Part shown: positions 1 through 64,000 of the stretch, piece by piece | Position numbering within the stretch: the first letter of the stretch is position 1 | How the letters are laid out: every line of letters starts with the position of its first letter | Assembly (NCBI GenBank): GCA_951406725.2 | Contig: OX597818.1 | Location: 114,142,001-114,206,000 of the forward strand | Length of the DNA: 64,000 bases | Direction: 5' to 3' | DNA from: Octopus vulgaris | Taxonomy: Eukaryota | The notes under the pieces: model-generated | What the model was told of the DNA's origin: nothing | What the model saw: only the letters and a program-made list of their open reading frames with translations | Databases searched by the model: none | Program-made: the position numbers and the translations under genes

Positions 1-831
1 GGTTAGGCATAATCTATAACAGCGTTTGTCAACCTTATCATTTCAGGTCCCCTGTTTCGATTGGAGCCTCCAGTTGCATGAAAATTTCCTGACCCCACCC
101 CGTTAGAAAACAGCTTCTAAGCAACTAGTTGTTTTAATGGCGGAAGAAAGAGGGGAATTCCATTTGAAAAAGTTTAAATCGATTTTCTCGGTAAGTATGG
201 GAGCTAAGTAACAAATACAAATTGCATTTCAATCTATGCACCCGTCTCCACATGTGTGCCATTTTCCACGCGAATCCACCCAGCCGTTTGGCTGTGAACC
301 TCAAGACAAGAAAGAATACAACGATCGCCCATGTCCAATTTATATTATAGATTACTTGACAGTTCGCAATAAATTTCTAGAATGCATGCGTGCGTGAGTT
401 GTTCTATCTGTATATTTTCAGTGCTCATGAGTATTTGCGTTTTCTGTATGCGTTTCACTGTGCCTGTTGCGTTTGAACATTCGCTTATTAGTATAGGTCG
501 ATGCTATTCTATCACTTGGTATTTCAATATTTCGGGGGTTGGGATCTATTTTCAACCTGTATTGCTTTGCCTCAAACCTTTTAAATACTTAAAACATTTT
601 TATATATCAGACAATGCTTCACATGTATGTATGTATGTATGTATGTATGTATGTATGTATGTATGTATGTATGTATGCATGTATGTATGTATGTATGTAT
701 GTATGTATGTATGTATGTATGTATGTATGTATGTATGTATATCGTTGAAATTTATAGAAAAACAAAAGACGAAGACAGGTGTACGAACAACAAGCAAGTG
801 TATTAGTTTGATGCTCGGGAAGAATGAAAGA

Positions 832-867
832 CTTTTACATTTCGAGCCTACGCACTTCGACAGAAAG
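832..867 (-). ncRNA. Degenerate minimal hammerhead-like motif in a dispersed repeat (related copy at ~62417-62455, + strand)
   Basis: Minus strand reads cttt-CTGTCGA-a-gtgc gtag gctc-GAAA-tg-TA-aaag. The layout is that of an HHR, but the core has A6U and stem II is imperfect. Confidence 0.4.
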
Positions 868-1089
868 GAACAAGAGAAAAATGAGCAGAGAGAGAATTAA
901 AAAAACTTGTAGATTTCAGCAATCTAGCTTACTCCGATATACAAATTTTAACAAATGTGGATCGTTGGCAATTTTTTTTCCTCCCTCTTCCTTTCCTCTT
1001 AGACTTACCTCTGTCTCCTGTTTCCGAAGAAGAGTTTTGCTCAAAATATAAAACTACCTTTGTTTCCTTCCCTGAGCGTCTGCTAATAC

Positions 1090-1195
<106 letters not shown>

Positions 1196-1448
1196 CTTAT
1201 CAGAGTAAGCACTTAAATGGTGGGGGAAATAGTACTCGAATACCAGAGGCAGAGTAATATGCAAAAAATATCCCAAAAAATTGTTAGCATTATAAGCAAT
1301 GAAACCAGTGGTACCTGGCCTAGATATAGAAGCAAAGACTGCAATAAAAAAAAGGAAACATGCATAGAAGACGTATCGCCCCAATACCTAGAGTTATATA
1401 TACAAAGACAGTGTTGTTAGTAGGTCATTATGTAGGCGCGTGCGCGTG

Positions 1449-1558
<110 letters not shown>

Positions 1559-2179
1559 AATATTTAAATATATATATCTATATATATATATATACATAAT
1601 ATGTGACAATTATTCGGTAGCCAAAATAAAACTCTGAGTTTCGCATGCCGAGGTGGAAATCCACACAGTTATCCGGCCGAACACCAGTCACGTGGGGAGA
1701 GTAGAAAGAGAGGTAGAGGCAGAGGGACAGAAGAATTAAGGACGGGCGAGAAAAAATGACTGGGACACTGAGAAGTGAAAAGAGGATGGAAAGTGAACTT
1801 GAAGAGAAGGTAAACTTTTAGTAAACTTTTGTTTTATATCTTTCTACTTCGTTGTATTGAGTTATTTTCTCTCAGGAATTGTGGTGAACTGTTGTATATG
1901 TAACCTATCTATCTTTTATCTGTCTTTTACCTGTATTTTATCTGTCCGCCTGTTTGTCTGTCTAACTACTCATCTATGTATGTGTGCATGAGTGAATGAA
2001 CCGATTGGTATACACGAATGTATACGTAAATGTGTATATGCGTGTGGACAGGAACTTTGAACCGATTCAAAATGTTTACCCAAATAGCTTTCGGCGGTTA
2101 ACTGCCTTGGTCCGATTTTACGCATGAATATTTTAGAAATAATTGTCAGTTTAGATTTCAAATTTCCAGTAAATTAATC

Positions 2180-2474
2180 TTGATATACACACTAACCTGC
2201 TCTGGGTGTCAAGAGCAGTACATAGGCCAAACAAAAAAATATTTTGCTTAAAAGAATGGCCCTGCACAGATCCCAGATAAAAATTCCCCAAAACAGAAAA
2301 ATAGCTTTCAGCCAACACATAGATACTTGCGTCAACAACAAAACACCAGGCTTCAGGATTTTCCCCCTCTACCAATTTAGGGACGATACAACCTCGAGAC
2401 AACGAATAAGTAAAGAAACTCTCTTTATTACAAAATACAGACCACTTCTTAACGGGTCTACGACAAACGATTAA
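2180..2474 (+). pseudogene. GIY-YIG endonuclease C-terminal fragment of a Penelope-like element
   Basis: From 2180 it translates LIYTLTCSGCQEQYIGQTK, then after a frameshift KRMALHRSQIK...SQHIDTC...SKETLFITKYRPLLN. This gives IY..CxxC..YIG plus the conserved R/H, H, E and N typical of PLE GIY-YIG domains. Confidence 0.8.
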
Positions 2475-2635
2475 TGCACCTCAGCTTTAGAACAACAGAA
2501 ATACACACGCAAATATTACATTCCAAAGAATCCATTACAAATCAGCCCCAATCACAGCTATAATCCATATCGTGCCAACTTCAAGTCATACAACACCTCA
2601 CTACTTCCACTCATTCATATTCTCCCTTCTCTTTT

Positions 2636-2958
2636 TTCTTCCTCTTCTTCTTCTTCTTCTTCTTCTTCTTCTTCTTCTTCTTCTTCTTCTTCTTCTTCTT
2701 CTTCTTCTTCTTCTTCTTCTTCTTCATCATCATCATCATCATCATCATTATCATCATCATCGTCGTCATCATCATCACCATCATCATCATCTTCTACTCC
2801 TTCTCCTTCCCCTTCTTCTTCTTCTTCTTCTTCTTCATCATCATCATCATCATCATCAACAACATCGTCATCATCTTCTTCTTCTTCTTCTTCTTCTTCT
2901 TCTTCTTCTTCTTCTTCTTCTTCTTCTTCTCCTTCTTCTTCTTCCTCTTCCTCTTCTT
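2636..2958. repeat. Compound (CTT)n/(CAT)n microsatellite
   Basis: Alternating CTT and CAT tracts are directly visible. Confidence 0.95.
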
Positions 2959-3021
2959 CGCAAATTCCAAACAACAATCAACAAAATAATAGAAATATAT
3001 AATTGAACTGCAACTATAAAA

Positions 3022-3072
<51 letters not shown>

Positions 3073-3221
3073 TATATACAATATATATATATACATATAC
3101 AACAATCAAGGAACGGCCATAATAGGCCATTCACCCACTAGAAATAACAGCCAAAGCTTCAACCGCAAATAAAAGTTAATTCTGTAAACCAGGAGAAAAT
3201 TTAAAAAACATTTACCCTGTA

Positions 3222-3328
3222 ATTTCTTATACGATATACCGTTTCATCTGCTGATTAATGGTAAACTAACCTGATTAAATTAAATCAAGCCAATCTTCCA
3301 CAGGCCCTCAGATTCTTCAGTAAGAAAT
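3222..3328 (-). ncRNA. Type I hammerhead ribozyme (array unit L1)
   Basis: Reverse complement of the motif detailed at 4623-4729. Confidence 0.9.
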
Positions 3329-3712
3329 AGCCCAAGTCGGAACAGATATTTTCACGAGGCATTTCCGACCTTGCCAAGTTTATATCTGACCTAAAATTTT
3401 CAAATCGTCGCACTCGCGCCAAATTTATCGGCAGCAAATAAATATAAGCCGTCGATTCCATTACGGAATTAACCAGAAAATTCATAATTAATCAATATAG
3501 GGTGGCAAAAAAATTTTGTAGAATTCTTTTGCCACCAGCGGCCTAGTAGGAAAAAATTAAATAGTCATAGACCATTTTTAAGTTCAACAACAACAATCAA
3601 GGAACGGCCATAATAGGCCATTCACCCACTAGAAATAACAGCCAAAGCTTCAACCGCAAATAAAAGTTAATTCTGTAAACCAGGAGAAAATTTAAAAAAC
3701 ATTTACCCTGTA

Positions 3713-3819
3713 ATTTCTTATACGATATACCGTTTCATCTGCTGATTAATGGTAAACTAACCTGATTAAATTAAATCAAGCCAATCTTCCACAGGCCCTC
3801 AGATTCTTCAGTAAGAAAT
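3713..3819 (-). ncRNA. Type I hammerhead ribozyme (array unit L2)
   Basis: Same motif as 3222-3328. Confidence 0.9.
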
Positions 3820-4204
3820 AGCCCAAGTCGGAACAGATATTTTCACGAGGCATTTCCGACCTTGCCAAGTTTATATCTGACCTAAAATTTTCAAATCGTC
3901 GCACTCGCGCCAAATTTATCGGCAGCAAATAAATATAAGCCGTCGATTCCATTACGGAATTAACCAGAAAATTCATAATTAATCAATATAGGGTGGCAAA
4001 AAAAATTTTGTAGAATTCTTTTGCCACCAGCGGCCTAGTAGGAAAAAATTAAATAGTCATAGACCATTTTTAAGTTCAACATCAACAATCAAGGAACGGC
4101 CATAATAGGCCATTCACCCACTAGAAATAACAGCCAAAGCTTCAACCGCAAATAAAAGTTAATTCTGTAAACCAGGAGAAAATTTAAAAAACATTTACCC
4201 TGTA

Positions 4205-4311
4205 ATTTCTTATACGATATACCGTTTCATCTGCTGATTAATGGTAAACTAACCTGATTAAATTAAATCAAGCCAATCTTCCACAGGCCCTCAGATTCTT
4301 CAGTAAGAAAT
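4205..4311 (-). ncRNA. Type I hammerhead ribozyme (array unit L3)
   Basis: Same motif; this unit is truncated 33 nt further on, at the inversion junction. Confidence 0.9.
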
Positions 4312-4622
4312 AGCCCAAGTCGGAACAGATATTTTCACGAGGCAGTTCCTTGATTGTTGTTGTTGAACTTAAAAATGGTCTATGACTATTTAATTTTTTC
4401 CTACTAGGCCGCTGGTGGCAAAAGAATTCTACAAAATTTTTTTTGCCACCCTATATTGATTAATTATGAATTTTCTGGTTAATTCCGTAATGGAATCGAC
4501 GGCTTATATTTATTTGCTGCCGATAAATTTGGCGCGAGTGCGACGATTTGAAAATTTTAGGTCAGATATAAACTTGGCAAGGTCGGAAATGCCTCGTGAA
4601 AATATCTGTTCCGACTTGGGCT

Positions 4623-4729
4623 ATTTCTTACTGAAGAATCTGAGGGCCTGTGGAAGATTGGCTTGATTTAATTTAATCAGGTTAGTTTACCATTAATCAG
4701 CAGATGAAACGGTATATCGTATAAGAAAT
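4623..4729 (+). ncRNA. Type I hammerhead ribozyme (array unit R1)
   Basis: Stem I is ATTTCTTA/TAAGAAAT and the core is CTGAAGA (4631-4637). Stem II is ATCTG...CAGAT with a long internal hairpin, followed by GAAA (4706-4709). Stem III is the near-palindrome ACGGTA/TATCGT. The cleavage triplet is GUA, with the cut predicted after 4721. Confidence 0.92.
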
Positions 4730-5115
4730 TACAGGGTAAATGTTTTTTAAATTTTCTCCTGGTTTACAGAATTAACTTTTATTTGCGGTTGAAGCTTTGG
4801 CTGTTATTTCTAGTGGGTGAATGGCCTATTATGGCCGTTCCTTGATTGTTGATGTTGAAACTTAAAAATGGTCTATGACTATTTAATTTTTTCCTACTAG
4901 GCCGCTGGTGGCAAAAGAATTCTACAAAATTTTTTTTGCCACCCTATATTGATTAATTATGAATTTTCTGGTTAATTCCGTAATGGAATCGACGGCTTAT
5001 ATTTATTTGCTGCCGATAAATTTGGCGCGAGTGCGACGATTTGAAAATTTTAGGTCAGATATAAACTTGGCAAGGTCGGAAATGCCTCGTGAAAATATCT
5101 GTTCCGACTTGGGCT

Positions 5116-5222
5116 ATTTCTTACTGAAGAATCTGAGGGCCTGTGGAAGATTGGCTTGATTTAATTTAATCAGGTTAGTTTACCATTAATCAGCAGATGA
5201 AACGGTATATCGTATAAGAAAT
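5116..5222 (+). ncRNA. Type I hammerhead ribozyme (array unit R2)
   Basis: Same motif; predicted cut after 5214. Confidence 0.9.
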
Positions 5223-5606
5223 TACAGGGTAAATGTTTTTAAATTTTCTCCTGGTTTACAGAATTAACTTTTATTTGCGGTTGAAGCTTTGGCTGTTATT
5301 TCTAGTGGGTGAATGGCCTATTATGGCCGTTCCTTGATTGTTGATGTTAACTTAAAAATGGTCTATGACTATTTAATTTTTTCCTACTAGGCCGCTGGTG
5401 GCAAAAGAATTCTACAAAATTTTTTTTGCCACCCTATATTGATTAATTATGAATTTTCTGGTTAATTCCGTAATGGAATCGACGGCTTATATTTATTTGC
5501 TGCCGATAAATTTGGCGCGAGTGCGACGATTTGAAAATTTTAGGTCAGATATAAAACTTGGCAAGGTCGGAAATGCCTCGTGAAAATATCTGTTCCGACT
5601 TGGGCT

Positions 5607-5713
5607 ATTTCTTACTGAAGAATCTGAGGGCCTGTGGAAGATTGGCTTGATTTAATTTAATCAGGTTAGTTTACCATTAATCAGCAGATGAAACGGTATA
5701 TCGTATAAGAAAT
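5607..5713 (+). ncRNA. Type I hammerhead ribozyme (array unit R3)
   Basis: Same motif; predicted cut after 5705. Confidence 0.9.
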
Positions 5714-6099
5714 TACAGGGTAAATGTTTTTTAAATTTTCTCCTGGTTTACAGAATTAACTTTTATTTGCGGTTGAAGCTTTGGCTGTTATTTCTAGTGG
5801 GTGAATGGCCTATTATGGCCGTTCCTTGATTGTTGATGTTGAACTTAAAAATGGTCTATGACTATTTAATTTTTTCCTACTAGGCCGCTGGTGGCAAAAG
5901 AATTCTACAAAATTTTTTTTTGCCACCCTATATTGATTAATTATGAATTTTCTGGTTAATTCCGTAATGGAATCGACGGCTTATATTTATTTGCTGCCGA
6001 TAAATTTGGCGCGAGTGCGACGATTTGAAAATTTTAGGTCAGATATAAACTTGGCAAGGTCGGAAATGCCTCGTGAAAATATCTGTTCCGACTTGGGCT

Positions 6100-6206
6100 A
6101 TTTCTTACTGAAGAATCTGAGGGCCTGTGGAAGATTGGCTTGATTTAATTTAATCAGGTTAGTTTACCATTAATCAGCAGATGAAACGGTATATCGTATA
6201 AGAAAT
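6100..6206 (+). ncRNA. Type I hammerhead ribozyme (array unit R4)
   Basis: Same motif; predicted cut after 6198. Confidence 0.9.
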
Positions 6207-6593
6207 TACAGGGTAAATGTTTTTTAAATTTTCTCCTGGTTTACAGAATTAACTTTTACTTGCGGTTGAAGCTTTGGCTGTTATTTCTAGTGGGTGAATG
6301 GCCTATTATGGCCGTTCCTTGATTGTTGATGTTGAACTTAAAAATGGTCTATGACTATTTAATTTTTTTCCTACTAGGCCGCTGGTGGCAAAAGAATTCT
6401 ACAAAATTTTTTTTTGCCACCCTATATTGATTAATTATGAATTTTCTGGTTAATTCCGTAATGGAATCGACGGCTTATATTTATTTGCTGCCGATAAATT
6501 TGGCGCGAGTGCGACGATTTGAAAATTTTAGGTCAGATATAAACTTGGCAAGGTCGGAAATGCCTCGTGAAAATATCTGTTCCGACTTGGGCT

Positions 6594-6700
6594 ATTTCTT
6601 ACTGAAGAATCTGAGGGCCTGTGGAAGATTGGCTTGATTTAATTTAATCAGGTTAGTTTACCATTAATCAGCAGATGAAACGGTATATCGTATAAGAAAT
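6594..6700 (+). ncRNA. Type I hammerhead ribozyme (array unit R5)
   Basis: Same motif; predicted cut after 6692. Confidence 0.9.
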
Positions 6701-6925
6701 TACAGGGTAAATGTTTTTTAAATTTTCTCCTGGTTTACAGAATTAACTTTTATTTGCGGTTGAAGCTTTGGCTGTTATTTCTAGTGGGTGAATGGCCTAT
6801 TATGGCCGTTCCTTGATTGTTGTTGTTGAACTTAAAAATGGTCTATGACTATTTAAATTTTTTCCTACTAGGCCGCTGGTGGCAAAAGAATTCTACAAAA
6901 TTTTTTTTGCCACCCTATATTGATT

Positions 6926-6990
<65 letters not shown>

Positions 6991-7016
6991 GATTATATAT
7001 ATATATATATATATAT

Positions 7017-7313
7017 GGAGGCGCAATGGCCCAGTGGTTGAAGCAGCGGACTCGCGGTCGTAGGATCGCGGTTCCGATTCCCAGACCGGGCATTGTGAGT
7101 GTTTATTGAGCGAAAACACCTAAAAGCTCCACGAAGCTCCGGCAGGGGGTGGTGATCCCTGCGGTACTCTTTCACCACTCTTTCTCTCACTCTTTCTTCT
7201 GTTGGCCTGCTCGCTTAGCCAGCGGGGTGGCGTCATTCGAAGGCCAAAACAATGCGAACGCATTGTGACCAGCGATGTGTAACTACATCTGATGGCCTGG
7301 TCGGTCACGTGAT

Positions 7314-7320
<7 letters not shown>
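7017..7320 (+). mobile_element. tRNA(Arg-like)-headed SINE, tail type 1
   Basis: Head GGAGGCGCAATGGCCCAGTGGTT...ACTCGCG...GTTCCGATTCC has A/B boxes and is shared with the copies at 14800, 39846 and 40277. It is inserted in (TA)n. Confidence 0.85.
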
Positions 7321-7351
<31 letters not shown>

Positions 7352-7401
7352 TTTTTCATACATTCATATATATTACTTTTTCATACAGGAATATATATAT
7401 T

Positions 7402-7451
<50 letters not shown>

Positions 7452-8286
7452 CGCGTGCTTGCATGTTTCTACTTATGCCGGTTTAACACTTTGGCAGTTC
7501 ACTTAATTTACTTGTCAGATGTAGATTAATATATTAAACTTAAATGACTATAAATTTTCCTTGCCCTGCGTGTGTAGGACAATAAAACTTTATGACTTCA
7601 CTTAGCAGTTTTACAATGAACTGAAAGACATTGCATTTGAAATCTATATATATAAAACTCAACTTGTATATCTGTGTGTGTATCTCTGTGTGTGCCTGTG
7701 TGTTTAACTTCCCGGCACATCTCCTAGCCAACAAATCGTAGAACCACCAAAAATGGGTCACTTAACGCTTAGGCGAATGAAGATTGAACTGCACTATTTC
7801 TGTTCCGAAATTCATCTCGCAAGTGCAAAAATCGATAATGTATTTGTTTAGGCCTTATCCCATGCATTGAATAGTGAACTTTACTCAGTCAGCTATTTGA
7901 CGTGAACTGTGTTCACCACGCGTGCAAGCATGCGTAAATTGCATGAAAAATAAAAAATCAAGATATAAAAACGAATCGCCGTAAACATTGTAGAAATTCG
8001 GCAAAGAAATGAGTTTTCGGGATGTAGCCTGGAGGGGTTTTTCGTATTAATCGTTTGGACTTTGTGAACACATACCAATTGTTTTCATAACATTTCAACG
8101 CTTTGAATTAAATGTGACCATTTTGCGTTGAGTCTGCAGTTTGAATCACTTTAACCAAATTTTAGCAGGCTGGATTTTTGATCATCACGATACATCGCCA
8201 GGGATTCCCTAAAACTCTCCCCTGAAATATATATATACTCTTTTACTTGTTTCAGTCATTTTGACTGTGGCCGGGTCATAGTGCTA

Positions 8287-8333
<47 letters not shown>

Positions 8334-8418
8334 GTCTGTTTCCCCCCTCCCCACCATCGCTTGGCAACCGATGTTGGTGTGTTTATGTCCCCGTAACTTA
8401 GTGGTTCGGCAAAACATG

Positions 8419-12004
<3,586 letters not shown>

Positions 12005-12123
12005 CCGATACTAGGTTTACAAAGAATAAGTCCTAGGACCGATTTGTTCGACTAAAGTCTGTGCTCCAGCATGTCCGCAGTCAAATGACTGAAACAAGTA
12101 TAAAAATATAAATATGTTAAACA

Positions 12124-12167
<44 letters not shown>

Positions 12168-12194
12168 CATATTAGAATATTAGAATATGTTATT

Positions 12195-12225
<31 letters not shown>

Positions 12226-13194
12226 GGTACTGTAAGTTTAGCGGGAATACTTGATAAGTGTAAGCACCTATGCCAGATAGTGGCAGAGGTGAGAGAATAT
12301 ATCAAACATAAATTGAAAACAGAACACAAAGGATATCGCAGTACACGTGTTTCAAGCTTTATAAACAATCTGTTAATGCATCAGCATAGGTATATCATTG
12401 ATATAAAAGATGGTTTAAAGCTCTCTTCAGCCGCAAACATTGTTAGTCCAAAATTACATCACAATATAATAAGTACTCGTAGTATTACCCATTATTATAG
12501 GTTTATCATATCCCTTTGAAAAGGTATATTTGCATAAAGGTTCGTTAGATTTCAAAAATCTGCCCATACTGTACCACCATTCAGCATAGAGTGAATGTTA
12601 AATAGATTGGATTGAGTTTATATTTAATTACCGTGTATAAGATAGAAAGAAAAAATAAAAGTATTCGTATGTGTAGTCATGATTGATGTTTTTGGAGACT
12701 GTAACTTGATCGGCGTTTGACAGTTATTAATAACAATGAACATATTGTTTTATGTAGCAAGGTCGATCAGTACATTAGCTGTCAAAGAATTGAATTTCCT
12801 AGCCTAAATGATTTGCATGGAAATGCAAACATTTGTGATTTTGCTTTCCTTTAGCACGTGTACCTTCGTGTGAAACGATTTATTCTATTCTAAACTTTCC
12901 CAGGAAGTTACATGGTTCTTTTCTTTCTTAGTCAACATATTCACAGGAATTATTATTCTCCTTTATTTAGTAATAACCCAGAGTTTGTTTACAAGCTTAA
13001 ATTTTTTGTTTGATTATTGTTCAAATCTTCATTAAATAGACTTATTTTTGCTTTTAAAGAGATGGTGTGTGGGTGTGTGTGAAAAAAGAAAATACGTACA
13101 ATATTTATTTTAATCCAAAAAATTAAAAGTTAGCCTCATTTTTGATATTTTTAGTGTCATTAATCATAATACTACATTTCTCATAACTATGATA

Positions 13195-14466
13195 TTAGGT
13201 TGTTCCGAAAATAATGGCCGACTTCAGAAACATAGTTTTATTCTGGAAAAATTAACAATAGAAATATTTTGATTTGTCAAATTATGACCCATGAACAGCT
13301 ATGCATCTCTCTCATCGATCAACGAGTTTATTTATGCTTCGTTGGCTTTGATGCTAAGAAATCTTTGAACGCTGATTCCACCTCTGGTTTGGACCTGAAA
13401 GTTTTATCACTTAAAAACGTGTTTAAATGCTTAAAAAAACGGTAGACAGTGGGTGAAAGATCAGGAGAATATGGAGGATGTGGTTTCGTCTCGTATTCCA
13501 AGTCTGTAAGTTTCTGTAGCGTCATTCTTGCAACATGTTGCTTTGCATTATCATGGAGCAGAATTGGGCCACACCGATTCACCAATGCAGGTCTCATTTT
13601 TTGCAAGTGAGCATGCATTTTAGCGAGTTGATTGCAGTAAACCTCTGCTGTAATGCTCTGATTGGCCTCCAGAGAGCTGTAATGGACACCACCAATTGCA
13701 GACCACCAGACTGTCACCGTAATCTTTTGCTGATGCAACTTTGGCTTTGGGAAATGTTTGGGGGACTCATCACGATCAAGCCATTGACCCGATCGTTTAC
13801 GGTTATAATAACGGATCCACTTTTCGTCACTAGTGACTATTCGGTTAAGAAAGGGATCATTGGTGTTTCGCAGAAAGAGCATCTTCAAGAAAGAGCACAC
13901 TTCAAAACGCCGAACTTTTTGATTTTCATTGAGCTCTTGCGTACCCCATTTATCGAGCTTTTTCACCCTACTAATCTTCTGCAGATTGCGTGAGACCAGT
14001 GTAATACCGAAATGAAGTGCATGAGTAATTTCTCTGACACTCTAACGTGGGTTTCGTTCAACAATTGCTTTCAACTGTTCATTGTTAAGACTGCACGACC
14101 GTCCTCTACCTTCTTCATCTTCAAGGCTCTCACCACCACTACGGAATTTTTGAAACCACCTTCGTACTGTCTGATCCCTTGTGGACCCCTCACCCCATGC
14201 TCTGTTGATATTGGTAGCGGTTTGGGAGGCATTGTGCCCAAGCTTGAACTCATGCGAGAAAAGTAAACGAAGGTCCTTTTTTGTCATGTTCATAATTAAG
14301 GACACCTCTTCAAGAATGTTTTCGAAATAAGTAGAAAATTATTAAAACGCATACATCAATTATTAACTATGTCGAAACTCCCCTAAAATATAATTAAAAT
14401 ACTATGATAAAATTACGTTTTAAAACATAACACTTAGAGCGGCCATTATTTTCAGAACAACCTTTA
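13195..14466 (-). mobile_element. Full-length decayed mariner (DD34D-type) transposon
   Basis: TIRs are TTAGGTTGTTCCGAAAATAATGGCCG / CGGCCATTATTTTCAGAACAACCT with TA flanks. The transposase is split over ORFs 14042-14305 (HTH, GRGRS) and 13328-13966 (TSDEKW, HDNA, HPPYSPDLSPTVY, in which the third catalytic D is mutated). Confidence 0.95.
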
Positions 14467-14799
14467 TAGTACTTTTATAGTAAAGTTTTGTCATGGTGAG
14501 AATCATGGCACCACATGTGAAAATGGATTAGCTAAGCTCGTATAAACAGCAGCATGTTTGACTGATAGCGAGTGATGAGAAATTGCTGGAAGTCGAAAGG
14601 TGGCGTTCGTGACTTCGCAGAGAGTTTAAAGGTGTCGTTCGTGAATTCGTGGAATCGCTGGAAATTATTGTGAAGTTGTTTTATTTCGTTGAGAGTTGTT
14701 TTGGATTGGTTACATTTGTTGGCAGAGTACTTAGCAATATATAAAGTGGAGACATTTGGAATCTTCCACGTTCCGTGATACTATATACCACACTGTAGT

Positions 14800-15182
14800 G
14801 GAGGCGCAATGGCGCAGTGGTTAGGGCAGCGGACTCGCGGTCGTAGGATCGCGGTTTCGATTCCCAGACCGGGCGTTGTGAGTGTTTATTGAGCGAAAAC
14901 ACCTAAAGCTCCACGAGGCTCCGGCAGGGATGGTGGTGATCCCTGCTGTACTCTTTCACCCAACTTTCTCTTACTCTTACTTCCTGTTTCTGTTGTACCT
15001 GTATTTCAAAGGGCCGGCCTTGTCACTCTCTGTGTCACGCTGAATATCCCCGAGAACTACGTTAAGGGTACACGTGTCTGTGGAGTGCTCAGCCACTTAC
15101 ACGTTCATTTCACGAGCAGGCTGTTCCGTTGATCGGATCAACCGGAACCCTCGTCGTCGTAACCGACGGAGTGCTTCCATCC
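14800..15182 (+). mobile_element. tRNA(Arg-like)-headed SINE, tail type 2, with target-site duplication
   Basis: Same head as 7017. The flanking direct repeat ATACCACACT occurs at 14785 and 15183. Confidence 0.9.
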
Positions 15183-15444
15183 ATACCACACTATTAGTGT
15201 ACGGCACTGAGATGACATATACAGAAGCCACGTTACAAAACTTTTAATGTTTTTGATAAAAACAGATGAAGTGAGTATTGTACGTGTTTTCTTTTTCCAT
15301 AACTGTATAATTACTTTTGTACCCCCGTATAAATAAGTCAAGCATTTTTTTACTAGGTATAATGGGTAGTAAAATGACACGACTGGTTTCGATGCTATGG
15401 AAGTATGCATGTATATCATCTATCATGAATACGTGTAGATTTTT

Positions 15445-15735
15445 GGTTAGGATATTGGATTCCCAATCGTATGATTGTGAGTTCGATTTCCGGCAGCTTG
15501 TTGTTTCCTTAAGCAAGACACTTTATTTCACATTGCTCCAGTCCAACTGTTGGTAAAAATGAGTTGTACCTGTATTTCAAAGGGACATCCTTGTCACTTT
15601 TTGCGTCATGCTAAATCTTCCTGAAAACTACGTTAAGCGTGCGCATGTCTGTGGACTTGTACGTTAATTTTACGACGTGGCTGTTCCATTGATCGGCTCA
15701 GCTGGAACACCCCTCGTCTTAACCGACAGTGTGAT
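15445..15735 (+). mobile_element. Older SINE sharing tail type 2 but with a different, degenerate head
   Basis: GTTGTACCTGTATTTCAAAGGG...AACTACGTTAAG...GGCTGTTCC...AACCGAC matches 14993-15168. Confidence 0.7.
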
Positions 15736-15904
15736 AATTTTATTTTATCTATCAAATGTTATTAGTTGAAGTCTTTGTATGCAGAAGGAACTGGTTTCTA
15801 ATAAAGAAATAAATCTGTCGATAAGATTTGGATAAGAACAAAGAGGATATGCTACACATTGAACTCAAAGAGGGCCATGCACACTGTGTTTACAAAGTGC
15901 ACAT

Positions 15905-16120
15905 TGGTCTCAAATTTTTACCACAAGGCCAGTAATTTCGCGTGTGGGGATAAGTCGACCACATTGACCCCCCCCCCCCAATGATCAACTGGTACTAATT
16001 TTATCGATCCCAAAAGGATGAAAAACAAAGCCGATCTCGGCTGAATTTGAACTCAAGACGGACGAAATGCCGCTAAGCATTTTGTCCGGCGTGCTGATGA
16101 TTTTGCCAGCTCGCCGCCTT
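15905..16120 (-). mobile_element. SINE of the family also present at 17515, 40965 and 57184
   Basis: Shared core TTTATCGAYCCCRAAAGGATGAAA..CAAAG.CGA.CTCGGC.GAATTTGAACTC, ending GCCAGCTCGCCGCC. Confidence 0.8.
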
Positions 16121-16426
16121 TGCGTTCACAAAATGCGTATTAGCTGTTCATTTAATTCTCCACCATGTTTTCGAGACTGATGCTTGGACACCCATTCAAC
16201 ATAACCAAGTTCACCAATGATTAAGAACAGGTTGGACCAAGTTTAGCAATAGAGTAGATAGGTTTCAAAGTCATTATCTATAAGAAGATTCCTTCGCAAC
16301 CACTTGGTTTCGGGTTCAGTCCTACTGTGTGGCACCTTAGGCATGTGGCTTCTACTATACCCTCAGGCCGACCAAAGCCTTGTGAGTGCAATTAGTTGAC
16401 GGAAACTGAAACAATAAAGTATATAT

Positions 16427-16767
16427 TCTCTTTTACTTGTTTCAGTCAGTTGACTGTGGCCATGCTGGAACACCGCCTTTAGTCGAGCAATTCGACCCCC
16501 AGGACTTATTCTTTGGAAGCCTAGTACTTATTCTATCGGTCTCTTTTGCCGAACCGCTAAGTTACGGGGACGTAAGCACACCAGCATCGGTTGTCAAGCG
16601 ATGTTGGGGAGACAAACACAGACACACAAACATACACATACACACACACATACACACACATATATATATATACATATATACGACACGCGTCTTTCAGTTT
16701 CCGTCTACCAAATCCACTCACAAGGCTTTGGTCGGCTCGAGGCTATAATAGAAGACACTTGCCCAAG
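16427..16767 (-). mobile_element. Abundant SINE with an internal (CA)n tract (other copies or fragments at ~8240-8510, 12000-12100, 16280-16410, 18810-19220, 19470-19580, 31455-31830, 38930-39250, 43846-43945, 45700-45897)
   Basis: Recurrent blocks CTTGTTTCAGTCA.TTGACTG.GGCCATGCTGG...GAACCGCTAAGTTACGGGGACGTAA...CAGTTTCCGTCTACCAAAT.CACTCACAAGGC. Confidence 0.85.
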
Positions 16768-16826
16768 TATATATACGTTATTGATTAATATATATATATT
16801 TTATTGAAAAGCAGCAAAAATATCAC

Positions 16827-16873
16827 AAAAACTGTTACTCAGAGTTTCACGTTCCCGTTCGTCGGACTATTTT
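16827..16873 (-). ncRNA. Minimal hammerhead, U4C core variant
   Basis: Minus strand reads aaaatagt-CCGACGA-ACG ggaa CGT-GAAA-CTC t GAG-TA-acagtttt. All three stems can form; stem I has one mismatch. Confidence 0.65.
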
Positions 16874-17514
16874 GTTTAGAATGGAACAGAAACAAGGTTA
16901 TAAGTAAACATATACAATTAGTTTAAGGGATAAACATTTGAAAATGGTTTTGTTTCATTGGTCCTTTTACCGAACCGCTGAGTTACGAGGACGTAAACAC
17001 ACCAACACTAGTTGTCAAGCGCTGGTGGGCGACAAACACTTACATAAAGACACACGCATATAAACACACGCATACACGCACACACACACACACACACACA
17101 CGCACACAAACACACACACACACACACACACGCATGCAAACACACACACACACACACACACACACGCGTACACACACACACACACACACACGTATTCAGT
17201 CAACGGAATTAATTGTATGTGTGTATGAGTGTGTGAATGCTTACAACTTTCAAAAGAATCTGACCGAGACTGGCGGACGCACACGCACCCCCCCTCATAC
17301 ACGCATAATATATACAACAGGGACTCGCACAGCTTTCGTCATTCGTTAACCGAAAGCTTTATTAATAAAACACTTGCTCAAGATATCACGCAATGGATTC
17401 GAACACGCGATCACGTGTTAGCGAAACTTAGTTATTAACCACAAAGCTATACGTAATTTTTGTATTTTCTTTTTCTTTTTACAAAGTGATTAACCTATGG
17501 TTGTTTAATTTATA

Positions 17515-18114
17515 TATTTCTTTACTACCCACAAGGGGCTAAACAGAGAGAGGACAAACAAGGACAGACAAACGGGTTAAGTCGATTATATCGACCACAG
17601 TGCGTAACTGGTACTTAATTTATCGACCCCAAAAGGATGAAAGGCAAAGCCAACCTCGGCGGAATTTGAACTCAGAACGTAACGACAGACGAAATGCCTA
17701 TTTCTTTACTACCCACAAGGGGGTAAACACAGAGAGGACAAACAAGGACAGACAAACGGGTTAAGTCGATTATATCGACCACAGTGCGTAACTGGTACTT
17801 AATTTATCGACCCCAAAAGGATGAAAGGCAAAGCCAACCTCGGCGGAATTTGAACTCAGAACGTAACGACAGACGAAATGCCTATTTCTTTACTACCCAC
17901 AAGGGGCTAAACACAGAGAGGAAAAACAAGGACAGACAAACGGATTAAGTCGATTATATCTATCCCAGTGCGTAATTGGTACTTATTTAATCGACCCCGA
18001 AAGGATGAAAGGCAAAGTCGACCTCGGCGGAATTTGAACTCAGAACATAACGGCAGACGAAATACCGCTAAGCATTTCGTCCGGCGTGCTAACGTTTCTG
18101 CCAGCTCGCCGCCT
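17515..18114 (-). mobile_element. SINE with a 184-bp internal trimer and a 19-bp TSD
   Basis: Units start at 17515, 17699 and 17883. The TSD TATGGTTGTTTAATTTATA is at 17496-17514 and 18115-18133. Confidence 0.92.
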
Positions 18115-18984
18115 TATGGTTGTTTAATTTATATCAGAGGGCTGGCTGTGCATTGTTTTGTAAAAGAAATATTTAGCTCATGCCGTTCAGAATAAACATG
18201 TGGTGAGTTGCATTTCCTTTTTCTCGATTTAAACCCAAAACAAAAGAAAGCTTAACGTGAGAAACAAAGACAACATCTCTACTTTGATCGTAAAGAGCAT
18301 TTTCACTCGTTTCCATGTTAACGAACAAATGGAGAAAATATAGAAAATATATGCAAACACTCGTTAATTCCATCCAATAAATCAATAAACATTTTGAAGA
18401 AGGTATTGATGTCCTGCACAACCAATATTCTGCTCTGTTAATCACAAAACAATTTATACACTTGTATACAGTGGAAGCTCGGTTTACGAATTTCACTCAT
18501 TCCGAAAGGCCGTTCTTTATCGAAAGTGTTCGTAAACCGAAGCTGTCTTTCTAATATGAAATTCATGAGAAGGCACGGCGAATTCGAGTAGACACGAACG
18601 CTAAACGAAAACAAGAAAACAACTGATCCCCGCAGGCTGATGGTCGAAGCCAGTGGCCCAGGGTTATTCCCCGCCTCCGTCTTCATCTATATACATGCAT
18701 ACATTCATACATACATACATACATACATACATACATACATACATACATACATACATACATACATACATGCACGCATGCACACACACACACACACGCATTC
18801 GAACATATATGGTTGTGTGGTAAGAAGCTTTTTACCCAACCGCATGTTCCGGTTTCAGTTCCACTGCGTGGCACCTTGGACAAGTGCCACGGGCTGACCA
18901 AAGCATTTTGAGTGTATTTCGTTGACGGAAACCGAATGAAGCCCATCGTATGTATGCATGTATGTACGTATATATATATATATA

Positions 18985-19047
<63 letters not shown>

Positions 19048-19078
19048 GTATGTATGTGTCTATCTATCTATCTATCTA

Positions 19079-19167
<89 letters not shown>

Positions 19168-19428
19168 CATATGTGCGTGTGTGTGTGCTCCAGCATTGTT
19201 GCAGTCAAATGACTGAAACATATAAAGAATATGTGTTTGCATATATATATATATATAAATTAAATTAGAGATAAAACCACTATTATGCAAATCAAACAGT
19301 GAAAAACATAAACCAAAACATAATAATAAAAATAATATAATATACAAAGTATATAAAAACAAAATTTTAAATTATATATATATATATATATATATATACA
19401 TACATATATGTGTGTTTGTCCGCACCCG

Positions 19429-19467
<39 letters not shown>

Positions 19468-19912
19468 ATGTCTTTGTGCTTGTCCCCACCCACCGCTATA
19501 CAGCCGGTGCTGGTTTGCTTACATCTCCGTTACTTAGCAGTCCAGTAAAAGAAGACCAACAGAATAAGTGCCAGGCTTAAGAAAAACAACATCAAGATAG
19601 ACAAAAAGCCGCGAAGCATTTCGCCCGGCGTGCTAACGATTTTGCCAGCTCTTGGTATTTTCCTTTCTACGTCCTTCAAACCCGTAATGATCGTCGTCGT
19701 AAATAATAATCACCAGCTGTGAGAGTTCTACATGCAAGATCCTTTCAAATATATTATTAGAGCAAACACGATGTCAAGTAAAACAAAACAGCCAAAAATC
19801 AAAATGTATCAGACAAATTGAATCCATTGATACTTTGGCTATAGAATAGATGGACATACAGAAATACATTATTTACATTTGACGGATATTTGTCCTCGTC
19901 TTGTTTGTTGTT

Positions 19913-19958
19913 AACACAACGTTTCGGCTGATATACCCTCCAGCCTTCATCAGGTGTC
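19913..19958 (-). ncRNA. Minimal type I hammerhead within repeat 19860-20005 (same family as 29728-29900)
   Basis: Minus strand reads gacac-CTGATGA-a-GGCTG gagggtatat CAGCC-GAAA-CG-TT-gtgtt. Stem III is the palindrome AACGTT. Confidence 0.8.
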
Positions 19959-20005
19959 TTGGGGAAATTTCGAACCTGGGTTCTTATTCCTAAGGTACTT
20001 TTCGA

Positions 20006-20160
<155 letters not shown>

Positions 20161-20381
20161 TATGTTTGACTTTTGCTTTATATTTGTACAAGTTGGCTCC
20201 AAGTCTCACCCAGAGACCTCAAGAGACAACAGGGTTGGAAGTTCATGTTGTTGTTATAGTGTGCCATATATTTGGGGGGTGGGGATGTTGTACTAATGAA
20301 TGTCTAAAAAAAAAGTTTTTTTTTTTTTTTTTTTAAACCGAAAATTATGTTTGTGTTAAACCTTGAGATTACATAGAGAGT
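20161..20381 (-). mobile_element. 5'-truncated 3' end of the R4/Dong-type LINE, within (TAA)n
   Basis: Matches the LINE 3' UTR at 24876-25058 and is flanked by ATT repeats on both sides. Confidence 0.9.
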
Positions 20382-20382
20382 A

Positions 20383-20462
<80 letters not shown>

Positions 20463-20482
20463 CATTATTATTATTACTATTT

Positions 20483-28930
<8,448 letters not shown>

Positions 28931-29007
28931 AAAAATATCATCATCACTATCATCACCGTCATCATCATCATCAATGATATTGTTTTATGTGTAGTCACAG
29001 CGGTAGC

Positions 29008-29047
<40 letters not shown>

Positions 29048-29297
29048 CTACCACCATCGCCACGGTAAAGAGGTCATGTTCTATAGGTCTATAAATAGAT
29101 TCAGCAGATGGTGGACTGGTCGGCCAAATAGACAAAAGACATTTTGGGCCAGGGAAAGGTCAAACCTGTTTACTAGTACCAGCTTTATCTTGAAAAGCAA
29201 TTCAGTTTGTTCTTGTTCTTGTTCTTGTTCTTCTTGTTCTTCTTGTTCTTCTTGTTCTTGTTCTTCTTCTTTTTTTTTTCTTCTTCTTCTTCTTCTT

Positions 29298-29363
<66 letters not shown>

Positions 29364-29478
29364 GTTGTTTTTCCTTGTTTCTTCAAATTTCTTTCCGTTT
29401 CTCGCCGAGTGTTTTCCGTATAATTAGGGCAGAGAAGCTCATTGTATGAATTCCCAGATTACACACGCAAATTCACAG

Positions 29479-29537
<59 letters not shown>

Positions 29538-29579
29538 TTTATTATTCAGGTCACTGTCTTGAATCGAATTCGGAATCTT

Positions 29580-29650
29580 GGGCATATGGCGTAGTGGTTA
29601 AGAGCTCGGGCTACTAACCCCAAGATTTCAAGTTCGATTCCAGGCAGTAA

Positions 29651-29656
<6 letters not shown>
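29580..29656 (+). promoter_or_regulatory. tRNA-like Pol III head (A and B boxes) upstream of an HHR repeat
   Basis: A box TGGCGTAGTGG at 29587-29597 and B-box-like GTTCGATTCC at 29632-29641. It is preceded by an inverted copy of its own 3' part (29545-29582). Confidence 0.75.
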
Positions 29657-29727
<71 letters not shown>

Positions 29728-29777
29728 GTATCGAAGAATACCTTAGGAATGAGAACACAGGTTTGAAATTTCCCCAA

Positions 29778-29823
29778 GACACCTGATGAAGGCTGGAGTG
29801 TATATCAGCCGAAACGTTGTATT
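29778..29823 (+). ncRNA. Minimal type I hammerhead
   Basis: gacac-CTGATGA-a-GGCTG gagtgtatat CAGCC-GAAA-CG-TT-gtatt. Stem I has one mismatch relative to the 19913 copy. Confidence 0.75.
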
Positions 29824-29869
29824 AACAACAAACAAGACGAGGACAAATATCCGTCAAATGTAAATAATG

Positions 29870-31371
29870 AAAAAAATGTACATAATTCCTCAACTCTTAA
29901 ATATAGAACTGCATACAGAAATGGTTTCAAATTTTGGCTCAAGGCTAGCAGTTTTAGGGCAGAGGTAAGTCGATTACATAGACCCCAGTACTCAACTGGT
30001 ATTTATTTTATCGATCTCAAAGGGATGAAAAGCAAAGTCGATCCCAGTGATTTTACAACACAGAATGTAAAGCCGAAAGAAGTGTTACTAAGCATTTTGT
30101 AATAACAAATTAATCAAGCAGGATGTATCAATTAGCATTAACAATATTGGACAAAATAGTGGAAATGGAATAATATCTCATCTCCCTATCAGCTGCTGAA
30201 TAATCTTAAGAAGACTGATTCAAAGTTGTCATATTCAAGATTCTAACAATATTCTTTATGCTTTCACTCATCGGACTGCGGCCTATCTGGAGCATTGCCA
30301 TAAAGGGTTTTGTCGATCGTGTCGCATAAGGCTTGTTTTTTAAAGTCTAGTACTTGCTGATTTTATCAATCTGTGAAGTTTTTGCTGTCGACATGTAACT
30401 ATCAATTTCTGAGAATTCAACTGAAAAAGTGAGCATATACGAAGTTGCAGTTTAAATTTGGAGTTCAGTTGCTCTTTTAGCCGAAAGGACGTGATAATAT
30501 CGGACTGAAGATTAGCACTGGATCTCCATTATCTGAGGAAAAGCATCCAACTCATTCCACGTTTTAGCACTAATGTGTTGTAGGTGTGTTAAACACGTTT
30601 TCCATTGTTATCAATAGAAAACGAGAGGATGTATATTCTCTGGTAGGTGCATAATCTTTTGTAAGATTATCTATTATCGATCGAACGAGCGATTGTTTTT
30701 TCAGCACGGGTATCCCTTCCTCTGCACTAGAATATATACTGAATGGTGAGAGAAACTACATATGACAGATTGTGCAGGTTATTCAATATTCTATCCTTTA
30801 CATATGCTCCAGTCGTCAAATAATAAAACAATCTTCTAACAATGATTTCTGAGCAGATCAATACGCTATAGTGGATAAACTAAAACGTATCCAGCTACGT
30901 CAGAAACAGCATTATGTTACGTTCACTATCGAAAAAAGCTTTCTGTTTTAGAGACAAATGAGATGTTGACATGCTCAGCGCTATCGCGTGTGACGAATAG
31001 CACTTTTCAGGTTTATAAATTGGGTGACGCATTTTGTTTCGAGATGAAGCACCTGCTCACAGAGATTCTGCTATACACTGTCCATATACATATCGCATAT
31101 ATTAATGCTAATTAATACATCCTGCTTGATTAATTGTTTATAACAAAATGCTTAGTAACACTTCTTTCGGCTTTACGTTCTGTGTTGTAAAATCATTGGG
31201 ATCGACTTTGCTTTTCATCCTTCTGAGATCGATAAAATAAATACCAATTGAGTACTGGGGTCGTTGTAATCGACTTACCTTTTCCTCAAAACTGCTGGCC
31301 TTGAGCCAAAATTTGAAACCATTTCTGTAAACAGTTCTATATTTAAGAGTTGAGGAATTATGTACATTTTT
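29870..31371. repeat. Inverted duplication with ~270-bp arms (29870-30141 / 31102-31371)
   Basis: The arms are diverged reverse complements and include a SINE fragment together with its flanks. Confidence 0.9.
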
Positions 31372-31615
31372 TACATTGTACACTGTGTACTGTCTTAATA
31401 GATTTTTGTATTGCAGGAATAACATTGTCTTTTGTTTATAATCCATGTACAGTCGTGGCTGTGTGGTAAGATGTTTGTTTTCCAACTATATGGTTCTGCG
31501 TTCAGTCCCATTGCGAGGCACCGTCGGCGACTGAATTCTAATATAGCCCCAGGTCGACCAAAGCCTTGTGAGTGAATTTGGTTAAGGGAAACTGAAAGAA
31601 GTCTGTTGTATATGA

Positions 31616-31648
<33 letters not shown>

Positions 31649-32149
31649 TGTCGCCCACAACCACTTGAAAATCGGTGTTAGTTTGTTTATGTCTCCGAAA
31701 CTTAGCGGTTTGGAAAAAGAGATCGATAAAATATGTACCAGGCTTAACAAGAGAAATAAGCACCGGGGTTGATTCGTTTGTCTAAACATTCTTCAAGGTG
31801 ATGCCCCAGCATGGCCGCAGTCTACTGATTGAAAGAAAGAAAGAAAAGAGATAGTTCTGACATCAGATACTACATCGTATTCCTGTATTAATAATGTAGG
31901 ATGTTATTTAAGAGTGTTATTTGATAGCATGTCAAGCGATCTCATAGAGGTTTCTTCATTGGCATGTTTTATATCTGGTGGATAAGATAGTAAGCGCTGG
32001 GAGGCAACTGCTAAGTTTCTCATCAGCCCACAGATGAGCCCACGCATTTCGTTTTCAATTCTCTGTTGGAGGTAATTCATTTCGCTTAAGCAGTTAGTAT
32101 CCTTTGAGTAAGGGCACATGGCTCAGTAGTTAGGGGTATTTCAAAAGGG

Positions 32150-33800
32150 GAAAGTGAGAGGTGATATCTTGAAAAGGGCGAGCAGAGTAGAACTGGCAAC
32201 GTTTAGTAAGGTCGAAAAATAGAACAGAAGCAGATTTTGTAAAAAACTTAGAAGGGACGTTGTTGAAGAGTTAATCTGGCCTCAAGATAAATCTTAGACC
32301 TATTCTTCAACGCGAAGTAAGATGGCTGCGTTGTAGGAGCTAAGGCACACGTTCTAAAACGCGAGGGGACGAGAGTCGTTCGATAGGCCCGAATGGCAGA
32401 AGTGCGGCGTGGCAATAGAACCATAATTCAGTCTTTGATGGACGATAATGGGTGCATGTTATTCAAGAGATGGGTTTAGCTTTTCAGTTGAACTTCGCCA
32501 GACTGTTAGCGACTCTCGGCTAGCTAAAAGTAGAGTGTTGCGAAAAGCCCATAACAGCCACAGCAATACAGGAAGCGATTGTTTACTGTACGGAGATTCA
32601 AATCGCCTGGCTTAGATGGTCTGCTCTATAAGCTTTGCTTTATATGCCAGATTTGTTTGAAGACTTCTTGGCAGAAATCTACCGCAACTGACAACACAAC
32701 GGAAAACTTTCCACTTCTGTGAATCGAAGATCGGTGGTAGTGTTGAGAAAGGATCCAAATGAGTTGGATGACATTGATATGTTTGGTTCATACCTTTTTA
32801 AAATTCAGATTGAAAAATTTTGGCCAAGGTTTTAGCAAAGAAGTTGATGCCTGGCATTGATAGTCTAATTGGTGATGCCCAAGCTTGTGTCATATCGAAC
32901 AGATCTATCCATGGCAATCTCCACACCATTAGTGGTAGTTAATAAAAAAACTGGCATAAATGGGAAAATGGGACTCTGCTTAATGTAGATCAATCAAGCA
33001 CTTTCAGTATTACGTCAACCTTGAAAACGTGGCGCTTTTCTCTCGACGGCCGGTTTCGGCCGCGTCTTCCGAGGCTGGATAGCCGCAATGTGCAGCATCA
33101 TCTAATTGTTACTTAACGTGAACTATTCATTATCACGTGCGTGGTGCTTCAAGGTTGATTCCACTTTTCTCTTCTGTATGTAACAACTCAAGCTACTACA
33201 GTGGAAAGTAGAGACTTTGAGATACATACCATGGGAATTAGGATACGGAAAATCCGTGTCAGCATACGCGAACGACGTCACCATCATACTGTCGGACACC
33301 AGGTATATAGGTCTGATATGTACTGTTGTAAGGAACTACGAGCGGTGAAGTGAGCGAAAATTACCGAGCAAAAGTCAGTGGGCCTTCAGCTCAGCACCCA
33401 GAGAGGCAGGTCCATGCTCTCCAACAGTTTCATGGGGCACTGGGCAGAGAGACTGGGTGAATTGCGACTTATGGTCTTGTATCAAACAGATGTAGTTGCC
33501 TACAAGACTGTATACCGAGTATACAGAGGAGATGACTGCGCTACCTTCCTTAAGCAAGGAAGCGAAGCAAATCTTTGCTTGGTGGCTATGGGGAAAGAGG
33601 TTGCGTGGTAGACTCGTCTGAAAGATTTGAGGACGTGCATTTTCCGATCCAGCCAAGCTCTCGTCAAATTCTTAAAGTATCACTTAGAGTGTTGTGGAAG
33701 GACTCCGACCACCCGCCAACTGACTGGATGTGAACTGTCTCATTGTTATAAAACAAAAAACTGTGAGCGATTGGTACCTCTGATTGGTAGTATCTTACTG
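32150..33800 (+). pseudogene. Highly decayed L1/Tx1-like RT remnant
   Basis: Fragments read ILAKVLAKKL (~32815-32847), NVDQSSTF (DQxKAF-like, ~32982) and VSAYANDVTI (YADD-like, ~33256). There are many stops and the boundaries are approximate. Confidence 0.65.
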
Positions 33801-33896
33801 AGAGCCGTTAATATTGAGAGCGCTGAGTCTCGTGTAATAGTAATAGTAGTGCGTCGTTAATATAATTTCTCCGCACCCTTGCTTCGTTATATTATA

Positions 33897-34291
33897 CTAG
33901 CAGTATCGCCCGGCGTTGTTCGGGTTTGTAAGGGAAATAACTATATAAGAATTTTTAGAGATGTAAAGTATAATAGCCATATCAATATGGCTAACCACAA
34001 AGTGGGGTGTTACTGTAGCTTTTTACGTTCTGAGATTTAATAATAAATTTTTAGAGAGTTACTTCCCTTATATATGCCAAAAATGCATTAAAAATGGGAA
34101 AAATTGATGGTAAACTTTTTTTTTAATCGTAGACTCATCGTAGACGCGCGCTAATACCCAGAAGCGCTCGATATGAATCACGACTATAAGATACCCGGTA
34201 TTGGTTAAACTGCACCGCAAAATGTGGGAGTAGTTAGGAATCTAAATCGTAGGAGACAGACAGCACACAACCTCTCTTTTATATATAAAGA
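33897..34291 (-). mobile_element. Non-autonomous Helitron
   Basis: The minus strand begins TC(TTTATATATAAAAG) and ends CCCG..CGGG hairpin + CGATACTG-CTAG. It sits between A and T with no TSD. Confidence 0.85.
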
Positions 34292-34559
34292 TTTCCAATG
34301 CAAAGATATAAAAGTGACGACGAATTGTTCGAAGCTTGCGTTGGACGTTAAAAATGTTTTGGTGAGAAACCAAAGAAAAATTCATTTAACATGGAAAAGT
34401 TATTGGTATCAGTGGTGAAGTTGCAACAGCAACAGTAGCAACAACAACACCAAATACAGGCGCAGCAACAACAGCAGTTACAGCAGTGACTACAACAGCA
34501 ACAGCAGCAACTACAACTGCAACAATAAAATCAACAGTTGCTGGAATTAATGCTGAAGG

Positions 34560-35690
34560 AATCTGAAAATACTTGAGATTCGTACACGCCAGACAGCGAA
34601 GCAAATTCAATTGAAGAATTCAGCTATAATCCAGAAGGTATTACCTTCTCTGCATATTTTGGTATATACGAAGAAATCTTCAAAGAAGAGTGTAAAAATT
34701 GGATCAATGAGAAAAAAAGTACGGCTACTTTTCAGAAAGTTATCCCCAGCCGAACACGAAAACTATTGTAATTATATTCTGCAGAAGAAACCAGGTAAGA
34801 TTTGTTTCGATAAAACAATAATTTATCCAAAATTTTCATTGAAAGAAGTTCCCTGTTGAGCACTCTCTGGCAATGTTTAAATTTGGTCATAAAAGATTAT
34901 GAAGATTTTGTCACCTATGCCGGAGTGGATAATAAAGTATGTGAGAAATTCAAATTGAATGAATTGACCCAGCATGTTCAAATCTTTCATTTTTGTTCAG
35001 GGGCTTACTGCAAACAAAGATGCAAATATACGTTCCTGGATATTAACAAAATTAAAACTGGACCAAAATTTAACTCAAGAGGCTGTAGCAGAAGAATGTC
35101 AAAGTATTATTAATCTACGACATGACGCAAATAAAACTGGGGAGAAAGATTGCTTTCAGATTCAGGCATGTCGATCGGTAACGAATAAGAAACAAAGGGA
35201 AACATGTGAAAACCGAATCCATGTTATGAATGCAGTGGTCTACATTTCAAAAATAACTGTCTGTTTAAAAATATAAACTGCTTCAAGTGTGGTAAAATAG
35301 GCCACAAAAAATCGCAGAACCTAAAAAACGGTTCAACAGAAAAAATCGAGTAAACGGATTATCGGTTACAGAAAATACGAACGAGCCTCAAAGAAAATTT
35401 GTGTATGTAAAAATTAATAATACAAACGTAAAGTTACAATTGGATACCGGCAGTGACATCTCAATAATTAACATAGATACTTGGCAAAAGATCAGGAGAC
35501 CTAAATTAAAGGAAACTTCAAAAATTACCCGTAGTGTTTCAGGAAAAAAAAAATTATATTTTAAGGATAAATTGATAAGTAACATTAAATTTCGTGAAAA
35601 AACTTAAAAGCTAAAGTGTTTGTGTTAGATAATGCTACAAACGTGTTCGGTACTGACTGGATGGAATTATTTAACTTATGGGACCTTTGA
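34560..35690 (+). pseudogene. Ty3/gypsy-type gag-protease remnant
   Basis: Frameshifted gag-like pieces (KVRLLFRKLSPAEHENY, FIFVQGL), a zinc knuckle CFKCGKIGH (~35278-35305) and the aspartic protease motif LQLDTGSDISII (ORF 35401-35607). Confidence 0.85.
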
Positions 35691-35849
35691 GACGAGGAAC
35701 TCTTTCACTGAAGCTCCCACCACCCTTTTGGTTGATGAAGCGTCGCGAGCGCAGGAAGTGAGCCATGAATTGGAACGAATAATAATCCTAACATGCATAA
35801 GCAGTGTTTAAGCAAAGGCCTGCCTCCGGATCCCGTCGCCAAGCACAAG

Positions 35850-36340
35850 GAAATGTGGAATAATGAGAGGATAATTCACTACGATTTCGGAACCCTCGAT
35901 GCCAACCTGAACTGCAAACAGCTGGTGCGGATCTATGCCATAGTGCAGTAAAAATAACTGGCATTGGTCAACAGAAAGCAAGCTCTTTTGTAGCATGACA
36001 ATGCAAGATCTCATCTCATTCGAACGACCCGGAATAAACTCCAGGAAATTAACGGAATCGAACTGATGCCATCATATAGTCTGCACCTAGCCCGCACTGT
36101 TTATTACTTGTTCCGATACATGGCTCACTTCCTGTGCTCGTGACACTTCATCAACCAAGAAGAGGTGGCAGCTTCAGTGAAGGAATTTTAATCTTGAAAA
36201 GCAAGAACTGGTATCAACGTGCCATCAAAGAACTAAGAAAAAAGGGGACTTCACTAGGTACAACACAATAGCCACTACTTTGAGTTCTAAGCTGATTTTC
36301 TGGTAACTTGAGGAATAAAGCTGTTACCAAAATATTGACA
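35850..36340 (+). mobile_element. Mariner transposase C-terminal remnant
   Basis: HDNARSH (~35994) and a degenerate YSPDLAPxDY motif (YSLHLARTVYYLFR, ~36076). Confidence 0.75.
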
Positions 36341-36858
36341 AACTTATTTTTATTTCGTTTTTGTATTTGGTTTCTAAGATTCTTTATGCGAATTCGTGTG
36401 TTGAAGTATATTTTATTGTGTCTGGGGAGAGTCCTTTTCTTTTGTTGCTTTATTGTTTAACACACTCACCTGTTCGATTTCCACTTATTTACTTCTTTAT
36501 CTCTTCTAAAATTTTCGTATGTATGTATGCATGTATGTCTATGCATGTACGTGTGTATGCATATATATATATGTGTGTGTGTGAGTGCGTCTGTATGTAT
36601 GTATTCTGCATATTCATGTGTTTGTATTGTATGCTCATGTTTGTGCGCTTGTATGTGTGTGTGTGTGTTTGTATGTGTGTGTGTGTATTTGTGTGTGTAC
36701 TTCTGTCTCCTTGTGTGTGCATGTTTGAGTGTGTCTATCTGCATGGGTTTGTGTGACTATGTAGTGCGTCTGTTATATATGGATGTGTGTCTCCACATGT
36801 GTCCTTGTGTGCGTGAGTGTGAAGTGTGCGTGTGTGTATATATGGTCATGTGTTTCAG

Positions 36859-37185
36859 TTATCACCTCCGCCTTAGCGAAGGCAGAGATATTGTTTTCAG
36901 TCGTGTTTGTTTGTTTGTCCCTGGACAACATATGGCTGGATTGGCCTCGTGAATGGCACGAACTGATTAGATTTTGGCATCAATCCGGCACCGGACAAGG
37001 ATTCTGGATTATTTTTCCTGTTTTTTTTTTACTTAATTTTTGAGAGCGGTCGGGTTCATTTTTAGTATTCTCGTTTGTGAGAGTAGTCGAGTTTATTTCA
37101 GATATTTAACAATCAACTCCAGCTAATCGTGGAGAAGACATTGGTGTTGCCTTGGCGGCGGTTTGCGCTCTCTTAGTGTTCTTGT
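36859..37185 (+). mobile_element. Helentron-associated (HINE/DINE-like) non-autonomous element
   Basis: Subterminal inverted repeats ACCTCCGCC...GGCGGCGGT, an internal GTTT microsatellite, a 3' stem-loop GCGCTCTCTTAGTGT and T-rich flanks. Confidence 0.65.
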
Positions 37186-37739
37186 TTTTATTATTTTAGG
37201 TGTTATCATATATAAAACAAAAAATACTATAACTGCCTATATATATCCTAGGTTGTAAAAACTTCATTGTCACATCCTGTTTACAATTCAAGCTAATACG
37301 TTAGCCTCATGATCATGACTTCTTAATATTACAAGCAAGCTGAAACGAGTTTTGCGAAGATCTATGAAGAATGCTTTATTTAGACTACCGGTTCTGACCT
37401 CTATAATCACTTCTTAAGAAAGAAGACATTGTGAGAGGCAGACTTTTAAAATCAGCACTGAATCTATCACAAATAGGATATTCTCACAAATACCTTTGTT
37501 ATCCACATATCTATTGGCACAGAAAACAATTCGAATGACTGGGCTTCTTTTAACCCAACCACCTACAGGGCAACAAAGTAATAATATGTCCAGCAAACTT
37601 CCCATGCATGTGAAACAAATATTTATTTCAATGTAAATTTATGCACATTCAAACACAATTCCTTTTCACTGGAAATTATTCGTGAGAAAAATAGTTTTAA
37701 TAGTTAATTATAAAATAGCAATGTAGTTGTATATAAGAG

Positions 37740-38330
37740 GTACCCAAAAGTAAGTGAAAACGTTCTCTGTGGAACAAATTCGCTGGAACCACTTGATGCG
37801 ATCCTCACGCAGCAGTCTTCCTACCGGTGTCATGCAGTGTGGTCGTACTGCCACGTGGAGCGCCTTTGTTCTGCAGTGCTTCTCCCTGTTCGTTTGCTAT
37901 GGATGAAACGAAAGAACAGCGTGCTTTTGTGAAATTCTGTTTTCTGCTGGGGTAAACGGCGGCTGAAACAGTTGTCATGCTTCAAACAGCTTACTAGGAC
38001 GCTGCCATGAGCCAAACACAAGTTTACGAGTGGTTTTCACGCTTTAGGAATGGTGACTTGTCGCCGCTTGAAGACTAATCACGTTCAGGACGACCGTCGA
38101 CCTCCCGAACTAATGAAAACATCATGAAAATTCATGAACTGATTTTGGAGGACCGTCACTGAACAAATGACGTTGATATGACTAGTGTGTCCTGGAGCGC
38201 CTGCCAACGATTTTTGAGTGTAGGATTGCGAATGAAAAGAGTTGCAGCCAAATTTGTGCCTAGCTTGTTCACGGAAGATCAAAAGCAGTCACGACTGAAT
38301 CCGTGACGTGAACTGAAAGAACAGTTGGAA
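37740..38330 (+). mobile_element. Mariner transposase N-terminal remnant
   Basis: AETVVMLQTAY..AMSQTQVYEWFSRF, SGRPSTSRT and AAKFVP (WVPxxL-like), interrupted by stops. Confidence 0.75.
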
Positions 38331-39354
38331 AAGAGTTACCTGTATCATGATTATTCGTGATGGGTACCAAAATGCCAATTTCAGGATTTCTGTTCAATAT
38401 TCTATAAATAGTGCAAAAGCTGTAAGACGTGACAAGGATCGCAACAACGGAGACTACGAAGCCGTGGCCGAAACAGAGAGACTCAGCAGGCGTTCCGATT
38501 GCGTCAGCACGACGGGGTTTATCCCTATACCTTGGATCAGGGCTTAGGGTCAATTCAGACGGCTATGTGAAGCTGCTGGATGACTGCGGTCAAACCCTAG
38601 CTGGAGAGGGTTGTTGCTGGAAAGCTATATGAGTAGCAGAAGGATTCGGATCTTTGCCATACCTCCGGAAACAGTCAGAAGTGGTTGTCAGATAATTTTT
38701 TCTACAACACCAGCTCCTGGAGGAGCGTATATTTTAGATGAAAAAAGAACCTTGTTCCTCTTAATTTTGAAAAATAAAATTATAAAAAACCGCATTATTT
38801 ATGGGACGACCCAATATTTATGTAATAAAAAATGTGGAAGTATCACAAACAGAATTTTTCAACATACCAACAGGCATCAATCCTGTGATAGTATATCTTT
38901 CATCTTCTTTATTTTATCGTATTATTTGATTCAGTCATTAAAGTGTGGCCATGCTGGAGCACCGTTTCGAAGAATTTTCGTCACACGAATCAACCCTAGT
39001 TCTTCATTATTTTCAAAGCCCGCTACTGATTCTATCGATGTCTTTTGTCAAACTGGTTGTCAAGAGGTGATGCAGGACAAACACAGACACACATACGAAT
39101 AGGGATACGACGAGCTTTCAATTTCCGTCTACCAAATTCACTCACGAGGCCAGTGACTCTAATAGAAGACACTTCCCTAAGGTATCAGGCTGTGGGACTG
39201 AACTCGGAAGCGTTGTGGTTAGGAAGCTTACTTCTTAGCACACAACTACGTCAATTTTTAAACTTTGTTTGAATTTATAATTATTTTTAGATTCGTCGCT
39301 CTCGTCGTCGTCATCATCATCATCATCATCATCATCACTACCACCACCACCACT

Positions 39355-39385
<31 letters not shown>

Positions 39386-39845
39386 CCACCACCACCACCA
39401 CCACCACCACCACCACCACTATCATCATCATCATCATCATCATCATCACCATATACCTGAGTCGTTGAATGGTAAAAATGAAAACTGGAGATGTACCACC
39501 AGAAATAGACATCTGCTGGTTGGTGACAGCTGTCGCCCTGGACATAGAGGACAAAGCAAACATTCTACAGGTGCGCAAACTGCATAAAAAAAAAACTGGT
39601 TGAGTTGTCGATTCAAATGGATAAAGAAAACTTAGAACTAATTCCGAATATCAGAACTTTGCAACACAGCACTAATCTTCACATGGCCGTTGAGGAAAGA
39701 AAGACGAGGTGCCACCTGTGTTCAAAAGGCCTTCTGCATACACCAAAAGAGAGTAGAGAGCCGCCATATTTGCCAACACCTCCATTTCTACCACCACCAC
39801 CACCACCACCACCACAACAGCAACAACAACAACAGCAGCAGCAGT

Positions 39846-40212
39846 GGAGGCGCAATGGCCCAATGGTTAGGGCAGCGGACTCGCGGTCGGAGGATCGCGG
39901 TTTCGATTCCCAGACCGGGCTTTGTGTGTGTTTATTGAGCGAAATCACCTAAAAGCTCCACGAGGCTCCGGCAGGGGGTGGTGGCGACCCCTGTTGTACT
40001 CTTTCGCTCCAACTTTCTCTCACTCTTTCTTCCTGTTTCTCGTCCTCGACTTCCTACTCAACCACTGAGCCTGGATGTGCATTCATCAATCCGTCGATGC
40101 TCTTGGTGTCGGGGGTTGACCTGCTTTCTCTTCTGCGGGTCTTACGAATAGCAAAGTAACAACGTTTCGGACTTCTCCCATCTTGCGAGCTCTGAGACGA
40201 AGACCATTCGCT
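39846..40212 (+). mobile_element. tRNA(Arg-like)-headed SINE, tail type 3
   Basis: Same head as 7017 with an unrelated tail, ending in (CAA/CAG)n. Confidence 0.85.
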
Positions 40213-40276
40213 CAACAGAAACAGCAACAGCAGCAACATCAAGAACAACGACAATAGATGCAACAGCAGCAAACGT

Positions 40277-40751
40277 GGAGGCGCAATGGACCAGTGGTGA
40301 GGGCAGCAGACTCGCGGTCGTAAGAACGCGGTTCGATTCCCAGACCATGCATTGTGAGAGTTTATTGAGCAAAAACACCTAAGCTCCACGAGGCTCCGTG
40401 GGGTGGGAGTGAACATCGCTGTACTCTTTCACCACAACTTTCTCTCACTCTTTCTTCCTACTTCTGCCACAAAGGCAGAGGAACCAAGGTGTAACCCACT
40501 ATGGTGAGGTAAACTTTCAGACCCTAGTCTAGATTGCGAATCCTCTGTACCCCAGGATGGTTCAGCTCTCCACCCGATAGAAGTCACCGTTTACGGAATG
40601 AGGATAACAACGTAGCTTTCGCGCCCGTGCAACCGCCAGTCTATCGCGTGTGGTGGGTGGATCTTCAAGTTGCCACACGCATTCTTAGTAGCTTAGAGTA
40701 GGCTCGAATTAGAGATTATTCTTTGTGGCTAATGGCGTGAGTCCTGAGGGG
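40277..40751 (+). mobile_element. tRNA(Arg-like)-headed SINE, tail type 4
   Basis: Same head with an unrelated tail, ending in (GAA)n at 40751-40862. Confidence 0.8.
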
Positions 40752-41139
40752 AAGAAGAAGAAGAAGAAGAAGAAGAAGAAGAAGAAGAAGAAGAAGAAGA
40801 AGAAGAAGAAGAAGAAGAAGAAGAAGAAGAAGAAGAAGAAGAAGAAGAAGAAGAAGAAGAAGACAGCAGCAAACAAAACAGAGAACTCACTAACATTTCT
40901 GTCTTCCACATATAAGACAGCAGCAAAAACAATAGCATCAGAACCTCTCAAAATAAGAATTTTATTTATTTCTTTATTGCCCACAAGGGGTTAAACATAG
41001 AGGGTACAAACAAGGGATTAAGTGGATAATATCGACCCCAGTACGCAACTGATACTTATTTAATCGACTCCGAAAATGAAAAGCGAAGCCGATCTCGGCG
41101 GAATTTGAACTTATAACGTAAAGACAATCGAAATACCGC

Positions 41140-42480
41140 TAAGCATGTAAAAAGGTTGTTGCAAAGCCCTTGCAGATACTCTTTCAGTGTTTCCTTGCAT
41201 ATGGTAAACTTCTCAACATGCTAAAAGAGTGTATAATATGCCCTCTCCATAAAAGAGGGATACTAAAAACTACAGGCCCATCTCTCAGACATCACATGTT
41301 AGCAAGACAATGGAACGCATTGTCAGAAAAAGGCTGATCACGTTCCCAGAAGAAAACAACCTTCTCACAAACACGCAACAAGGCTTCCGTCCAGGAAAGA
41401 GCTGCCTCACACCGTTGCTGCAGCACTTTGGCTCGCTACTGAAGCAACAGCTAAGCCAGTCAGCTGTAGATATGATATACTTCGACTTTGCCAAGACCTT
41501 AGACAAGATTGGTCATGGCATGATATATCATATGCTGCAAAACCTTGGTGTTCATCATCATTGTTGGACCGTGGTCGAGACAATGGAATTTACCATGCTA
41601 CGCCAGACTTCACGGTCCATCATGGCATTACGGAGGTCCTGTTGCTGGATGCCTGTATCCCTGGAGATTACATCAGGGTAGGAGAGTGTGCGCCCTCTGG
41701 TATTGCGAGTAGATGGCTTCCAGAGGAGAAGAGTAGAAATTACCTCTTTTTCAGCTCTACAACAATGTCCAGCAAACTGGACTCTCTTACCTTTCACAAG
41801 AGATGATACAGGTGGTAGTTTCCCATATATTTGCATTTTGGTTGGATGGCGCTTCCACGAGAGATTTTGAGCTCTGATAAGGAGGCGAGTGTAGGTTCCA
41901 TCCAACCGCCTCTCAAGCTTGGTATTACCAGGAAACTGGTAGAATGGCTGCATGATTTTCTCAAAGGTAGGAGTCAGACAGCTGTAGCCAATGGTGCTCA
42001 CTCAGAAGAGACACTAATTCTCATCGGAATCCCACGGGGAACTGTACTGGGGCCACTACTATTTGCGGTGGCCCTCTCAGGCATGCTGTCCGCGGTACAG
42101 TCAGCCAATCTGACCACTTATGCTGACGAGACAAAAGTATCGCAGGCAGTTAAGAGGACATCATAGAACTGCAGAAAGACCTGAACGAAATATACAAATG
42201 GGCAAAGAAAACCAACATGCAGTTCAATGCTGTGAAATTGCAGGCACTCCACTATCGGCCCAACACTAGGCTAAAATCGGAATACACTGGACCAGAACGT
42301 AATGCAATCCTAGAGTCAGAGTCGGTGCGTGATCTGGGGGTTCACATGAGCAATGATGCAACATTCCATGTGCATATTATCAAGATGGCAACACTGTGCA
42401 GGCGAGTGGCTGGATGGATTCTGAGGACATTCAGAACCAGGAAAAGGGAAGCCCGCTATTCCTATGGAAGACTTTCGTCC
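41140..42480 (+). pseudogene. CR1/Jockey-group RT remnant interrupted by a nested insertion
   Basis: NYRPISQTS, QQGFRPGKSC and YFDFAKTLDKI precede the insertion. It resumes after 41918 with WLHDFL, GIPRGTVLGPLLF, YADETK, MQFNAVK and RDLGV. Confidence 0.88.
41552..41918 (-). mobile_element. RTE-like LINE 3' fragment nested in the CR1-like remnant
   Basis: RLDGTYTRLLIRAQNLSWKRH...FAGHC...DREVWR followed by a short (GAT)n tail. CTTGGT(G/A)TT is duplicated at both junctions. Confidence 0.8.
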
Positions 42481-42655
42481 TCAACCAGGAATTAAAAGCT
42501 CACTTTTCTTAATGTTTCTTCAAACTTCTTTCTACTATTCGCTCCCAGCTTGGGCTACTGAGCCCAACTATGGTCTCCAGAGAGGAGAGTGTGAAACAAA
42601 CTGTGAAACTCAAAGCAATCCAATACCAATACACATGCATACATATATATGTATG

Positions 42656-42713
<58 letters not shown>

Positions 42714-44136
42714 ATCCAAACAAGAAAACACAGAAAAAGAGAGAAAAAAAACAGCAACGCGAGGACGTGGAACAATTAAAGTAATATTGACGCCCAGGAA
42801 AGAAGGGAAATATATATACATACGCATAAGCATATTAAAAGGAGGTCATGGGATAAGTCATTTAAATAAAAGGGGTCTTTGTTAGTGAAAAGGATGGAAG
42901 CCACTGGTATACGCAATTAGTTGAAACTATAAAAGCCTGGCTGTGTGATGAGAAGAGAGAGTAAAAGATAGACGCAAAGTGAAAAATAAGATAGATGTTG
43001 CTTGTGACTTCTCTGAGGGAAAAATGAGAGGCATCTTACCTCTGCGACATATGTCGTGTATGAAGAAGGTATAATTCTGTTTAGAATTTCCTGTTTATAA
43101 TAATTCCGTAACTAAACTGGTTCAAAGTAACAATGTATATTTCCTAACTTTTCTCGGTTGAAATGTACTTGACCCCAAGGTGGAATGAAGTTGATATTTG
43201 ACTCTCATCAATTTCTTTGTGCAAATCTAGAGAATAGTAGAAACATTAAAAAAACACTGAGCTTTTAATTCCAGGTTGAGGATCCTGGATTTAATACCTT
43301 CAGCTATTAATCAGACAGATTCCTCTGTTCACCAAGGGAATATTAACTTTTCTGCACTACACCAGAATAAATCCATAGCTTTTGAGCTAATTCTGTATTT
43401 AGTAAACAGATAGAAACATCTGGTTCTCTCAAACAATATTTTTGCTGACATGAAACATGGGATTTGCTCTATTTGTCTCACAACGATCGAATAACTCTTC
43501 TAACAATTCATGTGATTGTGCTTATCAAACCACTTTTGCTAATACCTCAGTAAACTATATAAATCTATTTACATAGACAGCATATTCGCGGCTGTTTCTT
43601 CCATTTCCATGGCACGTTGTTTTATTTCAAAGGAATGCTAAATTGTAGAATCTCTCTCGCTGTCTCTCTCTACCTCTATCCTCTTGTCTCTGTCTCGCTC
43701 TCTCTCTCTTTGCAAGCAAAGACAGTATTTCGTTTTGCTGCCATAACATACTACAGAGTATATCAAATGCCTTACATTTGTGTTACTAGAACTTAGACGA
43801 TATTAAATACACACACACACACGCACACACACACACACACATATAGGAGTGGCTGTGTGGTAAGTAGCTTTCTTACCAACCACATGATTCCACGTTCAGT
43901 CTCACTGCGTGGCACCTTGGGTAAGTGTCTTCTACTACAGCCTCGTTATCTTTCATTATCTCTTAAAGCGTTTGCATTAGAACGATTTCTCAGCGAACCA
44001 TTTTGAATATAAGGACCTTTTGTTGTAACAAATGGTTCAGATTCCCTTATTTCAGAATTTCTACAACGTGTTCTTCACTTGTCACTTCCATCGACATTTC
44101 AACTAAAGTCTTTTCAAGGAGGACTTATTTAGTATC

Positions 44137-44445
44137 CTCAATCACAAAATGGCTCGCATTTTCTTTGGCCATTTTAACTTTCGTAGCAACTGGTTCGTTT
44201 TCATTTTCAACACTTTTCTTTCTTCCTTATCGTATACCTTGTTGTCGGCTGGGCATGTTATATCTATGATCCAGCATAGTTTGTTTTCTTTCTCAATTAA
44301 TGTCCGGCTTCCTATTCTCCATCTCACGGTCGCACCGAATCATAAAATCCCATAGGATCTTTGCATTTCCATTATTGATGATGCCTTCAAGTTTGTGGTC
44401 GTACCAATTTTTTGCTCAGTCAAGTCCATACATGCTGCAAAGTGT
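44137..44445 (-). pseudogene. Restriction-like endonuclease fragment of an R4-type LINE
   Basis: KILWDF...EKENKLCWIIDITCPAD..KEERK resembles the C-terminus of the element at 25051-25983. Confidence 0.7.
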
Positions 44446-44977
44446 CCAGTTGTGACCAACCTGTTTTACACCCAGTGTTTCGAGACCTATATTATGTACT
44501 TCCTGTTTTAATGCGTTGATGGTGTTGTTGTTGTTGTTAGAGGGATATTAAACTGTTGTTTCTTGCTGGTTCAGCAATCAATTACGGGCAATCTTATTGA
44601 TCCGCTTGGTTTCATATTGTTCTAGTTGGTTGATTTTGTTTTACCTTAATCTCTTGGTTAATCGTTTATCTTAGGCCATAATTTCGTGTCTATTTATAGC
44701 TGTCGTAATGTATATTATTACACATTCTGTCTGTACTTGCTGACGTAAATAAGGCCAGAAAATGTCAGTGTAAGTGGATCGCATACGTCCCACCGCGCGT
44801 GTCAGTGACTATCATTGTACACACACATAAATACATAAATTCACAAATATGTGTGGGTGCGCCTATGAGGGAAAGGGGAGCAAGAGAAAGAAAAAGGCAA
44901 AGAGGAGGAGAAAAATTGACGGACAGAGAATATTCAGAACAATCAAGAAAAAGGGAAAAAGTCAAGGAGGGGAAAGA

Positions 44978-45036
<59 letters not shown>

Positions 45037-45045
45037 TATAGATTA

Positions 45046-45126
<81 letters not shown>

Positions 45127-46474
45127 AAGTGAGAGAAAAAGAGAGTGATTATTCTTTTCAATTTGATGTGGACAACGCTTTGAAATTTCAGTATAACACA
45201 AACTTCTTTTTTCCCTTTCTTCTTTTTTTTCTATTCCCCCTCTTTCTTTCCCTCCCATTGTTTACCTATCAACATATTTGTAAATATACACATTTTCTCA
45301 CAAAGGCCAGGTGAGCTTTCAAGATGTCAATTTTAAGACGTAGTATGAAACAAATAAGAGGACAGGGTGCGGTTATCACTGAAAAATAAAAGTGTTCGAA
45401 GTCCTATGAAAATGTATAGTCTTTTACACTTGTATAGTCAAATCCCATATTCTATGTAATTCCATGTTTTTCACGAACGAACATTAAATATTAGCTCAAC
45501 ATTCCTAAATTAGGAAAATAAAACCAGAATATAAAACAAGAATATCAGTTCGGTATTGTTTATAATTCAATCTATTCGCTATGTACATTTAATAAAAGGT
45601 CATAAATGAGTTTTGTAATAATATGTTTAATATATATATTTAGCTGGACGTCACTCCGTAGGATATAAATGTCTATTTATAGCTGTCGTAATGCTCTTTT
45701 TACTCTTTTACTTGTTTCAGTCATTTGACTGTGGCCATTCTGGAGCACCGCCTTTAATCGAGCAAATCGACCCCAGGACTTATTCTATCGGTCTCTTTTG
45801 CCGAACTGCTAAGTTACGGGGACGTAAACACACCACCATCAGTTGTCAAGCGAATTTGAGAGGACAAACACAGACGCACAAACATATACGACGGGTTTCT
45901 TCTTCTTCTTCTTCTTCTTCTTCTTCTTCTTCTTCTTCTTCTTCTTCTTCTTCTTCTTCTTCTTCTTCATCTTACTGCAGAGTAATCAGAAATTACTCTG
46001 CAGTTAATAAACTACAGCAGTCAATTTCTACCCTTATTTAATTTTAAATAAAAAAAAAATGTTCTCTAACCGGTAAATTGACTACTGTAGTTAATTAACT
46101 GCAGAGTAAGTTCCGATCTCAGCGCGCCAAAGGGAAGGCATTTGAAAGATACACATAAAGATAATTTGTAGAACATTATACATACTGCATTTCGGTTGAG
46201 CGTTCTGTATCTAGTTCTGGAAATTGTGTTTTGTAAACGACAGACTATGCTGATGATCTTGCAGATGTTTGCCTGTCCATATACGTAAATATTAACAAGT
46301 GAAACCAATGGTACATAGGTAATCGTTTTTTATTTCTTATATTTTCATTTGTCTTGCTTATTTTTACACTTTGGTTTTTTCCTGAGACTTTTCTTGAGAA
46401 CACATTCTTCGTGGTAAATGTCTATATGTCTAGCATATAGGCTGTCCACTTTTAGTGGCCAGTCCTCTAAATTT

Positions 46475-46575
<101 letters not shown>

Positions 46576-47424
46576 ATACATATACATTGAGAAAAAATGT
46601 CGTCAGAATTTTGGAAAAAATATTTTTAGTTCATCATTATTAGCGCTTTCGTTCCTTTCTCGAACTTGTCAAATAATATTGTGTGAATGTACAAATAGCT
46701 TGTACATTTATATAAAACAGATGTTTTTTGGGGAGGTTTTGTTTAGAAGAAAACATTGTTTTTGTTTTTCTTCGGTGGGTTGAGGTTCCATGACAACGTA
46801 GATGAATAGATAGATAGAAATATAGGTAGGTAGATAGGCTGATAGATAGATAGAAGGATAGCTAGTCAGACAGATAGACAGATAGAAAGCGAGAGAGAGG
46901 GAGGAAAGGGGAATCCTCCTTCCTAGTCACCATTCATCTATTTAGTTATTTAGTCCTTAACCATTGTATTGGAATAGGTTTAAGGATGGTAACCTCTTAA
47001 AAAAAGCAACAAAAATGAGGTGCTGTTTGATCATAACTGAAAGTCATTTTGCTTTCTTCCTCTCTTCTCCTTTCCCCCATTTCTTTCTTTTTCTCCTCCT
47101 CGAGTTATATTTAGAATACAATGTGTACTGTCATCCCTTCCAAACATTCAATTTTGGAGGGAAGTTAATGTAGTTCTGCATGAATAAAAATTAGTATATT
47201 TGCAAATAAACAATTTAATAAATAGATATATTATCTATAGTTATCGCCATATTAGTATGGCGATAACTATTAATACCCAGTAACGCTGCCGTAATCTCCT
47301 TTAGAGAGACTTAGTAATTTTAATATTTCTATTATTGAAAACAAGTGGATGTATTCCACTGTAACTAGGTAAATAAAATCTTCGAACAGACGGTCAGTAG
47401 CGACACCTGCTGGTTCTGGCTACG

Positions 47425-47465
47425 CTGCATTGATAAAGGGCAACAACCCTGAAACATGTCTGCAG
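47425..47465 (+). ncRNA. Degenerate minimal hammerhead
   Basis: CTGCA-TTGATAA-AGGG caacaa CCCT-GAAA-CATG-TC-TGCAG. The stems are perfect and the triplet is GUC, but the core has C3U and G8A. Confidence 0.65.
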
Positions 47466-49227
47466 ATGTCTGACTAGCAAGGTGAAGCGGCTGACCTCCC
47501 CTGTTCGAAGGTTGTAATGGACGCAGGTTCGTGTGTCAAATAGCTAGCTAGAGGCGATGGCCTCTTGGAGCTAATCAGCGACAGCTTTAGTCTTATTTAT
47601 AGACTGCCATATTAGTATGGCGATAACAATTGATACTAAATAAGTCCTCCTTGAGAAGACTTTAGATGAAATGTCGATGGAAGTGACAAGTGAAGAAAAT
47701 GATGTAGAAATTCTGAAATAAGAGAATCTGAGCCATTTTTTATAAGAAAAGGTCCTTATGTTGAAAAGGGTTCGCTGAGGAATCGTTCCAATGCAAACAC
47801 TTTAAGAGATAGCCCATCCAGTTTCTGCCGAGAAAAGTTTAACGAAAGGAAAAGGCGTAGAAATGCTAAAGATACAAATAATAATGATGTGTAACTTTTG
47901 CAGAAAAAGAAAATATATAATTCAGCATAGAACAAGAAGAAATTGAAATAAGAGAAAAATAATTCTGGTTAGAAGGAGAAGAAATGAAAACAAAAACAAA
48001 AAAACAAAAACAAAACAAGGATGTTGTGTTGAAAGAGAAAAAATAATTCTGTGTGGAACAAGAAAAAATTTATATAAAAAAAGTAATTCTGATTAGAAGT
48101 AAAAATAATTAAAAAAATGTGAGGTGTTGTGGTGGACGCCCCCAGGTGCAAAGTGGGCTGGTTCACTACTAAGAAATAATGGATTTACACAGTTAGCGAG
48201 GTACGCTGTTTGGGCCAATCCCGCAGAAAGAAAGAAGTACGTCGTCATTATGTGGGACATAGCAGTAAATATACATTTGTGTGTGTACAATGATAGTCAC
48301 TGACACGCGCGGTGGGACGTATGCGATCCACTTACACTGACATTTTCTGGCCTTATTTACGTCAGCAAGTACAAACAATGTGTAATAATATACATTACGA
48401 CAGCTATAAATAGACACGAAATTATGGCCAAAGATAAACGATTAACCAAGAGATTAAGGTAAAACAAAATCAACCAACTAGAAAATATGAAACCAAGCGG
48501 ATCAATAAGATTGCCCGTAATTGATTGCTGAACCAGCAAGAAACAACAGTTAAATATCCCTCTAACAACAACACCATCAACGCATTAAAACAGGAAGTAC
48601 ATAATATAGGCCTCGAAACATTGGGTATAAAGCAGGTTGGTCACAACTGGAATGTCTTTGACTACAGGTCTGCTCATTTAGGGTTAACTTAACGAAACGA
48701 ATATCAAAAGCTAAACTCTCAACCTGATCTTGTTAAATAGATATTAAGGTTTACACGGGTTGATCTTGATAGATTCAGGTTCATCTCGAAACCATTGTTA
48801 GCAGATTATCTTAAGAAATGCCTTTTGTATACAACTCGGAAAATGATTTTTATCGTACAGATCCACTGCCTGGATGCTAACAAAGTATCTCCAAGCAAGG
48901 CTTAATAGCGCTTACGCACGCATATAATGGGCCTTTCTAAATATCTGGTTAAAATCAGCCACCAAAGTAAGAACGGCTGTATTACAATCTTTAAAAATCG
49001 TTGGAAAAAGGCCCATGCTCGTGGGACATTGATGGAGACCTAAGCAAGAATTCATTTGAGATAAACTCCTGTGGATACCATCGATGACCAAATACTGTTT
49101 GGACATATTGCCCAGCTGGTCTCTAAAGCGTAATGTGGAAGCTTAATGGGGTGTGGCGGTCAGGGTTAGGTGTTCGAGTCAGGTAAATTTAAGCAAATTT
49201 GCCTTAAAGACCATGATGACTATATAT

Positions 49228-49360
<133 letters not shown>

Positions 49361-49716
49361 TATGTTTTACTTTTGCACAAGCTGGCTCCAAGTCTCACCC
49401 AGAGACGTCAAGAGACAACAAGTTGGAAGTTCATGTTGGTGTTATGCCTAGGGTGCCATATATTTGGTTTTGTACTTAGTGTTGTACTAGTGAATGTTTA
49501 AGAAACCATAAGAAAAGTATGTTTGTTTTAAAACTTGAGATTACATAGAAAGTATTTTGCGTAGGGTATGAGCAGTTCCCATGAGCACTAGCTTTTGAAT
49601 TTCTGCCATTTTTGGGGGTTTACTGGTATCTGAGCTAGGTAGCAATCAGCCCCTTTTGCTTTCATTCCAGGGGCACCTATGACAACAGGTATTGTTTTAG
49701 TCTTCAGGTTCCACAT

Positions 49717-49719
<3 letters not shown>
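49361..49719 (-). mobile_element. 5'-truncated 3' end of the R4/Dong-type LINE, within (TAA)n
   Basis: Matches 24876-25228, with ATT repeats on both sides. Confidence 0.9.
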
Positions 49720-49812
<93 letters not shown>

Positions 49813-50016
49813 TAAAAGTCACAATACATGTATTAAAGCGCCACTAATAGTTTCATATGTTGAGAGAATTCCAACATATTCTTCAGGCGCAAACCACATA
49901 TCATACCGAACTAAAAAATTGAATAAATAGAAGAAACGGGATGAAGCTGAGAAAGCAGTATATAGAAAACGCAGACAGTAAACAACGGAAAGCGAAAAGC
50001 GGAAAAAGAAACTAAA

Positions 50017-51350
50017 GTGTCAAAAGGTAAAAGGTGCTATCCCCCTGAGGCCTTAAATGCTAAGTCTGGAAAGATAAAAGATACTATGATATCTATGAAG
50101 AAGTTAAATTCCTCGCATATTTATGATAGATTAGAATGCTTAGCTAAGAGAGAGGCGTTCATTACTTTAAAAGACTATTATCCACATTTTCATAATAATC
50201 CTTCCAGTGGATTGTTAAACCCAACGAGATCTGAAATTGGGCTAGTAGTTAAAAAATACTTAGGAGTATTAATATTAGAATTAAGGAAATTACTGGGCTT
50301 CAACAATAGAACAACAGTTTTACTGTAATAGATTGGTTTAAGAATATCAAGAATAAGAATAAGGCTAAATTTACCCAGTTTGATATCATAGACTTTTATC
50401 CCTTTGTATCTAGATCGCTACTTGATAAAGCTATTGAACTTACTAATTCATACGTTGAAATTGACCCTATAGATCTAGATTTTATCAGGCATACGAGAAC
50501 ACTTTTGTTCACTAAAGGTTTAGCATGAGTAAAAATGTTGCATAGTGATGAACTATTTGATGCATCCATGGGGTCATGTGATAGTGCTGATGTCTGTGAT
50601 CTTGTGGGTGTATTAAACACATTGAGATATAGATACCCAGCTCATGACATTGGCCTATACCGTGACGACGGTTTAGGTATTTCCCTTGGGTGTAATGGTT
50701 ACACCCTTGATAGATTTAGGAAGGAATTAATTTCAACATTTAATCTATTAGGACTTAAAATAACCGTAGCTATTAATCTCTGTATAGTTCATTACTTAGA
50801 TGGTTCCCTAGATTTAAACTCCTCGTATAAACCTTTCCATAAGCCTAATGAGAAACTCACATATATACATAAACAATCTTGTTACCTTCCTGTAGTATTT
50901 AAAAACCTGATAGCTAATATCAGTAACAGAGTGTCTAACCTCTCTTCTTCCAAAGAAATTTTCGACGAAGCTGCTCCCTATTATAAAAAGGCCTTAACCA
51001 AGAGTGATTTCAAATATAAATTGAAATATAAACCCTCTATTAATCAAAATATATACTTAGCAGATCTAGTGGTATCAAAGATAAAGTAGTACCTAACCAT
51101 TCTAGTATTAATCAGGATAATAAGTAACCAAAAAAATAGGACAACGAAAATTATTTGGTTCGCCCCTCTCTTTTCCCTTAGTATCAAAACTAACATTGGT
51201 AAAAAATTCCTGTCACTCCTAGACAAACACTCTCCAGCTACTCACAGATACAGGAAAATATTCAATAGGCGTTCTGTGAAATTATCATATAGCTTCCGCC
51301 GTTTAATACTATATATTAACAATATTAAATCTCTGAGCGACAAGTAAACG
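50017..51350 (+). pseudogene. Penelope-like element RT remnant
   Basis: AFITLKD..F.NNP..LLNP.RSEIG, FTQFDIIDFYP, FDASMGSCDSADVCDLVG, GLYRDDGLG, YLD, YKPFHKPN and IIWFAP..TNIGKKFLSLLDKH, with stops and frameshifts. Confidence 0.9.
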
Positions 51351-51578
51351 AGAGCAGTACGGAATCGTAAAATATAATTGCCAGCTAGATGTGGCGGTCC
51401 CACATGGGACGACGCTACTCTTGTTTTTAGCCCCAGGAGAACCTCTCCTCCGGCTGGCTAACGACAAACTGTCTGTGTCCGATTAGTATTTGCGAAGGGA
51501 AAATACCGTTCCCATCTCTACTGACGGGAAATCATTGTTCCCATCTCTATTTGGTTGCATTTTCCTTCGCTTTTTGGG

Positions 51579-51653
<75 letters not shown>

Positions 51654-52079
51654 TTTTGGGGTTTGGTTTGCAAGATTCTTTATATGAGTTCGTGTGTTGA
51701 AGCATATTCTGTTGTTTTCTGGGGAGAGTCATTCTCTTTTAGTGCCTTATTATTTAACACACTCATTAATTAACTAATTTATATTTTATTCTAGTTTTAT
51801 ATTTAATTTTATTTTAATTGTATTTTTAAATACTTATGCGGGTGCGTGCAGGATAAACCTTTTTCACGTTTACTGTTGAGAAGCTTATGCGTAGAAGTTA
51901 AAATTTGGAAGATTTCACCAATACATAAATTACAGCGTTTATCATCTATTTTATAAGATTTTGCATGGCTGATTATTTCCCACTTTAGATTATATTCCTC
52001 TTTTTTTTTTGTCTTTTAACTCCCATATTAATTTTCTTAGACTGGTGCTGGTTAAATTATTTCTGTTTCTAAATACGTT

Positions 52080-52620
52080 TTCAACGATAGCTTTGATATA
52101 ACAATGGGATCAGCTAACTCAGCACAAGTCACTAATTTAGTGGGTTTATATATTTCATTCAACTTAAGTAGGGAATTTCCTGAACTTGGTGTGGGGGTTG
52201 AGTCTGTACTTTTTACGCTTAGAAACCTCTCTAATAGAAAACTGGAATTATATAAGAAGAAATTTTATAAATTCTTCAAAAATATATGACTGTCCATAAC
52301 TATCGAAAATGAGCATAATTCGGTCAACGTCTTAGATGTTAACCTTAACATTATCACTGAGAAGCATAAACCCTACAATAAACCTAACACTTACCTAAGA
52401 TATATAAACTTTGAAAGTAATCATCCAAAATCTGTCACAAATATTTTGGTCGGGAATATTTGAAAAAGAATTTCATATCTTTCATCAAATGAAAAAATTT
52501 TCAACAATGTAGATTATTATAACTTAGCACTTAGTGAAGCAGGATATAAACAAAAGTTAAAATATTATGATCAAAAAGAAAATTGCAGTAATATGAATAA
52601 TTTAGGTAAGACGGAAAGTA
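52080..52620 (+). pseudogene. Second Penelope-like RT fragment
   Basis: FDITMGSANSAQVTNLVGLYI, VNVLDVNLN and KPYNKPN..YINFESNHPK. Confidence 0.8.
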
Positions 52621-52753
52621 ACCAAAAATTTGGTTGAAATAAATAAAATATTTGAGATTTGTATGTTTTGTTTTATGTATGTATTTTCATGCATATAACT
52701 ATATCTGACATGCTCATATCTGACATGCTCATATCTGACATATTCATATATAT

Positions 52754-54740
52754 TTAAGTGATAAACTTCTGGAAAGTTTTACAGATTTGTGTAGTTCCAG
52801 TGATGGATTTGATCAGTAGTCTTCGAATTAGTTTTCTCCTTTCTGGTTTAGAGAAGCCTAATTCCTCAAGATTGGTATTTAGACAGTGTGTTACATATCC
52901 CAAGTTCCCAATAATTGCAGGTATAAACCTGAACTTGCAATCTGGATAGAGTAGCTGCAGATTTCTCTTTTCACTGTTCTTCAGCTTTATGTTAACATCC
53001 TCTGGGCAGCTAATTTCCACAACTGTGCACAGTTTCTCTTCTCTATCCCAAATCCTTATATCAGGTCTGTTGTGCTTACATTTTATTGAAGCTTTCACTG
53101 GGACATTCCACAGTAATCCATACTGCGAGTTCTTATTTCTTATCCATCCGACGTATTTCATTATATAGTGTCCTAGCTACAACATCATGACTCATCGGTA
53201 GATAATACCGAGATGACATTTTCGGACGACTGCTTATGATGTGGGTGATATCTTCGGTCTTAACTCTACAAAGTCTGCATCGGTTGTCACATTTTACTGC
53301 TTTTCCTGCGTCTCTATCCCTTGTGTGCATCAGGTATTTGGTTGATATTTTCTGTTCCTGGATTGCAAACACATACCTTTCAAAGTGGGAGGTAGTAATC
53401 TGGCTATTAGTCCATGATAGACTGCTTTGATGATCAATGTTACTATCATCTCGGAGCTTTCTACTAATATATATATGCACGGTCTTCTGCTGATATACGC
53501 TCACCCTTTCATCTGATGATATATTTCGGTAGAGTCGTGTGACGTCTTTGGGCATGTATTTAAGTCTATCAGATAAGGAATGTTTCTCAAAGAGCTGCTT
53601 TCTAAGTCTCATGGTTTTATCAGCCTCATATATGTAAACTTCGTCAAGGGACACACTTCGACACTTGATGGTTAAAAGATGTTGCCGAAGGGATATGATA
53701 CGACATTCAAAGGCCGTCTGGACTGATGTTAAACCTCTGCCACTTTGTTTTCATTTCAGGTAAAGACGCTACTGTTGATGTGGAAGTTACGTGTGCTGGT
53801 TAGAAAATTCCGGGTTTTCACACCAGTGACTCGGATCTCATCAAGCGTCCAATCAAGCAGCCCAACTGTTGGTATGAGTACTGGCACTCCAAAGAAATTT
53901 TGTTGAATGCAGAGAGTTTCGAGGTCTAAATTTTCTTTATTCTACTGTAATATTCTTTAGTGTTACGTTGCAGGTTCCATTGTAAGACATGTTTTCATCC
54001 ACCCCTAGACGCCTGTAACATTCATCATCAAATATAGGGGATGTTGCTAGGGTGGTTTACAGTTTTTCCCTTTTCATAATCATATAGCAACAATTTTCCT
54101 GACCAAATTCCAACCCTACATTCTTTGAGAATGTTTTAACCAGGTCAGAGCTCTTTTTCATCTCGTGCATATTCTTTGCATAAAGATTCAAGCCAACCAC
54201 ACAAAACAAGTATGCTATTTTGGTATTTCTGTTTCCTTGGGAACCAGTGAGATATCCTTCAGACTTCCATAACATGAACGACAATGGATTTACAGAAAGT
54301 ATAAACAACATCACAGAGCGGTTGTCTCCTTGGAATAAACCTCTGCGAAACTCTACTCTGCCAGTGATAATACAATCACATTTTGCATTTAACTTCAAGA
54401 TGGTGGCCCACGATGAAGTCAGGTCACCTATCACATTGACCATGCTCACTGGAACTTTAGAAGATTGAAAGGCTTCTAGCATCCGTGAGTGAGGAACAGA
54501 ATCAAAGGCTTTCTTGTAGTCTAGCCACATTGAAACTAGATTCCTCCTATGCTCTCGCACGTCCGGCATTACAGTTTTGCTTAACAGTTGCTCGGCACAT
54601 TCCTAGAATCCGTTCATCCCAGCCGCTTGTTCTCCTGTGATGATGTTATTACTTTCACAACGGTGTTGGAGGAAGAGGTTTAAGCATGCTGTTTATATTG
54701 TATACGTTAAGCTCTGGCATGCTATCGGCCGGTAGTGTAT
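52754..54740 (-). pseudogene. Decayed R4-type LINE (RT plus REL), a different family from the 24876 element
   Basis: [41 protein letters not shown] and HNRPDI..VVEISCP. Confidence 0.88.
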
Positions 54741-54824
54741 TTGCCTTCAACATAAAGAGACGAATTCAAAACAAATAGACCAGTATACAGGAACTGGTTG
54801 TTAAGATATGTGTGAATGTATGTA

Positions 54825-54920
<96 letters not shown>

Positions 54921-55252
54921 GAGAGGGAGAGAGAGAGAGGTGTGGAAGGAGAGAATAATGGAAGTAAATAAATGAAACCACTTGGGCTAGATATACAAGC
55001 AAATATACACGCAAATAGAGAGAAACAAAGACTGAAAATATCCAGATGAGCATTTCATGAATATTCATGAATATTCATGCATAAATTTATAGATGTTTAT
55101 ATATTAACAGAGTACAAAACGCAGAAAATTAAGGGATGAAGGTGGGGTGTTACTGCTCCGACAGCTGTTTCTGGGGATTCGGAATTACTTAATTATGTTT
55201 GCAGACGTAGTTCTTAAAAAGTCAAGGATATGCAACCAGTAGTGGAAGCAAA

Positions 55253-56137
55253 CGTGGTCTGATCATTAAGTATCTGGTCTGTTGCCATAGTAACGAAGCT
55301 AAAGTACAGAAAGTGAAGCCGCTTCGCACGGTTTGACCTTGAACTATATTGTGAATGCGCTTTAGGTTTTAACGATCTAGCTCACTTCCGCTGTGTACAG
55401 CAGTGCTTGGAAGGAAGGTGTGTAGCGTATGATTGTCGCATTGACCATGAGAGAGAAAGTTGAGTAGAGAATCTGCATGAAATTTTGCTAAAAGCATGGT
55501 GATACCCGCTCAGAGGCCTACGCAAAGTTTTCAAAACGTTTTCATCGATTTTAGACACAATGAAGGAGATCTTGTACAACTGAAACCCGAGTGTCTTTTT
55601 GGTCAGCTGAAAGCAGTTTTGGCACAAACTTAGCAGACACGTGTCTCGTACCAAAATCTTCAGCGATAATGGATTAAACTGAACTGTAACTAATCTGCCC
55701 ATCCTCTGATAACTCATGGATGGTGATTCTACGATTTCCTCTCACAGCTGCACGCACATCTGCGATGCTTTTCTCAGTTCTGCTTGTTGCAGGTCTCCCA
55801 GAAAGTTCGTCAATATCGACATTTTTTCGGCCATCTTGGAAACATTTAAGCCACTCGTACATTTGTGCACGGCTCATATACCTCTCTCCATACACTTTCT
55901 GCAACTTTGCGTAGGCCTCTGGGCAGGTATCGCCACGACAAACTCAATGCGAATGATCACACGTTACACACGTTACTTCGAAGAACTGCTGTAAACAGCG
56001 CAAGTGAGCTAAAACGTTAAAACTTAGTGCGCATGTACAGCAGTGTTCATGGTCAAACTGTGCGAAACAGCTTCACTCTGCGTGCTTTAGTTTCGTTATT
56101 ACGGCAATAGTATGGCAACTTATTGATCAGACCGCGT
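55253..56137. mobile_element. Mariner-derived foldback element built from two 5' ends
   Basis: TIRs are CGTGGTCTGATCATTAAGT / ACTTATTGATCAGACCGCG, and inverted similarity extends about 250 bp inward. The minus-strand HTH fragment QMYEWLKCF...SGRPATSRT lies at 55674-55904. Confidence 0.8.
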
Positions 56138-56589
56138 ATAAACATTAAGTAGACCTGGCCCACGTCTTCAGGTTGAGATAGCAGCCCTTTAGTACGGATG
56201 AGTGTGTTTGCTAGGGTATGTGTACGTATGAATCTAGCATGTGCAAATCTACCATGTGTGAGTGTGCACAATATATGTACATCAACAGCGTATGTATCAG
56301 TTGCATGACTGCGTGTGTGTGTGTGTGTATGTGTGTGTGTGTGTGTGTGTGACTGTGCGTACACGTGCAAATACGTATGCATTAGTTTATTTACATTGAG
56401 TTACCATAAAACATTTTTTTAGAATATTGTGTTGTTAACAATCTGTTATTGTACACGTTTGAAAAGAAAATACTGTAATTGCATTGCAGCTGTGGGTTTC
56501 TTAAATATTTATAGTAGAACACTAAAAGAAGGCGCGCATACGCATTCACACATACACACACGTATCCTTACAGCTAATACACTTACCTA

Positions 56590-57180
56590 GGAATGAAGGT
56601 GGAAAAGATAGTGTTGTGAAGGAGATCAAAGCAACTGAGCCTGAATCCAGATATTAATATTTGTGAAATTTTGAAACTGATGTAACTAAGAACAATGATA
56701 TGACAGAAAAAAAAACAAAAAAAAAAAAAAAGAGGAAAGAGTACCTGCGGCGAGTGAGAAAAATATTGGTTTCAAAGTTGATTGCCAGATACTTCGGCAA
56801 TAAACTTGCGCGCAGTCGCGGTTGTTCGGTGTGGCGCTGGAATCCTGAAGTAGAGAGAGGAGGAACTAAAGAAATGAACAGGAAGACAAGAAAGCTTCTA
56901 ACGATGCCTGGAGCCCATCATCCACGTGCAGACACTGATCACCTATACACGAAGGGAGCAAATGGAGGAAGGGGGCTGATAGGTATGGAAGACTTGGGAA
57001 CTTGCAGAAATATTTATTCGAAAGTGAGGCAACCCTGATAGTGTCAGTTAGGGATGAAAGCAAGAGAACAGAAAGGAACAAGACAAGAAATGCGAGAGGG
57101 ATGTAAAGAGGCAGCATGCGATATGGGATTACGCAATGAATTCCACGTAGCAACAACTGAAATTGCTGGAAAACGTAGGT
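56590..57180 (+). pseudogene. R4-type LINE fragment (post-RT region)
   Basis: EYLRRVRKIL.SKL and MNRKTRKLLTM.GAHHPRADTDHLY...GGRGL. Confidence 0.8.
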
Positions 57181-57183
57181 GGT

Positions 57184-57630
57184 GGCGGCGCGATGGCAGA
57201 AACGTTAGCACGCCGGGCGAAATGCGTAGCCGTATTTCGTCTGCCGTTACGTTCTGAGTTCAAATTCCGCCGAGGTCGACTTTGCCTTTCATCCTTTCGG
57301 GGTCGATAAATTAAGTACCAATTACGCACTGGGGTCGATATAATCGACTTAATCCGTTTGTCTTTCCTTGTTTGTCCTGTCTGTGTTTAGCCCCTTGTGG
57401 GTGGTAAAGAAATAGGTATTTCGTCTGCCGTTACGTTCTGAGTTCAAATTCCGCCGAGGTTGACTTTGCCTTTCATCCTTTCGGGGTCGATAAATTAAGT
57501 ACCAATTACGCACTGGGGTCGATATAATCGACTTAATCCGTTTGTCTGTCCTTGTTTGTCCTGTCTGTGTTTAGCCCCTTGTGGGTAGTAAAGAAATAGG
57601 TATTTCGTCTGCCGTTACGTTCTGAGTTCA
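57184..57630 (+). mobile_element. SINE with 184-bp internal tandem units (same family as 17515-18114)
   Basis: Units start at 57232, 57416 and 57600 (the last partial). Confidence 0.9.
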
Positions 57631-57950
57631 AAGGAATAAGATCGAAGCTATCAGCACCTGGGCAATTTCACTCCTTAGATATGGAGCAGGGGTAATCACA
57701 TGGACAGTAGACGAATTAAACAGCTTAGATAGAAAGACAAGGAAATTGCTAACTAGATATAGGTTACTCCACCCAAAATGTGACACAGACAGACTGTATG
57801 TACCAAGAAAAAGAGGGGAAAGAGGACTTATTGGATGCGAACACAGCATTAGAGCAGAAGAAAACAACATAGCATGGTATGTAACAACTGCCACAGAACC
57901 ACTATTTTTAGAAGTAGGACGGTCAGGCTTGTGTAGGATGAAAGATTGCA
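57631..57950 (+). pseudogene. Another R4-type LINE fragment
   Basis: NKIEAISTWAI..LRYGAG, LDRKTRKLLT and HPKCDTDRLYVPRKRGERGL. Confidence 0.8.
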
Positions 57951-57982
57951 AAGTTATATATATATGTATGTATATATATATA

Positions 57983-58460
57983 CCGTAAATACTCGAGTAT
58001 AGGCCGCCCTTGAGTATAATACGCAGGGGACTTTTAGGAGGCTGTACCTCTGAAAAACCTAAACTTTGTGTATAATACGCACCCCTTCTCTAACTTGAAT
58101 GAAGGAGGTCTATATAAGTCCTTGGTTTGTAAAAATGTATTCGGTAACGTCCTTTATTATTATTGTATATATAACATAATGCAAACGTGTAGCTTTTTTG
58201 AGCATTTTCTTTGCATAAAATAAAGAAATAACAGTAATAACATTTAATAAATGTTGCTAATTGCAAGTTATGGATGATTTAAGGTATTTTCGCGCCCGAC
58301 ATCACAAAATGCGTCTGAATAAACATTCCCGGACAGCAAATAGAGACTGGAACATTGCTTAGAAAATATTTTTCATTTTTAACCTCATATATAGTAAACA
58401 CTAGGGATTTTGCGCTTTAAATTCTAAGAAAAAATACGGATTATACTCGAGGATTTACGG
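57983..58460. mobile_element. Pogo/Tigger-like MITE
   Basis: TIRs CCGTAAATACTCGAGTATA / TATACTCGAGGATTTACGG within TA flanks; non-coding. Confidence 0.85.
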
Positions 58461-58510
58461 TATATATATATATATATTTAAAATAATATGTTACAATTAC
58501 TCAATAGTCA

Positions 58511-58573
58511 AGATAAAACTCTGAGTTTCAGATGCCGAAGTGGAAATCCACAACACCATCTCTTCGGTTATCT
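58511..58573 (-). ncRNA. Hammerhead-like motif (U4C variant) downstream of the PLE on the same strand; partial copy at ~1600-1680
   Basis: Minus strand reads agataa-CCGAAGA-GATG..(gtgga ttt ccac)..CATC-t-GAAA-CTC a GAG-TT-ttatct. Confidence 0.6.
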
Positions 58574-59369
58574 GGCCATCTGAAAAAACGCTATGAAAAA
58601 TACCGTTATATAAAGGGAAATTACTGTGTTATAATAAGATTAAAATTTCATAGTAAACATGTCTAGTGATACGCTCACATGTGCGCTCGCGGACCCACGT
58701 GCGTACTTATGCGTCACTATGAAAACGTACACATCTTCACTCGCATTTTTCGCCAAATATATACGTATATATATACAAACTCATACACGCAACATGCGTA
58801 CCGTAAAAGTTCATACATACGTCTATATACGCACAAGCGCAAGAAAAACAATGGTTAAAGGTAACAGAAAAAACATAAGGAAGTATACAAAGCATAAAAA
58901 CCACGTTCATATACGGACATGCCCTTATGCACTCATACACACACGCCCATATATGTACATACCCGTACATGTTTATATACGCATACACACACATGCATAT
59001 ACGAAAAATGAATATACATATGCCCCCCCACACACACACCAAAAAAACCTTAAAAAATGGAAAAGTACTAAGTAAAAACGTCTATATATATATATGCATT
59101 CTTATGCCCGCACACACGCACACATCTAAAACTGCCCACTCAGACATATTCATACACGTGTACAAATGAATCTATATACACGTCTATATAGGCACAGGTA
59201 AAAATGCAGGATAGAAAAGTACAGAAAAAATTATTGTGTGAAAATATAAAAATATATGAAATAATAAAAGGTATAATGAGATAAAAACTTTTTGGGACAT
59301 AATATAGAAAGCAAGTTCTATCTGTTTTCTTTAGGGGACTAAAAACGTAATAAAAATTTTGTCACATGT

Positions 59370-60530
59370 GGGCATGATCCGAAAAGTTCTGTCCTTGAGT
59401 TTAGACATGTAGTAGGGTCTAAACTGCTTTTCCTGATAAGCCATCTCTCCATGTCGCACAGACCGCACTTTCCGCTGCCGTTGGTGTAGGGCTTACATTT
59501 TGCCAAAATCTTCCAATGGATGTTATAATCGACACCTTTATCTTTTAAAGACCAAATATGATTAGATAATTTTGTCGCTTTTCTTTTGTTCCAGTGCCTA
59601 AACTCAAGGTGTGGTTATTGAACCTGGCCTTGAAATTACCCTCTGTAAGGCCCACGTATTTCTTCGTCGAAACGGTGTCTTTAGTGGTTATAGAGTCCAC
59701 GGTAGCTTCATAGATGATGGTCTCGGACATGCAAGCTCCATTTAGCGGGCACAATTTTTTATTCCTGCATGAACAGCTGTTTTCTTGTTGTGGTTTTTGT
59801 GTGTTATGTGTGATTATATTTTTAAAATTGGTAGTTGAACTAAAACTAATTTTTAAATTGTGTTTATTGAAGAGTTTCCTATAAGTATGGTTAACTGGAA
59901 AATGTCTATCTATCAGTGTTAAGAAATATTTACCTATATTGAAGGTCACCTCAGGTGAGTAAGGGGGTGTAAACCAGATGATCTTCCTATTTCTATTTTT
60001 CCTCTTCTTTACTGTTAGGCTAGTAACAGGTGTATATTTTATTTTTTCGCTAAAACCACTATCTTTTAAAGCCTTATTATAAACTGGGGCAACGCTATTA
60101 AAAATGTCCTTATCGGAGGAGAGGCTAGAAATTCTCTTACTAATATTTTAAACTAAATTTTTGAATACTATAGGGGGATGGCATGAACCTACATTAATAT
60201 AACTAAGTCTATCATTGGGCTTCCTATAATGCTTATAAATATTCTTATTTAGATCTAAGGAAACGTCTAGGAAATTGACAACCGTCAGGTTAGTATCTAT
60301 AGCTATACTAAGTCCGAAGTATTTCATTAATTGGATAATATCCTTCCTAAAACGATCCTGTGCTGGTCCATTTGTATTAGCGGTTAAAGCGAGGGCATCA
60401 TCTTTGTAGATGGCGAAATATACGTCAGGAAATGTCTTACCTAAAGTATCTAAGAGAAAAAATCCAATAATATCGCAAATGCCTGCTGCATCATATGACC
60501 CCATGCTCACATCGAAAGCACCCTCTGTTT
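59370..60530 (-). pseudogene. Penelope-like element remnant: RT C-terminal half plus GIY-YIG endonuclease
   Basis: SMGSYDAAGICDIIG, IYKDDAL, VNFLDV and HPP, then FNIGKYFLTLIDRHF, CSCR..CPLNGAC, IIYEATV...KYVGLTE..FKARFNNH and a downstream CGLC. Confidence 0.92.
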
Positions 60531-60578
60531 ACATAATATTGAGGTATCTTTCTTTCTTTTGTTATCTTACCGTTTTTA

Positions 60579-60652
<74 letters not shown>

Positions 60653-60742
60653 TAATCCAAACAAGAAAGCACAAAAAAAAACACAACAACGCAAGGACGT
60701 GGAACAAATCTAGTATTATTAGACACTCAGGAAAGAAGGAGG

Positions 60743-60777
60743 GTTTAACGTTTCGAGCGGAGCTCTTCGTCGGAAAC
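60743..60777 (-). ncRNA. Minimal hammerhead, U4C variant (second copy at 61187-61221; decayed copies in each unit of the 8419-12004 triplication)
   Basis: Minus strand reads gttt-CCGACGA-a-GAGC tcc GCTC-GAAA-CG-TT-aaac. Stem III is the palindrome AACGTT. Confidence 0.65.
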
Positions 60778-62613
60778 ATAGGAGAAGGAAAGATCCAGAG
60801 ACGGGAAGACAGAGGAAAAAGATCGCCAACGGTACACACGAGGTCAGTGAATGTCTGTGTAGGTGTAAGTGGTGGCGACACAAGTGGGAAAATGGAAGTA
60901 GAAGAAGAAAGGTAAAAAAGGACGAGGAAAAAGTGAAAGAGTCACGGACAAATTTTTTTGATTTCCAATCACGATTTCAGTGGCGTACTCCGGAAGAATG
61001 GTAACAGTAATCCGTAGGCGTAAAAATCAAGGAATTGGTATCCAAGGCACTCAGAGAGCCGGGGTCCGTGTGAGCGTGCGGTATGTAAAGTTAATCCAAA
61101 CAAGAAAGCACAAAAAATACAACAATGCGAGGACGTGGAACAAATATAGTATTATTGGACGCTCAGGAAAGAAGGAAAGAAGAAGAGTTTAACGTTTCGA
61201 GGGGAGCTTTTCGTCGGAAACATAGGAGAAGGAAAGGTCCAGAGAAGGGAAGGCAGAGGAAAAAAATCGCCAACGATATATATACAATTTAAAAATAGGA
61301 TAAAATCTTCATAAGAATTTATCAAGTAGTTAGCATGAAAACCTCATAAGACAAAAAATCCACATAAGAAAAAAATTATATATATATACATACATAATAC
61401 ACACACACACACACACGCAGATACACACACACACACACACACACACATACACACACACACAAACATATATATACGGAGCAAATAACTCAGGAGTAAAAAT
61501 AATTTTTAAAAAATAATTTGCGAAGATAGCAAAAAAGCATTAAATAGCTTTACGTTTTATTTACACTTTTTTCAACGCTTTCTTCCGTTATCGGATTTAT
61601 CAAAAAGTGATTTAAAGTTAGATTTCTTTGGTCTTTTTATATGTAAAAAATTTGTGGTGTTTGCCAAGCATGGGAGAAGAAAGAAAAGAAAGTTGTTTTG
61701 AGAAAGGAGTGGGGAAGAGGCATACAAAATTGGTATGGTCAGACTTCTCTGTTTAGTATTTAGTGACTTTTTTATGGTGGGGAAGGAAAAACAATTTTTG
61801 TATTTGAATTGATTTTAACTGAAAAACCAGATGTTACTTTTGGCTTTCTTTAATAAAAATTATAATTGCATTTCCATGTCTTGTTTCTTTATGCTTTTCT
61901 GTTCATTAATGTGGTGGAGGTATAGAAGTCTGTTTTTGTAATAGTGTGATAACAGTTTTGTAGCAGTCAGGATTATTAACTGAAAACCCCAGATGTTCTT
62001 GACTTTCTTCAGTAGAAATCATAATTGCATTTCTAGGTCTTGTTCTTTTGTATTCAATAAAGAATAGTTGTATGGATGTGATCTACTTCTTTTGATTGAA
62101 TTTCTAGATGTTTTTGAAATAGTAATTTCAAAAACCAAACCACACACCACCAAACCATGCCACGCCACACCACATCACACCACCCTGCACACACAAGCAT
62201 TGACCACTTCCCAGAACCCACACCACCATCTACATGCCTACACATGCACCCCACCCACACGTCAAGGTCACCAGCCCCAATCCACACGCACACGCTCTCA
62301 CATACACACGAACGCGCACCTTCGTTTTGAGATCAACACTACTTTATTATCTCCCCTTCTTCCTAGCCCACCTGTCGACTTCTAGCCACTAAAACTTCTT
62401 ATATTTTCTCGTATTCCTTTCTGTTGAAGAGAGTAAGCTCGGAACGTAAAATACTTTCTCCTCTTCTCGAGCTTTAAACAAATACACCTGTTTGTTATTT
62501 ACACATCTAACTTCATCGTTTGTTTTTTGTTTGTAAATTTCAACTATATATATGCATATATACATATGCAAGCAGACATACACACACACACATACACATA
62601 TAAACACACAGAC

Positions 62614-62684
<71 letters not shown>

Positions 62685-62687
<3 letters not shown>

Positions 62688-63133
62688 CAAAATTAAGGAA
62701 CGGCCATAATAGGCCGTTCAACCCACTAGAAATAGCAGCCAAGGCTTCAACCGCAAAACAATATTAATTCCGTAAACCAGGAGAAAATTTAAAAAAACAT
62801 TTACCCTGTAATACTTTATACAATGCATCGTTTCGTCTATTTTTTAATGGTAAATCAACCTGATTAAATTAAATCAAGCTAATCTTCCATAGGCCAATAG
62901 ATTCATCAGTAAAGTAAGCCAGACGGGACAGATATTTTCACGAGGCAGCACCATTACTGTCTCGGCTATATCTGACCTAAAATTTTCAAATCATCGTACT
63001 CGTGCCAAATTTATCGGCAGCAAATATAAGCTGCCGATTCCATTTCGGAATTAAACAGAAAATTCATAATTAATCAATATAGGGTGGCAAAAAATTCAGC
63101 AGAAATTATTTGCCACCAGCAAATATTGATTAA
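62685..63133 (-). mobile_element. Diverged solo copy of the ~492-bp HHR unit
   Basis: Colinear with 3099-3540, with many substitutions; flanked by (TA)n on both sides. Confidence 0.95.
62812..62916 (-). ncRNA. Type I hammerhead ribozyme (solo copy)
   Basis: TACTTTA-CTGATGA-aTCTATT...AATAGAc-GAAA-CGATG CATTG-TA-TAAAGTA. The stems are conserved by compensatory changes relative to the array. Confidence 0.88.
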
Positions 63134-63143
63134 TATATATTGA

Positions 63144-63191
<48 letters not shown>

Positions 63192-63211
63192 CATATATAT
63201 ATATATAAATA

Positions 63212-63262
<51 letters not shown>

Positions 63263-63448
63263 TAAGCAATTAAGGGTTTAGCAACGAATTGCCTCATCAC
63301 ACACCCAATTTAGAAATAGCAGTCAAAGGGTTATAGCTATTCTTTCTACTAAAAGGGAGATCTCAGTAAAAACACAGCACTTGAAAGGCAAACACAGACA
63401 GGTAAGAGAGAATGAAATGACGCCAATCTATCATACAAGTTTAAGTCA

Positions 63449-63539
63449 CCTACGGACGTACGTTTCGAAATCAAGTTTTAGGAAAGCATAAGAATTAGAT
63501 AATTCTACCTTACCCAACTTCTTTTCTCATCAGCGTAGG
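63449..63539 (-). ncRNA. Canonical type I hammerhead ribozyme (left arm of the palindrome)
   Basis: CCTACG-CTGATGA-GAAA...TTTC-GAAA-CGTACG-TC-CGTAGG. Stem I is perfect, stem III is the palindrome ACGTACGT and the triplet is GUC. Confidence 0.9.
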
Positions 63540-63719
63540 ATACTACAATGATGAATAATTGTATATTAAATTTTGAGATACTAGAAGGCATCATCTCAAA
63601 TCAGTGTCAGAGCGAGCTAAAGCATTACATTAAATGCTTTAGCTCGCTCTGACACTGAGTTGAGATGATGCCTTCTAGTATCTCAAAATTTAATATACAA
63701 TTATTCATCATTGTAGTAT

Positions 63720-63810
63720 CCTACGGTGATGAGAAAAGAAGTTGGGTAAGGTAGAATTATCTAATTCTTATGCTTTCTTAAAACTTGATTTCGAAACGTA
63801 CCTCCGTAGG
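63720..63810 (+). ncRNA. Mutated hammerhead (right arm of the palindrome)
   Basis: Same motif, but the core reads GTGATGA (C3G) and stem III reads CGTACCTC; probably inactive. Confidence 0.6.
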
Positions 63811-64000
63811 TGACTTAAAATTGTATGATAGATTGCCGTCATTTCATTCTCTCTTACCTGTCTGTGTTTGCCTTTCAAGTGCTGTGTTTTTACTGAGATC
63901 TCCCTTTTAGTAGAAAGAATAGCTATAACCCTTTGACTGCTATTTCTAAATTCGGTGTGTGGTGAGGCAATTCGTTGCTAAACCCTTAATTGCTTAGTAT

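Follow-up and report, generated by a model that had tools for sequence, protein, structure and literature searches.

The closest described relatives of the locus studied here are the metazoan non-LTR retrozymes of coral, mussel, and axolotl (Cervera and de la Pena 2020, PMC7229834). Circular RNAs have been shown for these elements, and the accessible part of that study proposes that they cycle via monomers and circles with the help of a borrowed reverse transcriptase (RT), naming Penelope-like elements (PLEs) as a candidate. How animal retrozymes return to DNA is proposed rather than shown in its discussion. In the accessible part of a later study, vertebrate retrozymes are described as non-autonomous PLE derivatives, a view based on co-occurrence and on homology to pLTRs; of nine Xenopus retrozyme dimers tried there, eight did not cleave in vitro (Li, Clavereau, and Pollet 2026, 10.64898/2026.07.22.740005). 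On the PLE side, EN+ elements (Penelope/Poseidon, Neptune, Hydra, and Naiad) have an inverted arm and a tail (PMC8557442, PMC3846280), and in vitro work shows two sites of RT initiation marked by this tail (PMC11167929). The role of the hammerhead in PLE cycles has been termed unclear (PMC8557442). The anole PLE did not require ribozyme cleavage in vitro, and its RNA-seq reads included none with an end at the cut (PMC11167929). Non-LTR retrozymes are a known class, and a PLE origin for them has been proposed in print.

Here, we describe a hammerhead-bearing array within a 64,000-nucleotide stretch of Octopus vulgaris DNA, which we call the window. The account that we find reasonably likely is that of a non-LTR retrozyme copied into (TA)n by a PLE endonuclease and RT, from RNA that its hammerhead likely cuts and that likely occurs in circular form as well.

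The locus in the window and its dispersed family

The original prediction described a satellite-like array of ~492-bp units. The unit length was recovered (491-494 nt), but the array at 3100-6927 is a single insertion belonging to a young dispersed family, not a satellite, and consists of two head-to-head arms on opposite strands inside (TA)n (Table 1). Tandem units at this locus are ~99% alike, the GC content of the element is ~0.35, and inverted repeats and TA border it. A frame scan of 3100-6927 found no reading frame of at least 150 amino acids, leaving the window element without coding capacity. Read after PMC11167929, the "tail" at the right end would lie between two reverse-transcription start sites.

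Table 1. Features of the two-armed insertion and its predicted hammerheads (positions within the window).
Feature	Position	Strand	Remarks
(TA)n target microsatellite, left flank of insertion	3024..3099		(TA)n context recurs at most ends across 78 loci
Left arm, 2.5 units, reads outward	3100..4344	-	outer end at unit ~130 post-cut (site A); inner end ~362
Head-to-head junction	4341..4349		arms overlap by 9 nt with one mismatch (microhomology)
Right arm, 5.2 units	4345..6927	+	inner end at unit ~112-116; outer end ~235 (site B)
"Tail" between sites A and B, ~107 nt	6823..6927	+	on right end only
(TA)n target microsatellite, right flank of insertion	6929..7016		
Cut-to-cut monomer, reference unit	4722..5214	+	493 nt; window range 491-494
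Type I hammerhead motif	4623..4729	+	predicted cut after 4721
Type I hammerhead motif	5116..5222	+	predicted cut after 5214
Type I hammerhead motif	5607..5713	+	predicted cut after 5705
Type I hammerhead motif	6100..6206	+	predicted cut after 6198
Type I hammerhead motif	6594..6700	+	predicted cut after 6692
Type I hammerhead motif	4205..4311	-	predicted cut after 4213 (minus strand)
Type I hammerhead motif	3713..3819	-	predicted cut after 3721 (minus strand)
Type I hammerhead motif	3222..3328	-	predicted cut after 3230 (minus strand)

Exact copies of a 32-mer spanning the predicted cut number 792. Family copies lie on at least 20 contigs, the best of them 98-100% identical, and the unit is present in contigs of 20 of 24 sequencing-run rows (five organisms), none of these rows being on record as RNA. 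Two outer ends recur across the family, site A at ~130-132 nt and site B at ~235-239 nt downstream of the predicted cut, and all 440 exact copies of the site-A end run directly into TATAT. By a strict pattern, 59 of 78 loci have one end of each type, lying on opposite strands and within (TA)n; 5 more do so by eye. Arms range from tens of bases up to 9.3 units, the maximum among the loci fetched, and inner junctions vary between loci; at one of these (L250), both arms end at the cut. Junctions show microhomology, often with templated filler derived from an AT-rich stretch that holds a palindrome at unit 21-34.

These are dispersed, non-coding tandem units of a few hundred bases, low in GC and each with a type I hammerhead, in agreement with the retrozyme identity first suggested for the array. 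The copies also have 5'-truncated arms, inverted head to head, and a tail at one of their two ends, and they sit in AT-rich or (TA)n targets. Inverted arms, two fixed ends, and a tail form the insertion signature of PLEs, and we hold with high confidence that PLE-type retrotransposition made these insertions. The signature, with its two fixed outer ends in (TA)n, did not feature in the original prediction.

The hammerhead motif and its variation

A type I descriptor found eight identical 107-nt motifs in the window, spaced 491-494 nt apart, and had 0 matches in 60 first-order Markov 64-kb control sequences. This recovered the stems and the plus-strand cut positions predicted earlier. Each motif comprises an 8-bp stem I, the core CUGAAGA, a 5-bp stem II closing a 68-nt domain, GAAA, stem III, and the GUA site; three helices thus surround a CUGANGA / GAAA / NUH core, with stem I open. 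The label "canonical type I hammerhead" fits this core and its helices, but it does not extend to Rfam, in which the window had no match at gathering score and 4340-5340 matched no hammerhead family even at E<=10, probably because of the long stem II.

The motif has a predicted folding energy of -31.4 kcal/mol, and its reverse complement one of -18.2. Stem III (ACGGUAUAUCGU) needs G-U pairs to be self-complementary. Its predicted energies, -13.6 for a two-strand duplex vs. -0.2 for a hairpin, agree with the suggestion that a palindromic stem III favors dimers. In the monomer, stem III has a predicted pair probability of 0.07-0.08, and the MFE is predicted to be 5.4 kcal/mol lower than the active fold. 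For the circular monomer, z-scores of folding did not separate the two strands (-3.98 vs. -4.31).

Variation among copies follows the pattern of an active core, with N7 free, the remaining core fixed, and the helices kept. Among 393 pieces, core and stem positions carried 0 inherited and 9 single-copy variants, compared to 51 inherited and 95 single-copy variants in the rest of the unit (p=0.03; sites 27 and 130 were dropped from allele counts as homopolymer artefacts). N7 was the sole core position with inherited variation, holding three inherited alleles. Subfamilies within this family (family A) differ by a stem II pair (G-C to A-U), by loop III (UAUA to UGCA, equally palindromic), and by the cleavage site (GUA to GUC). 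Only 2 pairs changed on both sides, a number reached by 445 of 500 shuffles, and each such change within family A is probably one event. The fold is retained in sister families B and C, whose stems differ and whose stem III palindromes are perfect; all three families share a region at unit ~150-294. Taken together, the conserved core and stems, the free N7, and stems covarying over three families indicate, at the level of sequence, selection on catalysis.

Arm ends, unit alleles, and the template RNA

To locate arm ends, we took a census of all 69 site-A loci listed for two contigs (C1 and C2). On first arrival at the cut, 32 of 96 arms stopped at unit 486-25 against a background of 4.6%, in a 33-nt window picked only after the result of a tighter window was known. 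On later arrivals, only 3 of 63 stopped there (Fisher p=1e-5 vs. first arrivals); if the extra units arose by DNA-level expansion, this contrast drops to 3/23 arms (P=0.026) or 9/54 (P=0.005) vs. one third. The tighter window (489-8), fixed beforehand, held 11 stops vs. 3.1 expected (P=2.6e-4) with an exact-match walker, which produces false stops at indels and in older subfamilies. The census used an X-drop walker, which failed to pick up the site-A arms at L129 and at the window locus; L221 was excluded from the tally, and the end of L223, which reached the limit of its fetched stretch, was uncounted. An earlier arm-end test (9/103 at the cut) was set aside because its loci had been chosen by sequence spanning the cut; another window was equally high.

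The two arms of a locus tended to behave alike. Among loci in which both reached the first cut, 11 were stop/stop, 20 pass/pass, and 2 discordant (p=7e-7). Site-A arms stopped at unit 1-16, several of them at 1-2, and site-B arms mostly at 15-25, within the AT-rich stretch. First-arrival stops, matching arms, and core variation confined to N7 suggest that cut linear RNAs were likely templates, alongside a second, non-stop class. From arm ends and core conservation, we consider it very likely that the ribozyme cleaves RNA in vivo, and we lean slightly toward circles as the non-stop class.

Alleles within loci bear on the same point. Distance was 0.0022 within loci vs. 0.0121 between them (lowest of 300 permutations, 0.0100), which suggests that insertions passed through a bottleneck of one monomer. 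Ten alleles confined to one locus were fixed in all 3-9 copies there, nine of them on both arms, and nine locus-private alleles occurred in some but not all copies, with the sharing copies often non-adjacent. The 131T allele had 14 carrier loci and was mixed only in the window locus and L031, whose long arms both read T,A,A,A,A,T (chance ~1 in 15). This mixed pattern points to a multimeric template at these two loci rather than a monomer circle, consistent with the prediction that the array was a reverse-transcribed multimer. Both arms of L221 contain a rearranged stretch longer than 1.2 kb, which incorporates 27 nt from the flank of that locus. Partly shared private alleles, L221, and the T/A phase indicate that multimeric templates or DNA-level copying occur. 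A deleted unit (138 joined to 393) was seen twice in L134 and nowhere else, and it was not counted as evidence because it could have arisen from a small circle as well as by local duplication.

These patterns could fit together as follows. Read-through transcripts of an array would be cut after GUA, probably by dimeric hammerheads pairing their palindromic stems III, to give ~492-nt monomers, some of which would be ligated into circles where a lone hammerhead should fold poorly. A PLE protein would nick both (TA)n strands, and cDNA synthesis would be primed at two constant positions of the RNA, ~132 and ~239 nt post-cut, producing the two outward-pointing arms whose ends are seen in the genome. 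On cut linear RNA, both arms would halt at or just after the cut, as in the ~350-bp insertions observed. On a second template class, presumably circular RNA for the most part, mono- or oligomeric, they would pass the cut repeatedly, as in arms of up to 9.3 units. The two cDNA ends would then be joined via microhomology, often with AT-rich templated filler, as the junctions display. We would put even chances on the fuller claim that the genome holds a fossil record of the entire retrozyme cycle, with twin PLE priming, a stop at the cut when the template was linear, and up to nine rounds when it was a circle.

One alternative keeps PLE-type insertion and an active ribozyme and dispenses with circles. 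Long arms would instead come from linear multimers that escaped cleavage entirely (protein-bound, edited, or misfolded), with arrays rebuilt and homogenized by unequal DNA exchange. The T,A,A,A,A,T phase common to the window locus and L031 fits this, as do the non-adjacent shared variants in L122, L051, and L037 and the structure of L221. Moreover, the right arm in the window halts at 112-116 in a T unit and the left arm may have its start at 130, also within a T unit, which is what twin priming of a single linear RNA should produce. Unprocessed RNA was also the dominant in vitro substrate of the anole PLE (PMC11167929), and unequal crossover is the tandem-growth model in the accessible part of 10.64898/2026.07.22.740005. 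However, cleavage would have to be all-or-none, since independent cleavage predicts later stops at 33% rather than the 3/63 observed, and arrays could shrink but never grow on linear templates, yet locus-private alleles are fixed throughout arms of 4-6 units. An excess of site-B arms ending at site A, seen in an earlier sample, did not reach significance in the census (8/66 vs. 4.8 expected, P=0.10), and no parent array with the longer T/A pattern required was present among the 28 T-allele copies of the assembly. We regard this alternative as the less likely account but a serious contender.

It is much less probable that arm ends cluster near the cut owing to an internal transcription start or to an AT-rich hotspot for joining (the unit 21-34 palindrome), with the hammerhead as a passenger. 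Site-B arms do halt mostly inside the AT-rich stretch rather than at position 1, and junction fillers consist of that same stretch. Still, a hotspot or promoter present in every unit should also act on later passes, where stops were rare, and it does not account for site-A arms halting at the cut itself or for the signs of selection on catalysis. In-place satellite DNA, or a MITE-like DNA transposon with the arms as terminal inverted repeats, is very improbable despite the near-identical units and the inverted repeats and TA at the borders, because two different fixed ends 107 nt apart, free inner junctions, and hundreds of short insertions dispersed over many contigs, with arms from tens of bases to 9 units among the loci fetched, argue for 5'-truncated retrotransposition over cut-and-paste or local growth.

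Partner, novelty, and comparison with known systems

The favored account, retrozyme RNA inserted by PLE machinery, calls for a protein donor. No autonomous PLE sharing unit sequence was found among the ORF-bearing loci fetched (150 of 6,136-18,492 candidates scored per search), so we infer the partner from insertion structure alone. Likewise, no ORF joined to the unit appeared in a GIY-YIG family search, two protein searches, older family B, family C, or 20 site-B loci, and ORF scans of those 20 loci and of families B and C gave no RT-like frame by eye. Unit matches beside PLE ORFs at L072 and L268 were rejected as partners, being separate insertions. The window element was itself rejected as an autonomous PLE, as it showed no ORF that could encode RT and GIY-YIG endonuclease. 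The same genome contains two young families whose ORFs are intact and which insert into (TA)n with two ends.

Our literature search found no such insertion-site evidence for retrozymes, although supplementary family lists may bear on novelty, and three short unit motifs were absent from the accessible part of the PMC8557442 supplement. Judged against the literature, the family may be undescribed. It is young enough that hundreds of insertions retain both ends and junctions, and these place each of the two priming sites with a precision of a few bases and yield a germline cleavage signal and a split between stop and non-stop templates. The intact PLE-type ORFs make circle vs. linear multimer testable in the published in vitro PLE assay. 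If the long arms do record rolling-circle copying, they would be direct evidence for animal circular RNA as a template of rolling-circle retrotransposition and would imply that a PLE-associated hammerhead cleaves in the germline. A self-processing, target-primed template RNA of ~500 nt would also be a compact handle for work on circular RNA and RNA-templated insertion.

As far as the accessible parts of the sources go, our family resembles the retrozymes of PMC7229834 in that its units are tandem and non-coding and each carry a single type I hammerhead, and in its low GC, its lack of LTR features and ORF, and its weak palindromic stem III favoring dimeric cleavage. It differs in unit length (492 nt vs. 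150-450), in a 68-nt stem II domain unmatched by Rfam, and in insertions into (TA)n built of head-to-head arms whose two outer ends are fixed. Here, the RT step leaves a measurable footprint; circles were shown there, whereas we infer them. As in the accessible account of 10.64898/2026.07.22.740005, the retrozymes appear to use PLE machinery, and the unit falls within the 51-972 bp reported. By contrast, we rely on how the insertions are built and on where arms stop, and we found no homologous pLTR. One third of the arms in our family end at the ribozyme cut, a site at which the anole PLE gave no read ends (PMC11167929).

With EN+ PLEs, according to the accessible parts of the PLE papers, our family shares an inverted 5'-truncated arm, a one-end tail, two RT starts downstream of the hammerhead, (TA)n preference, microhomology junctions, and multicopy head-to-tail non-autonomous forms (Chlamys MRC1). 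It differs from them in having no ORF and in a tail of ~107 nt, compared to 30-40 in those papers. The tails of the two autonomous families in the same genome measure ~40 and ~70 nt. L1 twin priming and the ribozyme-defined 5' ends of R2 offer further comparisons. Unlike either, our family has no poly(A) priming, starts at fixed internal sites, and has a tandem unit that is read through repeatedly.

Array structure and family members

The window array is a real genomic feature. The original prediction of eight identical copies of a 107-nt type I hammerhead motif, with their places and cut sites, was recovered by a type I descriptor search (five on the forward and three on the reverse strand), and the same descriptor gave 0 matches in 60 Markov controls. 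The Rfam search proposed with that prediction found no match. Unit numbering starts at the first nucleotide after the predicted cut (window 4722). In folding, stem II had a pair probability of 0.97-1.0, and stem I is likely formed as well. Stem III was weak as a hairpin (pair probability 0.07-0.08) but strong as a two-strand duplex (computed at -13.6 kcal/mol).

The array consists of two head-to-head arms that overlap by 9 nt, with a (TA)n run on each side. A 32-mer that spans the cut has 792 exact copies in the 2.8-Gb genome, where we counted 440 exact ends at site A and 577 forward-strand ends at site B (the two fixed outer arm ends), the latter including older subfamilies; the reverse-strand site-B count was left out as redundant. 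By a strict pattern, 59 of 78 young loci have ends at both site A (unit 130-132) and site B (233-239), one on each strand. Paired ends were recognised by eye in five further loci, and the remaining loci had a single end. Inner junctions varied between loci, with microhomology or short fillers, and the longest arms reached 9.3 units. Relatives of family A, to which the window element belongs, carry hammerheads of their own, and their ends in (TA)n are paired in the same way: older subfamilies at 85-95% identity, family C at about 73%, and family B, in which similarity is confined to unit 151-294 (69%).

Features of the window and of named loci (window positions unless a locus is named)
Feature	Position	Strand	Details
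Left arm	3100-4344	-	unit 362 to 130
Right arm	4345-6927	+	unit ~114 to 235
Presumed E2F-like motif	about 5019-5029		unit 298-308
A-to-G clusters	5177-5202		ribozyme strand; contigs of sequencing runs X3 and X12
Third hammerhead-like motif	12336-12436	-	long stem II, palindromic stem III
Perfect (ATT)n run	20800-24875		4,076 bases, 1,359 copies, 100%
LINE-type RT frames (RVT_1) and mariner-type transposase fragment (Transposase_1)	25054-28860, 53136-54602, 13331-14041	all -	
Broken PLE-type RT ORF fragments	about 50000-51300 and from 52100	+	
Broken PLE-type RT ORF fragment	58480-60520	-	717-aa family
Older family-A member	62684-63150	-	82-90% identical; unit 183-483 then 7-134
Fold-back element	about 63260-63900		head-to-head, ending in (TA)n
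Unrelated hammerhead	63449-63539	-	stem I 6 bp, long stem II, palindromic stem III, GUC site
Deleted arm copies	L134 1737-2291		unit 138 joined to 393
Young two-ORF PLE family	L100-L115, e.g. L103 768-2204 and 2126-4468		479-aa upstream frame; 781-aa RT plus GIY-YIG

Several other features were observed. The older family-A member carries short site-B-like remnants adjoining a (TA)n run. One arm at L134 has the same internal deletion in two tandem copies, and a genome-wide search for its junction found no second locus. The unrelated hammerhead sits in the fold-back element, which is likely another insertion of Penelope-like element (PLE) type. A TG/TA microsatellite lies about 120 nt away from the third hammerhead-like motif. 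The (ATT)n run is unusually long and is possibly an assembly artefact.

Arm ends and variation at the ribozyme

Our first locus sample, with 9 of 103 arm ends at the cut, was uninformative because its loci were selected by sequence spanning the cut. The census lists every site-A locus for contigs C1 and C2 (n=69). In a window fixed in advance (489-8), 11 stops were found vs. 3.1 expected (P=2.6e-4). In a wider window picked from the data of that test (486-25), 32 of 96 first arrivals, the arms reaching a first cut, stopped there vs. a 4.6% background, made up of 19/60 site-A arms and 13/36 site-B arms. Stop junctions varied by locus, often with repeated AT-rich filler, and at L250 the cut was the endpoint of both arms. 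The simplest reading is that RNAs with the ribozyme cut as their 5' end would have been reverse transcribed in the germline. Cleavage was dispensable in vitro for an anole PLE (PMC11167929), and a 2026 preprint gives eight of nine Xenopus retrozyme dimers as inactive (10.64898/2026.07.22.740005).

Among 393 pieces from the 78 loci, the 38 core and stem positions held 0 inherited and 9 single-copy variants, compared to 51 and 95 in the remainder of the unit (p=0.03); N7 had three inherited alleles. This variation and the stop positions are the two lines of evidence bearing on whether the ribozyme is used. Between subfamilies, stem II shows one change of a G-C pair to A-U, the palindrome of loop III goes from UAUA to UGCA, and the triplet from GUA to GUC. 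Covariation support is modest because such pairs were no more numerous than in shuffles. At L221, loop III read UGCA in all 9 copies, otherwise an older-subfamily feature. The A-to-G clusters include one at core A15.1, and their sites are invariant in about 190 genomic pieces; they give a hint of A-to-I editing of paired inverted arms, from low-depth contigs of runs whose RNA origin is guessed.

Templates of the two arms

In the 33 census loci where both arms reached a first cut, both stopped in 11, both passed in 20, and only 2 were discordant (p=7e-7); therefore, one molecule or one template class serves both arms. After passing the first cut, arms rarely stopped at later ones (3/63 in the census, 6/76 at other loci). 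Haplotypes were locus-specific over both arms (distance 0.0022 within loci vs. 0.0121 between), and 10 single-locus alleles were fixed across all copies of their locus, which requires a one-unit bottleneck and then regrowth. Such private alleles may recur elsewhere because our sample covers 78 of several hundred loci. Circular templates would explain all at once the concordant arms, rare later stops, locus-specific haplotypes, and fixed private alleles, and we give the rolling-circle reading about an even chance.

The 131T allele occurs at 14 loci, the sole mixed ones being the window locus and L031, whose long arms each show the order T,A,A,A,A,T (a chance of about 1-in-15). This suggests that the window element shares a multimeric template with L031. 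Nine private alleles were present in only part of their locus's copies, and at L221, a complex locus, both arms contain a rearranged stretch including 27 nt of its own flank. These three observations speak against a simple circle as template; circles of several units, linear multimers that escaped cutting altogether, or copying at the DNA level at a later time could each produce them. If extra units are assumed to be DNA-level expansion, the contrast between first and later cuts is smaller yet present (3/23 arms, P=0.026; 9/54, P=0.005). The rarity of later stops rules out linear multimers in which every site is cut independently, template jumping that fails at a constant rate, and a hotspot in the sequence that is active at each pass.

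Penelope-like signature and known systems

PLE insertions are described as 5'-truncated arms in inverted orientation, one end of which bears a tail (PMC8557442; PMC3846280). In vitro, both strands of AT-rich DNA are nicked and RT then starts at two internal sites, with the tail as the stretch between them (PMC11167929). In the same genome, two young families that have intact ORFs also insert in (TA)n with two ends, about 40 nt apart for the first (781-aa RT plus GIY-YIG) and about 70 nt apart for the second (717-aa). The 717-aa protein had no Pfam match, and a window fragment of its family matches GIY-YIG at E=0.02; we take this family to be PLE-type from its structure and RT motifs. No sequence common to the unit and either ORF family was found in the ORF-bearing loci compared.

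The 717-aa family is very abundant and young, with many intact copies, some tandem with a 2.59-kb period, and its terminal repeat (pLTR) carries a hammerhead-like motif with a CCGAAGA core and long stem II. A hammerhead-like motif is also present in the pLTR of the 781-aa family; its core, UUGAUAA, has the double change C3U/G8A. The unit motif that we take to be E2F-like is kept in family C and resembles 3'-region motifs of another PLE family (L085, L091); it is a possible internal promoter element.

In literature listings, we found no paper on a cephalopod retrozyme, and neither a two-end PLE signature in retrozyme insertions nor a pile-up of arm ends at a hammerhead cut. The preprint argues a PLE origin of retrozymes from co-occurrence and pLTR homology (10.64898/2026.07.22.740005). 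Judged from its DNA, the unit would function like a metazoan non-LTR retrozyme, and it shows the testable features of that class (PMC7229834). Its weak-hairpin, strong-duplex stem III is shared with hammerheads that cleave as dimers when in multimers and are thought to remain uncut in circular monomers (PMC4209133). The worth of this system lies in its insertion population, through which both the copying of retrozymes and the part played by the PLE-associated hammerhead become testable. As a retrozyme, its class is ordinary, and its distinguishing traits are the long stem II, the 107-nt tail between sites A and B, and the two-armed insertions.

Follow-up and report, generated by a model that had tools for sequence, protein, structure and literature searches.

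Animal non-LTR retrozymes are described as low-GC, non-coding tandem units that each carry a type I hammerhead ribozyme and that occur in thousands of copies, from monomers to multimers, with Penelope-like elements (PLEs) alongside (PMC7229834; 10.64898/2026.07.22.740005). Cleavage by invertebrate retrozymes is reported to be efficient (PMC7229834), and Li et al. 2026 (10.64898/2026.07.22.740005) observed in vitro cleavage for only one of nine predicted Xenopus retrozymes, so that a motif is no proof of activity. Hammerheads also occur within PLE pLTRs (PMC4209133), and the Hydra clade of endonuclease-bearing PLEs has hammerheads, targets (TA)n and leaves 5'-truncated copies in tandem and inverted arrangement, tailed at one end (PMC8557442). 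The dimer logic for a palindromic stem III is already published (PMC4209133; legend of Figure S8 in PMC3088659), and compensatory change has already been reported among Penelope-associated hammerhead families. Since earlier publications cover the class as well as its covariation and palindromic stem III, the advance made by the octopus locus described here is incremental. Literature searches returned no paper on cephalopod retrozymes, and the main text of a 2026 octopus repeat annotation contains no occurrence of 'hammerhead', 'ribozyme' or 'retrozyme'.

The locus lies near the end of a 64,000-nucleotide stretch of Octopus vulgaris DNA (assembly GCA_951406725.2, contig OX597818.1, positions 114,142,001 to 114,206,000; hereafter the window). 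It is a 462-bp non-coding insertion flanked by two (TA)n tracts (the solo copy; Table 1), and the same window contains an array of another subfamily with a period of about 492-493 bp and eight hammerheads, also flanked by (TA)n tracts. The array contains no ORF of at least 120 aa, a 124-aa stop-to-stop frame at 62389-62763 runs from the 3' end of the solo unit through the (TA)n tract, and the surrounding 2-kb bins have 33-36% GC. Short non-coding units in tandem, at least two in a row and each with a hammerhead, together with the absence of ORFs, low GC and many dispersed copies, correspond to the layout of non-LTR retrozymes. By sequence criteria the element is thus an animal non-LTR retrozyme, its RNA-level cycle being modelled on that of known retrozymes.

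The resemblance to the described systems is incomplete. At 484-493 bp the octopus unit exceeds the length of the RNAs tested in PMC7229834 (170-400 nt), although it stays within the 51-972 bp range of 10.64898/2026.07.22.740005; its loop 2 of about 58 nt with a conserved hairpin sets it apart from animal retrozymes. Inverted arms and (TA)n targeting are absent from the passages on animal retrozymes that were compared. A mismatch at the base of helix II also occurs among animal non-LTR retrozymes in the axolotl HHR_Amex2 (U-U). Relative to the pLTR hammerheads presented in PMC4209133, the octopus motif is not minimal, with a stem III of 3 bp plus a tetraloop, and has neither the extra base before 10.1, nor G10.1-C11.1, nor an attached ORF. 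The features of the Hydra-clade PLEs listed above are all shared; unlike those elements as described in PMC8557442, the octopus unit is non-protein-coding and has no detectable homology to two intact Hydra-type families sampled. The repeat-type hammerheads of Aedes aegypti (PMC3088659) likewise have a palindromic stem III with loop III, there giving a 10-bp dimer stem, but differ in sequence and host, and the dimer conformation is hypothetical in both.

Table 1. Coordinates of the solo copy, its hammerhead motif and related elements, counted from the first letter of the window
Feature	Position	Strand	Remarks
Truncated solo-type insertion	62685-63146	-	about 90% of one 484-bp unit plus a short inverted tail scrap
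Inverted tail scrap of solo insertion	about 63121-63146		
(TA)n tract at the element's 3' junction	62617-62684		
(TA)n tract at the opposite junction	63147-63261		shared with the neighbouring fold-back hammerhead element
Type I hammerhead motif, solo	62812-62916	-	
Solo stem I	62910-62916 with 62812-62818	-	TACTTTA (62916-62910) / TAAAGTA (62818-62812)
Solo core	CTGATGA 62909-62903; GAAA 62834-62831	-	
Solo stem II	62902-62896 with 62841-62835	-	ATCTATT (62902-62896) / AATAGAC (62841-62835); the A10.1-C11.1 mismatch is the first pair
Solo palindromic stem III and loop	62821-62830	-	
Predicted cut site (GUA)	between 62819 and 62818	-	inferred from hammerhead numbering
Loop 2	62842-62895	-	about 58 nt long; its fold comprises a helix of 4 bp and a hairpin of 12-14 bp
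Predicted 4-bp stem I extension past an internal loop	62920-62923 with 62805-62808 (span 62805-62923)	-	RNAalifold columns 87-90 with 207-210
17-nt motif near the 3' end	62727-62743	-	also present in hammerhead-carrying repeat families that do not otherwise align
Array of the other subfamily	3104-6927		minus strand, about 2.5 units (3104-4345); plus strand, 5.2 units (to 6927); the two sets lie back to back
Neighbouring fold-back element, other family	63262-63997		97.8% inverted repeat

Both copies contain the type I hammerhead elements CUGANGA ... GAAA ... UH in the context of three helices, with stem I open. In the solo copy (minus strand), GAAA (62834-62831) is followed by CGATGCATTG and then by U16.1-A17 at 62820-62819; the array hammerhead reads ATTTCTTA CTGAAGA ATCTG ... 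CAGAT GAAA CGGTATATCG TA TAAGAAAT and is identical in 8/8 array hammerheads. The canonical R10.1-Y11.1 pair closing stem II is replaced by A-C in the solo copy. All strings, stems, core letters and the A-C mismatch quoted in a preliminary description of this DNA are present base for base, and the core differs, as that description had it, only at N7 (CTGAAGA in the array, CTGATGA in the solo copy), a position that takes all four bases across genomic copies. Rfam at gathering score has no match in the whole window, probably because loop 2 is so long, and a short-loop hammerhead pattern missed the motif for the same reason.

The solo copy had been presented as a diverged copy extending over 62685..63133, which misleads on the first count and needs correction on the second. 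The insertion continues to 63146, with alignable unit homology covering 62691-63120. It is 83.4-84.0% identical to the array units over about 430 bp; its 14 best genome matches (window copy included), however, are 98-100% identical, and several of them sit in inverted arrays or in tandem with a 484-bp period, which rules out a decayed array unit. The solo copy belongs instead, in truncated form, to a second subfamily, which is young. Because this copy contains a single hammerhead, it is probably unable to release unit-length RNA by itself.

The family is large. A 22-mer from loop 2 has 2,890 exact genome matches (control 0) and the 3' half of the motif has 3,181 (control 1), giving an estimate of about 3,000 genomic units in many subfamilies. 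The alignment comprised 226 copies from 99 insertions over a 246-nt region, the insertions being chosen through sequence similarity, by following a loop-2 anchor along the chromosomes, or with patterns that contain the core; the copies fall into 26 clusters in two well-supported clades. Both ends were covered in 90 of the 99 insertions, and (TA)n borders 76 of these on each side, 13 on one side and one on neither. The earlier proposal that the unit is a dispersed mobile element inserting in (TA)n thus holds, with 89/90 insertions touching (TA)n. Inversions occur in 57 of these 90 insertions and lengths above 600 bp in 68; the insertion ends recur (by eye) at two fixed unit positions, and insertions are dispersed across many chromosomes. 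Such tandem and inverted truncated copies, with a tail at one end and a microsatellite target, have the characteristics of Penelope-like insertions. Among 92 insertions, A>G changes (25) show no excess over T>C changes (25) that would indicate an A-to-I editing footprint. No RNA record is found among the listed carriers of the unit; contigs of four runs, two of them from other organisms, cover it, and these assembled contigs are blind to transcription or circles. Loose-end contigs from another organism suggest a family variant with a canonical G10.1-C11.1 and a four-pair stem II, its halves coming from separate contigs.

Pairing in the hammerhead stems is preserved despite sequence change. The solo and array motifs differ at 13 of 34 stem positions, keep 16 of 17 pairs and have five pairs changed on both sides; random placement of 13 changes keeps 9.7 pairs on average and reaches at least 16 with p of about 3e-4 (about 7e-3 with 80% transitions). 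The comparison was extended to 22 representatives (19 of them standing for clusters, the others being the solo copy, the array and an additional copy; five single-insertion clusters were left out). Unguided RNAalifold on these sequences returns the three-way junction, the stem I extension and a long loop-2 hairpin. Across the 17 hammerhead pairs in 22 representatives, 96.2% of cells are paired, versus 88.6% in shuffled and 35-50% in slid controls, and two-sided changes occur in eight pairs (four in stem I, two each in stems II and III). Because relatives share changes, a tree-aware null was also run, in which an equal number of changes was simulated along the tree from non-stem columns: it yields a mean of 1.1-1.2 two-sided pairs, and 0/2000 simulations reach eight. 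The covariation expected among aligned genomic copies is present, although the independent compensatory events are few, about 6-9 by our own reading of the tree and pair table. Most stem I changes fall on one deep branch, and 27 purely position-sampled insertions share no stem I variant. Intermediates exist among the copies, with a stem I lying between both forms and a TACA centre in stem III. The loop-2 hairpin (12 pairs), absent from the preliminary description, is paired in 99.6% of cells with only one-sided wobble changes, and its pair retention is moderately beyond the tree null (30 and 80 of 2000).

The catalytic core was compared with its surroundings, a check proposed beforehand. Variants shared by at least two insertions occur at 0/11 core sites and at 67/177 flank and loop sites (one-sided Fisher p = 0.007), whereas private alleles do not spare the core (0.36 per site, against 0.36-0.44 outside). 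In 75 insertions not chosen by core pattern, shared variants affect 0/11 core and 61/175 other sites (p = 0.011), while the contrast of shared with private variants within the core alone (0 and 3) is not significant in this subset (p = 0.25). On the tree of 22 representatives, parsimony places no change in the 11 core columns, 130 in 150 other columns and 42 in 34 stem columns; the stems thus change no more slowly than the flanks. A or C, never G, occupies position 17. An invariant core among inherited variants, together with covariation beyond shuffles, slid controls and the tree-aware null, bears out the earlier view that the fold was under selection between subfamilies.

Stem III requires a separate reading. 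The three changes assigned to it in the preliminary description are present, but two of them are one-sided wobble changes and the two-sided one lies at the palindrome centre, which is the loop in the monomer. Since the monomer cannot pair that centre, a double hammerhead is the only setting in which the A-U to G-C swap is meaningful. The solo palindrome is predicted to form a 12-bp dimer duplex of -14.5 kcal/mol, compared with +1.1 for the monomer hairpin, and a palindromic stem III centre is found (by eye) in five of six other hammerhead families of the genome. One spreading subfamily has a broken TACA centre with a predicted duplex of -7.1, which speaks against a strict need for the dimer, as does the efficient cleavage reported for invertebrate retrozymes (PMC7229834). 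The predicted monomer folds are stable (z of -3.5 and -3.6), and in the minimum-energy monomer folds the core is predicted to pair with the stem III strand, leaving stem III unformed.

The 10.1-11.1 pair is A-U, G-U, A-C or U-U across copies, A-A also occurring; it is unpaired in 9/22 representatives and G-C in 1/226 copies. A-C is present in both clades, and since the A-C subfamily is young and widespread, the mismatch is no block to spread. A literature search found no test of A-C at this position; U-U occurs there in active natural hammerheads (PMC3088659; PMC7229834).

Several other hammerhead families, including that of the neighbouring fold-back element, have the 17-nt 3' motif too, at a distance of about 45-56 nt from the (TA)n junction, and the motif is likely to serve as a recognition handle. 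It has 31,175 genome matches, not all of them from this hammerhead superfamily; roughly half or more of 70 motif loci represent (by eye) an older repeat with no nearby (TA)n or hammerhead. This decayed repeat carries the motif in a different context, at one locus as a 107-bp tandem array.

No autonomous partner emerged from the families sampled. The element itself has no RT and GIY-YIG ORF between pLTRs of the kind that defines an autonomous PLE. A tblastn search with 42 Penelope-like proteins against the 70 motif loci detected no Penelope ORF and only one weak 20-aa match. Intact Penelope-like ORFs ending in (TA)n are present in the genome, some in tandem or inverted layout. The sample of possible partners comprised three Hydra-type families, two of them intact (a 708-aa ORF and a 727-aa frame) and the third decayed, together with several that we take to be Neptune-like (781-, 776- and 784-aa frames). 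The 708-aa ORF has the Hydra-clade motifs RWK, DKT and CxCX5C and lies in 2.59-kb tandem units; the second Hydra-type family is 44.7% identical to it. Among these sampled Hydra-type and Neptune-like families (best candidates scored), none shares unit sequence or ends in the 3' motif; the unit as BLAST query and an HMM built from 20 3' ends of the superfamily matched only apparent separate neighbouring insertions. A Penelope family with a 781-aa frame has at its 3' end a minimal hammerhead-like motif with a U3-A8 covariant core (by eye), a core type described for Schistosoma elements (PMC4209133).

The window contains several other repeats. A frameshifted non-LTR retrotransposon at 25051-28860 (minus strand), presumably R4/Dong-type, retains ORF pieces with RT and restriction-like endonuclease motifs beside a 4-kb (ATT)n tract (20800-24875), and a 237-aa frame at 13328-14041 (minus strand) resembles what we take to be a Tc1/mariner transposase fragment. 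The fold-back element has its own type I hammerhead, with an intact core at 63533 (minus strand) and a damaged core in one arm, a palindromic stem III, a GUC site, the same 3' motif and a tandem copy elsewhere in the genome. A third long-loop type I motif at about 12300-12450 (minus strand, core at 12430) has a perfect palindromic stem III, lies upstream of (TG)n and (TA)n and is unalignable to the unit; when the unit is globally aligned with other hammerhead families of the window, the result is no better than with shuffles. Two copies of a minimal hammerhead-like motif in which an extra base precedes a 5-bp stem II occur at 19922-19953 (minus) and 29783-29814 (plus), adjoining (AAT)n or (TAT)n tracts, the first with a complete stem I. 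A broken copy of a very abundant Hydra-type Penelope element (18,494 candidates, many with intact 717-aa frames) occupies about 58600-60580 (minus strand); the 3' repeat of this element has a hammerhead-like motif with core CCGAAGA in young copies. An older Hydra-type family remnant (49851-49886, minus; 49966-51300, plus) has a hammerhead-like motif of its own. An assignment of the window's PLE remnants to Nematis was dropped after a motif check against section 11 of PMC8557442.

We consider it probable (about 0.8) that the solo copy is a truncated insertion of a non-coding repeat of about 490 bp, that this repeat is a non-LTR retrozyme whose predicted self-cleaving hammerhead has kept its core and pairing from one subfamily to another, and that a Penelope-like enzyme acting in trans is the likely agent copying it into (TA)n. 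Arrays would be transcribed, and the predicted hammerheads would cut the transcript into RNAs one unit long, acting as monomers whose stem III of 3 bp is weak or, through the 12-nt palindrome, as a double hammerhead. These RNAs might circularise, and a Penelope-type RT with GIY-YIG endonuclease would nick (TA)n and copy them. If only RNAs that still fold and cut can found new subfamilies, changes shared between insertions should keep the fold while later private ones need not.

The units could instead be the pLTRs of an unfound autonomous PLE, in which the hammerhead is selected while the short copies are 5'-truncated by-products. Truncation, inversion and a one-end tail are typical of Penelope insertions (PMC8557442), and Li et al. 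derive retrozymes from pLTRs (10.64898/2026.07.22.740005). We regard this origin as quite unlikely, given 484-493-bp units lying head to tail with no ORF between them in many independent insertions, the single weak match from the protein search of the motif loci and the lack of any sampled ORF-bearing family that shares the unit. Conservation of the fold as a protein-binding or packaging structure, with a solo-subfamily ribozyme that no longer cuts owing to A-C at the base of stem II, would fit the A-C, U-U and A-A combinations at 10.1-11.1, the conservation of non-catalytic helices and the predicted misfolding of monomers. It leaves unexplained why 11 catalytic positions are fixed while N7 and H17 vary just as catalysis allows, and the natural activity of hammerheads with U-U at 10.1-11.1, cited above, also counts against it; we judge it very improbable.

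Descent by DNA recombination of a satellite, with the covariation reflecting merely the shared ancestry of two lineages, would account for the several two-sided changes that map to a single deep branch. This explanation is rejected by the tree-aware null and is at odds with the dispersal on many chromosomes, the fixed ends at (TA)n and the inversions; it is largely refuted and has next to no chance of being correct. A broader extension of the retrozyme reading, unlikely on present grounds, would unite at least six unalignable hammerhead RNAs in one superfamily whose members share a 3' handle, a folded body and a stem III self-complementary through its centre, and for which no autonomous parent related in sequence survives. 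If so, the superfamily would form a lineage of RNA parasites, structured and probably circular, that evolves at the RNA level; selection would favour a weak 10.1-11.1 pair and a stem III dependent on dimers because these slow cutting and leave multimers to be copied by borrowed Penelope enzymes.

The octopus family offers a clean population-level case of a retrozyme hammerhead under purifying selection during transposition, and it bears on the question of whether Penelope-associated hammerheads are functional or passengers. Its natural variants (A-U, G-U, A-C and U-U at 10.1-11.1; TATA, TACA and TGCA centres in stem III) form a ready set for testing monomer against dimer cleavage.

Follow-up and report, generated by a model that had tools for sequence, protein, structure and literature searches.

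A head-to-head pair of hammerhead retroelement copies in Octopus vulgaris, probably mobilised by a Penelope-like element

The window analysed here, 64,000 nucleotides of Octopus vulgaris contig OX597818.1, ends in a palindrome whose arms each carry a hammerhead ribozyme, intact on the left and disabled on the right. The palindrome is probably a non-autonomous, non-coding hammerhead element, either a retrozyme or a solo pseudo-LTR, that was mobilised by a Penelope-like element (PLE) and lies head-to-head in a (TA)n tract; the mobiliser would be an endonuclease-positive PLE acting in trans. Published PLEs are known for inverted copies placed head-to-head, for junctions that are palindromic, for hammerheads on opposite strands and for a (TA)n target. 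One account describes PLE insertions as favouring (TA)n and as often accompanied by a 5'-truncated inverted copy and by a tail at one of their ends (10.1101/2021.04.23.441226). The locus displays a head-to-head 5'-truncated copy, a palindromic junction, a hammerhead in the terminal repeat and (TA)n on the left; the asymmetric tail known from published PLEs cannot be seen in the window, beyond which the right end lies. The unit also has the traits of a retrozyme: it is non-coding, falls within the ~150-450 bp range, has a GC content below 45% and contains a canonical type I hammerhead. Animal retrozymes have been argued to be non-autonomous PLE derivatives (10.64898/2026.07.22.740005). As a single locus the palindrome would be an ordinary product of PLE biology, valuable as a clean example. 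The element forming it (family 2) seems to represent a cephalopod family without earlier description, in a known PLE-type arrangement: a literature search, mostly without subscription papers and without repeat databases, found no published description of family 2 or of its 3' module.

Table 1. Coordinates of the palindrome, its parts and related elements in the window
Feature	Position	Strand	Basis or remark
(TA)n target tract, left flank	63147..63261	.	Tandem-repeat search
Left arm: family 2 copy (non-coding hammerhead retroelement) truncated at its 5' end	63262..63626	-	3' end adjoins (TA)n
Central spacer ACATTA	63627..63632	.	Sequence read and DNA fold of the centre
Right arm: second family 2 copy, head-to-head with the left	63633..63997	+	8 substitutions, no indels; window ends at 64000
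Intact type I hammerhead	63449..63539	-	Descriptor and fold; runs from 63539 to 63449
Disabled hammerhead	63720..63810	+	C3G (63726), G16.2C (63802), stem II G-C to G-U (63778)
3'-terminal module common with family 1: 18-nt motif, GU-rich hairpin, CCTTAATT, TA junction	63262..63328	-	Shuffle-tested alignment
Mirror copy of the 3'-terminal module	63931..63997	+	Sequence comparison
Arm differences (left/right, in left-to-right sense)	63659, 63726, 63778, 63802		T/G, C/G, C/T, G/C
Arm differences (left/right, in left-to-right sense)	63820, 63836, 63953, 63962		C/A, G/C, G/C, A/G
Diverged (~83%) solo family 1 copy	62685..63120	-	Same (TA)n cluster, directly left of the palindrome
Decayed 5'-truncated Hydra-clade PLE between (TA)n tracts	58470-60580	-	~2.7 kb left of the palindrome
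Decayed PLE RT remnant, same general type	49900-51300	+	ORF list and protein comparison

The palindrome and its two ribozymes

An inverted-repeat search places the arms at 63259-63626 and 63633-64000 (368 nt each, 6 nt between them), and direct comparison reveals 8 substitutions over 368 columns with no gaps, a divergence of ~2.2%. The outermost 3 nt on each side are letters of the TA repeat, and the element proper spans 63262-63997. Because the right arm reaches the window edge (64000), 3 nt beyond the mirrored element end, the arm length of 368 bp is a lower bound. Those 3 nt (TAT) are all that is visible to the right, and they are compatible with (TA)n, like the left end; the TA tract would mask any target-site duplication. 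Read another way, the spacer is a 3-nt loop plus a single additional A. It includes a CATTA duplication in tandem, and we infer that the centre is a minimal fold-back-type junction. The arm has 132 G+C nucleotides among its 368 (36% GC), with at least 365 nt of the unit visible. Six-frame translation finds no stop-free stretch exceeding 42 codons on the ribozyme strand of the arm and no coding remnant; together with the ORF list it finds no RT/GIY-YIG ORF inside the arms in the visible DNA up to 64000. Blastn within the window detects no third copy, which makes family 2 a single locus in these 64 kb, where it also forms no head-to-tail tandem, its right side being cut by the window edge. A distant blastn search with the left arm returned no match among phages or plasmids.

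The left hammerhead comprises a helix I of 6 bp, CUGAUGA, a 60-nt stem II region, GAAA, a 2-bp helix III and a GUC triplet; C3 lies at 63533, and cleavage is predicted after C17 at 63455. A 2x2 internal loop comes after helix I and another after the 4-bp helix II, which then continues into a long imperfect stem extension, 60 nt in all. The two base pairs of helix III enclose a GUAC loop, and ACGUACGU is self-complementary: fold computation assigns -9.8 kcal/mol to the helix III dimer duplex, compared with +2.4 for the monomer hairpin. With its CUGANGA/GAAA/UH core, three helices and open helix I, the left copy belongs to type I, whereas the right copy falls outside this class. G16.2C breaks helix III in the right copy, the active fold of which lies 10.0 kcal/mol above the free ensemble (3.8 kcal/mol for the left copy), and a PLE hammerhead carrying C3G reportedly no longer cleaves (PMC11167929). 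Both ribozymes face away from the palindrome centre, their helix I starts separated by 181 bp. An earlier sequence-only reading had proposed 368-bp arms around a 6-nt spacer with (TA)n on the left, and outward-facing hammerheads of which the left is canonical and intact and the right disabled by C3G and a stem III change; the inverted-repeat search and arm comparison confirm the former and the results above the latter, G16.2C being the stem III change.

Our descriptor requires at least 6, 4 and 2 bp in helices I, II and III, thresholds picked after the motif had been seen. It matches none of 100 block-shuffled windows and none of 20,000 shuffled arms, while the real window yields nine matches—the left copy and eight copies in an array of a second family at 3-7 kb. 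The ribozyme strand of the left arm folds better than 100/100 shuffles (z -2.56), as against z -0.64 for the opposite strand. Rfam gives no match at the gathering score across the whole 64 kb. At E<=10, the 31 matches within 62600-64000 include no hammerhead, and the best are generic hairpin and miRNA models below the gathering score; we rejected the miRNA matches at the palindrome, which reflect the hairpin alone. The 60-nt stem II may be beyond the Rfam hammerhead models, and since no Rfam hammerhead match exists, the call of the left hammerhead rests on the descriptor and the fold. Long stems II have a precedent in plant PLE hammerheads tabulated with a loop 2 near 30 nt (PMC8557442 supplement). 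That a canonical 6-bp/4-bp hammerhead with a long stem II escapes Rfam implies that such families are probably under-counted.

Canonical metazoan type I hammerheads are described as having a 6-bp helix I, a 4-bp helix II and a short palindromic helix III, and as working best as dimers (PMC4209133). The left copy matches this geometry. For an axolotl ribozyme whose helix III likewise has 2 bp, 22% of the monomer was reportedly cleaved within an hour and the dimer performed far better (PMC7229834); among animal retrozymes, 8 of 9 that were assayed reportedly failed to cleave in vitro (10.64898/2026.07.22.740005). By analogy, the left hammerhead is probably a weak cleaver alone and a better one as a helix III dimer. 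Failure of the left-arm RNA to cleave had been offered as grounds for refutation; because hammerheads with a 2-bp helix III cut weakly as monomers and well as dimers, poor cleavage by the left monomer would refute nothing.

A 3' module shared with a neighbouring family

The array at 3-7 kb consists of a different, retrozyme-like element (family 1), arranged as a head-to-tail tandem with one hammerhead per unit, in (TA)n and with head-to-head copies. The 18-nt motif of the 3' module is identical at 16 positions between the two families and is followed by the hairpin, CCTTRATT and the TA junction. When the last 80 nt are aligned with family 1, the score is reached by 3/2000 and 4/2000 shuffles; for the remainder of the arm it is reached by 308/2000, which indicates that the bodies are unrelated. 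At up to 4 mismatches the motif has 14 matches in the whole window: 11 have 0-1 mismatch, all of them at family 1 or family 2 3' ends, and the remaining three have 4 mismatches each and lie outside these ends. A profile of the module recovers nine family 1 and two family 2 ends, which are its own sources or copies of them, plus four matches at E>2. The module is absent from both Hydra-type PLE 3' ends of the window, to which the arm has no homology either. Two 10-nt forms of the motif gave two matches in a published PLE consensus file, both apparently coding, although line breaks in the file may conceal others; four short motifs gave no relevant match in that file. A pattern scan of prokaryotic genomes for the module returned a single match, in a Streptococcus agalactiae scaffold, which we dismissed as chance, there being no TA tract or other likeness within 400 bp.

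The short 3' module, common to two non-coding families, is a candidate for the signal that the mobilising enzyme recognises. This role is plausible by analogy with the Chlamys elements, for which 3' ends common to non-autonomous and autonomous PLE families are described (PMC8557442). The module also lends support to the proposal that array and palindrome were integrated by common machinery, and is better evidence for it than the orientation of the ribozymes. It also weighs on a different reading, in which the palindrome is a palindromic MITE or foldback DNA transposon of the Tc1/mariner-like kind with a TA target and an incidental hammerhead. Long terminal inverted repeats flanked by TA would suit such an element, and the palindrome has them on its left side, 3 nt of the right flank being visible. 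This origin is nevertheless very improbable: the end is homologous to the family 1 3' end, which is found in head-to-tail tandems and one-ended copies, the RNA structure is strand-specific, and the ribozyme is far beyond chance expectation.

The outward architecture that the sequence-only reading saw in both the array and the palindrome is indeed common to them, but the description of the two as otherwise different families has to give way to the common 3' module, and their junctions differ. In the array, the left arm ends at position 246 of the unit and the right one begins at position 1, a junction offset by ~245 nt, unlike the palindrome junction, which is symmetric around a 3-6 nt loop. 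Five units make up the right side of the array, and its right end reaches 105 nt further along the unit than the left. In the solo family 1 copy beside the palindrome, the hammerhead lies at ~62812-62916 (by eye), its helices kept through compensating changes; the descriptor missed it because helix II has an A-C pair at its base. Short inverted stubs at its inner end (63123-63147) stop at the unit position of the array right end, which suggests that family 1 has two fixed ends 105 nt apart, resembling a long PLE tail.

The array also bears on the reading of the palindrome as the 5' end of something longer, a complete autonomous PLE or an extended tandem array, with an ORF or further units past position 64000. 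An inverted pseudo-LTR together with a direct one is the typical PLE layout as published, and the array does run on for five units rightward where the palindrome shows only 3 nt past its mirrored end. Against this, the visible TAT fits (TA)n as at the left end, the arm contains no ORF start, and the 3' module is common with a non-coding family. We regard this extension as unlikely, and keep to a non-autonomous element inserted by PLE machinery.

Differences between the arms

Three of the eight arm mismatches fall in the ribozyme: the two that disable the core and one in stem II. Two core mismatches among eight correspond to P 0.035, or 0.064 on G/C sites alone, in a post hoc test, and the enrichment is marginal. 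The earlier observation that two of the few mismatches hit the ribozyme thus stands as a count and not as a significant excess. A selected regulatory unit, either a source of hairpin RNA or siRNA or a switch from which one ribozyme was deliberately lost, would make sense of both core changes lying on one arm, as well as of the predicted fold of a read-through RNA, in which 718 of 736 nt are paired in one long hairpin. With core enrichment at the margin (P 0.035-0.064) and a repeat-dense region around the locus, there is scarcely any likelihood of such a function. Under the preferred reading, a PLE-mobilised insertion, the hairpin would hide both ribozymes and most likely leave the copy inert or a source of dsRNA, and extrusion of a cruciform or production of hairpin RNA from the palindrome is plausible on folding grounds.

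The spectrum of the mismatches is unlike neutral divergence within the window. C↔G exchanges account for 4/8 arm differences, compared with 51/811 substitutions in 41 other repeat pairs (6%; binomial P 9e-4), and with 16/163 when the pairs are limited to those of 90% identity or more (P 5e-3 for the palindrome's 4/8). The background excludes pairs shorter than 60 bp, pairs touching the palindrome, masked microsatellites and pairs overlapping a kept pair by more than 20%; the test is post hoc, and the background pairs are non-independent. All four polarisable differences are derived on the right arm: the two core changes and two helix sites (pairing probability 0.98 and 1.0), the latter polarised by folding energy. 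This 4/4 bias is not significant alone (two-sided P 0.125). Arm positions 27, 188, 321 and 330 are ambiguous in polarity, and folding energy at 27 and 188 slightly favours the right allele. Three of the eight mismatches lie in or adjoin a left-arm CpG, compared with 20/132 G/C sites, numbers too small for judgement. The one-sided C↔G pattern might stem from errors made while the second arm was synthesised, from uncorrected C-C mismatches or from systematic read error. C-C mismatches may escape arm-to-arm correction; the literature search found no support for their poor repair.

The same mismatches weigh on whether the palindrome arose by host fold-back inversion, or as a sequencing or assembly chimera, turning inside a solo family 2 copy. 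The C↔G excess and the placement of the polarised changes on one arm favour such an event, and with the right arm at the window edge and a self-complementary (TA)n tract, the mirroring may extend further. However, the arms differ by 2.2% substitutions without a single indel, whereas indels dominate between near-identical array copies (11 gap columns and 6 substitutions in 2100), a contrast that disfavours raw long-read error, and two nearby family 1 insertions are likewise 5'-inverted, as expected of a habit specific to the element. A fold-back of this kind or a chimera is accordingly quite improbable. The suggestion that the arm mismatches argue against an assembly artefact holds insofar as they count against one; given the odd spectrum and the position of the right arm at the window edge, they do not exclude it.

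Proposed origin and genomic context

Under the preferred reading of a PLE-mobilised insertion, a PLE protein would have bound the element RNA close to the 3' end, the probable contact being the module with its motif and hairpin, and would have nicked the (TA)n tract and primed reverse transcription there; the 3' end of the element lies at TA. The template would have been uncleaved or re-ligated RNA, because the copy spans the cleavage site, with sequence present on both sides of 63455. Uncleaved RNA has been reported as the main insertion substrate in vitro (PMC11167929). Synthesis would have halted 94 nt upstream of the ribozyme core, after which the cDNA end may have folded back via the 3-6 nt loop and been copied into the symmetric second arm, as seen at the junction; a symmetric loop with a CATTA duplication is what cDNA fold-back would leave. 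In Adineta, head-to-head repeats with palindromic junctions are described as the commonest form and read as self-priming (PMC3846280). Alternatively, two independent priming events could have been joined at the centre. The eight differences between the arms would have come afterwards; two of them destroy the ribozyme on the right.

The published systems, as far as the cited sources describe them, resemble the palindrome in part. Inverted pseudo-LTR insertions of endonuclease-positive PLEs (PMC3846280, PMC8557442) share its head-to-head arrangement, palindromic junction, near-3' hammerhead, (TA)n and 5' truncation; the palindrome differs in having no visible ORF, a junction symmetric over the whole visible length and, at the window edge, no visible 30-40 bp tail. 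Animal non-LTR retrozymes (PMC7229834, 10.64898/2026.07.22.740005) are likewise non-coding and a few hundred nt long, with low GC, a short helix III, structured RNA and PLE co-occurrence, but are defined as head-to-tail tandems in contrast to the head-to-head palindrome, where an internal loop and stem extension take the place of loop 2. Opposite-strand hammerheads 100-700 bp apart are reported in Schistosoma mansoni (PMC4209133), a range that includes the 181 bp found here, and in Penelope-13_HM both strands have hammerheads (PMC8557442 supplement). Unlike those of the palindrome, the ribozymes of both are minimal or Hydra-type and associated with PLE families already described. Hydra-clade PLEs including Hydra-1_Obim (PMC8557442) share (TA)n targeting, a 3' hammerhead and presence in octopus; the hammerheads tabulated for them have a helix III of 3-4 bp with a 1-3 nt loop, a short stem II and a position ~100-200 nt from the end, unlike family 2.

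The window holds two PLE remnants, at 58.5-60.6 kb (-) and 49.9-51.3 kb (+), which match RT/GIY-YIG proteins of 540-727 aa, with four matches among 848 candidates (46% over 198 aa; 59% over 46 aa for the 49.9-51.3 kb remnant). The matched proteins carry the RWK, DKT and CxCX5C motifs described for the Hydra clade, and by eye the frame at 60.1-60.5 kb is very close to Hydra-1_Obim (PMC8557442 and its supplement). A Pfam search with four remnant frames and the four homologues gave a sub-threshold GIY-YIG match (E 0.021) as its sole result. The 3' end of the 58470-60580 remnant contains a Hydra-type hammerhead variant at ~58571-58513 with the core CCGAAGA, and this end recurs at 1573-1665 (86%). 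A Hydra-type PLE as the driver of family 2 was considered and is unsupported, as the module is absent from both ends; no autonomous partner for family 2 emerged among the PLE remnants of the window.

A broader conjecture, which we put forward tentatively and with a low chance of being right, is that cephalopods harbour a guild of otherwise unrelated non-coding hammerhead retroelements that have in common one 3' cis-module of ~65 nt, recognised by one and the same PLE enzyme; symmetric palindromes of these elements would arise by cDNA fold-back with an error-prone, C↔G-rich second arm. If so, genome-wide counts would test self-priming against twin priming for PLE inverted repeats, the formation of which the cited PLE papers call unresolved between these two routes. 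Genome-wide recurrence of symmetric palindromes with the one-sided C↔G pattern would likewise bear on it.

The window as a whole is repeat-rich DNA. On the minus strand, 12336-12436 contains a motif resembling a hammerhead, its stem II 70 nt long and its helix III region palindromic, present as a single copy with no stability above shuffles (z 0.06) and no 3' module. A perfect (ATT)n tract of ~1359 units occupies 4 kb at 20800-24875 with 100% matches, and is either real or an assembly expansion. Fragmented ORFs with RT lie beside triplet microsatellites at 25051-28860 (-), 52750-54600 and 56670-57990; we take them to be of a non-LTR retrotransposon family, with a C-terminal region presumably resembling a restriction-like endonuclease. 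The motifs at 13328-14041 (-) are those of what we assume to be a mariner-like transposase fragment. An inverted pair at 29866-30141 and 31102-31377 has arms of 276 bp that are 93% identical and 961 bp apart, and which by eye resemble a 184-bp tandem repeat at 17515-18063 and 57232-57632.
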